Shown here: positions 1 through 64,000 of the stretch, piece by piece
Layout: every line of letters starts with the position of its first letter
How positions within the stretch are numbered: the first letter of the stretch is position 1
DNA from: Rebecca billardiae RCC1528
Lineage: Eukaryota > Protista > Haptophyta
Length of the DNA: 64,000 nt
Assembly (NCBI GenBank): GCA_965240325.2
Contig: OZ251241.1
Location: forward strand, 1-64,000
Direction of reading: 5' to 3'
Translations under genes and position numbers: made by a program
The notes under the pieces: generated by a model
Told to the model about the DNA's origin: nothing
The model's database searches: none
The model's input: the letters and a program-made list of their open reading frames with translations, nothing else

Positions 1-12
1 CCGCCACGAACG

Positions 13-760
13 GAGGCCTCACGCGCACCGCCGCGCGGTCGCAGCGCCCAACAACCGCCCGAGCGCCGACCGCGCAAGCGCCGCGCTGTGAATTAACAGT
101 GCGCCAAAGCGAGTCGAGGCGCCGGGTCGATCGGCCTCAAAGGACGTGTTCCGACCGACCGAGCCGACCCCCTCGACGGTCAGCCACGCCACCACTTAGA
201 GCGGACGCGCCGCCTCGGCGCGAACTGAGGCCTCACGCGCACCGCCGCGAGGGATCGCAGCGCCCAACCACCGCCCGCGCCAGCCGACCGCGCGAGTCGC
301 CGCGCTGCGAATCATATATCATCAGTCGTCGTGCGCCAAAGCGAGTCGAGGCGCCGGGTGAATGCGCCTCGCTCTAGAGACACGTTCCGACCGACCGAGC
401 CGACCGGCCCCCTCGACGGTCAACCGCCACGCCACCAGTTCAGATATAGCAGAGCAGCGGACTCGCCGCCCTCGCCGCGATTGGGCGATTGCGTCACACG
501 CTGCCTCATAGTCATCACACGCGGCGGAGCGGCCTCATATCTACTGCGCTAACCGCTCACGCGCACCGCGAGCCGCGCGGTCGCAGCAGCGCCCAACCAC
601 CGCCCGCGAGCCGATTAGTGTGAGGCGCCGCGCCGCGAATCATCAGTGCGCCACAGCGAGTCGAGTCGCCGGGTGGATCGGCCTCTAGAGACGACGCGTT
701 CCGATTGACCGAGCCAAGCGACCCCGCCTCAGACGGTCAGCCATGCCGCCAGTCAGAGCG
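13..760. repeat. Degenerate tandem repeat, 3 copies of a ~200-bp unit
   Basis: GTGCGCCA(A/C)AGCGAGTCGAG recurs at 99, 331 and 646. CTCACGCGCACCGC and CCGACCGAGCC..CCCTCGACGGTCA-like blocks recur in the same order. Confidence 0.85.
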
Positions 761-1090
761 GCCTGCAGCTACTGATCGGGCGCCGTCAGCTGAGGGCGGT
801 GCTGAGGCGTCGTCTGGGGTACGTGGCGAGGCCTCCGTACACGGCCGCGCCGCGCCGGGTGAGAGCAGCTGCATTCAGCAGTCGCTGCTCACCGGGTCAG
901 GTCGGACGAGATGTGAGATGGGGGGGCGGGGCGGGGGCAGCTGCGACCGGTGCGAGGCGCTGGGGTGGCAGTGGGGTGCCCTGCGCGCGTCGCCCCCGGC
1001 GCACGGCCGCCGTCCGACGACAGCCGCGACCTCGGCGAGCCGTCACGCGCTGGCGCGCGACGACGCGGCGCCCGCCGCCGCGCGGCGGCC

Positions 1091-1927
1091 CTACGCTGGC
1101 CCCCGCGCCGCGGTCGCCGGGCCGGCGCCGGGCTCGCGCCGCATGGCCACGAGCGGGTGCGCGCACGCGCCGCGCAGCGCCGCCTCGTGCCCGCGCGGCG
1201 CGAGCAGCGCGCGCCGCTCGACCTCGCGGAAGCCGTGGCGCGCGTACAGCGCGGCGTGCCGCTCGCCGCAGCACTCGAGGTAGCTCGGCAGGCCCTCCGC
1301 GTCGGCCGCGCGCGCCGCGGCGCGCAGCAGCGCGCGCGCGTGCCCGGCGCGGCGCGCGTCGGGCCGCACGGCGACCACGAGCACGTGCCAGTGCGCGCGC
1401 GGCGCGTGCGCGCGGTGCATCGCCTCGATGGCGGGGGCGAGCGCCGCGCTGAAGGCCTCGGCCACGTGCGCGAGCGCCGGCTCGGTCCACGCCGCGGGCA
1501 GCGCCGCCCAGCCGCCGAGCAGCACGCGCGCGCCCGCGAGCGTGTCGCCGAGCGTCGCGCCCACGCCGCCGCCAAACCGCTCGAGCCGGCGCATCAGGAG
1601 GACGCCCGCGAGCCGGCCGTCGGCGCCGGGCGTGCCGAGCAGCAGCCCGTGCGGCGGGCCGTGCCGCGCCACGGCCACCGCCATCAAGAACTCGAACAGC
1701 GCCGCGCGCCGCGCGTCGGCGCGGTCGGCGAGCGGCGCGCCGAGCGCCCAGTCGGTGCTCAGCTCGGGCTCGGCGTCGGCCGTGCCGGCGAAGGCGCGCG
1801 CGGCGAGCGCGATGGCCTCGCGCCGGCGCTCGGGACCGGCGATGCGCAGCACGCGCCCGTCCGCCTCGCTCGCCGCGCGCCACGCCGCCTCCACGCCGTC
1901 GTCGTCGCGGCCGCACCACGTCGTCAT
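1091..1927 (-). CDS. GNAT-family N-acetyltransferase
   Basis: Motif A VVAVRPDARRAGHARALL and C-terminal YLE...ALYARHGF; appears intronless. Confidence 0.85.
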   Translation of the reverse strand: MTTWCGRDDDGVEAAWRAASEADGRVLRIAGPERRREAIALAARAFAGTADAEPELSTDWALGAPLADRADARRAALFEFLMAVAVARHGPPHGLLLGTPGADGRLAGVLLMRRLERFGGGVGATLGDTLAGARVLLGGWAALPAAWTEPALAHVAEAFSAALAPAIEAMHRAHAPRAHWHVLVVAVRPDARRAGHARALLRAAARAADAEGLPSYLECCGERHAALYARHGFREVERRALLAPRGHEAALRGACAHPLVAMRREPGAGPATAARGPA

Positions 1928-2007
1928 CGTCGTCGGCGGGCCGCCGCCATTGCTGCTGCTTTGATTTCGTCATCAGCACTCATAAACAAATAAAAGCGCG
2001 CGCCGCG

Positions 2008-3636
2008 CTACAAAAATGAGGGCAACGCCCCGCCGCCCTCGTCATCGGCGGCGTCGCAGCAGCGCGTGGGCGGCGCGGTGGCGTTCCGCGGCGGCGCGCC
2101 CGCCCCCTCGCCCTCGCCGCCGCGGCCGCCGCGCGGCGGCGGCGGCGCCTCGCGCTCGGCGTCGCCGCCGCCGCCGTCCCACGGCGGCACGCACGCGGCG
2201 TAGTGCGGCGGCAGCGGCGCGCGCGCGCGCGCGTCGCCGCTCGCGTACCGGCGCACGCGCGCGCGCGGCACGCCCGTGTACGGCGCGCGCAGCGCCTCGC
2301 GCTCGTACGCGCCGAAGACGGCGGCCCACGGCACGCGCGGCGCGCACGCGCCGCCGCGGCGCGGCGCGGGCAGCACGCGCTCGAGCCAGCGCCCAAAGTC
2401 GCGCAGGTGTACGGTGGCGGCCCTGGGGCGCTGCGGGGGCAGGAAGCCGCCCTCGTCGCGCGCCGCGCCGCCGTCCGGCTCGTCGGCGAGCGCCTCCGCG
2501 CCGGCGGGCGCGCAGCCCTTGGTCTGGTTGGCGCGCGCGCACGGGCGCAGCGGCAGCGCGCCGTGCACCATGTACGGCGCGTGCAGCAGCCCGAGCTCCA
2601 GCGCGCACTCGTGGTGGTACAGGTAGCCGGACGCGTACGCGGTCACGAGCGCGCCGTGCAGCTCGAGCAAAGACGCCCCGCGCGCCATGTACCGGCAGTT
2701 GTGCAGCGACGAGCCGAACAGCGAGACGGCGACGGCGGCGCGCGCGTACAGCCGCGCCTCGTCGGCGTACGCGAGCGCGTGCGCGTCCGCCGCGACGAAG
2801 CGCAGCCACGGCCGCGCCCGCGCCGCGTGCGCGGCCAGCAGCCGGACGAGCGCGCCCTCGTTGGCCACCCTGCGGCCGGACGGCTGCGTGGCCGCGCGCG
2901 CGTACAGGAACGTGTCGGGCGCGGCGGCCGCGCCGAGCACCGCGCGCGCGTCGTCGCGGAACGCGCCGGCCACGCCGCCCGGCACGCTGGCGCTCAGCTG
3001 GAAGCGCGTGAGCGCGAGCACGCGGCCGGCCAGCTCGTGCGGCGGCCGGCCGTGCGCCTCGCAGCACGCGCGCCGCCGCGCGTCCCTGAGGCACAGCGGC
3101 ACCCAGCCCGCGCGCACCACGCGCACGCCGAAGAGGGCGCGCGAGCGCGCGCCGCCAAAGAGCCCGGCGAGCTCGTCGAACACGCGCGCCGGCCGCCCGT
3201 CCGGCGCGCCCGCGGGCACGTACACCGTCAGCTCCGCGCGCGCGCCGCTGCGGTTGCGCGCGAGCGCGCGCGCGCCGCGCGCGTAGATGAACGCCTGGTA
3301 CACGGAGAAGAGCCACTCGTGCACGTGCCCGTACTGCGAGGGGGTGTGGCCCGACGGGTTGAACACCACGGCGAGCCGCCCGCCCGAGCGCGCCGCGAGC
3401 TCCTCCACCAGCGACGCGTTGTCGCGCAGGTGGCGCACGCGCGGCGCCTCGAGCGTCGCGCCAAAGCCCCCGAGGCCCAGGCCCTCGGCCGAGGGCGCGC
3501 GGCGGACGGCGGGGTGCGGCGAGGAGGATGGGGCGCACCACGACCCGCCCGCGCCCGCCTTCACCCCGCTCGACCCCCGCGCCGCGAGCAGCAGCGGCAC
3601 GAGCCAGCAGCGCGGGCGGAGGCGCGCGGCCGCCAT
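2008..3636 (-). CDS. Glycosyltransferase family 61-like (DUF563) protein with N-terminal signal/anchor
   Basis: ARAAVAVSLFGSSLHNCRYMARGASLLEL resembles the GT61 'HGAGLxN.xF..PG..ViE' block; upstream RRVANE. ATG at 3636 precedes a hydrophobic stretch. Confidence 0.65.
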   Translation of the reverse strand: MAAARLRPRCWLVPLLLAARGSSGVKAGAGGSWCAPSSSPHPAVRRAPSAEGLGLGGFGATLEAPRVRHLRDNASLVEELAARSGGRLAVVFNPSGHTPSQYGHVHEWLFSVYQAFIYARGARALARNRSGARAELTVYVPAGAPDGRPARVFDELAGLFGGARSRALFGVRVVRAGWVPLCLRDARRRACCEAHGRPPHELAGRVLALTRFQLSASVPGGVAGAFRDDARAVLGAAAAPDTFLYARAATQPSGRRVANEGALVRLLAAHAARARPWLRFVAADAHALAYADEARLYARAAVAVSLFGSSLHNCRYMARGASLLELHGALVTAYASGYLYHHECALELGLLHAPYMVHGALPLRPCARANQTKGCAPAGAEALADEPDGGAARDEGGFLPPQRPRAATVHLRDFGRWLERVLPAPRRGGACAPRVPWAAVFGAYEREALRAPYTGVPRARVRRYASGDARARAPLPPHYAACVPPWDGGGGDAEREAPPPPRGGRGGEGEGAGAPPRNATAPPTRCCDAADDEGGGALPSFL

Positions 3637-3979
3637 CGCCGCCGCCCGCCGCTTCGTGAAGCGAGCGCAACGTCCGTTTGGCGTTTTATGACAGTAGATA
3701 TGTTTCATTATAATACTGTAACGGCGTCGGTTCGTACGTCGCTATCGTTACAGTAGCTTAGATATGTCACAGCACAGCGGGTAGACTTCGTATCTTATAG
3801 TGCGGCATACAGGCGGACGGCGGATCAGCCAGCGACGCCAGCGCCAGCAGGCGGGAAGCGCAGGCAGTGCAGCCTGCGCTGCGGACGTGTCGGTGACAGT
3901 CCGGGAGGCCGACGGCACCGCGGTGCTGCTGTGAGCTGTCTGTAGTCGTTGTAAGTTGGTCTGCTCGGCGCGGCGCTCG

Positions 3980-5789
3980 TCACGCGCGGCGAGCCCCGCG
4001 GCCCCCGCGGCCCCCGCCGCGGCCGCCGCGGCCGCGGCGCGCGGGGCGGTCCATGCGCTGCTCCCACGCGCGCTGCGCCGCGGGCACCTCGTCGCCGCCG
4101 CCGAGCACGTGCGCAAAGTCCTGCGCGCACACCGGAGGGGGGCGGGGGCGCGTGTGAGCGTGGCCGCGGCACGGCGCGGCCGCGGCGCGTGCGCGCACCT
4201 CCGCGGCCGCAAAGGCGCCGCCGCCGCCGCGCTGCTTCTTGCGCGCGCCCGCCGGCTCGGCCGCGCCCTCGTCCTCCTCGCCCGCGTCCTCGTCGCCGAA
4301 GACGAGGCCGTCGTCGTCGTCGTCGCTGTCCCCCTCGCTGGCCTCCTCGTCGCTCGCGCCGACCATCGCGCCTCCCATCGCGGCCTCGGCGTCGTCGTCG
4401 TCGTCGGCGTCGCCCGAGCTCGAGCCGTCGTCCGACGCCGCGCCGCCGCCGAACGGCGCGCCGCCCGCGGCCCGCTCGGCCGCGGCGTACGCGGCGGCGA
4501 ACGCGTCGTCGTCCTCGCCGTCCGAGTCCTCGTCGGCGCCCGCGCCGCCGGCCGCCGTGCGCGCGTGGTGCGCCTCGAGCTGCCTGGCGAGCACGTCGGC
4601 GAACGCGTCCGCCTCCGCCTCCTCGCCCTCGGCCGAGCCGTCCGCGCGCGCGCCGCGCGCGCGCTTGCGCCGCAGCGCCGCGCGCGCCTCCGCCTCCTCG
4701 CGCGCCGCGCGCTGCACCTCGAACGCCGCGGCGAAGTCGTCCTCCGCGCCGCCCGCGCCGCGCGCGGCCGAGGGCGGCGCGTCGGCGTGCGGCTGCATCA
4801 GCGAGACGCCGCGCGCGCCCTTGGGCGGCCGCTGCCGCGCGGCGAAGCGGTCGAGGAAGCGGCTGCGGCTGAGGTCGCGCAGGGGGTCGCCCGCGTACGC
4901 GATGGGCTGGCCGCGCGCCACCGCGCCCGCGAAGAGCGCGACGGTCGGGTGGAAGTGGCGCTGCAGCGGGACCAGCTCCCACAAGGCACAGCGCTCGGCG
5001 TGCGCCGCGCGCGGCTCGCGCGCGAGCGGCGCGTACGGCGGCGCGCCCTCGGCGGGCGCGCGCTCGGCCGGCGCGGCCGGCTCGCGCGGCCGCGGCCGCG
5101 GCCGCGGGTGCCGCCGCGCCTCCGCGCCCGCCTCGTCCTCGTCCAGCCGGTCGGCGTCGACGAAGACCTCCACGTCGTCGTCCACGTCGTCGTCGTCCTC
5201 GGCGGCCGCGGCGGCGGCGGCGCCGCCGCCGCCGCCCGCGCCCGCGCCGGGCCGCACGAGCTCGCGCAGCGCGTCCGCGCCCGCGCCGCCCTGCGCCGCG
5301 GCCGGGTCCGTGCGCGCGGCCACGTGCGCGCACAGCAGCAGGCACGCGGCCGCGTACGGCGCGCCGCCGTGCGCGGCCGCCTGCAGCGCGCGCTTGGCGA
5401 GCGCGCACGCGCGCGGCAGGTCCGTGTCGTCGCGCAGCCCGCGGTACAGCACGTTCAGGAAGAGCGCGTGCTTCGCCGAGGCGCGCAGCCCCGGGTGGAG
5501 CAGCGCGCCGTACAGCGCGCGCGCCCAGCGCTCCGAGAGCGACGCGCGCGCGCCCGCGAGCGCGCACAGCAGCCGCAGCGCGTGCGTGGCCGCGCCAAAG
5601 GACGCGCCGTGCGTCACGGCAAAGAGCGCGTCTGCGCACGCGCCGAGCGCCTCCTCCCAGCCCCCGCCCTCCGTGTCGTGCGTCGCGAAGGGCAGCGCGC
5701 GGTTGATGCCGACGAGCAGCGCGGACAGCAGCCGCGCGTGCGAGCCCGCGCCCGCCGACGACGACGCGGCCGCGCCCGCGGACGCGCCC

Positions 5790-5820
<31 letters not shown>

Positions 5821-6933
5821 GCCCGCGGCCGCCGCCGCGCCCGCGGCCGCGGCCGCCGCCGCGCCCGCGGCCGGCGCGCGCCGGCGCCGGCGCGCGCCGC
5901 TCGTGCGCCTGCTGCTCGTGCGCCTGCGCGAAGAGCGCGACGTAGAGGCGGATGAGCGTGGTGGCGAGGCGTGCGTGCGCGCGCGTGAGCACCAGCTGGT
6001 TGAGGAAGAGCGCGCCATGGTACTTGGCGCGCAGCGGCAGGCCGGGCGAGAGGCACAGCCGCGAGACCTCGCCCACCACCACCTCCGCCATGCGCGCGTG
6101 CGCCTGCACCACCAGCGAGAGCCCGTGCCCCGCCGCGCTCGCCACGCGCGGCGCGGGGTCGGCGAGCTTGGAGGCGAGCGCGCCGAGCAGCTCCGCCTCG
6201 CGCTCGGGCGCCGCGCTCAGCAGCCGGTGCAGCGCGCCCACCGCCGCGCGCTTCACGTGCGACACGCCCGCCGAGGCGGCGGCGCGCACCACCACGTCGC
6301 GCACAAAGGTGGCGTACGCCGCGCGCAGCCGCGCCTCCGCCCAGCCCACGAGCAGCGCCTGCTGCGCGGCGCGCGCCGGCTGCGCGCCGAGCGCGGCCTG
6401 CAGCTGCTCGTGCCCGCGCGCGCCCAGCGGGCTCAGCTTGCGGTGCGGCGGCAGCGCCACCTCGACCCACAGCTCGACGAGCGGGCCGAGCGCGGCGAGC
6501 AGCTGCCGGTCGCCGCGCCGCGCGAGCGCCACCAGCCCCTCGAGCTGCGCCAGCGAGTGCAGCGGCGACTCGCGCACGCACAGCGCGGCGGCCGCCACCC
6601 GGTCCGCCAGCGTGCCGCTCGCAATCGTCTCGCGCACCCACGCGCGGTCACCGCCCGCGCGCGCGTCCATGCGCGCCTCGTACGCGGAGAGCTCGTCGGC
6701 GTACAGCGCCTCCGCCCGCGCCGACGCAGCCTCGACCACCGCCGCGCCCGCCGGCGCCGTGCCCGCCGGCGGCGGCGGCGCGTCGCAGCCGTCCGCCTCG
6801 AACCAGCGGCCGCCCGCCGGCGGCAGCGGGATCAGCAGCGCGCGCGGCCGCTTGGGCGCGCGCGCGCCGCCGGCCGGCCGCGCGGCGCCGGCGCGCGCGT
6901 CGGCGCCCGCGCCGCGCGCACGCTTCGCCCCGC

Positions 6934-6971
<38 letters not shown>

Positions 6972-7186
6972 TCGGCCGCGCCGGCCGGCGCGCGCGCCGC
7001 GCCGCTCCTCGCGCGCGCCGCCGCGTCGCGCGGCTTGGCCCGGCGCGGCGCGTCGAGCTCGTTGGGCTGGCGGAACGGGTCCTCCTCGGGCTCGGCGCGC
7101 GCCGCGCCGCGCCGCGCCGCCTCGCCGCCCAGCCCCAGCCCGCTCATGAAGGTGGCCAGCTCGCCGCGCAGCGCGTCGCCCGCCAT
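3980..7186 (-). CDS. CEBPZ: CBF/Mak21 (CEBPZ/Noc1) ribosome biogenesis protein; intron 4121-4198
   Basis: SGTLADRVAA, PEREAELL..LASKLADP, RAKYHGALFLNQL, LWEL..LQRHFHPTVALFA, GDPLRDLS..RFLDRF; acidic C-terminus; 78-nt GT-AG intron. Confidence 0.92.
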
Positions 7187-7437
7187 CTTGGCCCGCGCAG
7201 TAGAGAGGCGTCGTCGCCGCACACGTCCACGTGGTGAGCGCGGTCCGGCGCGTCGCTCCGGGCAGGGGAAGAGGGAGACACGGACGATGTTGAGACGTCG
7301 GACCAACTGGCAACCTCAACTAGCGGCAACTTTTCGAGGCTCAGTCAGTGACGTCACGGCAGAGCCGCGACGAAAATGTATCGGAGTGATATGCTGTAAC
7401 GTGCCCAGCCGGGCGCAGCCACCGGCGCCAACGGGCC

Positions 7438-8661
7438 TCAGCCCTCCTGCTGCGCCGACGCCCGCGGCGACTGAGCAGCCCGCCGGGACGACGGCGGCGA
7501 CCGTGGTCCGGTCGCCGCAGACGCGGTCCCCGGCGTCGCGCTGCGCCGCGCGACGACGGTCCCGTGCCCGCGCACCTGCCGCAGCCTCGGCCGCGGCGCG
7601 GGCCCCGCGGCGGCGGCGGCGGCCTCGGCCTGCGTCGAGCGCGCGACGGGCGCGCCGTCGGCGCCGTCGCCCTCGGCGCCCCGCGGGGCGAGCCCAGGCT
7701 CCGACGGCGCGCGCGCGCGCGCGCTCGGCGGTTGTTGGCGCAAGAGGTGCTCGAGCGGCAGCCGGATGCGCGCCGCCCAGCCGCGCTCGTTGTGCCGAGC
7801 GCCGGGGGCGCGGTGGTACATGTGCGCGACGCCGTGGAGGTCGAGCGCCGCCTTCATCGCGCCGACGCCCGGCTGCAGCTGCGAGTCCAGCCACCAGTAC
7901 CCCGGGTTGGGCCCGTCGCTGAGGTCGAGCAGCGGCACGCGCCGCGCGTCCGTGTCGCCGCCATTGTCAATGTACACGCGCCCGCCCGGCACGCCGTGCA
8001 GCCGCCGCCCGTTCATCGCCACGTCGAGGAGGAGCGGCGGCTGGAAGACGGGCGACAGCGCGGCGCAGTTGCCGATGCTGTCCGGCCGGAGCCACATCGA
8101 GCGGAACGCGCACAGGCCGCCGAGGCTCGCGCCCATCGCGGCCGTGTGCGCGGCGCCGCTGCGCGTGCGGAAGCACCGGTCGACGCGCGGCTTCAGGCCG
8201 TCGCAGAGGAACTCGAGGTAGGCGTCGCCCACGGGCGAGTCGGAGTACTCGAGGTGGCGCCTACGCCCCGTGTTGTCGATCAGCACGACGATCGGCTGGT
8301 GCTCCGGCGGCAGCCCCATCGCGCTCAGCTGCGCGGTGAGGCGCCACGAGTGGCCCGTCCACGAGTCCGCGTCGTACACGGCGTTCTGGCCGTCGTGCAC
8401 GTAGAGCACGGGGAACTCGAGCGCCGGGTGCGTGCGGTACGCGGGGGGCAGCCAGATACGCACGTCCCGCGTGGGGATGAGCAGGTGCTCCACCGGCGAG
8501 CGGTTGGCCATCCAGCGCGCGACGCTCGAGGAGCGCACGAGCCGGCCGAGCCCAGGGCCGTCCAGAGCCGCAGGGCCGTGGGTGGCCGCGCGGGCGAGCG
8601 CGAGCGCGGTGCCGGCGAGGAGTGCGGCGCCAAGCCGTGCCCGCGGGCGTGGGTTGCCCAT
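7438..8661 (-). CDS. Secreted or organelle-targeted putative esterase (alpha/beta hydrolase, Fes/IroE-like)
   Basis: RDVRIWLPP.Y, FPVLYVHDGQN, nucleophile elbow MGASLGG, GARHNERGW. The 3' end is uncertain (possible intron). Confidence 0.85.
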   Translation of the reverse strand: MGNPRPRARLGAALLAGTALALARAATHGPAALDGPGLGRLVRSSSVARWMANRSPVEHLLIPTRDVRIWLPPAYRTHPALEFPVLYVHDGQNAVYDADSWTGHSWRLTAQLSAMGLPPEHQPIVVLIDNTGRRRHLEYSDSPVGDAYLEFLCDGLKPRVDRCFRTRSGAAHTAAMGASLGGLCAFRSMWLRPDSIGNCAALSPVFQPPLLLDVAMNGRRLHGVPGGRVYIDNGGDTDARRVPLLDLSDGPNPGYWWLDSQLQPGVGAMKAALDLHGVAHMYHRAPGARHNERGWAARIRLPLEHLLRQQPPSARARAPSEPGLAPRGAEGDGADGAPVARSTQAEAAAAAAGPAPRPRLRQVRGHGTVVARRSATPGTASAATGPRSPPSSRRAAQSPRASAQQEG

Positions 8662-8899
8662 CCTGAGCCCCTGCGCGGGGGGGGCGGCTCCGCCGGTCGC
8701 CGAGCAGCCGGTCGCCGCGGCTCCGCTTGCGGCTGGCTTCGTCCGCGCACGCGCGCCCGTCCCGCTGGGTAAACGCGCGCGCGGCCGGAGCTTTCTGAAG
8801 CGCGTTCGGTTTTCGCTGGCGACGAACTCTGCGCTTCCTGATCTCCAGATCCGGACGCGAGTTCCGATCCGGTACGACCTGAAAGCAGTCGTCGAGAAT

Positions 8900-10534
8900 A
8901 TGGCGGCGGCCGTGATTGCGCTGCTCGCGGCGGGCGGCGCGGGCCGGCCGCACGTCGTCATCGTCGGCGGCGGCTGGGCCGGCTTCGGCGCGGCGGATGC
9001 GATCGCCCGCGCGCGCCTCCCCGTCGACGTGACGCTCCTCGAGGCGGCCGCCCAGCCCGGCGGCCTCGCCGCGGGCTGGCGGACGGCGGGCGGGCGCGCC
9101 GTCGAGGCGGGCGTGCACGGCTTCTGGCGCAACTACCGCAACATCGACCGCGTGGTCGGCGAGCTCGGGATCGAGCCGTTCACGCCGTACACGCCGTCCG
9201 CGCTGTACACGCGCGCCGGGCTCTCCGTCGTCGCGCCGATCCTCGGCGAGCTGCCGCGGCTGCCGGCGCCGCTCGGCACGGCGCTCTGGCCCGAGTTCAA
9301 GACGATGACGCGCGCCGACCAGCTCACCGCGGCGCCGCTCGTCGCCGCCTTCCTCGACTTTGACGGCTCGGACCGCGCGTGGCGCCGGTACGACGGCATG
9401 ACCGCGCGCGAGCTCTTCGCGCCGCTCTCGGCCGCGCTGTACTCGCAGTTCATCGAGCCGATGCTGCTCACGCTGCCCATGTGCCCGGGCGAGGACTGCA
9501 GCGCCGCCGCCGCGCTCTCGCTCTTCTCCTACTTCGCGCTGGAGCACCAGGCGGACTTTGACGTGCGCTGGCTGCGCGGCTCCGCGTCGACGACCATCTT
9601 CGCCCCGTGGGCCGCCCGCCTCGACGCGCTGAGCGCGCGCGCGGGGTGCGGCGCCGTGCGCGTGCTGTACGGCAAGCGGCTGGTGGACGTGGCCGCCGAC
9701 AGCGGCGGCGCCGTCACGGCGGTGCGCACCGCCGACGGGGACGAGATCGCGTGCGACGCGCTGATCAGCGCCGTCGGCATCAGCGCCGCGCAGAAGATCG
9801 CCACGCTCGCGCCCGGCCTCGCGCGCGCGCGCGCGCAGGCGGGCGGCGACTTTGCGTCCCTCGAGGCGCTGCGCGCGGTCGACGTGGTCGCGGTGCGGCT
9901 CTGGCTGCGCCGCGCGTTCACGCCGCCGCACGCGTCCAACGTGTGCGGCGGCGGGCTCGCGCCCGGGCTGGAGACGACGGGCTTCACGTTCTACGACCTC
10001 GGCGCCCTCCAGGACGACTTCAAGCCGGGCGGCGCGGGCGGGGCCGCCGGCTCCGTGCTCGAGCTCGACTTCTACTACGCGGCGCCGCTGCTCGAGATGG
10101 ACGAGCGCGCGCTGGTGGCCACGGCGCTGCGCGCGCTGCGCACCGCGTGCCCGGCCACGTACGCCTCGCTCGGCGAGGCGGACGTGGAGGACTGCGCGGT
10201 GGTGCGCGTGCCCGCGGGCGTGAGCCACTTCGCGCCCGGCTGCTACAGCAGCCTGCCCGCCATCCGCTCGACGGCGCTGCGCAACTGGTGGTGGGCGGGC
10301 GACTGGGTGGACCGCGGCGGGCACCGCAGCTGGTCGCAGGAGAAGGCGCTCGTCACGGGCATGCAGGCGGCGCGCGCCGCGGTCGCGCACACGCTCGGCG
10401 CGCGCGCGTCGGCGCGCGTGGCGCGCCCGCTGCCCGTCGAGCCCGACGAGCCTCAGCTCGCCATCGGCAGGGCGGCGGTGCGCGCCGCGCGGGACGCCTT
10501 CGGCTTCGAGGGCGCGGCCCTCGGCGTAAAGTGA
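8900..10534 (+). CDS. FAD-dependent oxidoreductase, amine oxidase/carotenoid desaturase-like family
   Basis: VVIVGGGWAGFGAA (GxGxxG), EAGVHGFWRNY.NI, C-terminal AGDWV..WSQEKALVTG. Confidence 0.88.
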   Translation: MAAAVIALLAAGGAGRPHVVIVGGGWAGFGAADAIARARLPVDVTLLEAAAQPGGLAAGWRTAGGRAVEAGVHGFWRNYRNIDRVVGELGIEPFTPYTPSALYTRAGLSVVAPILGELPRLPAPLGTALWPEFKTMTRADQLTAAPLVAAFLDFDGSDRAWRRYDGMTARELFAPLSAALYSQFIEPMLLTLPMCPGEDCSAAAALSLFSYFALEHQADFDVRWLRGSASTTIFAPWAARLDALSARAGCGAVRVLYGKRLVDVAADSGGAVTAVRTADGDEIACDALISAVGISAAQKIATLAPGLARARAQAGGDFASLEALRAVDVVAVRLWLRRAFTPPHASNVCGGGLAPGLETTGFTFYDLGALQDDFKPGGAGGAAGSVLELDFYYAAPLLEMDERALVATALRALRTACPATYASLGEADVEDCAVVRVPAGVSHFAPGCYSSLPAIRSTALRNWWWAGDWVDRGGHRSWSQEKALVTGMQAARAAVAHTLGARASARVARPLPVEPDEPQLAIGRAAVRAARDAFGFEGAALGVK

Positions 10535-10900
10535 TGTCGTGATGAATGGCAGTAGCATATCGTCATCATCATCGTCAGATCGTGCTGATCATCGACGATG
10601 ATATATTGATAGTCGTCTTGCGACGGCGGGACCGCCGCGCCCCGCGACTGTCGATCGTCACGCTGTCGTGACGCATGCCACTCACACTACTCACTAGTCA
10701 CAGTCATTCCGATGGCGGTGCGGGTGCCCTCATCACTCTAGTCTCTAGCTGACTCTACGACGACTGCTACTACCACTGCGCGCTACTACTTAGCCGTCGG
10801 ACGCCGCGGGCGGCCGGGGCCGAGCGCCGCGGCCCGACGCGAGGCAGCCGGACGCACGCGGCCCGGTCGCACGGCCGCGATCGCCGCGCGCGCCCGACCG

Positions 10901-12541
10901 TCAGCCGGCTGGCGCAAACGCGCGCCGCACGAGCGCGAGCGCGTGCGAGCCGTTGAGCGCGTGGTCGTTGACGGTCACAAACGGCACCGCGTCCGCCTGC
11001 AGCTCGATCACCACCTCCTCGTCGCAGTCGGCGCGCACCTTGAGGCAGCCGGCGACCGCGAGCGAGGGGTGCGGCAGCTCGTGCCGCTCGAGCTGGCCCG
11101 GGGCGTCCGCGCGCGCCGCGCCGCGCGCTCCCGTCCACGCTCCCTTCCGCGCGCGCGCCGCCGGCGGCGGCGGCCGCCACGAGGCGTTGAAGACCATGGC
11201 GCACCTGCCCGAGGCGGGCTCGACGCGCGCGTCCGAGCAGCGCGCGGGCTGCACGTGCAGCCGCGCCCACAGCTGCAGCCGCTGCAGCAGCAGGAAGTAG
11301 GTCGCGTACTCGGTCCAGTTGGCGCCGCGCCGCAGCAGCCCCGCGAGCGCGTGCACCTCTGCCGGGTGGGACACGCGCGCGCTGCCCCGCGTGTACGCGC
11401 CCGCGGCGGCGGCCTCGGCCGGGCCGCGGAGGCGCAGCAGCTCGGCCTCCATCGCGCGCAGCCCGTCGACGTGCAGGATCTGCGGCGTCCAGCCGAGCAC
11501 GCGCGCGCCGCCGCGCTCGAGCTCGTACCCCGCCTGCGCGCGCGCCGCCCAGTCGGCCAGCCCCCACTCGGCCGCGGTGCGCGACACGTGCCACGCGCCG
11601 TGCCAGTTGAACGTCGACTCGAGGCAGGTGAGCACGCGGCCGTCCGGCCGGACGAAGGCGCGGGGCAGGGGGCGGCGGGCGGGCGCGCCCGCCCCGCCCG
11701 CCGCGGCCCCGCGCCGCGCCAGCCCCTCCGACCAGCCGCGCGCGCACAGCACGTCCGCGTCGAGCGTGAGCACGTGCGTCGCGGGCGCGCCGCCGCCGAG
11801 CGCGCTCGCGAGCGGGTGGCGGTACGCGAGCAGCTTCACCGCCTGCTGCAGGTTCCAGCCGCGCCAGCTGCGCTCGGCGGCGGGCGCGAGCCCGCCGCCA
11901 CCAACCGGCGCAGAGCCGTTCGCCCGCGCCAGCCCTCCCGCGACGGGCGCGGGCAGCGGCGCCGCCGCGAGCCTCCGTCGGCGCCGCGCGCGCGCCCACG
12001 GCCGCGCGCGCCGCCGCGCGCTCGCGCGCTCGCGCAGCGCGCGCGGCGCGCGCTGGGGCAGCCCGCGCGGCGCGCTCGCGCCATCGCGCCGGCGCGCGGG
12101 CTTGCGCGGCATCGGCACGATCTCGTCCTCGGCGACAATGTGCCAGTGTGCCGGCAGGAGCGCGCGCCGCTCGCGCAGCGCCGCCTTGAGAGCGGACAGG
12201 TCCTTGCGCGGCACGGCGATGAGGAGCGCGCGCAGGGCGCGCGCGTCGAGCGTGCGCTGGCACGACTCGAGCTTCGCCACGATCCAGTCCGCGTCGCGCC
12301 GCGTGCACGGCATCACGCCGACGAGCACGACGGGCGGGTGCGCGCCCGAGCCCGCCTCGTCCGCATGCGGCCGGTCGGCGCGCACGGGCTCGGGCAAGGG
12401 GCACGGCCGAAAGGCGCGGTGGGCGCGCCGCGCGCCGACTATCCACGTCACGCCGTACGACGATACTGCGAGCACGCCCAGGGCGAGGAGCCGGAGCGCC
12501 CGATGCAGCGCCGCCGCGTCGGCGCTGGCGTCGTCCGGCAT
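10901..12541 (-). CDS. DUF6492-like (GT-A-fold-like) protein with N-terminal TM
   Basis: GWNLQQAVKL, LTLDADV (DxD), WTPQIL, WTEYATY; TM LLALGVLAVSSYGVTWIV. First ATG is 12541 (the track start is a TTG). Confidence 0.55.
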   Translation of the reverse strand: MPDDASADAAALHRALRLLALGVLAVSSYGVTWIVGARRAHRAFRPCPLPEPVRADRPHADEAGSGAHPPVVLVGVMPCTRRDADWIVAKLESCQRTLDARALRALLIAVPRKDLSALKAALRERRALLPAHWHIVAEDEIVPMPRKPARRRDGASAPRGLPQRAPRALRERASARRRARPWARARRRRRLAAAPLPAPVAGGLARANGSAPVGGGGLAPAAERSWRGWNLQQAVKLLAYRHPLASALGGGAPATHVLTLDADVLCARGWSEGLARRGAAAGGAGAPARRPLPRAFVRPDGRVLTCLESTFNWHGAWHVSRTAAEWGLADWAARAQAGYELERGGARVLGWTPQILHVDGLRAMEAELLRLRGPAEAAAAGAYTRGSARVSHPAEVHALAGLLRRGANWTEYATYFLLLQRLQLWARLHVQPARCSDARVEPASGRCAMVFNASWRPPPPAARARKGAWTGARGAARADAPGQLERHELPHPSLAVAGCLKVRADCDEEVVIELQADAVPFVTVNDHALNGSHALALVRRAFAPAG

Positions 12542-12717
12542 CCTGTCCGAATTCGTCTCAGCAGCTTGCGCGATTTTCCTTGATATCAAGTCATCAAGTG
12601 ACAAGCGCGCGCCAAAATTGGCCAACGGCCGCCGACGATGGCTGAGGAGAAAACGAGGATTCCGGCAGACTGCCGAAGTTCGTCACACCGCTGCTCAGAT
12701 GATTTACGACTATCATA

Positions 12718-12764
12718 CAGTTTACTAAGAATAAGAGACGCACACAGCTCAGGCAGGCGAGATT
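12718..12764 (+). repeat. 47-bp inverted-repeat arm (left), preceded by TA
   Basis: CAGTTTACTAAGAATAAGAGACGCACACAGCTCAGGCAGGCGAGATT is the exact reverse complement of 20260-20306. Confidence 0.95.
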
Positions 12765-13022
12765 GACGCCCGCCAACTGTCACCGCCCATTAGTCGCATG
12801 AGCTTGCCCCTTCTCAGGCTGCAAGTCATTTAAAAGTTCGGCAAGGGATCAAGGTCTTCTGCGCACTCACAACCACTTTCACTCCCCCAACCGTCCGCCC
12901 ACCTGCAGCTGGGGCCGCCCGGTGGCAGATGCAACCTACAGCCCCGAGCACTCAGCGCACACCGGGAGGTGGTTGCGAAGGGACGTGAGCCCCGCCGACT
13001 ATCCCACCGGTTTGCGCCGGAT

Positions 13023-14276
13023 ATGAGCGGCTTGGCAGGATGGCTCCGCGCGCTCGCGGGGACGAGCGCCGGTGGACCATCGTCCCCGCGCCTCGGCCGG
13101 GGCGCCGCGCGCCCCGCCCAGGCGGTCGAGCCGGTGCGCGCATCACCGCCCGCCGGCGATGACGCCGGCCGCGACGCGCTCGACGCCGCCGAGCGCGGCG
13201 CCCGCGGGGCTGCGGGTGCACGCGGAGCAGCGCCCGGAGCGGATGGCCCGGCCGACGCCAACGCCGCGCCCGCCGGCGCGGGCGTCGCGCCGGTGCGCGC
13301 TCTCGCGATCGGCGCGAGCGCAAGCCTGAGCGCCGCGCGCGCGAGCGACTCTGACGGTGACGCGGCGCCCGACGACGCGGGCGACGGAGCGCTGTGCATG
13401 ATCTGCCTCGAGGATGAGGCGACGGCGGACGACCACCTCTTCCACGACATCTGCGCGTGCAAGTCGACCGTGATCCACAAGTCGTGCCTCGAGAAGCTCG
13501 TCAACTCGCGCCGGCGGCGCAAGATGCAGCTGACCGAGCGGCTGGCGTGCCCCGTGTGCACGGGGCTGTACCGCGTGCCGTACGAGCGCACGGTGCTCGC
13601 CTCGCCCACGGACAACGCGTGGCAGCGCGAGCGGCGGCGCGCCGCCACGCGCTCGCTCGGCACCGCCCTCTTCATCTCCTTCGGCGCCGCGTTCGGCGTG
13701 CGCCTCCTCGTCGACCTGCTCGGGCGGCAGGTCGCGTTCCTCGTCGTGACGGTCGTGGTGTTCGTGTACATGTTCACCGTCGTGTACGGGAGCAAGCGCG
13801 CGCAGCGGAGGCGGGAGGAGGAGCGCGCGCGCGCGCAGGCGGCCGACCCCGAGGAGCTCGACGACGAGGTCTTCTACAACACCATCGTCGCCGCGCAGCG
13901 CGTGCTGATCGTGCCGGGCGGGCCGGACGCGGCCGTGCTCGAGCACACGCGCGCCAACCGCGTGATCGTGCACATTGGCGTCGGCCAGCTGCCGGGCGGC
14001 GCGAGCGCGCGCGCGGCGGCGGTGGACGCCGAGATCGGCGCGAGCGCGGGCGCGCAGCCGGAGGCCGCGGCGGATGGCGCGCGCGAGGCCACGGCCGGCG
14101 ACCGGGCGCCGCGCGCAGCTACCGCGGGTACTGTCGGCGCGGATGGCGGTGGCGCCGCGGCCGCCGCAGGCGCTGACCTACACGTCGAGACTGCAGCTCG
14201 TCGCGCAGTCGCGGCACCCGCACCGCCGCAGCCAGCCTCGTCAGCAGCAGGCATCGACGGAGGCCCGACGCTGTGA
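13023..14276 (+). CDS. RING-CH (MARCH-type) membrane E3 ubiquitin ligase
   Basis: C4HC3 pattern CMIC..CAC..HKSC..CPVC followed by two hydrophobic helices. Confidence 0.85.
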   Translation: MSGLAGWLRALAGTSAGGPSSPRLGRGAARPAQAVEPVRASPPAGDDAGRDALDAAERGARGAAGARGAAPGADGPADANAAPAGAGVAPVRALAIGASASLSAARASDSDGDAAPDDAGDGALCMICLEDEATADDHLFHDICACKSTVIHKSCLEKLVNSRRRRKMQLTERLACPVCTGLYRVPYERTVLASPTDNAWQRERRRAATRSLGTALFISFGAAFGVRLLVDLLGRQVAFLVVTVVVFVYMFTVVYGSKRAQRRREEERARAQAADPEELDDEVFYNTIVAAQRVLIVPGGPDAAVLEHTRANRVIVHIGVGQLPGGASARAAAVDAEIGASAGAQPEAAADGAREATAGDRAPRAATAGTVGADGGGAAAAAGADLHVETAARRAVAAPAPPQPASSAAGIDGGPTL

Positions 14277-15260
14277 CGATCGCTATCCTCGTCGCGAATA
14301 ATATCGTCTGCCGGCTGTGCTCGGCCGGAGTCGGTACTCTGAGGGGTCAGCCAGCCCCACTGGGGGGTGCGTGGCCCAAAATCGAACTTCCTGTCGTCTT
14401 GAGATGAGGCTCTCAAACTTCGGGATGTCAATATTCGCCTGAAATGAGCTGCTGGGGTCACGCTGATCGACGACTATATACTACATCGTCAGCAAGTTTT
14501 GCGCCGCAAAAAACGGGGTCCCCGGATGGATGCCATGTGATTCGCGCCTGGCGGCGGTGGCGCGGCCGCGGGGGGCGTGCGGCCGTCATCCGAGCCGCGC
14601 TGCCGTCAGCCGCGCGCTGAGTCTGCTGTCTGTGAGGCCCGCCACCGGGGCCGCAGCCGCAGGACCGAGCACGGCTGACTGCTGAGTGTAACGTCTGTGC
14701 CTGCCGCCTGTGGCAGGCAGTCGTGGCAGCTAGCCAGCCGTGACGGGCCGCCAGCCGCTGGCAGCATCAACCGATTCAACCGTGTCCGCGTTGGCGGCGT
14801 CAGTTACTAGTTAGTGGCGCCACGGGCAGCAGAGTATGAGAGTTGACATGTGACGCGATACGATGCCACAGGCAGATGATTGAGCAGCGGCAGCAGGCCG
14901 AACTGCGCATGATGACTCGTCGATCTCCGTTATTCGACGAGCGCTGATGGCGGCGGCGGCATCAGTCGTCGCGCGTCAGTCCGATCCGTCCGCCGCCGGC
15001 CGCGCGCGCGCTCGCGCCCGCCACCCGCTGCATCCGCGCCGGCGCTCGGGCCGATGACGCGGGCGGTGATGAGCAGGTCTGCGTGACGCGACTCGGCGAC
15101 GCGGGCTCCGCCCGCCTCAAGCAAGCCCCCGTCCCCGCGCTGCCGCCGCTGCGCCGGCAGCCCGAGCGGCTCTGAGCCCCGCGCGCTCGTCCGCAGCCGC
15201 CCGCGTCGCGTCGTCCGCGCTGTGAGCCGCGCGCGACGGTCGTGCGCGCCCAACCGCCGC

Positions 15261-18200
15261 CTACTGCTTCTCGCCGCGCTTCGCGGCCTCGGTGAGGTGC
15301 ATGAGCGCCAGCTTGCGCACGTTCTTGGACTCGAACGTGGAGAAGGCCTCGTCCTCCTCCTCCTCCTCGTCCACGCCGCCCGGCTCGAGGTCTGCGCCCG
15401 CCCAGCGCGCCTGCGCGTCCTCCGAGTGCCGCAGCGCCGGCTTGATGGACGGCTCGACCTCGCGCAGTCGCTCCCAGTCCACGCCCTCGAAGAAGGCGTG
15501 CGCCTGCACGCCGGGGATGCTGATGCGCTGCTTGTCGTCGGGCGCGAGCAGCTGCCGCACGAGGCTCGCCGCGGGCTTGCTCAGCGACTGCGCACACACG
15601 CGGGCGCGCGGGGCACGCGGGCCGGTCAGGCGCCGAGGGCCGCGCCAAGCCGCGGCACGGCGCGCCGCGCGCGGCCGCGCCCCGCGCACGCAGCCGTGCG
15701 CGTGCGCGCGCACGTTGATGATGGAGTGGTTCATGCGGCGCGCGACGATGTTCTCGAAGATCTGCTCGGGCGTGTCGTCGTCGAACGGCGGCTCCCCCAC
15801 GAGGAACTCGTACATGACGATGCCGAGCGCCCAGAGGTCGAGCGCGTACGTCACCTGCACGCGCACACGCGCACACACGCGCACACACGCGCACACACGC
15901 ACACGCGCGCGCGCGGCGTGTGAGCGCCGGCCAGCCGCGCCGCGCGCCTCGGGCCGCGCGCCGCGCGCGGCGCGGGCGCGGCGCGGGCGCGCCTCGCGCC
16001 GACGCACCCGCCTGTGCAGCAGCACCTCCGGCGCGAGGTAGTTGGGCGTGCCCACGCACTGGCCGCCGCCAAACCAGCCCGAGATGCAGCGGGAGCCGCC
16101 GTTCACGCCCACGTTGCGCGTGCCGTCCTTCTTGCGGTCCGGCTTGGGGCGCTCGGCCGGCGCGGCGCCGCCCGCGGGCGGCGGCTCGGCGCGCGAGGGC
16201 GCCGTGCCGCCCGCGTTGGGCGGCATCGAGCTGTCCTCGAGCGTCGCGCCGTGGTACGCCGCCGAGAGCCCAAAGTCGGTGAGCTTGAGGTGGCCGTCCG
16301 CGCCGATCAGCATGTTCTGCGGCTTGAGGTCGCGCATGATCACGCCCTGCGAGTGCAGGTACGCGAGCCCCGCGACGGTCTCGCCGAGGTAGAAGGCGGC
16401 GAGGTCCTCCTCGAAGAAGCCGAGCTGGTTGAGCAGCTCGTGCAGGTCGCCGCGCGGCATGTACTCCATCACCATGTACACGTTGCTCGGCGACATGAAG
16501 GAGAAGTAGAGCTCGACCACAAACGGCGACTGCGCGGACGAGAGGATCAGACGCTCGAGCTGCACGTTCTCCAGCGCGTTGGTCTCGCGCAGGTGGGCCT
16601 TGGTCAGCGCCTTGATCGCGACGAGGTCCTTGGTCGACCTGCGCCGCGCGAGGTACACCGTGCCGTACCCGCCCGAGCCGAGCACGTCGACGATGTCGAA
16701 GTCCTTCATGCTCACCTTGCGGCCGGCGCCGAGCCCGACCTTGAGCTTGGAGCCCGCGCTGCCGCCGCCCGCGCCCTCGCGGTCGGTGCCCGACGCGCCC
16801 GACTCGACGGCGATCACGTCCCAGCACGCGGAGATCTTGGAGCGCGGCAGCTTGCGCACGCGCTCCCACAGCGCCGACACGATCGCCGAGCGCTTCCGCC
16901 CGTCCTTGGTCAGGTCCTTCTCCGCGCGCTCGACGATCTGCTCGAGCAGCATGGCCGACTGCTGCGGCGCGTGCGTGCCGCCCACGCCGATCGCCGCGGC
17001 CTCGGTCAGCGCCTGCTTCAGCACCTGTCGGCCGCGCGCGCGGGGGGGCGGCGCGCGGGGGGGCAGAGCGCGAGGGCGAGGGGCGCGGGGCGGAGGGTCG
17101 GCGCGGCTGCGCGCACCGCCTCGCGCGCGCGGCGCGCCGCCGCGAGCTCGCCGCGGCCGCGGGCGCGCGCGCGCGCGCGCGCGGCGCTGCGCGCACCTGC
17201 AGCGTGGCCACCTGCGCGCGCAGCTCGTCGGCGGCGAGCTCGAGCTTGGTGTGCCGCGCGTCGAGGAGGCTCGCCGTCTTGCGCATCGCCAGGTCGATCT
17301 CGCGCACGCGCTCGTGCGTGACGTGCGCGGCCGCGCACGAGACGACGTGCTCCTTGAGGTGCGCGCGCGGCATCGACTGCTCGCACAGCTTGCACACGGC
17401 CATCTCGACCTCGCCGTCCTCGGTGGCGGCGATGGCGGAGTCGGCGGCGGCGTCGCGCGCCGCGGCGAGGTCCTTCACGCTGCCCATCCGCTCCACCTCC
17501 GCCAGCGTCGCCTCCAGCCCGTCCTGCTGCAGCGAGCGCGTCTCTGCGATCACGCCCTGCTCGAACGAGTCGAGGTTGTGCGCCGTGTCGCGCTGCGCCT
17601 CGTCCGGCCGCAGGATGGGGCGCTTGGCGCCCTCGTCGGTGGCGTGGTTCGCGCCCATCAGCTCGGCGGGCACCGTGCGGCGCAGCACCGCCTCGTGCCT
17701 GCGGCGCCACACGTACTGCCACAGGTTCTTGAGCTCGAGCAGCCGCATCGGCTTGAGCAGGAACGCGTCCGCGCCCTGCATCACGCACTGCTCGACCAGC
17801 CCGTCGGACTCGTGGGCGGACATCATCACGACGGCGATGTGCGCCTTGTACTCGGAGCGGATCTTCATCAGCAGCTGGAACCCGTCGACACCCTCCATCA
17901 TCACGTCGGTCAGCACCAGGTTGACGTCCTCGTCGTGCCGCAGCACCTCGAGCGCGTCGCCGGCCGACGCGACCACCTGCGCGGTGTACCCGGACTCCTC
18001 GGCGAGGGCGAGCATCGTCATCGCCTGGAAGATGGAGTCCTCGACGATGAGCATCTTGCACATCGCCGGGCCGCCCATCTTGTGGTCCGTCGTCTCCGCC
18101 GCCTGCATCGCGTCCGCAGCCGCGGGCCGCGCGGGGATGGCCGCCGCCTGCGGCTCGTCGTCGCCCGCGAGGTTCTGCAGCTCGGAGCGGAGGGCCGTGA

Positions 18201-18315
18201 GCGTGCCGAGCGCACGCGCGCGCTCGCCATCGGGCACGTTCGACAGCGCGTCCTCGAGCTGCTTGAAGAGCTCCTCGGCGCGCATCATCGACGCCTCGCC
18301 GCCGCCCCCTCCCAT
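15261..18315 (-). CDS. Receiver domain + CCHC finger + AGC kinase (Rim15/IRE/Greatwall-like); introns 17025-17196, 15855-16007, 15588-15713
   Basis: LIVEDS..LVLTDVMM..FLLKP (REC); CKLC..H..C; GSGGYG, VAIK, RDLKPQN, DFGLS..GTPNYLAPE, DLWALG; AGC tail FFEGVDW..FSTF. GT-AG junctions restore the frame. Confidence 0.88.
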
Positions 18316-18930
18316 GAGTGGCGCGAGGCCCCTAGAGCTGGGCGTGGGTCCTTGGGGGCCCCGCCGGTGGTGAAGGCCGATACTGAATCGTCCGCGTAAA
18401 CGGCGCACGTATACAATTCTCGATGAGCAGCATATTGCGCGGGTATTTCTCTGATCGACAACCTACCCACGTTGCATTTACGGTACACACGGCGGCTGCC
18501 TATGATGACTAGTTGACTATACCGCAGATGATTGTAACCGAGCCATCAAGTTTCTCCGGACTCCGCGACTCACGACCCAGCTCGGGCCCGGCCCCGGGGC
18601 CCGGGCGGTCCGTCCCCGCCATCTAACCGACCGACGTGATGTCAGTCATGTGCATGATGACGACGGCCTGATCCAATGTTCATTGTCTGACCGATTCAAG
18701 AGACTAGTAGTGCACAGGTGTGGCGGCGCGCGCATGCATGCATTCGATCGACTCACTGGACACAGCGGCGGGCCCGGCGAGGCGCGGCGGACCGCGGGGA
18801 CCGCCCGCAGTCCCGCCGGACTTCTGCAGCCGATCACAAATATTCAGACAGGCGCCGATGGGTCGGCCGCGGCTCGGCGCGAGATGCGGCACCGAGCCGC
18901 GGGCGGCGGCTGCGCGCATTCCTCCCGGTC

Positions 18931-19983
18931 TCATGGCTCCGGCTCGAAGGGCGACTCGCCATCGCCGCCCTCGAAGAGCCGGTCGAGCAGCGAGACGACC
19001 TCCGCGTCGGCGTGCGCCGCGCGCTCGCCGGCGAGCGCGCTGCTCAGCTCCCACTCGGCGCCCGCCGGGAGCGGGGCGCCCACGTCGCACAGCTCGGCTC
19101 CGCGGGGGCTGTCGCCGTCCGCCACGCGCAGGTCGTCGCGGTAGAAGTTTTGCCGCGGGGGCATCAGCATCACCTGCGCCGGCAGCGTGAGCGGCGGCGG
19201 GCGCGCGGCGGCGCGTGAGATGGCGCCCGCTCGGGGTGGCACAGCGCGCGCGCGCGCGCGGCGGGCGCGCGCGCGCACCCCGCTGGGCACCAGCCCAATC
19301 TTGTAGTCGCCCTCCTCGCAGAACTCGGCGAGGACGTCCATGTCCCACGCCGCCACGGCGGGCAGGTCAAAGTCCTCCGCCTCGAGCTGCTGCGCGAAGC
19401 GCGTGGCGTCCTCCTCCGACTGGAAGGCGAGCACGAACGTGGCGAGCTCGTCGTCCTGCACCGTGTACACGCCCTCCTCCTCCGAGCCCGGCTGGAAGAG
19501 GAGGACGTAGCCCGCCTCGAGGGCGTCGAGGGCGGACTCGTCGGCGAGCTCGGGGTACGGCGCGTCGAACGCCTCCCACGGCGGGAGGGCGTCCTCCTCC
19601 GGCCCCGCGGGCTCCGCGCTGACGGACGCGCCGTTGATCCACATGCGGCGCCGTAGCACCTCCATGTCCAGGTCGGCGCTCAGCCCGTCGTCGGGCGCGC
19701 TGCTGTCGTCGTCGGGCGCCAGGGCGGACATGCGCAGCGCGGGCGAGCGGCCGCCTCGTCTCCGCATCGTCGACACGCCCGAGCGGCTGCACGACCTCGC
19801 GCCACCCGCGCGCACCGCCACGCGCGGCGCGCCGCTCCCCACATGCCACGCGCACCCGGCGCGCGCGAGGACGCCCAGAGCGGCGAGGAGCACGAGCGGG
19901 CCCCGTGTCCTGGCGCTGCCGCGCTTGCAGCTTGCATGCGCCGTCGGCGCGCTCGTGAGCGACGTGAACGCCCCCGCAGCCAT
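18931..19983 (-). CDS. DUF3110-domain protein, probably plastid-targeted; intron 19174-19278
   Basis: YVLLFQPGSEEEGVYT..VLAFQSEEDATRFAQQLEAEDF..FCEEGDY..PP.QN matches DUF3110. N-terminal hydrophobic plus Arg/Ser-rich leader. Confidence 0.85.
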   Translation of the reverse strand: MAAGAFTSLTSAPTAHASCKRGSARTRGPLVLLAALGVLARAGCAWHVGSGAPRVAVRAGGARSCSRSGVSTMRRRGGRSPALRMSALAPDDDSSAPDDGLSADLDMEVLRRRMWINGASVSAEPAGPEEDALPPWEAFDAPYPELADESALDALEAGYVLLFQPGSEEEGVYTVQDDELATFVLAFQSEEDATRFAQQLEAEDFDLPAVAAWDMDVLAEFCEEGDYKIGLVPSGVRARARRARARAVPPRAGAISRAAARPPPLTLPAQVMLMPPRQNFYRDDLRVADGDSPRGAELCDVGAPLPAGAEWELSSALAGERAAHADAEVVSLLDRLFEGGDGESPFEPEP

Positions 19984-20259
19984 TGGATTGGGCGCGGCGC
20001 GCGCGATGTGCACCCGCCTCTCAGCGCGGGAGGCCGTCACGGATGGGTGTTTAGGGGCCTCTTGCCGTCAAAGATGCCTCGCGAGTTTCCCGGCTGCGCT
20101 AATTAAAGCCTGGCGAGATTCCTCGGCAAATGAGGTCATCACTCATCGTTCGCCGAGCTTCGTCTGGTTTGGGACGAAAAGCGGGCGCCGTCGGCGGGTT
20201 ATCGCGGCGGGGGACGGCGGACTGACGATTCACGTCCACCGCTGGGCGCTCGCAGCCGT

Positions 20260-20306
20260 AATCTCGCCTGCCTGAGCTGTGTGCGTCTCTTATTCTTAGT
20301 AAACTG
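20260..20306 (-). repeat. 47-bp inverted-repeat arm (right), followed by TA
   Basis: Exact reverse complement of 12718-12764; TA at 20307-20308. Confidence 0.95.
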
Positions 20307-20433
20307 TACTTGTAACCAGGCTCAGCAGCAGCCCTCTTGCATTTCTATGGGGATCGCGTCCCGATTCCGCGTGTTTACGACTTTACGTGCGTGTTTTTTG
20401 CAGCAGGTGGGATCGCCAACCGTCGCGCCCACG

Positions 20434-21456
20434 ATGGCGGCAAGCGCGCCATCACGTGCCGTGGCCATCGTGGGGGACGTCTACGTGGATGTCCTGGCGA
20501 AGGTGCAGGAGCTGCCTGTGTGGGGCGAGGACCGCGCGGCGAGCACGGCTCTCCTCAGCCCCGGCGGCTCCACCGCCAACACGGCGCGCTTCCTCGGCGC
20601 GCTCGACGAGTCGACGCGCGTCACGCTCTTCTCGGCGATCGGCGACGACTCGGCGGGCGCCTACTTTCGGAGCGAGCTGCAGAAGGAGGGGTGCGTCGCG
20701 TGCGACGAGGCGTCCCTCGTCGCGCTGCCGGGCGTCCCCACGGCCGTGTGCATCGTGCTCTCCGGCCCTGCCGACCGCGGCTTTGTCTCGTGCAACGCGT
20801 CGAACGGCGCGATCACGCCCGCCATCCTCAGCCGCGAGCGGCTGCTCGCGCACGGCCACTGCCACTTTGGCGGCTTCTTCAACCTGCCGGGGCTGCACAC
20901 GCCCGACGTCGTCGAGCTCGCGCGCGAGCTCCGCGCCGCGGGCGTGACCATCACCCTCGACACGCAGTACGACATCTCGGGCGCGTGGGACGGCGGCGGC
21001 ACGCTCGACGCGCTGCTGCAGCTCGTGGACGCGTTCATGCCCAACGAGCTCGAGGCGATGGGCGTGGCGCGCGAGGGGAGCGCGGAGCGCGCGCTCGACG
21101 CGATCCTCGCGCGCATGCGCCCCGGCGCTCTGGCGATAGTCAAGGTGGGGGCGCGCGGCGCCCTCGCCGCGCGCGCGGCCGCCGACGGCAGCGGCCAGGT
21201 CGAGCGCTGGCACGAGCGGCCGCCACCGGTCGAGGTGGTCGACCCGACCGGCGCGGGCGACGCGTTCAACGCGAGCTTCATCCACGCCTTCGTCCGCGGC
21301 CGGCCCGTGGACGAGTGCCTCCGCGCGGGGTGCGTGGGCGGCGCGCTCTCGGTGAGCCGGCTGGGCGGCTGCGACGGCGTGCGCGAGTGGGCCGACGACG
21401 TCCTCCGCGGCTCCCTCCGCGGCGCATCGGGCGCTGCCAGCGGCAGCGCCGCCTGA
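20434..21456 (+). CDS. PfkB/ribokinase-family carbohydrate kinase
   Basis: PGGSTANTA, IGDDSAG, FMPNELEA, signature VVDPTGAGDAFNA. Confidence 0.93.
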   Translation: MAASAPSRAVAIVGDVYVDVLAKVQELPVWGEDRAASTALLSPGGSTANTARFLGALDESTRVTLFSAIGDDSAGAYFRSELQKEGCVACDEASLVALPGVPTAVCIVLSGPADRGFVSCNASNGAITPAILSRERLLAHGHCHFGGFFNLPGLHTPDVVELARELRAAGVTITLDTQYDISGAWDGGGTLDALLQLVDAFMPNELEAMGVAREGSAERALDAILARMRPGALAIVKVGARGALAARAAADGSGQVERWHERPPPVEVVDPTGAGDAFNASFIHAFVRGRPVDECLRAGCVGGALSVSRLGGCDGVREWADDVLRGSLRGASGAASGSAA

Positions 21457-21734
21457 ACCCCGTGCGTTAATCACTGAATAATCGCCGCCGCTGCCTCACG
21501 AGGAGTGGCATCTGCGTCGGCGCGGCGCGCAGGGCGCAGAGTGCCATGGAGGAACCACCACAACGCCATGAGCGGGGAGCGCCATACAGGAACCACACCG
21601 CCGCGAGCCCCGGGGCGCCCGAGCAGCACTGACGTGAGCTTGTTGCTGCAGCGCATGCATTAGCTAATACTGCGGGGGCGGGCCAGATAAAAAAAATCGC
21701 GATGAACGCGAAAAGAGGAAGAGGAAAAGCAATC

Positions 21735-21806
21735 GGGGACAACCGAGGTTCGAACTCGGGACCTCCTGTACCCAGAACAGGAATCATACCACTAGACTAT
21801 TGTCCC
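21735..21806 (-). tRNA. tRNA-Pro(UGG)
   Basis: GGGACAA/TTGTCCC acceptor stem; D region GTCTAGTGGTATGAT typical of eukaryotic tRNA-Pro; CCTGT-TCTGGGT-ACAGG anticodon arm; CCGAG-TTCGAAC-CTCGG T arm; downstream T-runs. Confidence 0.92.
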
Positions 21807-21948
21807 GACCGTTACACTCGAGGAGCGTAGGGTGCAGGCGAGCAGAGGGTATACGTAGTTTGAACCCCTCGGTTTGAAGTCCCAGGGAAGGATTCGTATG
21901 AAGCCGAACGGCGGCAAAAGCTCGCGAACGGGATCGAGCAAAGGCAGC

Positions 21949-23109
21949 ATGGCGCCCGGCCGCCGCGCAGCGCCTCGTGCGCGCTTGCCTTTGGCGTGCG
22001 CGCTCGCGGTGGGCGCGGTGGCGTCCACGGCGCAGTCGCCGGCGACGCGCGTGTGCCCCCACCACGCGGCGGCATGCGCCGCCGCCGCCGCCCTTCCACC
22101 CTCCGCAGCCCCGTTGTGCGCGTGGAACGCCACGCTCGGCGGCGTGCCACACGCGACGCTCGCGCTGCTGCGGCTGCTCTTCGGCGCGCCCGACGGCTTC
22201 GGCTCCTGCGCGGTGGTGGGCTCGGCGGGCACGCTCCTCGGCGCCGGGCACGGCCCCGAGATCGACGCGCACGCGCTCGTCGTGCGCTTCAACGGCGCGC
22301 CGACGCGTGGGTTTGAGCGTGACGTGGGCGCGCGCACGGCCGCCTCCGTGCGGAACGCGCAGTCGCTGCAGCGCTGGTGCGGCGCGCGCGGCGGCGCGCG
22401 CTGCCCCGCCGAGCGCGTCTTCGTGCGCGCGCTCGGGCCCGCCGCCTCGGCCGGCGCGCAGTGGGCCCGCGAGCTCGGCGCGCGCTGCCACCGCGCGGGC
22501 GCCGAGGTGCTCGTGGTGCCGCCCTGGCTCGCCAAGCACGCGGCGCGCACGCTCGGCGCACCGCGACGCGGCGGGAGCGGGCCGGCGGCGGCGGCGCTCG
22601 CGACCTCGGGCGCGCTCGGCATCGTGCTCGCCGCCGCACTCTGCCCGCGCGGCCTCTCGGCCTACGGCTTCTCCACCACGCGCGGCGCGCGGCGCGGCGA
22701 CGCGCCCGACTCCTTGGGCGTGGTGGACGCGCGCCGCCGCTTCCACTACTACGAGAACTTCTCGCGGCCCGCGCCCGCCGACAACGTGCCGGGCGCGGCG
22801 GCGCGGCTGGTCGAGCACGCGGCGCGCGAGCAGCCTGGGTGCCTGCGCGTCGTCGGCGCGCGCGACGCGGCCGGCGGCGCGCCCGTCAAGCCGCCGCCGC
22901 CACGCGCGGCGTCGGCCGACGCCGAGGCGGGCCCGCCGGCGGCGTGCGACGCGTCGGCGGTGCTGCGCGCGGCGCGTGCTCGCGCGCGCGGCGGGCCAGG
23001 CGCGGCGCCCGCGCCGACGTGGGACCAACTCGCGTTTGTGCGCGCGCGCCACGGCGCCGCGCTCGCCGCAGGCGCGCTCGTCGAGCGCAGCCGCTGGCTC
23101 GACTGGTAA
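21949..23109 (+). CDS. Glycosyltransferase family 29 (sialyltransferase-like)
   Basis: Sialylmotif L CAVVGSAG.L.GAGHGPEIDAHALVVRFNGAP..GFERDVG.RT; motif S TSGALG...LC....YGF; motif III HYYE. Confidence 0.9.
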   Translation: MAPGRRAAPRARLPLACALAVGAVASTAQSPATRVCPHHAAACAAAAALPPSAAPLCAWNATLGGVPHATLALLRLLFGAPDGFGSCAVVGSAGTLLGAGHGPEIDAHALVVRFNGAPTRGFERDVGARTAASVRNAQSLQRWCGARGGARCPAERVFVRALGPAASAGAQWARELGARCHRAGAEVLVVPPWLAKHAARTLGAPRRGGSGPAAAALATSGALGIVLAAALCPRGLSAYGFSTTRGARRGDAPDSLGVVDARRRFHYYENFSRPAPADNVPGAAARLVEHAAREQPGCLRVVGARDAAGGAPVKPPPPRAASADAEAGPPAACDASAVLRAARARARGGPGAAPAPTWDQLAFVRARHGAALAAGALVERSRWLDW

Positions 23110-25331
23110 CGCTGAATAGATAGCAGAGTGGCTTGTAGTCAGTCACTGTCCTGGGAGTGCCAAGTTGCTGAGGCGAATGCAGCAGCCATTGACTCCGCCT
23201 GGTCGGGCAATTTAATTCGGGAGACTGCCTCATGCTGCTGGCTCCGTAACTCAGTGCCCGCCTCAGTCGTCGGATATTATTTGCAGTGCTGCGCATGCCA
23301 TCAACACATCGTCGGTGATCGGCGCTGCGGCCGCGCCGCCGCCACCGGCGCCGAATCGTGTTACGACGTTCGGTGCGACTCAGCAAATACTCATTCAATC
23401 GGAACGGCCGCGAGCGGAGTAGTCAGTTTATGGCCGCCACTCGCGGCCAGTTGACGACGCCTCACAAGTCGTTGGTGGCGGCGCGAACGTTCGGATCGGC
23501 GCGGCCGGTCGCGGGCATCGGCGCTTTCGCCGCGTGCATCATCGCGGCCGCCGCGCAGATGGCGGTGTGCACGGACTGGCACCGGTGCAGCTGTCGCCGC
23601 GTCAGCTCGTCCGCCGCCCGGGCCAGCTGGTCGACGAGCGAGTTGATGAGCGCGCCACTTGCGGCGGCCGAGGCATCCGTCGGGGGCGCCATACTCAGCA
23701 CCACGATCTGCGCCGATAGCGCGACGAAGCGCTCGCGAAGGTCGGCGTCGATGTGTGCGAAGGAGGACGGTTCGGGCCGCGTGGGGACGGCCGGGCTGCG
23801 AGCGCTGTGCGTGTCACTGGTCACGGACACGGCCGTGGTTGTCCCTGAGGCGGGCCCCGATGTCCGGTTGTGGCCGGGGCCGACGGGCGCGAGTTGTTCG
23901 ACGGCAGCGACGACGGCCGCGGACGGTTGCTGCGCCCTCGCCGAGGCGGTGTGCCGCGTTCGGCTGGTCTTGCAGATGCCTGTCGGGAGGCTGGACGACT
24001 GGCCGACTGCGAGGCGGAGAGCGAGTGTGGGGGAGCTTGGTCAGCGATGCGGGCGTGTGCGCGGGCAACGCGTGCGCAGGCACCATCCGCGCAGTCGCGC
24101 GCTGCGTAGCGCACCTCGGCACTCGACGAGGAGCGTGCAGGCGAGGATGTGAAGCGCGTCATGTTGCTAGCGTGAGCGGTGTTGAGTGTTGACGTTGTGT
24201 GCTCTGTGAGTGCGGAACGGTATGACAGGTTAGGTTCCTGCGCAACCCCAACCTGTTTGTGCTGCTTGCAAGACGTTTATTCGCGTTCGATCACCTCACG
24301 AACGTCTGGAGGAATCGCGGGTACGTCGTGTACTTGCGGGTGGAGCTGCCTCCGATACCTGTATGTATGATCGGTTCCTCAAAGAACGATAGTGGTTTTC
24401 GAGACATACTCAACTCTATGTCGAATCGGTGCGGGGTTGAATCGGGGTGAATTAGTCAACATGGACTGCGAGATTGTGTGCTGAAGATGACATCTCCTCC
24501 TAGATGTCCAAACGAGGCGATTCTTTCGACAACCGAGCAGGTTTGGTTTGGTTTCCGGGTCGTACTTCTGCTGTACCAAAAAGCGATTCGGTACGGGTCG
24601 GGTCGTACCCGCCAACCAAGATCCGGGCACCTGCCAAGAAACTTCGACTACAGCATCTCCTACCGCTCCCGCCGCTGTTGACGACTCCGAAGAACCCACT
24701 ATGACTACCGTGCTTGTACGAGTATCCGAGGACGGAAAGTTCTGAGCGACTCGCAAGGCGGGCAAGGCACTGCCACCAATAACATCTCATGGCGCGACCT
24801 TGGCGGTGCGGTGCGTGCTGTCAGCTAGGAGTGGGCGTGGCCGCATACACAATCCAGTGTGGCGCGGTAGGATCCGTGCCATTCGCGCGCCCTGGCAGTT
24901 CAGAATTCACGGCACGGTTACTCGAGACTGTCTCGGGAGTCGGGACACGGGCTCGGCGGCTCAGTCGACAGTACTCGTCGTAATGACACTAATGTCGTGG
25001 CAGTCACCGTGCGAGTGGCGGACGCGCGGCGCCGGTGCGCAGCTCGAGTGCGAGCCGTCTCGCGCGCGACGCGCGTCGCGTGCTGGTCATCCACGCAGGA
25101 CAGATTCTCGTCAACCGGTCAAGGGCAAGGCAGCGTCGCTGAAGTCGAAGGCAGTGTCGACGCGGCCCGCTTGGCCGGGCACCTCGTCTTCGATCCGGGT
25201 CAGTGCTTTTCCCGGACGCCGCTCGGGGGTTGGCTTGGCGGGCCTCGCGAGGATTCGCGGCTTCAGCAGCGCCGCCCTTGTGTCCAACACACACGCGCGT
25301 GCGAGATCTCTCCGAGGCTGCGCGCGCAGCG

Positions 25332-26519
25332 ATGGGGTCGACATGGGCGCGTCTCGCGTGTCTCGGGCTCGCGCTTGTGGCGCTCGCCGCCAGCGCGCAT
25401 GGCGGCGCCGTGCTGCGCGCCCGGGGCGGCGCGGCCGCAGCCGGCTCCACGCGACGAATCAGCGAGCTGCCCAGAGGGCCGCGCGCATCAGCGTGGGGCT
25501 GCGGTGACGAGTGCGCGAGCGCGCACGCAGCGGCGGGCACGGCGAGCAGGAGAGCCCCGCGCCTCGCCGCGCTGGCGGGCGCGCGCCGCGGGCGCGTGGC
25601 GCCCGAGCGGCAACGCGTGGGGCGGTGCGTGATGATGGCCGAGTCTGCCACGAGCGCGGCCGTGCAGCGCGTGCACGGCCGCGAGGAGTACGACGCCGCG
25701 CTCGAGAGCAACCAGGACGGGCTCGTGATCGTCAAGTACTACGCGTCCTGGTGCCGCGCGTGCAAGGCCCTCGGGCCAAAGGCGCGCGCGCGAGACCGCG
25801 CGCGCCGCCGGCGCGCTCGCGGCGGCGCGCGGCCGCTCACGCGCCGCGCCCGCGCCCGGCGGTGTGCTGGGTGCGCGCGCAGGTGGAGAAGATCGCGCGC
25901 AACCACCCGGGGAGTAAGTGGTACGAGGTGGAGTTCGAGGCGAACAAGGCGATGTGCAAGGAGCTCGGCATCAAGGTGCTGCCGTGGATCCAGTTTGTGC
26001 TGGACGGCGAGGTCGTCGAGTCCTTCTCGTGCGGGTGTGTGCGTGTGTGCGTGCGTGAGAGAGAGAGGCCGCGCAGCCACACCGCGCTCCGCGTGCGGGC
26101 TGCGGGCTCCCTCTGCTGCTGCTGCGCGCGCGTGCACGCGCAGCGCCGCCGCGCAGCCCCCGGTTGGTGTGCACCGCGCTGACGTGCGCGTGCGTGCGCG
26201 CCCTCCCCGCTGCGTGCTCCCCCGGAGCGCAGCCCGTCCAAGGTGAGCAAGATCGTCGAGAAGCTCAAGCGCTACGCGGAGGTGAGGAGGCGCATGCGCG
26301 CGCCATCGCGCTCACGCGCCAACGCGCCGCGCATGCGCCACCCCCCGCCCAGCGCGCGCCGTGCTCAGCGCGCGCCGTGCGCCTCTGTGCGCCTCTCTCC
26401 GCCTCTCTCCGCAGGGCGAGTGCACGCTGCCCGAGGACGGCGACGCGTCGATGGACCCGCTCGACCTCGCCAAGGGCGCCAAGAAGCCCCCGCCCGCCGA
26501 GGGCAGCGTGGTCGGCTAG
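25332..26519 (+). CDS. Thioredoxin (WCRAC) with signal/transit leader; introns 25782-25882 (GC-AG), 26035-26232, 26282-26414
   Basis: VIVKYYASWCRACKALGPK|VEKIA...LGIKVLPWIQF...SFSCG|PSK. The splice junctions reconstruct a continuous Trx fold. Confidence 0.88.
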
Positions 26520-26871
26520 GCGGCACGCCGTGTCGCGCGGCGCGGCGCTCGCGGCCCGATGGCGCTCGCCGGGGCGCGCCATCGGCCGCGCGCGCTGGCT
26601 GCGCACTGTCCGTCGCACGCAGGGCGCTCGCGCGTGCGCGCGGCGCCGCTGCTGACGCTGCAGCCAGGGCTCGCCCGCCGATCGGGCACACCCTCCGCCT
26701 TCAGCCCGAACCTAGTCACCCAGATCCGCCTGGGTGCCAGCGCCCGCCGACTCGGACCAAGCGCGTCGGACGAGGCCGAGGCGAGGGCACCTCCACACGG
26801 CGGCGCGTTGCTGGCACCGCTGCTGCTCACTAGACGAATCAAGCAGCTCCACTAATAGTATGCGCGTAGCA

Positions 26872-26922
26872 CAGTAACTTACTAAGAATAAGAGACGCAC
26901 ACAGCTCAAGGCCGGGGGAGAT
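26872..26922 (+). repeat. Degenerate third copy of the 47-bp element
   Basis: TTACTAAGAATAAGAGACGCACACAGCTCA (26879-26908) is an identical core with diverged flanks. Confidence 0.9.
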
Positions 26923-27025
26923 AGTGACTGAGACCTGCGCCACGGCTGTCACACTCGAGGCGGGCCGAAGAGAGAGGAGTCGACACTTAGATATATTGAT
27001 AGAAGTACGTAGTGAATTACTAGTA

Positions 27026-28014
27026 GTATCTCTTTGTTGGCCGAAGATACGCTAGCGTCCTTCCGACCACAAAATCGCGAAAAACGCCGCAATCGCTTGG
27101 TTTTCAGACCTCGGCCCCAGCGGCAAATGCGTTCAGCGACCTCGAAAACCTTGGGACCCGCTCGGGTTTGGGCGTCAGGTGCCGCAGGCGACCGTCCGAC
27201 CGCCGGAAACCGTCCAAAAGTCGAAGGACGCTAGCGTATCTTCCTTTTGAGGGTGCCGGTAGTACGCTAGCGCCGGCTATGTTCGAGACCTCAGAGGCTA
27301 AGACTTCAGCCAGAGGTGCCCCAGGAGGTGCCCAACATGATTGACTTAATGGGCAGCAAGCGCCGCGCACGTCAGAGAGCTCCACGACTGACGTTTTGAG
27401 CGACACGCTCAGCGACGCGCTCGGCAGCTCGTCGTCGGACGACCAACAGCATTGAGGGGTCACGGCGACAGCACACAGGGCGGGCTAGTCGGCGGGACGT
27501 ACGGCATTCGCGACTCCATCAACTGTTGACGAGCGCGCGGTGGCAGCGGCGCGCTGGTCGCACCTGCAACGCCCTGCTCAGGCACCGCGGCCACCGCGCT
27601 GCTGGCCACGCCCCCGGCTCGTGCCGCAGCGGCCGCGCGTAGCTTGCACTGGCGCAACTGGCGTGGCGTGCGGCAGCGCGGTGGCACTCGGGGCGATGGC
27701 GTTGACGATGATAAGTTGCTCCATCGCCACAGCCCGCTCGAAGCCCTGCGCCGCGCCGCTTTCCTCCGCCTCACGCCGCGCAGCGCCGCAGTCGTCCAAA
27801 TCACGACCGTCGTCGAGCGCGGTCGCCTCTGGAGGGCCGTCATCGGCATCAGAAGAGAATGTCTCGTCATGTGAGTTGTCGTTGAGGTCCCAGGCATCAA
27901 TCGCGCCCGCGGCCGCCCTCGCGCGCGCCTCCTACGCGCCGTCAGAGCTCACGCGCGCCGGGGCGCCATCGAAGATACGCTAGCGTATCTTCCCCGCGGC
28001 CAACAAAGAGATAC
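27026..28014. mobile_element. Putative non-autonomous TIR element (~990 bp) with nested inverted repeats
   Basis: Left GTATCTCTTTGTTGGCC-GAAGATACGCTAGCGT and right ACGCTAGCGTATCTTC-cccgc-GGCCAACAAAGAGATAC. Extra inverted copy at ~27220-27243. No transposase or clear TSD. Confidence 0.6.
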
Positions 28015-28039
28015 GAATATGCTGACGAGGAATGGCAGC

Positions 28040-29823
28040 ATGGCGGCCGACCCGGCCGGCCGGCGGTGCGAGTGGGGGGGGCTCACGCTCGGGCTTGGGC
28101 TCGCGCTCGGGCTTGGGCTCGCGCTCGCGGGGTGGAGCACTGTGGAGGCCGTGAGCACACCCCTCCTGCCGCGCGCCGCGCCAGCGCCATCGACGTGCAC
28201 CGAGGACGACGGCGACGACGGCGACGGCGGCGGCGCGGGCGCGCGGCTGTGCCTCGTCACCTCGCTCACGCCCGAGTACATGGAGGGGCACGAGGTGTTC
28301 GTGCGCTCGCTGCTGACGCACTCGCCCGAGTTTGACGGGCCCGCGTCGCCCTGGCGCCTCGTCCTGCTCGACGACGGGCTGAGCGCCGCCGAGCGCGCGC
28401 GCGCGTGCGCGCTGCTGCCGGCGCGCACGCGCATACGCCCGCTCGCGCGCGCCGACGCGCTCCCGGCCGGCGCGCTGGCCGACCACGGCTCCAAGTGGGC
28501 GTCGAACCTGCGCAAGCTATTCGCGCTCTTCGAGCTGCGCGCGCAGTGCGCCGCCGTGCTCAAGGTCGACAGCGGCGACATGCTCGTGCTCAGGCCGCTC
28601 CGGCCGCTGCTCGCGCGCGCGGCCAACGGCACGGCGCACACGGCCGCGCGCGTGCACGCGGCGCGCGCGCTCGTCTACGACGGGAACCTGAACGGCGGGC
28701 TCGTGCTCTTCGAGCGCGGCGCGCTGGGCGAGCAGGCGCGCGCCGAGCTCGAGGCGCTCGCGCGCGGCATGCGCACCTACCGCGAGCAGTGGCTCATCCG
28801 AGAGTGGCTCAGCGCGCGCCGCCGGTGCGGAGCGGCGCACGCCCGCGCCGCGCGCGCGCGGAGCGAGCGCGCGAGCGCACGCCGCGGCGGACCCGGCCGA
28901 TTGCGCCCCGCGCGTGCGCGCGCCGCCCCGCGCCCTCGCGCCCCGCAGCGGCTCCCCCGCCTCGCGCCTCTCGCTGCTGCCCAAGCGGTACAACGTCGAG
29001 TGGTCGTACTGGCAGCGCAGGCACGCGGGCGCGGCGGGCGCGCCCACGCTCGGTGAGGTGCGCGCTGTGACAATGGCTGCGACAATGGCTGCGAGCGCCA
29101 GGAGCGCCAGGCCGCGGCGCACACCCGGGGGCGGTGGCCGGGGCGGGCTCGCGTGGGGGGCGGCGTTGGGCGCGGCGGTGGGTGGTACTCGGGGCGCCGC
29201 TCGGCCGGCGGGCGACGCGGCACGCCGCTCACCGCCACTGCCGCCGCCCGCCCTCCGCACGCCCTCCGCACGCCCCGCGCCGCGCCTGCGGCGGTGGCCC
29301 GCACGCCGCGCTGCGCCGCATGTGCATGTGTGCGCACGTGTGCGAGTGCAGACTGTGCTGCTGCACTACGTCGGCCCGGAGAAGCCGTGGATGGAGCGGC
29401 GGAAGGGGCGGGGCCGCCCCGCCGAGCTCGACGCGCTGTGGTGGCACACGTACGCGCGCGGCCGCCTCGTCCTCGTCGCGCACGCGCCGCCGCCCGCCAA
29501 CGGCTCCGCGCCCGACGCGCAGCGCGCGCCGAGCGCCGGCCGCGCTGGCTGGGCGCTCGACCAGTTCGAGCACATCGGCAGGCTCGGGGCGGCCGCGCCC
29601 GCGCACAAGTGCGCGGCGCGCGGCGCGGTGGGCCTGCTCTCGTCCACGGCGACGCCGCCGCGCGGCGACGGCCTCGCGCTCGCGGACGGCGCGGCGGTGG
29701 GCAGCCTCACACTCGCGCCCGCGTGGAGGGGCGCGGAGGCCGCCCCCGCTGCCGGCGCCGACGCCGCGCGCGCGGACTCGATCGCGTTCGGGCGCCGCGC
29801 CGCGACCTGCGATGTCGGCGCGT

Positions 29824-29854
<31 letters not shown>

Positions 29855-30218
29855 GCGCGGCGGCCGGGCGGCGGGCGGCGGCGCGCGACTGGACAGCGCC
29901 GCGCTCGCGCGCTGCCTCGACGCGACGCGCCCCATCGGCGTGCTCAGCCTCGGGCTGAGCGCGGCCGAGCGCGCCGCCGCGGAGCGCGTGTGGCGCGCGC
30001 ACGCGGCCACGCGGCACGGCGGCGGCCGCGTCGAGGCGGGCGGCGTGGTGAGCGGCGTGCTCGACCTGCGCGTGCGCGACCTGCTCGAGCGCATGCGCGC
30101 GCACCGCGGCGGCGAGCCGCCACCGCGCCCGCCCCCGAATAAGCGCGGATCGCTGGCGGCGCCAGGCGCCGCGCGGAGCAGGCCGGCGGTGACGAGCAGC
30201 GGCGCCGCCGGACGATGA
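28040..30218 (+). CDS. Glycosyltransferase family 8; introns 28825-28948, 29058-29351
   Basis: KLFALF..VLKVDSGDMLV, NLNGGLVLF, EQ, LLPKRYNV, LLHYVGPEKPW; N-terminal TM. Alternative ATG at 28019. Confidence 0.82.
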
Positions 30219-30304
30219 CGATCGGCGCGTAGTCATCGCCATGCATCATCGCGATGCGCGATATGCCGATATGTGCGCGCTGCTGCGGCAGCAGCGCCTC
30301 ATTT

Positions 30305-30307
<3 letters not shown>

Positions 30308-30342
<35 letters not shown>
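30308..30342. repeat. (GA)n microsatellite
   Basis: Direct. Confidence 0.95.
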
Positions 30343-30345
<3 letters not shown>

Positions 30346-30492
30346 GCCGGACGCGCGCCGCCGCGCCAGCGCAGCTGCTGATGATGCCCGGTGATGACTC
30401 GGATGTGGCGGTCAGCACTGCTGCTGACCCGGGGCATGCCGTCGCCGGCGCTCTAATCGTCATATCATATCAGCAGCGCATGCTAATCGTCA

Positions 30493-30495
<3 letters not shown>

Positions 30496-30568
<73 letters not shown>

Positions 30569-30594
30569 TTATATTATATATATATAATATATAT
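30496..30594. repeat. (TA)n microsatellite
   Basis: Direct. Confidence 0.95.
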
Positions 30595-30806
30595 CGCGTC
30601 ATCATCGTCAGGCCACTATATATATGCACGGGCAGCCGGCCAGCATCTCTACTTACAGCCTGATGGCGGCTCCGGCTTCGCGATCTTCGTCGTCGCGGTT
30701 GTCGATCCGCCACCTCTGATCCCCCACTCGGTCCCGGGTCACTGCGGCGCCAGCGGTTCCGCCGATATATATACACTTCTGCTGAGTCGGACGACATCAC
30801 TGCGCA

Positions 30807-30996
<190 letters not shown>

Positions 30997-31315
30997 CGCG
31001 GCGCGGGCGTCCGGGGCGGACGATCATCCGCATCTAATTCTATCTGCTTCAGCCTCGTCGTCTGATGATTATTATTATTAATATCTGCGCTATACCAGGG
31101 GAGAGAGGGCGACGATCTATCATCGTCGCGTCGCAAAATAGGACGCGCCATCGGCGCCGCGCCGCGCGGACGACGACGCGACGATGTACGTACATCATCG
31201 CGCTCGCGTCATCGCGACCGTCGTCGCCGGGCGCGCCGGCGCGCGCGCGCAAGCGCGCATGTGGCTGAGTTGCTGCGCCGATCGGGGCCGCTGCGCGCGG
31301 CGCGGCAGCGGCATC

Positions 31316-34300
31316 TCAGTCGTCCTTGGCGGCTGCGCCCGCGCGGCCGCACAGCGGACGGAAGCCGGTCAGCCCGGTGCGCGCGAGCTGCATGCTGCCC
31401 GTGACGACCATCAGCAGGCCGGAGCCGAGCAGCAGCGCCGCGAGGATGAAGACGAGCACGGACGTGCGGCCGAGCTTCGTCACCAGCGCCTTGGCGCCCT
31501 TCGTGCCCACCACCGCGCCGCACACGCCGACGAAGCAGTACCTGCGGACGGAGCGGTGAGGCGTGTGCGCGCGTGTGCGCGTGTGCTGAGGCCGCGCGGC
31601 GCGCAGCTGCTGCTTCTCGAGCACGGCCGTGCGCGCGCGGGGTGGTGCGGTGTGCGCGGTGTGTGCGCCCACCAGGAGGCGAACGAGGAGTCGAGCATCC
31701 CAAAGATGAGGAACTGCGCGATGGTGCACGAGCTCATCAGCAGCACCATCAGCGTCGACGTGGCCGAGGCGACCTGAGGCCGTGCGCGCGCACGCGGAGA
31801 GGGCGGAGAGGGCGGAGAGGGCGGAGAGGGCGGAGAGGGCGGAGAGGGCGGAGAGGGCGGAGAGGGCGGAGAGGGCGGAGAGGGCGGAGAGGGCGGAGAG
31901 GGCGGAGAGGGCGGAGAGGGCGGAGAGGGCGGAGAGGGCGGAGAGGGCGGAGAGGGCGGAGAGGGCGGAGAGGGCGGAGAGGGCGGAGAGGGCGGAGAGG
32001 GCGGAGAGGGCGGAGAGGGCGGAGGGGGCGCGGCACCGCAAGAGGCTCAGCGGCGCGCGCGGCGTGCGCGCGTGCGCCTGTGCCCGCGCCGTGTGCGCTG
32101 GGCGCGCGCGCGCGTGTGCCGGTGTGCCCGGCCCGCCCGGTGCGCACCTGCGGGTTCATCTGCAGCTCGAGGAAGATCGGCCCGAGCACCATCCCGCCGC
32201 CCACGCCCAGCAGCCCGGCCATGATCGCCGCCACGCCCACGACCCCGCACGCGTGCCGCACGCGCGTCTCGTTCCACACGACGTCGCCCTCGCAGTACTC
32301 GTACCCGAGCTGCGCGGAGGGGGGTGGGGTGAGGGGTAGGGGTGGGGTTAGGGCCACCCTCGCAGTACTCGTATCCGAGCTGCGCACCATCAGGGAGGCG
32401 AGGGCCGGGTGGGCCGCCGGCCGGCACGGCGCGCGGCGCGCAGCGCACGAGCGCGGCGCGTGCGGTGCGTGCGCGTGTGCGCGCGCACCGCCATCCGCTT
32501 GCGGTGCTCGTCGCACACGAGCGCGCCGCCCCACTTTGAGAGCAGCAGCAGCAGCGGCAGCCCCGACAGCACCACCAGCCTGGAGCCGACAGCGCAAGGA
32601 AGGGCGGGCGCGGCGGCTGAGGGCGCGCGCGCGCAGGCAGCGCGGGCAGCGCGCTGCGTGCGGCGCGTGCGCGCGCGCACCAGTAGGCGGCTGAGCCGCA
32701 CACGAGCCCTGCGCAGGCAGCACGGCCGCGCGCGGGCAGAGGCGGCGCGCCGCCGCGCGCCCGTCAGCACCCGGCGCGCGCCAGGCCGCGCGCGCCGCGT
32801 TCCCGCCGCGCGCCGCCCGCGTGCACGCGCGCGCGCGCGTGGGTTGGCAGCAGCAGCACACGCGCCGAGGACGGAGGGCATGCCGTGGCCGCCCTTGAGC
32901 AGCGCGTGCAGCACCACCACCAGCCACACGCGCGAGATCAGGTACAGCTGTGCACGCGCAGCCGCACGGCCGCACGGGGCGGGGGCGCGCGCGGGCGGCG
33001 CGTCCGTCAGCGCAGCCGGCCGCCGCCAGCCCCGGCGCGCGCGCTCGCTCGGGCTGAGCCACGCTCGCGCACGGCGCCGCGCGCGCGCGCACATAGTTCC
33101 ACGGCGTCTTGCCCTCGTGCTGCTGCAGCCGCTCGAGCTCTGCGCGCGCAGGGGCGAGGCGGCAGGGGTGCAGGGGTGCGCGGGGCGTGCGCCCACCTCA
33201 GCGCCTCGGCGATGGCCCGCGCCGCGCGCGCGCCCGCGCGCAAGGGCGCAAGGGCGCAAGGGCGCGCTTCACAGCCGCAGCGGCGCCTCCGCGCGGCGCA
33301 GGCGCACGCGCGCTCGGTGTCGCGCCCGCGCGCGCACCCGCCGCCATCGCCGCCTCCTCGGGGCCCAAGTCCGCCCCCGGTCCGCCGCCCGCGCCCGCGC
33401 CGCCCGCGCCCGCGCCTCCCGCGCCCGCGCCGCCCGGCCCGATCAGCTCGACGCCGTCTGCGCCCGCGCCAGAGCCGCCGCCGCCGCCAGCCGGCCCGCC
33501 GATGCCGGGTGCGCCGCCGCCCACGCGCGCGACACCCGGCGCGAGCGAGGTCGAGCGCTTCACCGCGCCCCCCGCCGCCTCGGCCGCGGCCGCGCGCCTG
33601 TGCTGTGCGGCTGCTCGGACGCAGCGCGCGGCGGCGCCGGCGGCGCGCGCGGGCGTCACGTCCTTCGCGCCATCGGCGCGCGCGGCGGAGCGGCCGCGCT
33701 CGCGCTCGCGGCGCGGGGCGCGCGCGTCGGGCGCGCACCGAGCACGGGCGTCGACTCCGAGTCCGCCGCGCTCTCCTCGCCCTCCGAGCGCGCGCGCGCC
33801 AGGTGCGGGTTTGGGGCGTCAGAGCCGCTGCCACGCGCCGCGCGCGCCTCGGCGTCCGCCTCGCGCCTCGCCGCCTTCGCCTCCTCGCGCGCGGCCGACT
33901 CCCGGTCGTACGCCTTGAGGCCCGTGTGCAGCGTGCGCCGCCCCGTGTAGCCGCACAGCGCCACCAGCAGCAGCATGATCAGCCAGTTGGGGCACACCTG
34001 CCGCGGACGCGGCGGCACACGCCAGCGTGCAGCCGCGCGGCGCGCGGGCGCGCTGAGCGCGCGCGCGCCCGCTGGCTCGCGCGCCCCTCCGCGCCGCGCG
34101 CGCTGTCCGCCGTGCGCCCACCTTGTTGAGGTACACGCCCACGGTCACGCCCGCCAGCGTCATCGGCAGCAGGATCACCGCCGCGTCGTACGCGATGCAG
34201 TGGCGGCGCGGGCTGAGCGGGTGCGGCATCGATCCAAAGTTGAAGAAGACGGAGAAGGCAGAGCCGCCGAAGATGGTCGCGATCGAGAGCGGGATCGCCT

Positions 34301-35165
34301 CGTGCTCCGTGAAGCCGCCGAGCATCGTGAAGAGCGGCACGAGCACCGCGCCGCCGCCGATGCCGGCCGCGGACGCCATCACCACCGCCAGGAAGATCGC
34401 CACGGTGGTGGCCACGTCCTCCCGCCCTGCGCGCACAGCGCAGGGGCGGGCGGGGGGGGGGGCACGCGGCGGCGGGCTCGGCGGCGGGCGCGGGCGGGCG
34501 GGCGCGCTACGCACGCGCCCATGCGCCGGCCGACCCCGGGCGGGCGGCATCCGGGGTGCAGCCGCTGCGCGCCTGCGCGCTGTGCGCTTGCGCGCTGTGC
34601 GCCTCACCGAGCGGCCAGAGCGTCTTCTTGCGCGTGTGCGGGTGGAAGTGGACGAGGCAGTGCTTGGCGCAGGACGGGCCGCCGCACTCGCCCGAGCACT
34701 CCTGCAAGGCGCAGGCCGCGCCGCGCGCGCACGGCGGCGGAGGATGCGTGGGTGCCGGCCGACGCGCGCGCGAGCGCGCTCGTCCGCGCCCCTCTGCCTG
34801 CGCACCTCACACGTCGTCGTGCACTCGGGGTAGACGGCGCAGCGCTGCGTGGTGTTGCACCAGCCGCAGCCACTGAGCTCGGCGCACGCGCACACGGAGC
34901 GCGCGGCGGGGCACGTGTCGATGCACGTCGCCGCGCACGCCGGGCACGACGGGCTCGTGGCGGCGCCGGTCGCGTACGGGCACTCGCGGCATGTGGTCGT
35001 GCAGACGGGCGCCTTGCGGCAGCTCGAGGAGGAGGAGCACCAGCCGCAGTGCACGCCGAGGGCGGAGCAGGCGCACACGTCCTTTGCCGAGTCGCACGCC
35101 GCGTCGGCTGTCGCGTGGCCCGCCGGCGAGCCCAGAGCAAGGGCGAATGCGAGCACGGCCGCCAT
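31316..35165 (-). CDS. TauE/SafE (TSUP) sulfite-exporter-family transporter with Cys-rich N-terminal repeats; multi-exon
   Basis: ASAAGIGGGAVLVP, AIPLS, HP...IAYDAAVILLPMTLAG; second half AGLLGVGGGMVLGPIFLELQMNPQV..ATST.MVL.MSS. Not all internal exon borders were resolved. Confidence 0.88.
31794..32024. repeat. Intronic 9-bp tandem repeat (GCGGAGAGG), ~25 copies
   Basis: Perfect array inside an intron of the TauE gene. Confidence 0.95.
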
Positions 35166-36245
35166 CCGCGCGGCCTCCGTCGATGACGACAGACGAGCTG
35201 GGTACGTACGCGGCCGGCCGGCCCAAAGACTGCCTGGTGGAGCCGGAAGATCATTTTTCGTGCGCGGGCCACGGTTCGGCTTTTGCGCGGAACACTCGAA
35301 CACCGATGACGTCCGTCCCCTTGCGCCCGGCCCCGACGAAAGATGGGAAGCGCTGGGCTGCCCGACTGCACCTCATGCCGTGCTCTGAGACGATCTTGCG
35401 CCCCGGCAGGAAGCGACGCCGCAGCCAATAGGGCTCGCGCAGGTGGTTGCGTATACCGTGGGCTGCCCGGTGCCGTCTCAACACAGGCGAATGACGCGGA
35501 CACATGCAGCGACCGCAGCAAACGGACCCGGCTGGACAGCCTGCGGTATCAGCGCTCTTTTCTGATGGCCACGCAGTAGCTGAATCGTCTCCAGCTCGGC
35601 GTGCGCTTCGGCTGAGCGCCTCCGGCCGTGTGCCACGCTATGCCACACCGCGGATAGTCAGATAGCTCTGCCTTGCCCTTTGCCGCCGCCATCCGTGGCG
35701 TAATGCGCGCTACAGGTTGCGGGCCGAGTCTCTGTCAAGATTAGATGGCGAATGACCACGCGCTAAGCTTCGCACGGAGCATGGCGACAGCGCGGCTGCT
35801 CTACGCGCACAGCCGCGCACGTACGTGGTCGAAGCCCGGCTATCTATCCGCGCGATGGCAGGCGGCGTCGCGGCCGGCCACGGCGCCACGGCCGGGCGCG
35901 CGGTGACGTCCGGGCTGTTCGCGAGCACTGAGCAATCATGCACAGGACTGGGTACTGTACGGGTCGCCTCGGAAAGTCGTTCAGGTCCAGGACTGCACGA
36001 CAAAAGCGGCGTGCCCGTTCACGTCGCCGCTCATAAACCAGTCGACCCGTCCGCTTTCGTAGCTGCAAGAGCCATCAGGGCCGGAAAAATTGGGGCACGT
36101 TGGGGCTTCTCCGCTCGGTCGGCGATCTACCGCCTACGGCGGTGGCTTCGCCACGACTCTGAACTCGCACGCCCAGACACAGGCTTCCCACGAACGCCAC
36201 ATTCCGCACCCCACGCCCACGGGACCGACACGCAGCCCGCGCGGG

Positions 36246-37136
36246 ATGAGCGCGGGGAAGCGCGACGAGGAAGCGCAGCGTGCGCCGTGCGAGGAGGGCG
36301 TGCGATGGCCGGCCTCGCGTCGGCGAGCGCTCGGTGCCGCCGCGCTCGGCGCCACCGCGCTCTCAGCCGCGTGCGTGCTCGTGCTCGCCAGCGGCAGTTC
36401 ATCAGTGCCGTCCGCGGCAAAGGAGCACGAGCTCGGCCCCGGCGGACTGTGCGAGATCGATCGGCTGCAGGACGCGTGGCGCATCTCAGATGATCTCAAG
36501 TCCGGCCACTACGGGCAGTGCGCGCAGATCTGCCTCAACCCGCACCTGAAGACGGTCGCGGGCCACCACGGCGTGCAGTACGGCTCCACGTGTGAGAAGC
36601 AGGGCTGCACACAGCCCGCGGGCACGGACAAGCGCGCGGGGCAGCCGATCTTCTTCTTCAGCTGCGCGAACGGGACGCTGCTGCCGCCGCTGCCGCCGCC
36701 CGACACGCACCACTCGCGCTCGCACACCGACGCCCATGCCCACGGCAGCGACGCCAACGCAACCGATGCAACCGATGCGGACGATGACGATGACGCTGAC
36801 GCGCACCCACATGGGCCGCGCGCGCGGCGCGGGACACGGCGCGAGGAGCACGCCTCGCGGCACGAGGCCCGGCGGCACGAGCGTCACGACTTCCCGGCGC
36901 CGAACGCGGACGAGAAGGCGGCCAAGCTGCTCACCGCCGAGGCGCTCGAGGAGCTGACGGACGGCTTCTACGAGCGGCGCGCGGCCGCACACCGCGACGC
37001 GGCGCGAGAGGACGCGCATAGGGCTCGGCACCACCGGCGGGAGGCACGGCGGGCGAGCAGGTACAGCAGCGCACGCGGCGCGGGTGCGGAGGCGCGACAG
37101 CCACTGTCTGCCGCTGCAGAGCGCTGGGCGGTCTGA
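36246..37136 (+). CDS. Hypothetical single-pass membrane protein with a small Cys-containing domain and His/Asp/Arg-rich tail
   Basis: TM ALGAAALGATALSAACVLVLA; six-Cys globular segment; codon pattern looks coding. Confidence 0.65.
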   Translation: MSAGKRDEEAQRAPCEEGVRWPASRRRALGAAALGATALSAACVLVLASGSSSVPSAAKEHELGPGGLCEIDRLQDAWRISDDLKSGHYGQCAQICLNPHLKTVAGHHGVQYGSTCEKQGCTQPAGTDKRAGQPIFFFSCANGTLLPPLPPPDTHHSRSHTDAHAHGSDANATDATDADDDDDADAHPHGPRARRGTRREEHASRHEARRHERHDFPAPNADEKAAKLLTAEALEELTDGFYERRAAAHRDAAREDAHRARHHRREARRASRYSSARGAGAEARQPLSAAAERWAV

Positions 37137-37565
37137 GCGCGGCAATGCGTCGCATGGCGTCACGCGGCAGCTGCGCAGCGCGGCGGCCTCGCCCTCGGGC
37201 TCGGCCTCGGACCTGTCGGACACCGTCGGTTATCCGCTAGCTGGTCAGAGCCGCGGCGGCGGAGCCGGAAGGCGCTGGCACCGCGCGGGCGCAATCATCC
37301 CGGGCACACGCATGCATATAGAGCCGTCACCGCGTCGATACATGTACGGGCGTCCAGCGAGTCCGCGGGCCCGTCGACCGCTGCTGCCAGGCGGGACCGT
37401 CTCGGCTCTGCGGTTGAACTCGTCAGGCTCAAGCCGCCGCCGCCAACAAAACGCTGCCGTGTCGTCGATCGTTTCATCGGAATCCGCCGCCATTCGCAGC
37501 GCCGGAAATCTATGGGAATTACAGAGGTAAGAGAATCTCCGTGATATGAATCTTTCGCCGCGAGA

Positions 37566-38492
37566 ATGATGGCGGACGCCGCGCAGCCCTGGCGCCTCCT
37601 CTTCACGCTGCTCGATGCGGGGTCGGCGGCCCTGCGCGCCGGCGGAATCCCCCGCGCGAGTGTACGCGTGCGCCTGGGCGACGCGTACGCGCGCGAGCCC
37701 CATCCCACCGACGCCGAGATCGAGCGCGTGTGGACCGAGCGGCGCGCGCAGAACGAGCGGCTGTACGACGCGACCAAGTACCGGCTTGCGGCCGTGCGCG
37801 CGGCGGACGGTAGGTGCGAGCTGGACCTCGGGCTGACAAGCTACCGCGAGTACCTCGGCACGCATACTGGCGCGTCCCATGCCGCGCTCGTCGCGGACGG
37901 CGCGCGCGCGGGCGACGAGCTGCGCCACCTCTCGTGCGCGCTCGGCGTGGAGACGGTGCTCGTCACGGCTGACGAGCACATGGTGGTGCTCCGCCGCAGC
38001 CGCGCCGTGGCGACGCACGCGGGGCTGTACAACGGGCCGAGCGGCCACCCCGAGCCCGCGCGCGCCGCGGCGGCGCTCGCGGCTGCCCCCGCCGCCGACG
38101 GCACGTCGAGCGACGTGCAGGCGGCCGCAGCGTTGGCCGAGCTCTTTGACTCGGTCTCGCTCGAGACGCACGAGGAGACGAACGTGCCGCTGTCGGCGCT
38201 CGGAGAGCCGAGGCTGATCGGCGCGATGCTCGACGAGAGGCTCAAGCCGGACCTCCTCTTCTGCACGCGCACGACGCTCGACGCTGAGCAGGTCAGGGAC
38301 GCCTTCCGCAGAGGTGCGCCCGACGCGTGGGAGTCGAGCGGGCTGGTCACCGTGCCGCCTGACGGCGCGGGCGGCTGGGACGTTAGCACGCTCGGCCTCG
38401 AGCTGACAGCGGTGACGCAGGCGGCCGTGGAGTGCATGCGCGTGCTGCAGCGCCATCGCGGGGGCATGGCCGCCGACGGCGCCTCGTCCTGA
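37566..38492 (+). CDS. NUDT22: NUDT22-like Nudix hydrolase (UDP-sugar pyrophosphatase family)
   Basis: W..R...RLYDATKYRL, LGLTSYREYLGT, ALGV..VLVTAD..VVLRRS..V, GHPEP, ELFDS..LETHEETN. Confidence 0.85.
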   Translation: MMADAAQPWRLLFTLLDAGSAALRAGGIPRASVRVRLGDAYAREPHPTDAEIERVWTERRAQNERLYDATKYRLAAVRAADGRCELDLGLTSYREYLGTHTGASHAALVADGARAGDELRHLSCALGVETVLVTADEHMVVLRRSRAVATHAGLYNGPSGHPEPARAAAALAAAPAADGTSSDVQAAAALAELFDSVSLETHEETNVPLSALGEPRLIGAMLDERLKPDLLFCTRTTLDAEQVRDAFRRGAPDAWESSGLVTVPPDGAGGWDVSTLGLELTAVTQAAVECMRVLQRHRGGMAADGASS

Positions 38493-39093
38493 TCCGATGC
38501 GCCACTGCCCACTCGCGGCGGGACGAGTCACCGACGAGTCACTGAGTCTGATGACCAGTCAGTCAGGTCCGCGTGCGGCGCGGCCCCGAGCCTCATCACG
38601 GGTCCATCGCAGCGGACATCATCGTTGCCATCAGCAGTAGTTGAAACAGCGGCGCGGTGCTGACGCCACTACGACAACCTTGACGGCGCGCGCCATTAGC
38701 CCCGCGGTCCGCCGGCCCCGCCGCGGTCCGACGCGGGCCGCGGAGCAGTGCCGGAGGCAGCACGGTCGGCGGCAGCTCGATCGTCCGTGAACGGCCTGAC
38801 CAGTGGCAGTGACCGAGCGGCGACAGGACTCCGAGGAGTCCCGATCTCGGGGCTGCGGAACGTGCGGAACCGTGAGTGAGCGTATATTATTATTAATATA
38901 TATATATAATATAATAAGTAGCAGCAGTAAGTAAGATCGGCGGTGCTGACAGACAGGCCGTATGCTCTGCCGCCGACCGCGCCAACCGTCCAACGCCGAC
39001 TTCGTGTCGACGATCGGGCATCACTGCCGCCGACGAATCAGGAGACCCGCGTCGTCCTAGTCCTACCTGTGTCGTTATAAATCATCATATCTA

Positions 39094-43955
<4,862 letters not shown>

Positions 43956-43962
43956 TAGAATA

Positions 43963-43964
<2 letters not shown>

Positions 43965-44024
<60 letters not shown>
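43965..44024. repeat. (TA)n tract flanking the retrotransposon 5' end
   Basis: Direct. Confidence 0.95.
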
Positions 44025-44026
<2 letters not shown>

Positions 44027-44336
44027 GCATGATAGTATATAGCGCCAGCACTAGCAGTATCATCATCATCAGGCTGGCAGGCTTCGGCATCACGGCGTCG
44101 TCCGAGTAGTCGGTCACTAGCAGCACGACTGACGAGATGAATAATAATGAGCAGACTGCCTGCTCATGCTGGCCTCGGGCCAGCCGCGGCAGCCGCCCAT
44201 TAGCCCGCTGCTGCCGCCTGCTGCGGCCCGGCGCGCAGGCGGACAATGCCACCGGAATCACATACATCAATCAGCCGAGCGCCGTAATCACCGTCATCCG
44301 GATTAAATATCATACCGCAGGCGAGACGAAGCACGG

Positions 44337-45224
44337 CTAGGCCACTGCCCCGGGGCCTGCCTTCAGCGCGGTGACGAACATCGTGTCACCGACGCGTCGC
44401 CTGCGCGGGTAGGCGAGGGTGCGGCGCGCGCGGTCGATCCCGAGGTCGGCCACGCTGGTGGCCTCAGCCGCCCAGCCGTACTGCTGCAGCAGCGCGGGCG
44501 GGTTGTCGTGGGCCCAGAGCCACGGGCAGCCTCGGCGCTTGAGGTCATCCAGCAGCCACGAGCCCTGCATGTCGCGCAGCGTGCGGCTGCTGACCAGGTC
44601 CATGAAGAGCGCGGAGCCCGGCTGCGCCAGCGTCGAGGCCTTGTGGAAGAGCGAGAGGACCGCCCTCTCCGGCAGGTAGTACACGAGGCCCTCGAGGATC
44701 CAGATCGCTGGGCTGTGCGCGTCGAAGCCGGCGTCGAGCAGCGCACGCTCCCAGTCCGTGTGCACGGCGCCGCTGCCCGCGGCGTCGAAGTCCACCTGCA
44801 CGATGCGCCTGTCCACGCGCGCGCGCTCCTCCGGCCGCACCATCGGCTTGAGGATCGGCTCCTTCAGCGCGAAGATCTCCGGCTTGTCCACCTCGAAGAA
44901 GACAGTGCCGGGGGGCAGGGGCAGACGGTATGCCCGCGTGTCCATGCCTGCGCCCAGATCAACCACCTGACGAACCGCGCCATCCGCGCACGCCCGAAGT
45001 AGCCAGTCGTCAATGAAGCGCGTGCGGCTGACCGCGATCGGCATCGGCTCCGAGCTGCCGCCGTTGAAGGCGTAGCCCTCCTGCCCGGCAAGCGCATCGG
45101 CGAAGCGGTCGATGAAGAGCGAGTCGGGTCGCTTGGACTCGAGAGCGCGGTTCGCCGCGATCCACCGCGCCGTAGAGGCGACGGCGTCGCCCACGGTGAG
45201 CAGCGCGAGGGCCGACGACGTCAT
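44337..45224 (-). CDS. SAM-dependent methyltransferase, LCM (leucine carboxyl methyltransferase)-domain family
   Basis: TARWIAANRALE..LFIDRFA, RTRFID, QVVDLGAGMDTRAYRL, FEVD, WILEGLVYYL. Confidence 0.9.
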   Translation of the reverse strand: MTSSALALLTVGDAVASTARWIAANRALESKRPDSLFIDRFADALAGQEGYAFNGGSSEPMPIAVSRTRFIDDWLLRACADGAVRQVVDLGAGMDTRAYRLPLPPGTVFFEVDKPEIFALKEPILKPMVRPEERARVDRRIVQVDFDAAGSGAVHTDWERALLDAGFDAHSPAIWILEGLVYYLPERAVLSLFHKASTLAQPGSALFMDLVSSRTLRDMQGSWLLDDLKRRGCPWLWAHDNPPALLQQYGWAAEATSVADLGIDRARRTLAYPRRRRVGDTMFVTALKAGPGAVA

Positions 45225-45570
45225 GATCGAGAGTCGAACCTTCCAACGAATTCGGGACGACCGTTCGCCAGTCAGCCGGAAGCCGGAGCGGCAGCAGCCG
45301 TGCCACCGGACCTCAAGAACTACTGCTGCGATGGCGGTCGGTTGATGAGTATGGGGGATATGAGAATATGCCGACAAATATGATGTACATACTTCAAGCG
45401 GTGACAGTCGTAGTATCATGGCGCAGAAAGCGCAGTGTCGTTACAAGTAGGACGCAGAGCCAAGGCTGCCAGCTTTCGGCGAAGCCCTGCAGCCGCCAGC
45501 CACGCCAAGACCGCGCAAGTGCTGCCCGCACGAGGGGCGAGGCCACCGTGGTAGGCCCGCAGACAGCCGC

Positions 45571-47148
45571 TCACCACGGCACCAGCGCCGAGCGCGGCCC
45601 GATCATGCCGCGCAGCCGATGCTGCTCGCCGCCAATGTGCGCGGCGCGCTCGGCGGGCGACACTTTGATCAGCCAGCTGTAGAAGCTGCGGGACGCAGGG
45701 CGCGCGCATACGCGCCGCGGCGTTGGGGTTGACGGCGGCGCGCATGAGCGAGCGCTCGTGCGGCGCGCTCGCGTCGGCGCGCCCGCGGCGCGCGCGCGCG
45801 TGCGTGGGCGCGCACCGCAGCACGATGCGGCACATGTAGACCTCGAGCAGCAGCAGCAGTAACCTCCAGATGTTCGGGCGGAGGTACGTGGTGAACGCGT
45901 TGTAACCGACCATCACCACCGAGTACGTCGCGTACACCTGCGCGCGGCGGCGCGCACCGCGCGTGAGCGCCGCGCCGGGTGCGCGCGGCGCGCGCGGGGC
46001 GCGGCCGCACCGCGACCAGCCGGGGCTCGTAGCGCGCGGCGCCGAGGTAGCCGGCGAGCGGCGGCGCGGCGGCGATCAGGCCGAGGTAGCGCCACTGCGG
46101 GCCAAGCAGCGCTGCGGCCGTGCCGAGCAGAGACTCGACCTGCGCCCGCGGTCGGAGGGCGGCGCGCGCGCGGACGGCGCGGCCACGGCATCGGCAGCGG
46201 CGGTGTCAGCGCGGGCCTCGGCGGCAGCGGCCGCGCTGGCGCGCGGCGGCACTGCCCGGCGGGCGCCCCGGGGCGCGCAGCGGCGGCGGCGGCGCGCACC
46301 ACGACGATGAAGATGTCGATCGCCGAGAACCACTTGGTCACGCGCGCGAGCGCGTGCAGCCCCGCGGACGTGCCGGCGGCGGGCGGCCGCTGCTGCGCCA
46401 GCTCGGCCACGCGCTCGGCTGCGCCGCCCTCCGCGCCCTGCGCCTCCACAGGGCCGGCGCGTGGCGGCTGGCCGTCCGGGTGGGCGGCGCCGTCGGCTGG
46501 GTCGGCCGGGGCGCGGAGCGGGTACACGCCCGCCCCGCGCCCCTCCTCCGCCGCCCGCCCCTCCGCCCCCTCGCCACGCGGGACGTCGCCGCCGCTGCCG
46601 GCGGGCGGCATCGCCTGGCCGGGCAGTCGCCACAGCGCACCACCGCCCTCCGCGCCCTCGCGGTACGCGCGGAGGCGGTTGGCGCCCGAGTCGGGGGGGA
46701 TGAGGCCGTCGACGTACGGGTAGCTGCCCGCGCCAGCGACGCGCGCACGCAGACGCGGCAGGGCGCGCGGGGCGCGGAGGCCCTCAGCGCGCACGCGGCG
46801 CGGGGCGGGACGGCGCGCCCGCTGGACCCGGCCGTGCGCGAGCGCGCGGCGCGCACACCTGACGGTCGTGCACACGGAGCAGATGATGCCATGGCGCCGC
46901 ACGTCAGGCACGAGGGGAAACTGCACCACCAGCCCGCAGCCCGAGCAGCGCACATGGAGCACCACCGGCTCGTCCGCCGCTCCGGCCGCAGCGGCCGCGG
47001 CCCTCTCGTCCGCCGACTGCACGGGCATCGCGAGCATGGGCGGCGGGGTGTTGCCCGCGGCCGTGTCGTCGCCCGGATTCTGCACGGCGATGACCACCGA
47101 CGCGTCGTACTCCGACGCGGACAGGCGCGGCTCGCGGTCCGCCCCCAT
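45571..47148 (-). CDS. Hypothetical multi-pass membrane protein with an N-terminal CxxC..CxxC zinc ribbon; multi-exon
   Basis: RCSGC...ICSVC, then hydrophobic exons (KWFSAIDIFIVV; VYATYSVVMVGYNAF; WRLLLLLLEVYMC). Inferred splice to FYSWLIK...VPW*. Confidence 0.6.
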
Positions 47149-47643
47149 GGCGGGCGGCGGGCGAGCTCGCTCTGGGCCTCGCCCAGCTTCCACTTCTTGG
47201 CGCCGAGCCGGAGGGATCTGCCCACCGGACCGGCACGGCCGCGCACCCTCAGCGCGCACGATTGTACATATTCCGGCCTTTGACTGTACACTCAGCGCCG
47301 CGGAAAGTGTCGCATGACAGTCATGGTCGTCATACTGATTCCCACTCCCCCACGGTCAGAGCGAACGATGGAGTCGTACACTGCTGCTGAAGGGGCACGG
47401 GCGCTGGGCAGGGCGACGACATATACTCATACCATGTACGGGCCGTATACGGCCCGCGCGCAGCGTATTACCATGCGAGCGCGCTGATGATGATTCAGCA
47501 CTGAGCGCTGATATATTATTATATGATGAATGATGATGATCGATTAGATATATATATATGAATATAATAATGAAGATCACCGACAGACTGAGTGACAGCG
47601 CGGCCCGGCGGCTACACTATTCACTAACACTCACGCTTACACT

Positions 47644-50600
47644 TTACAGCGGCGTGCACGTGCCGCACGCGCCGTCCGCGCCCGTGCAGAAGCCGATCTT
47701 GTTGTCGCCATCGATGCACAGGTGGCGCACCGAGCCGTCGCGCGTCGCGGTGTGCACGACGGGCCCGGTGAGCGTGATCGCGTCGGTCGACACGACGAGC
47801 TCGGACGCGCCCGCGGCGATCTCGACCGAGCCGGGTGCGCCCGAGGTGCTGCCGCCGGCGCTGAGCAGCACGCTGCCGCCCGCGCCCGAGTCGGACGAGC
47901 CCGCGGCGATCGTCACGTCGCCGCCGTCGCCCGAGGTCGCGGCGGAGCCGGCGGCCAGCTCGACGTCGCCGGCGTCGCTCGTCGCCGCCGAGCCCGAGCT
48001 GAGCTTGAGCGCGCCCGCGCCGCCCGCGCCCGTGGTCGAGCCCGCGCGCACGTTGACGGCGCCGCCCGCGCCGTCCGCCGCCGCGCCCGCCTGCACGGCG
48101 ACGTCGCCGCCGTCGCCCTGGTACGCGGCGCCGCCGTGCAGCATGAGCGAGCCGCCGTCGGCCGAGGTGCCCTCGAACGAGGGCGCGGCGGCGAGCACGA
48201 TGTCGCCCACGTCCGAGGCGTTGGTCGCGTTGTCCTTGACCGCGTTCAGGTTGACGCCGCCGACAAAGTCAAAGGTGCCGGTCTCGATGATGAGCCGGTC
48301 CGCCTCCACGTCGCCCGCCGCCGAGCCGACCTCGCCGCCCCCGATCTTCTCCCACTTGCCCGCGGCGCACACGACGGTCACGCCCGAGAAGCCGCCGTAG
48401 ATCGGGAAGACGTTGGCGCCGATGCGCGCCTTGTTGGCGGCCGTGCGCGCGGCCGTGGGCAGCTCGGGGCCGAAGATCTCGCGAGAGCCGTCGTGCGCGT
48501 ACACGGGCGTGGCCACGTCTGCGCGGCGCGCAGCGCGCGCGCAGCGGGCGGGGGCGAGAGGCGCGGCGCGGCGTGAGCGCGCAGCGGGCGCGCGCGGCGC
48601 GCGGCGGCGTGCGCGCGCGCACCGTCGTCGCCGAGCGCGGTGATCGAGAGCACCACGCCCGCGTTGGCCTCGGCGCAGCTCGGCGTCATGAGCGTCACCC
48701 AGCTGCAGCCGTCGAGCACGGCGGCGGTGGTGTTGACGAGCACGACCGAGAACGGGTCGGCGCTCGTGTCGAGCGAGACGACGCACGAGGCCGCGAGCGA
48801 GGTGGGCAGCACGTCCACGCGGTGCCGCGGCAGGCCCATCGCGCCGCCAAACCGGATCGAGTCCGCCCCGTCGGCGCCGAGCACGACGTCGCCGTGCACC
48901 TCCGCGCCGCCCGAGATGTGCGCGCCCATCGAGGCGGAGAGCGCGCCGCCCACGGCGAGGTGCGAGCCGACGTGCGCGCTGCCGCCGACGCTGAGCGTCT
49001 CGAAGAGGCGCACGTGGTCGGTGAAGTTGGACGCGGCGCTCACGAGCAGGCTGCCGCCAATCGAGGCGCCGCCGTTGAACGCCGTGTCGCCCGAGACGCT
49101 GAGGCCGCCGGCGAGGTCGAGCAGGTCGGCGGACGCGTCCCAGTGCACGTACGCCGCGCCCGACGTGCCGTACGCCGTGAGGTCCGCGCCCGCGCTCGCC
49201 GAGCCCGCCTCGACGCCGCCGCCAAACGCGCCGGGGCCGTCGGCGCGCACCGCGCCCGTCGCGCTGAGCGCGCCGCTCAGGCTGACGTCGCCGCTGAGCG
49301 AGACAGCGCCCGTCACGCCGAGCGCGCCGTTGAGCGCGAGGGCGTTCGTGTTGAAGTCCCACGCCACGTGCGAGCCCGGCGCCGCGCCGAACGCCTTGAA
49401 GTCGTGCCCGCTGCCCTCGGAGCCGAGCGTGAGGTCGCCGCCGACCGCCACGTCGGCGGAGAAGGCGGAGAGGCCCGTCACAGAGAGCGACGAGGCGATG
49501 GTGACGGTGCCGGCGATGGTGACCGCGCCGTCGAGCGCCGTCGCGCCGCTCACCTCGATGTCGCCCGTCACGTCCACGTCGCCGAGCAGCGCCACGTCGC
49601 CGCTCACCGACACGGCCGCCGTCACGTCGAGCACGTCGCCCGCAAACGAGACGGACGAGCCGGGGCTGGCGCCGTGCAGGGTCACGTCCGAGCCGGCGCC
49701 GTCCGCGCCGACGGTGAGCGCGCCGCCGATGGTCGCGCCGCCGCTGACCGTCGCGGCGCCGCCGACGCTCAGCCCCGCGCCCACGCTCGCCGCGCCGCCG
49801 ATCGTCGCGCCGCGGCTGACCGCCGCCGCGCCGCGCACGTCGAGCGTGTTGGTGGTCGACTCCCACTTGGCGAACGAGCCGGCGGCAGAGCCGTGCAGCG
49901 TCACGGCCGAGCCCTCGGCGGGCTCGCCGACGGTGAGCGCGCCGCCGACGGCGAGGGAGGAGGCGAGCGTGGCGGCGCCGCTCACGTCGATCGCGCCGTT
50001 CAGCTCCGTCGGGCCGACGATGCTCATCTGGCCGATCACGTCCACGTCGGAGGTGACGGTGAGCGTGTTGAGCGCGTACCGCACGGACGAGCCCGCGGCC
50101 ACGCCGTGCAGGGTCACGCCCACGCCCGCGCCGGGCGCGCCGGTGGTGAGCGCGCCGGTGATGGTGGTGGCGCGCAGCGCGGACGCGCCGGTGACGGAGA
50201 GCGAGCCCGCCGTCGCCGCGCCCGAGACGCTCGCGGAGCCGGTGATCGTCGTCGCGCCGCGCAGCGCGGTCGCGCCCGCGACGGTGAAGGTGTCGGTGCC
50301 GGGCGCCCAGCGCGCAAACGAGCCGCTGCTCGCGCCGTGCGCGAGGAGGGTGACGCCCGCCTGGCTGGCGCCGAGCGTGACGTCGCCGTTGAAGGTGACC
50401 GGCCCCTGCGGCGTGAACGCGCCCGAGACGCTCAGGTCGCCGTCCACCGCCGTGTCGCCGTTGAGGAACGTCTGCCCGTTCTGGTCGAGCTCGCCCGAGA
50501 TGGAGAGCGCGTTCTGCGACGCGTCCCACTGCACAAACTTGCCCGCCTGCGCGCCGTAGAGCAGCACGTCGAAGCCCGCGGCGTTGCGGCCGAAGGTGGC

Positions 50601-53600
50601 GCCGCGGCGCACGTTGAGCGCGCCGTCGACGAGCTCGAGGTCGCCCACCACGCTCAGGTCGCCGTCGATGTCCGAGTCCCCGCCGACGGACATGCCATTG
50701 TTGAGCACGTCCAGGTGGCCGGTCAGCTCCCAGTCGCCCACGACGCGGTGCGCGTTCGAGCCGGCGGGCGCGAGGAACTGGATGGTGCCGTAGACGTCGA
50801 GGCGGTTGGCGTCCTCGACCCACTCCATGAAGAGGCCCGGCTGGTTGCCGTACAGCGTCACCGTGAAGCCCGCGCCGTTCTCGCCCACCGTCAGGTCGCC
50901 GCCGACCGAGAGCTCGTTGCCGACGCTGAGCGAGCGCGCCACCTGCAAAGAGTTTGAGAAGGCGGCGGCGCCGCCCACGTCGAGCGAGCCGACGACGGTC
51001 ATGTCGCCGTCGCACGCGAGCGAGCCCTGGATGGAGAAGTCGCCGGTGAACGACGCGTCGCCCTCGATCACCAGGTTGTCCGTCGTCTGCAGCTGCCGGC
51101 GCGACGGGTCGTGCACGAGGCCGCCGTCCGTCTTGACGTACTCGCTCGGGCGGCGCAGCGCGACACGCTGCGCGCGCTCCTCGTCCGTCTCGTCGCGCAG
51201 CTCGCCGTCCTCCGCGAGGAGCTGGCGGCGGCGGCGCGCGCCGGTGATGGAGAGGGTGCCCGTGACGGTGAGGTCGTTGAACGTCGCCGCGCCCGTCATC
51301 GCCATGTCGCCCGTCACGGTGAGCAGCCCCGTGTGCTCAAAGTCGCCGCGCGAGCGCACGTCGCGCGTGTTGAGGATGAGCGCGTCCGCGTCGTAGTCCC
51401 ACTCGAGGTACGAGCCGGCCGTCGCGCCGTAGAAGCGCACGTTGTGCCCCGCGTCGTCGACGCCGACGTTGAGCTCGCCGCGCAGCGTCGTCGCGCCCGT
51501 GAGCGAGAGGTCGCCCGTCGCGACGATGTTGCCCTCCGTCTCGATGTCGCCGATCACGGTGAGGTCGCCCGTCTGGTCGATGCCGCCAAAGATGGTGAGC
51601 ACGTCCGCAGACCACTCGAGGTACGAGCCGGGGAGCGCGCCGAAGAGCTTGGTGGCGTGGCCCGAGCCGGCCGAGCCGCTGGTGAGCGAGCCGCGCAGCA
51701 GCGTCGCGCCGCGCAGCGTCGAGCCGCCCGTCACCTCGAGCGTGCTCGAGAGCGTCGCCGCGCCGCCGACCGCGAGCGTGCCGCCCAGCGCCGAGGCGGC
51801 GCTCACCGAGAGCGCGCCCGTGATCGCGAGCCGGTCCTGGTCCTCGTCCCAGAGCAGCTGCGAGCCCGAGGTCGAGCCGTAGAGGCGCACGTCGTGCCCG
51901 CCGCCCGCCGCGCTGCCCACCGTGAGCGTCGAGTCGACCGAGACCGCGCCGTTGAGCACGGCCGCGCCCTCGGCGGTGAGCGCGCCGCCGAGCACGTTGA
52001 AGCCGCCCTCCGCGCTCACCGACGGCCCCGAGAGCACAACGTCGCCGACGACGCGCAGCGTGTCGTCCGACGCGTCCCACCAGAGGTACGAGCCGGAGGA
52101 GGCGCCGTACGCGCGCAGGTCGGCGCCCGCCTCGTCCGCGCCGATCGTCGTCGCGCGCGCGATGCCGACCGTCGAGTCGAAGCTGGCCGCGCCGCCGACG
52201 GCCAGGCTGTCGCCGAGCGTGGCGGCGCTCGAGACGTCGAGCGCCGCGTCGATCGAGAAGCTCGAGCCGCTCGCCGAGACGTCGCCGGCGATGGTGACGG
52301 GGCCGGTCGCGTCGAGCTCGCCCCTGAGCTCGAGCTTGTTCGTGTTCCAGTCCCACAGCGCGTACGACGCCGGGTTAGCGCCGTACAGGTAGAGGTCAAA
52401 GCCCGAGCCGGGGGTGCCGACGCGCACGTTGCCCGTCACCTGCACCGCGCCCGTGATCGCGGTCGCGCCCGTCACCGAGACGGTGGCGGCGGAGACGACG
52501 ACGTCGCCGGTGAGCGTGAGGTCGCCGGTGAGCGTGAGGTCGCCGGCGAGCGAGGCATCGCCCGTGACCGAGAGCGCGCCGGCGATCGACGTGGCGCCCG
52601 TGATGCTCGTCGGCGCGGCGACGGCGAGCGCATCCGACGCAAACTCGAGCGAGACGCCCGCGCTCGCGCCGTGCAGGATCACGTCGTGGCCCGCGCCGTC
52701 CGCGCCGACGGTGAGCGCGCCCTGCAGCACGGACGCGCCGCTCATCGACAGGCCGCCCGCGCCGACGATCACGCCGCCCGCCGACAGCGCGCCGCCCACG
52801 CTCACGTCGGCCGAGACGCTCGCGCCGCCCTGCAGCTGCAGCTCGTCGTCCGAGGCCGCCCAGCGCAGGAAGGAGCCCGCGCTCAGGCCGTCGAACGTCA
52901 CGTCGTGCCCGCTCACGCTGAGCGCGCCGTCGACGGCGAGCGCGCCGCCGAGGCTCGACGCGCCGCTGACCGCGAGCGCGCCGCTCAGCGTCGTGGGCCC
53001 CGTCACGCCGAGCGCGCCCGTCTGCGCCACGTCGCCCTCGATGGTGAGCGTGTCGGCCGCGTACACGATGGCCGAGCCGGCCGACGCGCCCAGCAGCGTG
53101 GTCGTGCGGCCGGCGCCCACGCTCAGGTCGCCGTCGAGCGTGGTCGCGCCGCTGAGCGTGCTCGCGCCCGAGACGGCAAGCGCGCCGCCGAGCGCCACGT
53201 CGCCGCTCACGCCCATGCCGCCGCTCAGCGCCGCGTCGCCCGTGAGCTGCAGGGCGCCCTTGACGTCGAGCGTGTCCGTGTCCTCGTCCCACAGCAGGTA
53301 CGAGCCCGAGGAGCCGCCGTACGCGCGCAGGTTGTGGCCGGCGCCGCCGTCCGCGCCGAGGGTGAGCGAGCCGCTCAGGCCGACGTCGCCCGTGATGCTC
53401 GCGCCGCCGGCGGCGCTGAGCGCGCCGCCGACGCTGAGCGCGCCCGTGGTCGACGCGTCGCCGCCGAGGGCCGTGCTGCCGAGCACGCGCAGCGCGTTGG
53501 CGCCCGCGTCCCACTGCAGGGACGAGCCGCTGCTGAGGCCGTTGACGCGGAGCGAGGCGCCCACGCCGACCGCGCCGATCGTCGTGTCGCCGCCCACGCT

Positions 53601-56600
53601 GAGCGCGCCGTCGACGTCCGCGCCGAGCGCGACGGCGAGCGCGCCGCCGAGCGTCGCCGTGCCGCCGAGCGCGAGGCCGCCGCTCGCGGCCAGCGTGCCG
53701 GGCGAGCCCGAGACGGAGAGGCTGCCGTCGACGGACACGTCGGCGACGAGCGAGGCGGAGCCCTGGAGCTGCAGCGTGTTGGTGTTCTGGTCCCAGCTCA
53801 GGTGCGAGCCCGGCGCCGCGCCGTGCAGCACCACGTCGTGCCCGCTGCCGTCCGCGCCGACGGTGAGCGTGTCGAGCGCGGTGAGCGTGCCCTCGAGCGT
53901 GGTCGCGCCCGCGAGCACGACAGAGCCCGCGTCGACGTGCAGGTCGCCGACGACGGAGGTGGTGGCGGCGGTGAGCGAGATGGCGTCGCCGTCGACGGCG
54001 AGGTCGCCCGACACGGCGAGGTCGCCGACGATCGCCGACGCCCCCGTGATCGACACCGTCGCCGTCACGTCGAGCGCGTCGCCCGACAGCTGCACGCTCG
54101 CGCCGCCCGAGCCGTGCAGAGTCACGTCCACGCCCGACCCGGACGCGCCCACGGTGAGCGGGCCGGTGATGGCGACGGCGCCGCCGCCGAGCGTGGCGCC
54201 GGCGGTGGTGGTGAGCCGGCCGCCCACGCTCGCGGCGCCGCCGATCGTCGCCGTGCCGCTCACCGTCGCGTCGCCGCGCAGCTCGAGCGCGTCCGCGTCC
54301 GCGTCCCAGCGCAGGTGCGAGCCGCTCTCGGAGCCTTGGAAGAGCACGCCCCCGCCCGAGACGGACAGCCCGCCCGAGGCGATGGAGACGTCGCCGGTGA
54401 GGGTCGAGGGCGCGTTGACGGCGAAGGCGCCCGCCGAGACCGACACGCCCAGCGGCGTGTCCACCTCGAGCTTCCCCTCAATCATCGTCGCCGAGCGCAC
54501 GGTGAGCTGGTCGGCCGCGTACTCGAGCGAGGAGCCCGCAGAGGCGCCGTGCACGCGCAGGGGGACGCCCGCGCCCGCGCCGCCGAGGGTGACGTCGCCG
54601 CCGAGGAGCGTGGAGGGCCCGGTGAGCGTGATCCCGCTCGCCGCCGACACCTCGACCGACACGTCGTCCGCCGACGCGAGCGTCACCGAGCCCGCGCCCG
54701 TCGAGCCGCGGCCGCCGCGCAGCGTGACGGAGCCGCCGAACGAGCCGAGCGAGCCGTCCACGTCCGCGCCGCGCACGACCACGTTGCCGCCGGTGGTGCC
54801 GGTGGCGTCGGCGGGGGACTGGCCGGCGATGACGAGCTGGGAGGTGGGCGAGGTGGACGTCGTCGCGGCCGGCGTGAGCAGCACGCGCTCCGTGCCGTCG
54901 CCCAGCTCCACCGTGCCGGACGCGGGCGCGACGCGCACGGGCGCGCCCTCGGCCGAGCTGAGCGCGGTGCCCGCGCTCAGCGAGAGGCCGCCGCCCGGCG
55001 CGTCGACGGTGATGGCGTTGGTGGCGCGCAGCTCGAGCGCGTCGGCGTTGGTGATGCGCGGCACGGTGAGCACGCCCGCCTCGCTCAGCGAGAACGTGCC
55101 CGCCGCGTTGAACATCGACGTGCCCAGCTCGACGCCGCCGTCTCCGACTGAGAGCAGCGTCGCGCTCTGGTCTGACGCGAGGAAGGCCACGGTGCCGGCC
55201 GCGCCGCTGCCCTGGCCCGAGCCGGCCATCAGCAGCACGTCGCCGCCGTTGGCGTTGGTCGAGCCGACGCCGGCGTCGCCCGCGCGCAGCAGCAGCTCGC
55301 CGCCGTCCGTCTGGAACGCCGACGTCGCCGCGTCCGAGCCCGCCTGCCCCGCGAGCGTCGTGCGCGTCGGCTCGGCGCTCGCCGGCGGCCGGCCGAGCGT
55401 GGCCGCGCTCGCGCCGTCGCCCACGCGCACCTCGTGGCTGCCGGCGGAGTCGAGCGTGAGCGGCGTGGCCGCGCCGGCGGCGGCGGTGATCGTCGCGCCC
55501 GCCGAGAGCGTCACGCCCGCGTCCGCCGCGACGTCCACGCCGCCGCCCGCGCCCGCCGCCTGCACGGACGGCGTGGCGACCGAGCCGCTCGCCGAGACGG
55601 TGCCGGCCGAGAGCGCCGCGGCTTGGAGCGCGCCCGTCGAGCCCGTGGCGACGATCTGGTCGCCGACGCGGAGGGTCTCGGCGGTGAGCAGCCCGCTCAC
55701 CTCGGTCTGCGCGGCGTCGCCGTTCACCGAGAACGCGACGAGCGGCTCGCCGCCCTCGCTCGCCAGCGAGAGCGACGAGCCCTGCAGCACGAGCCCGCCC
55801 GCAAAGGTGGCCAGCCCGTCCACGCGCAGCTGCCCGCCCACAGAGAGGACGGCCGACGACGGGCCGTCGAGCGCGCCGGCGGAGAGCACGGGGTTGCCCG
55901 CGGCGGTGGTGACGTCGAGGGCGTACGCGTCCACCTCGCCGTTCACCGCGAGCTGCGCCAGGTCCGCCGTCGTGCTGCCGCTGATCGTCACCGAGTCGAG
56001 CGTGGCGCCCGCGATCGTGCCGCCCGAGAGCGTGTGCGCGCCGAGGGAGAGGTCCGAGCCGAGCGCGGCGGCGGAGAGCGAGGCGACGCCCGAGAGGACG
56101 CCGCCGGGGGCGAAGGAGGCGCCGTTGACGAGGACGGCCTGCGCACTCGTGACCGAGAGCTCGCCCGCGCCGCTGTGCGCCAGCGCCGCGTCCTCCCCCG
56201 TGAAGCTCAGCTCGGAGCCCACCTGCGCGCTCGTGAAGGCGGCGGGCGCGGGCTCCTCCGCGCCAATCGTCACGCCCTCCATGCTGCCGCCCACCAGCGC
56301 GGCGTTGAGCAGCTCGTGGCCCGCGGCGTCGAGGTCGGCGGAGAGCGCGTCGACGGCGAGCGCGGTGGCCGAGAGCGTGGTGAACGCACCCGTCGCGCGC
56401 GTCGTGCCGCCGATCACCACGCCGTCCGCCGTGCCGCCCGAGAGCGCGGCGTTGCTCACAACCTGCGCGCCCGCGTCGAGCGGCCCGCCGAGCGTCTGCG
56501 CGCGCAGCGTGGTGAAGGAGGCGGCGGCGGGCGTGGTGCCGCCGATGGTCGCGGCGTCGATGGTGCCGGCGCTGATCGCCGCGGCGGACAGCGTCGCGCC

Positions 56601-59600
56601 GCTCGCGTCGATCGCGCCGCTGAGCTTGCTCGGCGCGAGCGTGCCGCCGCTGAGCGTTGCGCCGCTCTCGAGCTCGACGCCGCGCACGCCGCTCAGCTGC
56701 GCGTCGCGGAAGGCCACGCCCTCGACCGAGACGAAGCCGTTGGTCGAGGCGAGCGAGAGGGAGGAGGCGGCGGAGGCGGCGGTGTGCTCGATCCGCGCGG
56801 ACGCCGACGTGAACGCCACCGACGTCGGCACGCTCACCGAGCCGTCGGAGAAGGCGACGTCCTCGACGCGCACGCTGCCCTCCGCGCCCACGATGCGCGC
56901 GGGCCCAGACGTGAAGCGCAGCTGGCCCGACAGGTCGAGGTCGACGATGCCGGAGACGTCGTTGTCCGGGCTGAAGGAGATGTCGAAGATCTCGACGCCG
57001 TGGGGCGATTGCAGCTGCAGCGCGCCCTCCGTCTCGCCGAACGTCTGCGCGCCCGAGACGATCAGGTCGCCCGCCACCTGGAGGTCGCCGTTGGTGCTGA
57101 GCGTGCCCGTGGCGAGCATCGTGCCGTCGGGGCGGAGCTCGAGCACCTTGCGGCCCTCGAGGTTGGAGGAGCCGTCGGCCGGGCGGTAGACGAAGAGGCC
57201 CTGCGACGCCTCGGCCTGCCGCACCTCCCACCCGTCGTCCGCGTCCGTGCTCGCCGCGACCACGAGCGACGCGCGCCCCGGGCCGAGCACGCTCGCCGTC
57301 GCCGTGCCGGTGGGGAGCAGCGCGCCCACGGAGAGGGCGGCCGCGCCGTCCGAGCGCACTTCCAGCGCGCCCTCGACGCTCGCGCCGCCGCCGAGCTGGG
57401 CGGCGCCGTCGACGGCGAGCGACGCGCGGGCGCGCAGGCTCGAGAGGACCGTCGTCTCCCCGCCGCCCGACGCGCCCACGTGCACGCCCGCGCCGCCCGC
57501 GCCGAGCACGAGCGCGGCGTCGTCCGCGCCGTCGATGGAGTCGACGACCTGCGCCCCGTGCAGCTGCACGGCCGAGGAGGCCGCGCCGAGCCGCACGACG
57601 CCGGCGGGGGAGCCGGCGCCGCCGTCGAGCACGAGCGCGCCGCCGGCCACGTCGTGCGCCGCCTCGCCGCCGCGCAGCACCAGGTCGCCCGCCGGCTGGC
57701 GCTCGAGCGCCGCCTGGCCGCTGATCACGGTGGCGGAGGTTGCAGCCGAGGCGGTGCGCCCAATCTCAAAGTCGAGGCCGGCCGTGTGCGAGAAGGTGAG
57801 CTCGCCGATGGCGACGGAGGTGTCGTCCGCGTCGGAGGCGCCGTCCTGGAGAGCGCGCCCGCGCCGCGTGCCGTCCGTGCTCCCGCCGAGCGTCAGCGTG
57901 CCCGCCGTCGCGCGGATCGACGAGCCGGCGATGCTCACGTCGCCCGCGCTCACGCCGGCCGCGCCGACGACGAGGGCGCCGCCCGCGATGCTGAGCGTCT
58001 GCCCGCCCGCGTTGAGCGCGCTCGCGGTGAGCGCGGCTGCGCGGCGGCGGGCGGGGCGGGCGGGGCGCGCGCGGCGCGCGGGCGGGGGGCATGGCGTGAG
58101 GACGGGCTCGCGCGCGCGCAGCACGGCGGAGGCCGCGGCGGCGCGCGCGCGCGCCGTCCGCCGCGCGAGCGCGGTGCTGCTGTGCGCGCTCTCTCACCAG
58201 TGCTGAGCTCATTCTCGATGGTGACCGCGCCGCCGATGGTGACGGCGCCGCACCCCTGCTGCGCGCTGCAGTCGCGGTTGATGTTGATGCCCTGCCCGTC
58301 GCCCGAGCTCAGCCGCAGCGCGCCCGCCGACGCGATGCGCGCCACGTTGACCGTCTCCGCGTCGAGCGAGGCGCCTGTGCCGAGCGTGATGCCGCCGCCC
58401 TCGACAATCATCCGGCTGCCCGGGATCACGCGCACGGCCGAGTCGGACGCGGAGGAGATGACGAGGGCGGAGGCGGAGCCGACGCCGTCGGTGATGAGCG
58501 AGTGGCCCGAGCTGATCTCCAGGTTCGCCGCCGTCACCTGCACCGAGCCGCCCCCCGGCTCGAGCTTGATCGACTTGTCGGCCGCGGACGTGAGCTTGAG
58601 CTCGGACGCGCCCGTGATCTCCTCGGCGCGCACGGAGCCGATCACGTCCAGGTTGGAGGCGACCTGCGTCTGCCCGTCGCCGCCGGGGGCGAGGGTGACG
58701 TTGGCGCCCGTGCCCGAGATCAGCGAGAGCTTCTCGTTCGAGAAGAGGCTCGGCGCGCTCAGCTTGTCCACGTCGATGTTGGTCGTGGTGAAGCCGCCCG
58801 TCTGCGCGCGCACAGACAGACACACAGGCGCGCGCACACACGGCACGGCGCGGCGGCGCGGCGCGGCGGCGCGGCGCGGCGGCGCGGCGCGGCGGCGCGG
58901 CGCGGCGCAGGACGGCGCGGGCGGGCGTGAGCGCGCGTGAGCGCGCGCGGGCGGGCGCGGGCGCGCGCGCGGCGGCGCTTCCTCTCGGCGCGCGCCCCGC
59001 GCCCCGCCGCCCGCCCCGCGCGCCGCGCCGCGCACCGCGAGCGGCGTGATCTGGTAGACGGCGGAGATGATGACGCCCCCAAACACGAGGAACAGCGCGT
59101 CGTTGATCAGCAGCAGCAGGAAGACGGCGAGCATGAGCAGCCGGCGCGTGCGCTTGGCGTCCTTCTTGGAGGCCTCGAGGAACGGGGCGAGGCCGGGCGG
59201 CGGCGCGCCCGGCGGCCCGCCGCCCGCGCCGCCGCCGCCCTGCATGGGGAACTGCGTGCGCCCCATGCCGTCGCCCAGCCCGGCGTCAGGCATGCCCTCG
59301 GCCGCGCGCCCGGCGGCGGTCGGCGGCGCGTTGAGCGGCGGCAGGCGGTTGCCGCGCGGGCCCGCGTCGTCGAGGCCGGCGCGCGGCTTGGGCGGCTGGC
59401 GGAAGCCGCGCACGCCGCTCCCCGAGCCCGGCGTGTACGCGTCCGCCTCGCCCGGCCCGCCGCGGAAGCCGCGCGGCCCGGCCGCGCGCGCGCGCGCCTC
59501 GGCCTCCGTCATCTCGACCGGGCCGGTGTCGTTGCGGAACTGGCCCTGCTGCCGGCCCGCCTGGCGGCCGGTGCCGCCGCGCACGGTGCGCGCGCCCGGC

Positions 59601-59992
59601 GGCGGCGCGCCGCCCTCCGCGCCGCCCTCGGCCACGCGGTACGCGCCGCCCGGGTTGTTGCGCGAGCGCGACGCGACGCGCGGCGGCGGCGTGCCGACGT
59701 CCGCGCCGGGCGGCGCGCCGCCGTCGATGCCGGTGGACTGCGTCGGCGTGACTTGGGTGTTGTACGCGCGCGAGCCCGCGCGCCGCCCGCCGCGCGGCGC
59801 GGGCGCGCCCCCGCCCGCCGACGGCGGCGGCGTCTGTTCCGCCGAGCTTGTGGGCCGCAGCGGCTCGGGCGTCGAGCCGCCGCCGCCCGTGTTGGCCATG
59901 CCCTCCGGGCCGACGCGCGAGCGGTAGCCGCGCGCACCGCGCGGAGGCGCGCTCTCCTCGCCGCCGCCACCTTCGGGCGGCCGCTCAGACAT
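47644..59992 (-). CDS. Giant (~3,950 aa) type II membrane-anchored Gly/Ala/Ser/Thr/Val-rich repetitive fibre-like protein; exons 59992-59036, 58801-58198, 58036-48623, 48518-47644
   Basis: Three GT-AG introns join three track ORFs in frame (11,850 nt). One TM near the N-terminus; ~22 recurring aromatic-containing repeats. Confidence 0.88.
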
Positions 59993-60534
59993 GGCTGGCC
60001 GGCGCGCGCGCGAGCTGGGGCTTTAAGCCCCTGGGCGCGGGAGAAGGTCGCCTAGCTCGTTGCTCGTTTCGCTCCCGGTCGGGCGGTGGGCGCACTGGGC
60101 GGCCAAGATGGCAACCAAAGCGCTCGACTCGTTCGCCGCCCGAAGCTCGTTAGGGGCGGCGTGTGCTTTTTTTGGCACATAGCCACGGGCGAGAAGGAAC
60201 CGTCGCGCCGCGCGGGTAAGCCCGCAGCTAGGCGGGCAGGTGAATGCGGGTGTGCCCCCCGCCTGCAATTAGCAAGCATGCGGGTGGCGCCCGCCAACGG
60301 CTCTATTGACGAGCTCGTAATCATCGGCCCTGATAAGCCAACGGACCGGTACTTCCGACGCAACGACCTAGGCCGCACACTCAACAAGTTGTCTCAAACC
60401 AATGGACCCTTCGAGGACTCCCGGTGGGAGTCCGGGTGGGAAGGTGCGCGTCCGGACTGCTTGCTGAGCCGCATGCGTGATGCAAGTCTTGCCGCGAGCG
60501 AGAGGACGTCCGTCCGTCCTCGTCAGGGCACGTG

Positions 60535-63500
60535 TCACTCGCGCGTCGCGCGGATGAACGAGAGCTGCGCGAGCGCGATGGCGCCGGCGACGCACGCGCC
60601 GAGCGCGTGCGCGCCCGCGTGCACCGGCACCGTCACGCCGAGCAGCTCGAAGCCGCAGTCCGCGCGCGTGCGCACAATCTCGGCCAGCACGAGCAGCTGC
60701 TCGACCGCGCCGCCGCGCGCGCCGCCGTCCGCGTTGGCCATCTCGAGCGCGAGCGCGTGCGCGACGGACGACTGCAGCGCGCGCACGTGGTGCGTCAGCT
60801 GCCCCGCCACGTGCAGCGGGTACGCCAGCGCCACGCCCGAGAAGGCGAGCGCCACGCCCACCACCGGCTGCCAGCCCACCACTGCGCAGCGCGAGGGCAG
60901 GGCGCGCGCGCGCAAAGAGGGCGGCGCGGCGAAGGGGGCGGCGCGGCGCGGCGGTGAGCCCGCGCACGCGCGCGCGCGCGCGCCTCGCCCCCTCGCCCCG
61001 CCGCCTCCGCCCCGCACCGAGTACGTGCAGCGTGCAGAAGAGCCCCACGTAGCCCCACAGGCAGAAGTGCAGCAGCAGCGGCGCCGTCAGCCGGCGCGAC
61101 GTCTCCGCCAGCAGCTCGCAGTGGCGCCAGAAGAGGAGCAGGGGGCGCTCGAGCGAGAGGAGCGCGGGCGCGGGCTCGCGCGGCGCGCCGCCGACGCCGC
61201 CGACGCCCGCGAGGCGGTAGCTGCCGCCAGCGCCGCCCAGCGCGCCGCAGCCGCCGCAGCCGCCGCCCGGCCCGCCGAGCGGCGTGGCTGCTGCTCCGGT
61301 GGCCGCTGCTCCCGTGGCCGCGCCCGTGGCTGCGCCGAACGCAGAGGCGATGGAGCCGGCGTGCGAGGAGGCGCGCGCGGGCTGCGGCTCCGAGGGGGGC
61401 ACGCGCACGTACCGCCCGTGCTGCGAGGCCGCCTGCACGCGCGAGCCGGGGGGCGGCGGATTGGGCGGCACGCGCACAGCCGTGCTCAGCCGTGAGCACA
61501 CGCAGCGCTGCGCACAGCGTGGGTGCGCGCCGTGCTGGCGCGGTGTGTGCGCGGAGTGCCGTGTGTGCGCGCTGTGCGCGCGGGAGCTCACCTCGAGGGC
61601 GCGCACGAAGCGCTCGGCGGCGAGCGCGTGGCCGCTGCCCACGAGCGCGAGGCACGCGCCGCAGCCCGCGAGCGCGCCCGCCAGCAGCAGCACGCCAGCG
61701 CTTGAGGCGAGCAGCCATGCTGACGAGCCCCCGGGGCCCCCCAGCGGGGCGGACACGCTCGAGCCCTGCGCAAGCAAGCGCGCGCGCAAGCACGGGAGCA
61801 CGCGCAGAGCGGCTCAGCGCGCGCCTCTGCGCTCGCTCCGCGCGCGCGCCCTGCGCCCCCGCCGCGCGCGCGTGCGCACCTCTGCCAGCGCCAGCAGATA
61901 CAGCACCGCGTCAGCATGGCTGCCGCCCGAGCACAGCGAGCCGTCGGCCGCGGCCGAGAAGGAGAGGGCGGTGGAGCCGAGCTCGTCGGTGCCGCCGCCG
62001 CCCGAGCCGGCGCCGGGCACGACCGAGCCGTCTGCGCTGCCCGCGGGCTGCGCGGCCGAGCCCTCGCCGCCGGCGCCGCTGTCCGCGCCCACGCCCGCCC
62101 ACGCGCACACCTCACGGCTGCGCGCACGCGCACGCGCACACGCGCGCGCGGCCGGGCGGCGGGCGGCGCGCGTGAGTCGCGGCGCGCGCGCCGGCTGGGA
62201 GGAGGGCAGGGCGGCGCGCGCGGCGCGCACACACCTGTACCACGCGCGCTCGTACAACCCGAGCGCGCACGCGATAGCCGCCGCGCACAGCAGCGCGCGC
62301 GCGGCGACCGCGCGCGCGTGCGTCGTCGCCGCGCGCGCGGCCGCGGCGCGCGCCGCCGCCTCGGCGCGCGCGAGCGGCGCGGCGGCGGCGAGCGAGAGGC
62401 CCCTGGCGGAGAGCGACGCGCCGCCCGCCTCCTCCTCCGCGCCGCCGCCCTCCGCCACCGCCGGCCGCGGCGGCGCCCACGGCATGCGCAGCCGCTGCCA
62501 GCGCGGCCGCGGCGAAGCGTGCCGCGCGCCGCCGCGGCCGCGCGCGTGCGCGCCGCCGCCGCCGCCCGCCGCCGGCACCGCCGACTCGGGCATCACGACC
62601 GCGCGCGGCGAGAGGCGTCCGGACGGCCTGCGCGCGGCGTCGACCAGCCGCCGCCCCGCCTCGGCGCCCACGCCGCACCCCACCGCCGCCGCCGCCCCCG
62701 CGCCCCCCTCGCGCGCGCACGCGGGCGGCGGCGGCTCGGCGCGCAGCTGCAGCTGCAGCTCAATAGCACCGCCCGCCTCGGCCTCGGCGGCGGCGTCCGC
62801 GTCCGCGGCGGGGTTGGGCGCGGCGTCGTGCGCCGCGCCGAGCGCGCAGCCGTTCAGGTCGTGCAGCGGCTCCGCGCCGCGCTGGGCGCGCCCGCCGAGC
62901 GCGCCCGCCGCGCGCGCGCGCGCGCGCGCCGCGGCCGCGCCGAGCGCGGCGCGCGCCGAGCCGCGCGCCGCCGCGGCCGCGTGCTCGGCGGCACGGCGCT
63001 CGGCGGGCTCGCGCGCCGGGCTGGCGCGGTCGCGCGCGCTGGTCGGCGGCGGCGAGCCCGCGCCGCCGCCCGGCCCCGCCCCTCCGCCGCCGCCCGTGTG
63101 CAGCGCGTGCCTGTAGATGTTCGCCAGGTTGCCCGACTGCACGTACAGCAGCGCGCACGCCCAATCGACCACCGCGGCCAGCACCACACACATGGCCGTG
63201 TGCGCCGGCAGCGCGACCGACCAGTGCACCGCGCACATCAGCAGCTGCAGCAGCAGGCCCAGCGTGACGCCGACGGCGTACGCGAGCGCGAGCAGCGCGC
63301 GGCACAGCGAGAGCTCCGAGAAGTCGCACAGCCCGCAGCTCGCCATCAGCAGCACCGCCGGCCGCAGCGGCGCCACGGACCACAAGTCGGTGGGCGTGGG
63401 CCCCGAGGACGCACCGCCGCCGAGCGCGCCGCCGGCGCGGAAGGAGAGGGAGGGCGAGCGCTTGGCGCCCGGGGCGTCGGCGGGGGGCGGCTCGGCGGCG

Positions 63501-63907
63501 GCCGCACCGAGCGCGTGGCCGCGCAGCCGGCGCGCCCACGCCCTCAGCTCGCGCAGCGGCCGCGCCTGCAGCCACAGCCGCGCGCGCGCGTGCGCGTGCG
63601 CGCCGTCCGCGCCGTCCGCGTGCGCGTGCGGCGCGGGCGGCAGCGCGTACGCGGACACGGGTGGGCGGAGGGGGCGGAGGGCGTAGCCGCCGTACCCGCC
63701 CTGCCCGCCGCCCGCGTGCACGCGCATCAGCGGCATCGGCAGCCGCAGCGAGCGCGCACTGCCGCCGCCGCCGCCGCCGCCGGGCGAGGCCAGCGCCCCG
63801 CCCCCGCCCGCGCCCGCCGCCGCCGCCTCGCGGCCGAGTGCCAGCAGCGCGCCGCACGCGCCGCACGCGCCCGCCGCGCTGAGTCCGAGCGGGGGCAGCG
63901 GCGTCAT
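60535..63907 (-). CDS. Multi-exon polytopic membrane protein, candidate gustatory-receptor-like (7TMIC/DUF3537-like); 5' end may lie beyond the window
   Basis: Several hydrophobic helices; C-terminal GFELLGVTV...GAIALAQL. Confidence 0.55.
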
Positions 63908-64000
63908 CGGCGTGCCGAGCGCGCCGCTGCCTGCGGGCGCGCGCAGCGGCAGGCCGCCTTGCTGCGCGGGCAGCAGCGCGCCGCTCCCGCCGCCCTCGCT

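What the first reader, a model, noticed from the sequence alone, without database searches (positions are those of the whole stretch)
47644..59992. Giant membrane-anchored protein built from phage tail-fibre-like repeats
Seen: a spliced ~3,950-aa gene with a Pro/Gly-rich N-terminus, one TM (LLMLAVFLLLLINDALFLVFGGVII) and a ~3,600-aa ectodomain. About 22 copies of [VIL]GxxGxGxDVxL[HY]GxxxGSxLxWDxxxxxL (e.g. VGVDDAGHNVRFYGATAGSYLEWDYDADAL, ~51378-51467) are separated by 6-residue G-x-L-x-V-x repeats. From recollection and not a search, these resemble marine phage tail-fibre sequences and trimeric beta-fibre shafts. Inference: a domesticated virus-like fibre displayed on an algal surface (adhesin, flagellar hair or scale filament, prey capture, or viral decoy). 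This is the best candidate here for an undescribed system.
Basis: partly seen in the sequence, partly recalled or inferred. Interest (0 to 1): 0.88.

Follow-up and report, generated by a model that had tools for sequence, protein, structure and literature searches.

The report
Algal giant membrane fibre from viral repeats
A haptophyte alga of the order Pavlovales carries a real, spliced gene for a 3,949-residue membrane-anchored rod whose outer half is 22 copies of a repeat otherwise found in tail-fibre proteins of uncultured marine phages and in giant viruses, so it looks like an old viral fibre module reused by the cell.

Summary

**Gene and protein**
- The minus-strand gene has four exons and three GT..AG introns, and encodes 3,949 aa.
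- It has a Gly/Pro/Arg-rich N-terminus, a single hydrophobic segment (aa 285-312), and about 3,640 aa of all-beta sequence after it.
- There are exactly 22 motif units (49083-54620), separated by spacers with a period of 6 residues.
- Orthologues with the same layout exist in Diacronema lutheri, Pavlovales sp. CCMP2436, and an intron-less 12.5-kb contig. All are unnamed.

**Link to viruses**
A profile of the 22 units finds 3,812 protein clusters.
- Those clusters include proteins on T4-like phage contigs, proteins with Peptidase_S74 tail-fibre ends, and proteins on giant-virus-like contigs.
- A profile built only from the 555 phage-like units finds 21 units in the window (E 1e-148).
- The repeat has no Pfam family and no solved structure. 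It is rare in bacterial genomes and was not found in cultured phages.

**Fold, origin and function**
- AlphaFold2 (pLDDT 80) gives a single-chain beta-solenoid. A trimeric fibre was not tested.
- Surface display, viral origin and function are inferred, not shown.
- This is a new variant of a known kind. Interest about 0.6.

The parts
59036..59992 (-). Exon 1. ATG at 59992. Encodes a 284-aa Gly/Pro/Ala/Arg-rich presumed cytosolic head with three RG[FY]R motifs, then the membrane segment.
   Evidence: the motifs are also present in P0002 and L002
59057..59140 (-). Single hydrophobic signal-anchor (aa 285-312), preceded by KKDAKRTRR. Predicted type II orientation, N-terminus inside.
   Evidence: the only stretch with Kyte-Doolittle above 2.0; an equivalent segment occurs in P0002 and L002
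58802..59035 (-). Intron 1, GT..AG, 234 nt, in frame but Arg/Pro/Ala junk.
   Evidence: absent from L002, where the junction reads ITPL-R-TGGF
58198..58801 (-). Exon 2: start of the ectodomain, beta-rich, with two Cys.
58037..58197 (-). Intron 2, GT..AG, 161 nt.
   Evidence: the frame change of 2 matches the ORF frames; no gap in the L002 alignment
48623..58036 (-). Exon 3, 9,414 nt: the bulk of the ectodomain.
57798..57866 (-). Basic/acidic linker A (aa ~578-600, TRRGRALQDGASDADD). Possible hinge or processing site.
   Evidence: equivalents in L002 and P0002
49083..54620 (-). Array of 22 virus-type fibre units, each a ~50-aa core plus hexapeptide spacers at 68-98 aa spacing. Subtype order is sLsLLLsLsLLLsLLLLsLsLL, a super-repeat of about 486 aa.
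51240..52172 (-). The four-unit segment that was modelled. It is all-beta with short strands and is predicted to be a beta-solenoid.
   Evidence: pLDDT 79.7, pTM 0.60; beta-helix adhesins and tailspikes, Z 7.4-8.9
51063..51236 (-). Basic/acidic linker B between units 14 and 15 (RRRRQLL ... SRRQLQ). It accounts for the 194-aa spacing there.
   Evidence: conserved in P0001 and P0007
48519..48622 (-). Intron 3, GT..AG, 104 nt.
   Evidence: colinear with L002 and P0001 across the junction
48216..48839 (-). Distal 'tip' region with conserved Cys, split by intron 3. No known family and no confident model.
47644..48518 (-). Exon 4: the rest of the tip, Gly-rich GGDVxVxAG-type repeats, a C-terminal Cys-rich tail (C..GFC..C..C), and the stop at 47644-47646.

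Best explanation
This is a vertically inherited nuclear gene of a Pavlovales haptophyte. It encodes a single-pass type II membrane protein.

Layout of the protein:
- A 284-aa Gly/Pro/Arg-rich head with RG[FY]R motifs stays in the cytosol.
- One signal-anchor helix holds the protein in the membrane.
- About 3,640 aa of all-beta sequence projects outward as a stiff rod.
- The outer half of the rod is 22 units of a ~50-aa core motif plus hexapeptide spacers.
- The rod ends in a Cys-containing tip and a Gly-rich cap, which form the distal end.

The repeat unit is homologous to a repeat that builds tail-fibre and virion proteins of uncultured marine tailed phages, and proteins of marine giant viruses.

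Most likely history: the module was captured from a virus before the Pavlovales genera diverged, then expanded into a fixed 22-unit array.

Most likely fold: a beta-solenoid of roughly 0.1 micrometre, assuming 18 residues per 0.48-nm coil.

Most likely role: a cell-surface or flagellar-surface fibre used for attachment, a surface coat, or virus interception.

Shown here: the gene structure, the repeats, the homology and the conservation. Inferred: membrane topology, surface location, rod geometry, direction of transfer and function.
For: Gene model:
- Three GT..AG introns with matching frame changes, and a spliced ORF of 3,949 aa.
- Colinear alignment to the intron-less L002 across all three junctions.

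Cellular context:
- Window GC is 0.73-0.80 across the gene and its immediate flanks. D. lutheri is 73.25% (PMC8379373).
- The downstream neighbour is an LCM methyltransferase.

Orthologues:
- P0001 (CCMP2436) 39% identity, P0002 (D. lutheri KFE25_002446) 35%, L002 44%.
- P0002 and L002 show the same head, membrane segment and Cys tail.
- P0001 has 22 units at nearly the same spacings and the same subtype order.

Topology: one hydrophobic segment with a basic N-flank.

Homology to viral fibres:
- The profile of the 22 units finds 3,812 clusters at E<=1e-3 and 1,075 at E<=1e-10.
- P0005 lies on a contig with T4 gp13/gp14/gp15-type genes.
- P0011 and P0012 carry Peptidase_S74 and match PHROG tail-fibre and tail-spike families.
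- IMG/VR loci place the protein next to virion structural genes.
- At least 566 IMG/VR contigs carry it, against 8 loci in 185,579 prokaryotic species genomes.
- A phage repeat segment hits the window by tblastn at 34% identity over 366 aa.
- The phage-only profile gives E 1e-148 with 21 units.

Giant viruses:
- P0043, P0066 and P0160 lie on contigs with Rpb1/Rpb2/Rpb5, HSP90 and similar genes, at GC 24-35%.
- The 'short' unit subtype occurs in 32/139 Pavlovales units, 6/32 giant-virus units and 0/560 phage-like units.

Fold:
- AF2 gives pLDDT 79.7, all short strands.
- Nearest solved folds are beta-helix adhesins and tailspikes: EtpA Z 8.9 with rmsd 4.2 over 270 aa, HMW1 Z 8.8, cyanophage Pam1 tailspike Z 7.8.
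- Nearest Atlas shapes are Uroviricota clusters.
Against: - There is no expression or localisation data for this genome. No RNA run was listed, and L002 is only inferred to be a transcript.
- The structural matches are at the level that unrelated models often reach (Z 8-9; Foldseek found nothing significant).
- A monomer model cannot tell a single-chain solenoid from an intertwined trimer.
- The unit tree is unresolved, so neither the donor nor the direction of transfer is established.
- Overall unit similarity is highest to phage-type units, while the indel subtype points to giant viruses.
- The tip domain gave no usable model (pLDDT 45) and has no homologue outside the family. Nothing supports a particular ligand.
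- The repeat was not found in 50,697 cultured phage records. 'Tail fibre' therefore rests on metagenomic context and PHROG/Pfam labels of neighbouring domains, not on a characterised protein.
Confidence: 0.6

Rival explanations
1. Same gene and same homology, but the ectodomain works as a homotrimer. Three chains would form a phage-like fibre (side-by-side or intertwined beta-helices), and not a single-chain solenoid.
For: Some phage relatives of the repeat end in Peptidase_S74, the intramolecular chaperone of trimeric fibres and spikes. Weak Foldseek rows include the phage Mu fibre-chaperone complex 6o38 and viral fibres. The period-6 strands suit a triple beta-helix as well as a solenoid.
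Against: The Pavlovales proteins have no S74 or other recognisable trimerisation domain. The AF2 monomer folds with fair confidence into a closed solenoid (pLDDT 79.7, pTM 0.60). Its best matches are single-chain beta-helices.
Confidence: 0.3
2. The transfer ran the other way. The repeat arose in Pavlovales or their ancestors and was captured by giant viruses that infect them.
For: Giant viruses often take up host genes (general knowledge). The short unit subtype is shared only by Pavlovales and one giant-virus protein family.
Against: The repeat is far more diverse and abundant in tailed phages, which do not infect eukaryotes. It occurs in at least 566 IMG/VR contigs, and the checked non-algal hits among the 3,812 clusters were phage-like or giant-virus-like. 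Among named eukaryotic proteins, only Pavlovales appeared. By score, Pavlovales units are closest to the phage-type consensus.
Confidence: 0.15
3. It is part of an endogenous viral element (an integrated giant virus or a polinton-like virus) and encodes a virion fibre, not a cellular protein.
For: Haptophyte genomes, including D. lutheri, hold integrated polinton-like viruses. PgVV-type elements encode a tail-fibre-like virion protein (bioRxiv 10.1101/2022.07.28.501842).
Against: The gene has three spliceosomal-type introns and the same GC as its flanks, about 0.74-0.80. Its neighbour is a cellular LCM methyltransferase, and no viral family was found in the flanks. Orthologues with conserved architecture exist in at least three other Pavlovales sources at 35-44% identity. 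No close copy exists in IMG/VR.
Confidence: 0.03
4. The likeness to phage proteins is convergent low-complexity similarity between Gly/Ala/Ser/Thr-rich beta repeats.
For: The ectodomain is compositionally biased: G 17%, A 16%, S 11%. The 53-aa units taken singly hit no PHROG.
Against: A specific 30-aa motif with conserved G, D, V, aromatic-G, G-S, W-D and L positions is shared. The phage-only profile gives 21 hits in one frame only, with the best unit at 60 bits. tblastn with the SEG filter on still gives E 1e-38.
Confidence: 0.02

Closest known systems
Repeat-bearing tail-fibre and virion proteins of uncultured marine tailed phages (e.g. P0005 on a T4-like contig; P0011 and P0012 with Peptidase_S74; PHROGs phrog_5070, phrog_4549, phrog_35655)
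   Same: They share the ~30-aa core motif ([VIL]GxxxxGxDVxFYGxxxGxxxxWDxxxxxL), present in several tandem copies with short beta-strand spacers.
   Different: They are 200-1,500 aa with 3-14 units. They have phage N-terminal attachment domains and often an S74 chaperone end. They have no membrane anchor and no introns, and are encoded in virion modules. They carry only the 'long' unit subtype.
Giant-virus (Nucleocytoviricota-like) proteins P0066 and P0160, and the N-terminally anchored P0043
   Same: They share the repeat. The P0160 family also has the short unit subtype otherwise seen only in Pavlovales. P0043 has an N-terminal hydrophobic anchor followed by units, which is the same topology in miniature.
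   Different: They are 700-1,250 aa with 4-8 units, AT-rich and Asn/Lys-rich. They are encoded next to viral RNA polymerase subunits. Units of P0066 and P0160 score lower against the window profile than phage units do.
Hypothetical proteins KFE25_002446 (Diacronema lutheri) and T492DRAFT_1003562 (Pavlovales sp. CCMP2436)
   Same: They are orthologues. KFE25_002446 shows the same head, membrane segment and Cys tail. T492DRAFT_1003562 has 22 units with the same spacing and the same tip region.
   Different: Identity is only 35-39%. The D. lutheri protein lacks the globular tip and Gly-rich cap. The CCMP2436 model lacks the N-terminal half. Neither is named or characterised.
Right-handed beta-helix adhesins of bacteria (EtpA, HMW1/FHA-type two-partner-secretion proteins; pertactin and Ag43 autotransporters) and phage tailspikes
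   Same: They are the best structural matches of the AF2 model. They are long rod-like beta-solenoids displayed on a surface for attachment.
   Different: There is no sequence relationship. The window protein has no TPS domain and no beta-barrel translocator. The anchors differ, and the match level (Z 8-9) is not decisive.
Flagellar hairs of protists, such as Chlamydomonas and stramenopile mastigonemes (from my own knowledge, not tested here)
   Same: They are a possible functional analogue: long proteinaceous filaments anchored at the flagellar or cell membrane.
   Different: They are built from unrelated proteins. No evidence here places the Pavlovales protein on flagella.

Membership tests
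Marine-virus fibre repeat (no Pfam entry; partly captured by phrog_5070, phrog_4549, phrog_35655) | Core motif of about 30 aa with conserved G..G.G.DV.[FLY][FYH]G...G....WD.....L | tested here: met
   Alignment A1. The profile finds viral proteins down to E 1e-94. The phage-only profile finds 21 units in the window, E 1e-148.
Marine-virus fibre repeat (no Pfam entry; partly captured by phrog_5070, phrog_4549, phrog_35655) | Several tandem units separated by short beta-strand spacers | tested here: met
   22 units at 68-98 aa spacing. Viral proteins have 3-14 units at 45-95 aa spacing.
Marine-virus fibre repeat (no Pfam entry; partly captured by phrog_5070, phrog_4549, phrog_35655) | Encoded in a virion or tail structural module of a virus | tested here: not met
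   The gene is intron-containing, has host GC, and sits beside a cellular methyltransferase. No viral families were found in the flanks.
Phage tail fibres and spikes with an intramolecular chaperone | C-terminal Peptidase_S74 domain | tested here: not met
   No Pfam hit in any exon or in the orthologue's C-terminus. It is present in relatives P0011 and P0012.
Hexapeptide-repeat left-handed beta-helix proteins (Pfam Hexapep) | Period-6 repeat recognised by the family profile, and a left-handed beta-helix fold | tested here: inconclusive
   Period 6 is present, but there is no Hexapep hit at E<=1. LpxA, LpxD and GlmU match the model only at rmsd about 12 A.
Bacterial beta-helix adhesins (two-partner secretion, autotransporters) | TPS secretion domain or C-terminal beta-barrel translocator | tested here: not met
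   No such Pfam domains. There is only a fold-level likeness of the rod.
Endogenous viral element | Viral hallmark genes alongside, no introns, composition unlike the host | tested here: not met
   there is also no close viral copy in IMG/VR
Type II single-pass membrane protein | One uncleaved signal-anchor with a positive cytosolic flank, and the C-terminus outside | tested here: met
   Met at the sequence level only: one hydrophobic segment at aa 285-312 after KKDAKRTRR. Actual topology is not testable with these tools.

The most novel reading that the evidence does not exclude
The Pavlovales lineage domesticated a receptor-binding fibre module of marine viruses. It turned that module into a conserved, 0.1-micrometre, membrane-anchored surface filament. 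The filament forms the fine hairs or coat of the cell or flagellum, or acts as a decoy or barrier against its own giant viruses. That would be the first eukaryotic surface structure built from a phage or giant-virus fibre repeat.
Probability: 0.25. Interest if true: 0.85.

Novelty: new variant of a known kind. Interest (0 to 1): 0.6.

Why it matters
- If the protein is on the surface, it gives a molecular candidate for the poorly understood surface hairs or coat of Pavlovales, which are used in aquaculture and lipid research.
- It would also be a clear case of a viral structural module reused by a eukaryotic cell.
- The work defines a large repeat family of marine viral fibres that is so far unnamed. 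It has 3,812 clusters at 50% identity, no Pfam entry and no solved structure, and was not found in cultured phages.
- That family links tailed phages, giant viruses and an alga. It deserves a family model and a structure.

Tried and rejected
**Searches with no result**
- Pfam on all exons gave nothing above cut-off (pAdhesive_15 E 0.0015).
- PHROGs on single 53-aa units gave nothing.
- tblastn of the window array, and of a phage-like array, against 50,697 cultured phage records gave no match. A local control showed the SEG filter is not the reason.
- A PDB search by sequence with the unit profile gave only chance-level hits.
- No RNA sequencing run was listed for this DNA.
- IMG/VR scans with the window's own peptides gave no close viral copy.
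- Literature searches found no description of this protein family.

**Structure attempts**
- Foldseek of the model against PDB and BFVD gave no significant match, only fibre-like and beta-helix-like weak rows.
- The tip region had no Pfam or PDB hit and no homologue outside the family. Its AF2 model, from a 5-row alignment, failed at pLDDT 45.

**Other dead ends**
- I recalled a second 'IGxxxPxxGxFTxL' phage motif in the N-terminal ectodomain. It was not found in any of the 172 fetched relatives and was dropped.
- The unit tree (49 columns, FastTree) was too poorly resolved to name a donor.

**Readings rejected**
- The endogenous-virus and low-complexity readings are rejected for the reasons given under rival explanations.
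Full report
**1. What is in the sequence**

The window is extremely GC-rich, 0.60-0.84 in 2-kb steps and 0.73-0.80 across the gene. On the minus strand, three long ORFs in different frames cover 59992-47644.

Reading the DNA gives three canonical GT..AG introns:
- 59035-58802 (234 nt)
- 58197-58037 (161 nt)
- 48622-48519 (104 nt)

Each intron length modulo 3 equals the frame change between the ORFs it joins. The spliced CDS is 11,847 nt plus a stop, giving 3,949 aa with no internal stop.

The model is confirmed independently. The spliced protein aligns colinearly at 44% identity, with no gap at any junction, to uninterrupted reading frames of a 12,551-nt contig from another source (L002, JGI sample 3300016954). 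The P0001 protein is also colinear across junction 3.

L002 starts a few dozen bases before the start codon and ends about 150 nt after the stop. I therefore take it to be a transcript. This is an inference: it has no poly(A), and I could not check the sample's metadata.

**2. Anatomy of the protein**

- **aa 1-284:** Gly/Pro/Ala/Arg-rich, with three RG[FY]R motifs that recur in the orthologues.
- **aa 285-312:** the only strongly hydrophobic segment, preceded by KKDAKRTRR. By the positive-inside rule (general knowledge), this predicts a type II signal-anchor with the rest of the protein outside.
- **Ectodomain (about 3,640 aa):** G 17%, A 16%, S 11%, with only 0.6% Lys.
- **Repeat array:** the distal half holds exactly 22 units in one frame, 49083-54620.
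- **Unit subtypes:** there are two, 'long' (..WD.....L) and 'short' (two residues fewer). Their order is sLsLLLsLsLLLsLLLLsLsLL, a super-repeat of about 486 aa.
- **Spacers:** sequence between the cores has period 6. Autocorrelation peaks fall at lags 6, 12 and 18, and DNA repeats of period 18 run through the region.
- **Linkers:** two basic/acidic insertions flanked by RR(R)xLQ-type motifs interrupt the rod at aa ~578 and aa 2788-2840. Both are conserved in the orthologues.
- **C-terminus:** a Cys-containing region, then Gly-rich GGDVxVxAG-type repeats, then a Cys-rich tail.

**3. Relatives in algae**

A word-indexed search with the array found two long proteins:
- T492DRAFT_1003562 of Pavlovales sp. 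CCMP2436 (39% identity)
- KFE25_002446 of Diacronema lutheri (35% identity)

The D. lutheri protein has the same head, membrane segment and C-terminal Cys tail.

The CCMP2436 protein has 22 units whose spacings track those of the window almost one for one. For example, the window series begins 68, 75, 98, 93, 73, 80 and the CCMP2436 series begins 73, 73, 98, 93, 71, 79. The enlarged gap is 194 aa in the window and 210 aa in CCMP2436. The subtype order is nearly the same.

The array is therefore old and its geometry is conserved, while the sequence has drifted to 35-44% identity. Shorter paralogous fragments also exist in CCMP2436 and in JGI contigs.

The window's GC matches that reported for D. 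lutheri, 73.25% (PMC8379373). The organism is therefore a Pavlovales haptophyte, but not one of the two named genomes.

**4. Relatives in viruses**

A profile of the 22 units was searched exhaustively against 1.84 billion representatives. It gave 3,812 proteins at E<=1e-3, 1,075 at E<=1e-10 and 125 at E<=1e-30.

Evidence that the non-algal hits checked are phage proteins:
- P0005 lies on a contig with DUF4815, T4 gp13, neck protein and gp15 genes.
- P0011 and P0012 end in Peptidase_S74 and match PHROG tail-fibre, tail-spike and virion-protein families. Many further hits carry S74.
- Two IMG/VR loci place the protein beside virion structural genes.

Distribution of the phage form, using one set of peptide patterns:
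- at least 566 IMG/VR contigs
- 8 loci in 185,579 bacterial and archaeal species genomes, all marine MAGs or SAGs
- none in 50,697 cultured phage records

A local control shows that BLAST's low-complexity filter is not the cause of that last blank.

Homology to the window is direct:
- tblastn of a phage array hits the window at 34% identity over 366 aa.
- A profile made only from the 555 phage-like units finds 21 units in the one frame of the window, E 1e-148, with the best unit at 60 bits.
- The window protein also hits phrog_5070 (E 6e-14) and the tail-fibre family phrog_4549 (E 2e-5).

The repeat has no Pfam family and no solved structure by sequence.

**5. Giant viruses**

Three further hits lie on contigs whose neighbouring genes are typical of Nucleocytoviricota: RNA polymerase Rpb1/Rpb2/Rpb5, HSP90, dUTPase, a protein kinase and ClpP. 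Their GC is 24-35%.
- P0043 has an N-terminal hydrophobic anchor followed by four units, which is the Pavlovales topology in miniature.
- The short unit subtype occurs in 32 of 139 Pavlovales units and in 6 of 32 giant-virus units, all six in one protein family. It occurs in none of 560 phage-like units.

By overall score, the Pavlovales units are nearer to the phage-type consensus. A tree of units on 49 columns is unresolved.

The donor is therefore open. A giant virus of the alga is an attractive intermediary, but this is not shown.

**6. Fold**

AlphaFold2 on a four-unit block (311 aa, 26-row alignment) gives pLDDT 79.7 and pTM 0.60. The model consists wholly of 3-5-residue strands.

Structure comparisons:
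- Foldseek finds nothing significant in PDB or BFVD. The weak viral rows are fibres, and one unit-length match reaches 45% identity.
- The exhaustive aligner ranks right-handed beta-helix adhesins and tailspikes first: EtpA Z 8.9 (rmsd 4.2 A over 270 residues), HMW1 Z 8.8, pertactin Z 8.4, cyanophage Pam1 tailspike Z 7.8.
- The nearest Atlas shapes are Uroviricota clusters, one of them all-S74.

These Z values are near what unrelated models can reach. I read them only as 'the model is a beta-solenoid rod'. A trimer was not testable.

If the whole ectodomain is a solenoid of about 18 residues per 0.48-nm coil, it would be about 0.1 micrometre long. This is my own arithmetic from general beta-helix geometry.

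The tip region could not be modelled (pLDDT 45) and has no relatives outside the family.

**7. What it is not**

It is not an inserted virus:
- It has introns and host-like composition.
- Its neighbour is a cellular LCM methyltransferase.
- No viral families were found in the flanks.
- There is no close copy in IMG/VR.

It is not a member of the Hexapep family, the autotransporter family or the two-partner-secretion family.

**8. Verdict**

The reading 'domesticated viral fibre on the algal surface' is the best available, but three of its steps remain inferences: the direction of transfer, surface display and the trimeric shaft. Function is unknown. I commit to a surface attachment or coat fibre as the most likely role.

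No paper in the searchable library describes the protein or the repeat. Tail-fibre-like proteins are known in haptophyte viruses and polinton-like viruses, so the general theme is not new.

I rate it a new variant of a known kind, with interest about 0.6.

Earlier notes of this scan near the locus concern transposons and other genes, and did not bear on this reading.

Noticed in passing
window 59036-59992 (-), aa 1-284; also P0002 aa 1-265 and L002: The presumed cytosolic head carries three or four copies of an RG[FY]R motif (for example PRGARGYR, PRGFRGG, VRGFRQ), conserved in all three orthologues. It could be an arginine-methylation site or a docking motif.
   Followed up: partly
window 57798-57866 and 51063-51236 (-): Two basic/acidic linkers flanked by RR(R)xLQ-type motifs interrupt an otherwise Lys/Arg-poor rod and are conserved in the orthologues. 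They are candidates for kexin-type cleavage sites or hinges.
   Followed up: partly
P0003-P0151; loci L001, L006-L085: The repeat defines a large unnamed family of marine viral proteins (3,812 clusters at 50% identity, at least 566 IMG/VR contigs). It has no Pfam model and no solved structure, gave no match in 50,697 cultured phage records, and gave only 8 loci in 185,579 prokaryotic species genomes.
   Followed up: partly
L003:686-2788 (P0043): A giant-virus-like contig (Rpb1 fragment, glycosyltransferase, patatin; GC 35%) encodes a 700-aa protein with an N-terminal hydrophobic anchor and four units that are nearly identical to the phage-type consensus.
   Followed up: partly
L004:4305-13723 and L005:4224-13765: Two giant-virus-like contigs share the same gene order upstream of the repeat protein: methyltransferase, trypsin/PDZ protease, a ~460-aa protein, then the 1,240-1,254-aa repeat protein.
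   Followed up: no
window 44337-45419 (-): The downstream neighbour is a leucine carboxyl methyltransferase family protein (PF04072, E 2e-40), an ordinary cellular gene.
   Followed up: partly
window 47540-47640: Just after the stop codon the GC-rich sequence gives way to an AT-rich stretch with (TA)n and ATCAT repeats. It is possibly the 3' end or terminator region of the gene.
   Followed up: no
window 47750-48215 (-); P0222: The Gly-rich C-terminal repeats (GGDVxVxAG type) resemble, at 31% identity, long arrays of similar repeats in an unnamed 909-aa metagenomic protein.
   Followed up: partly
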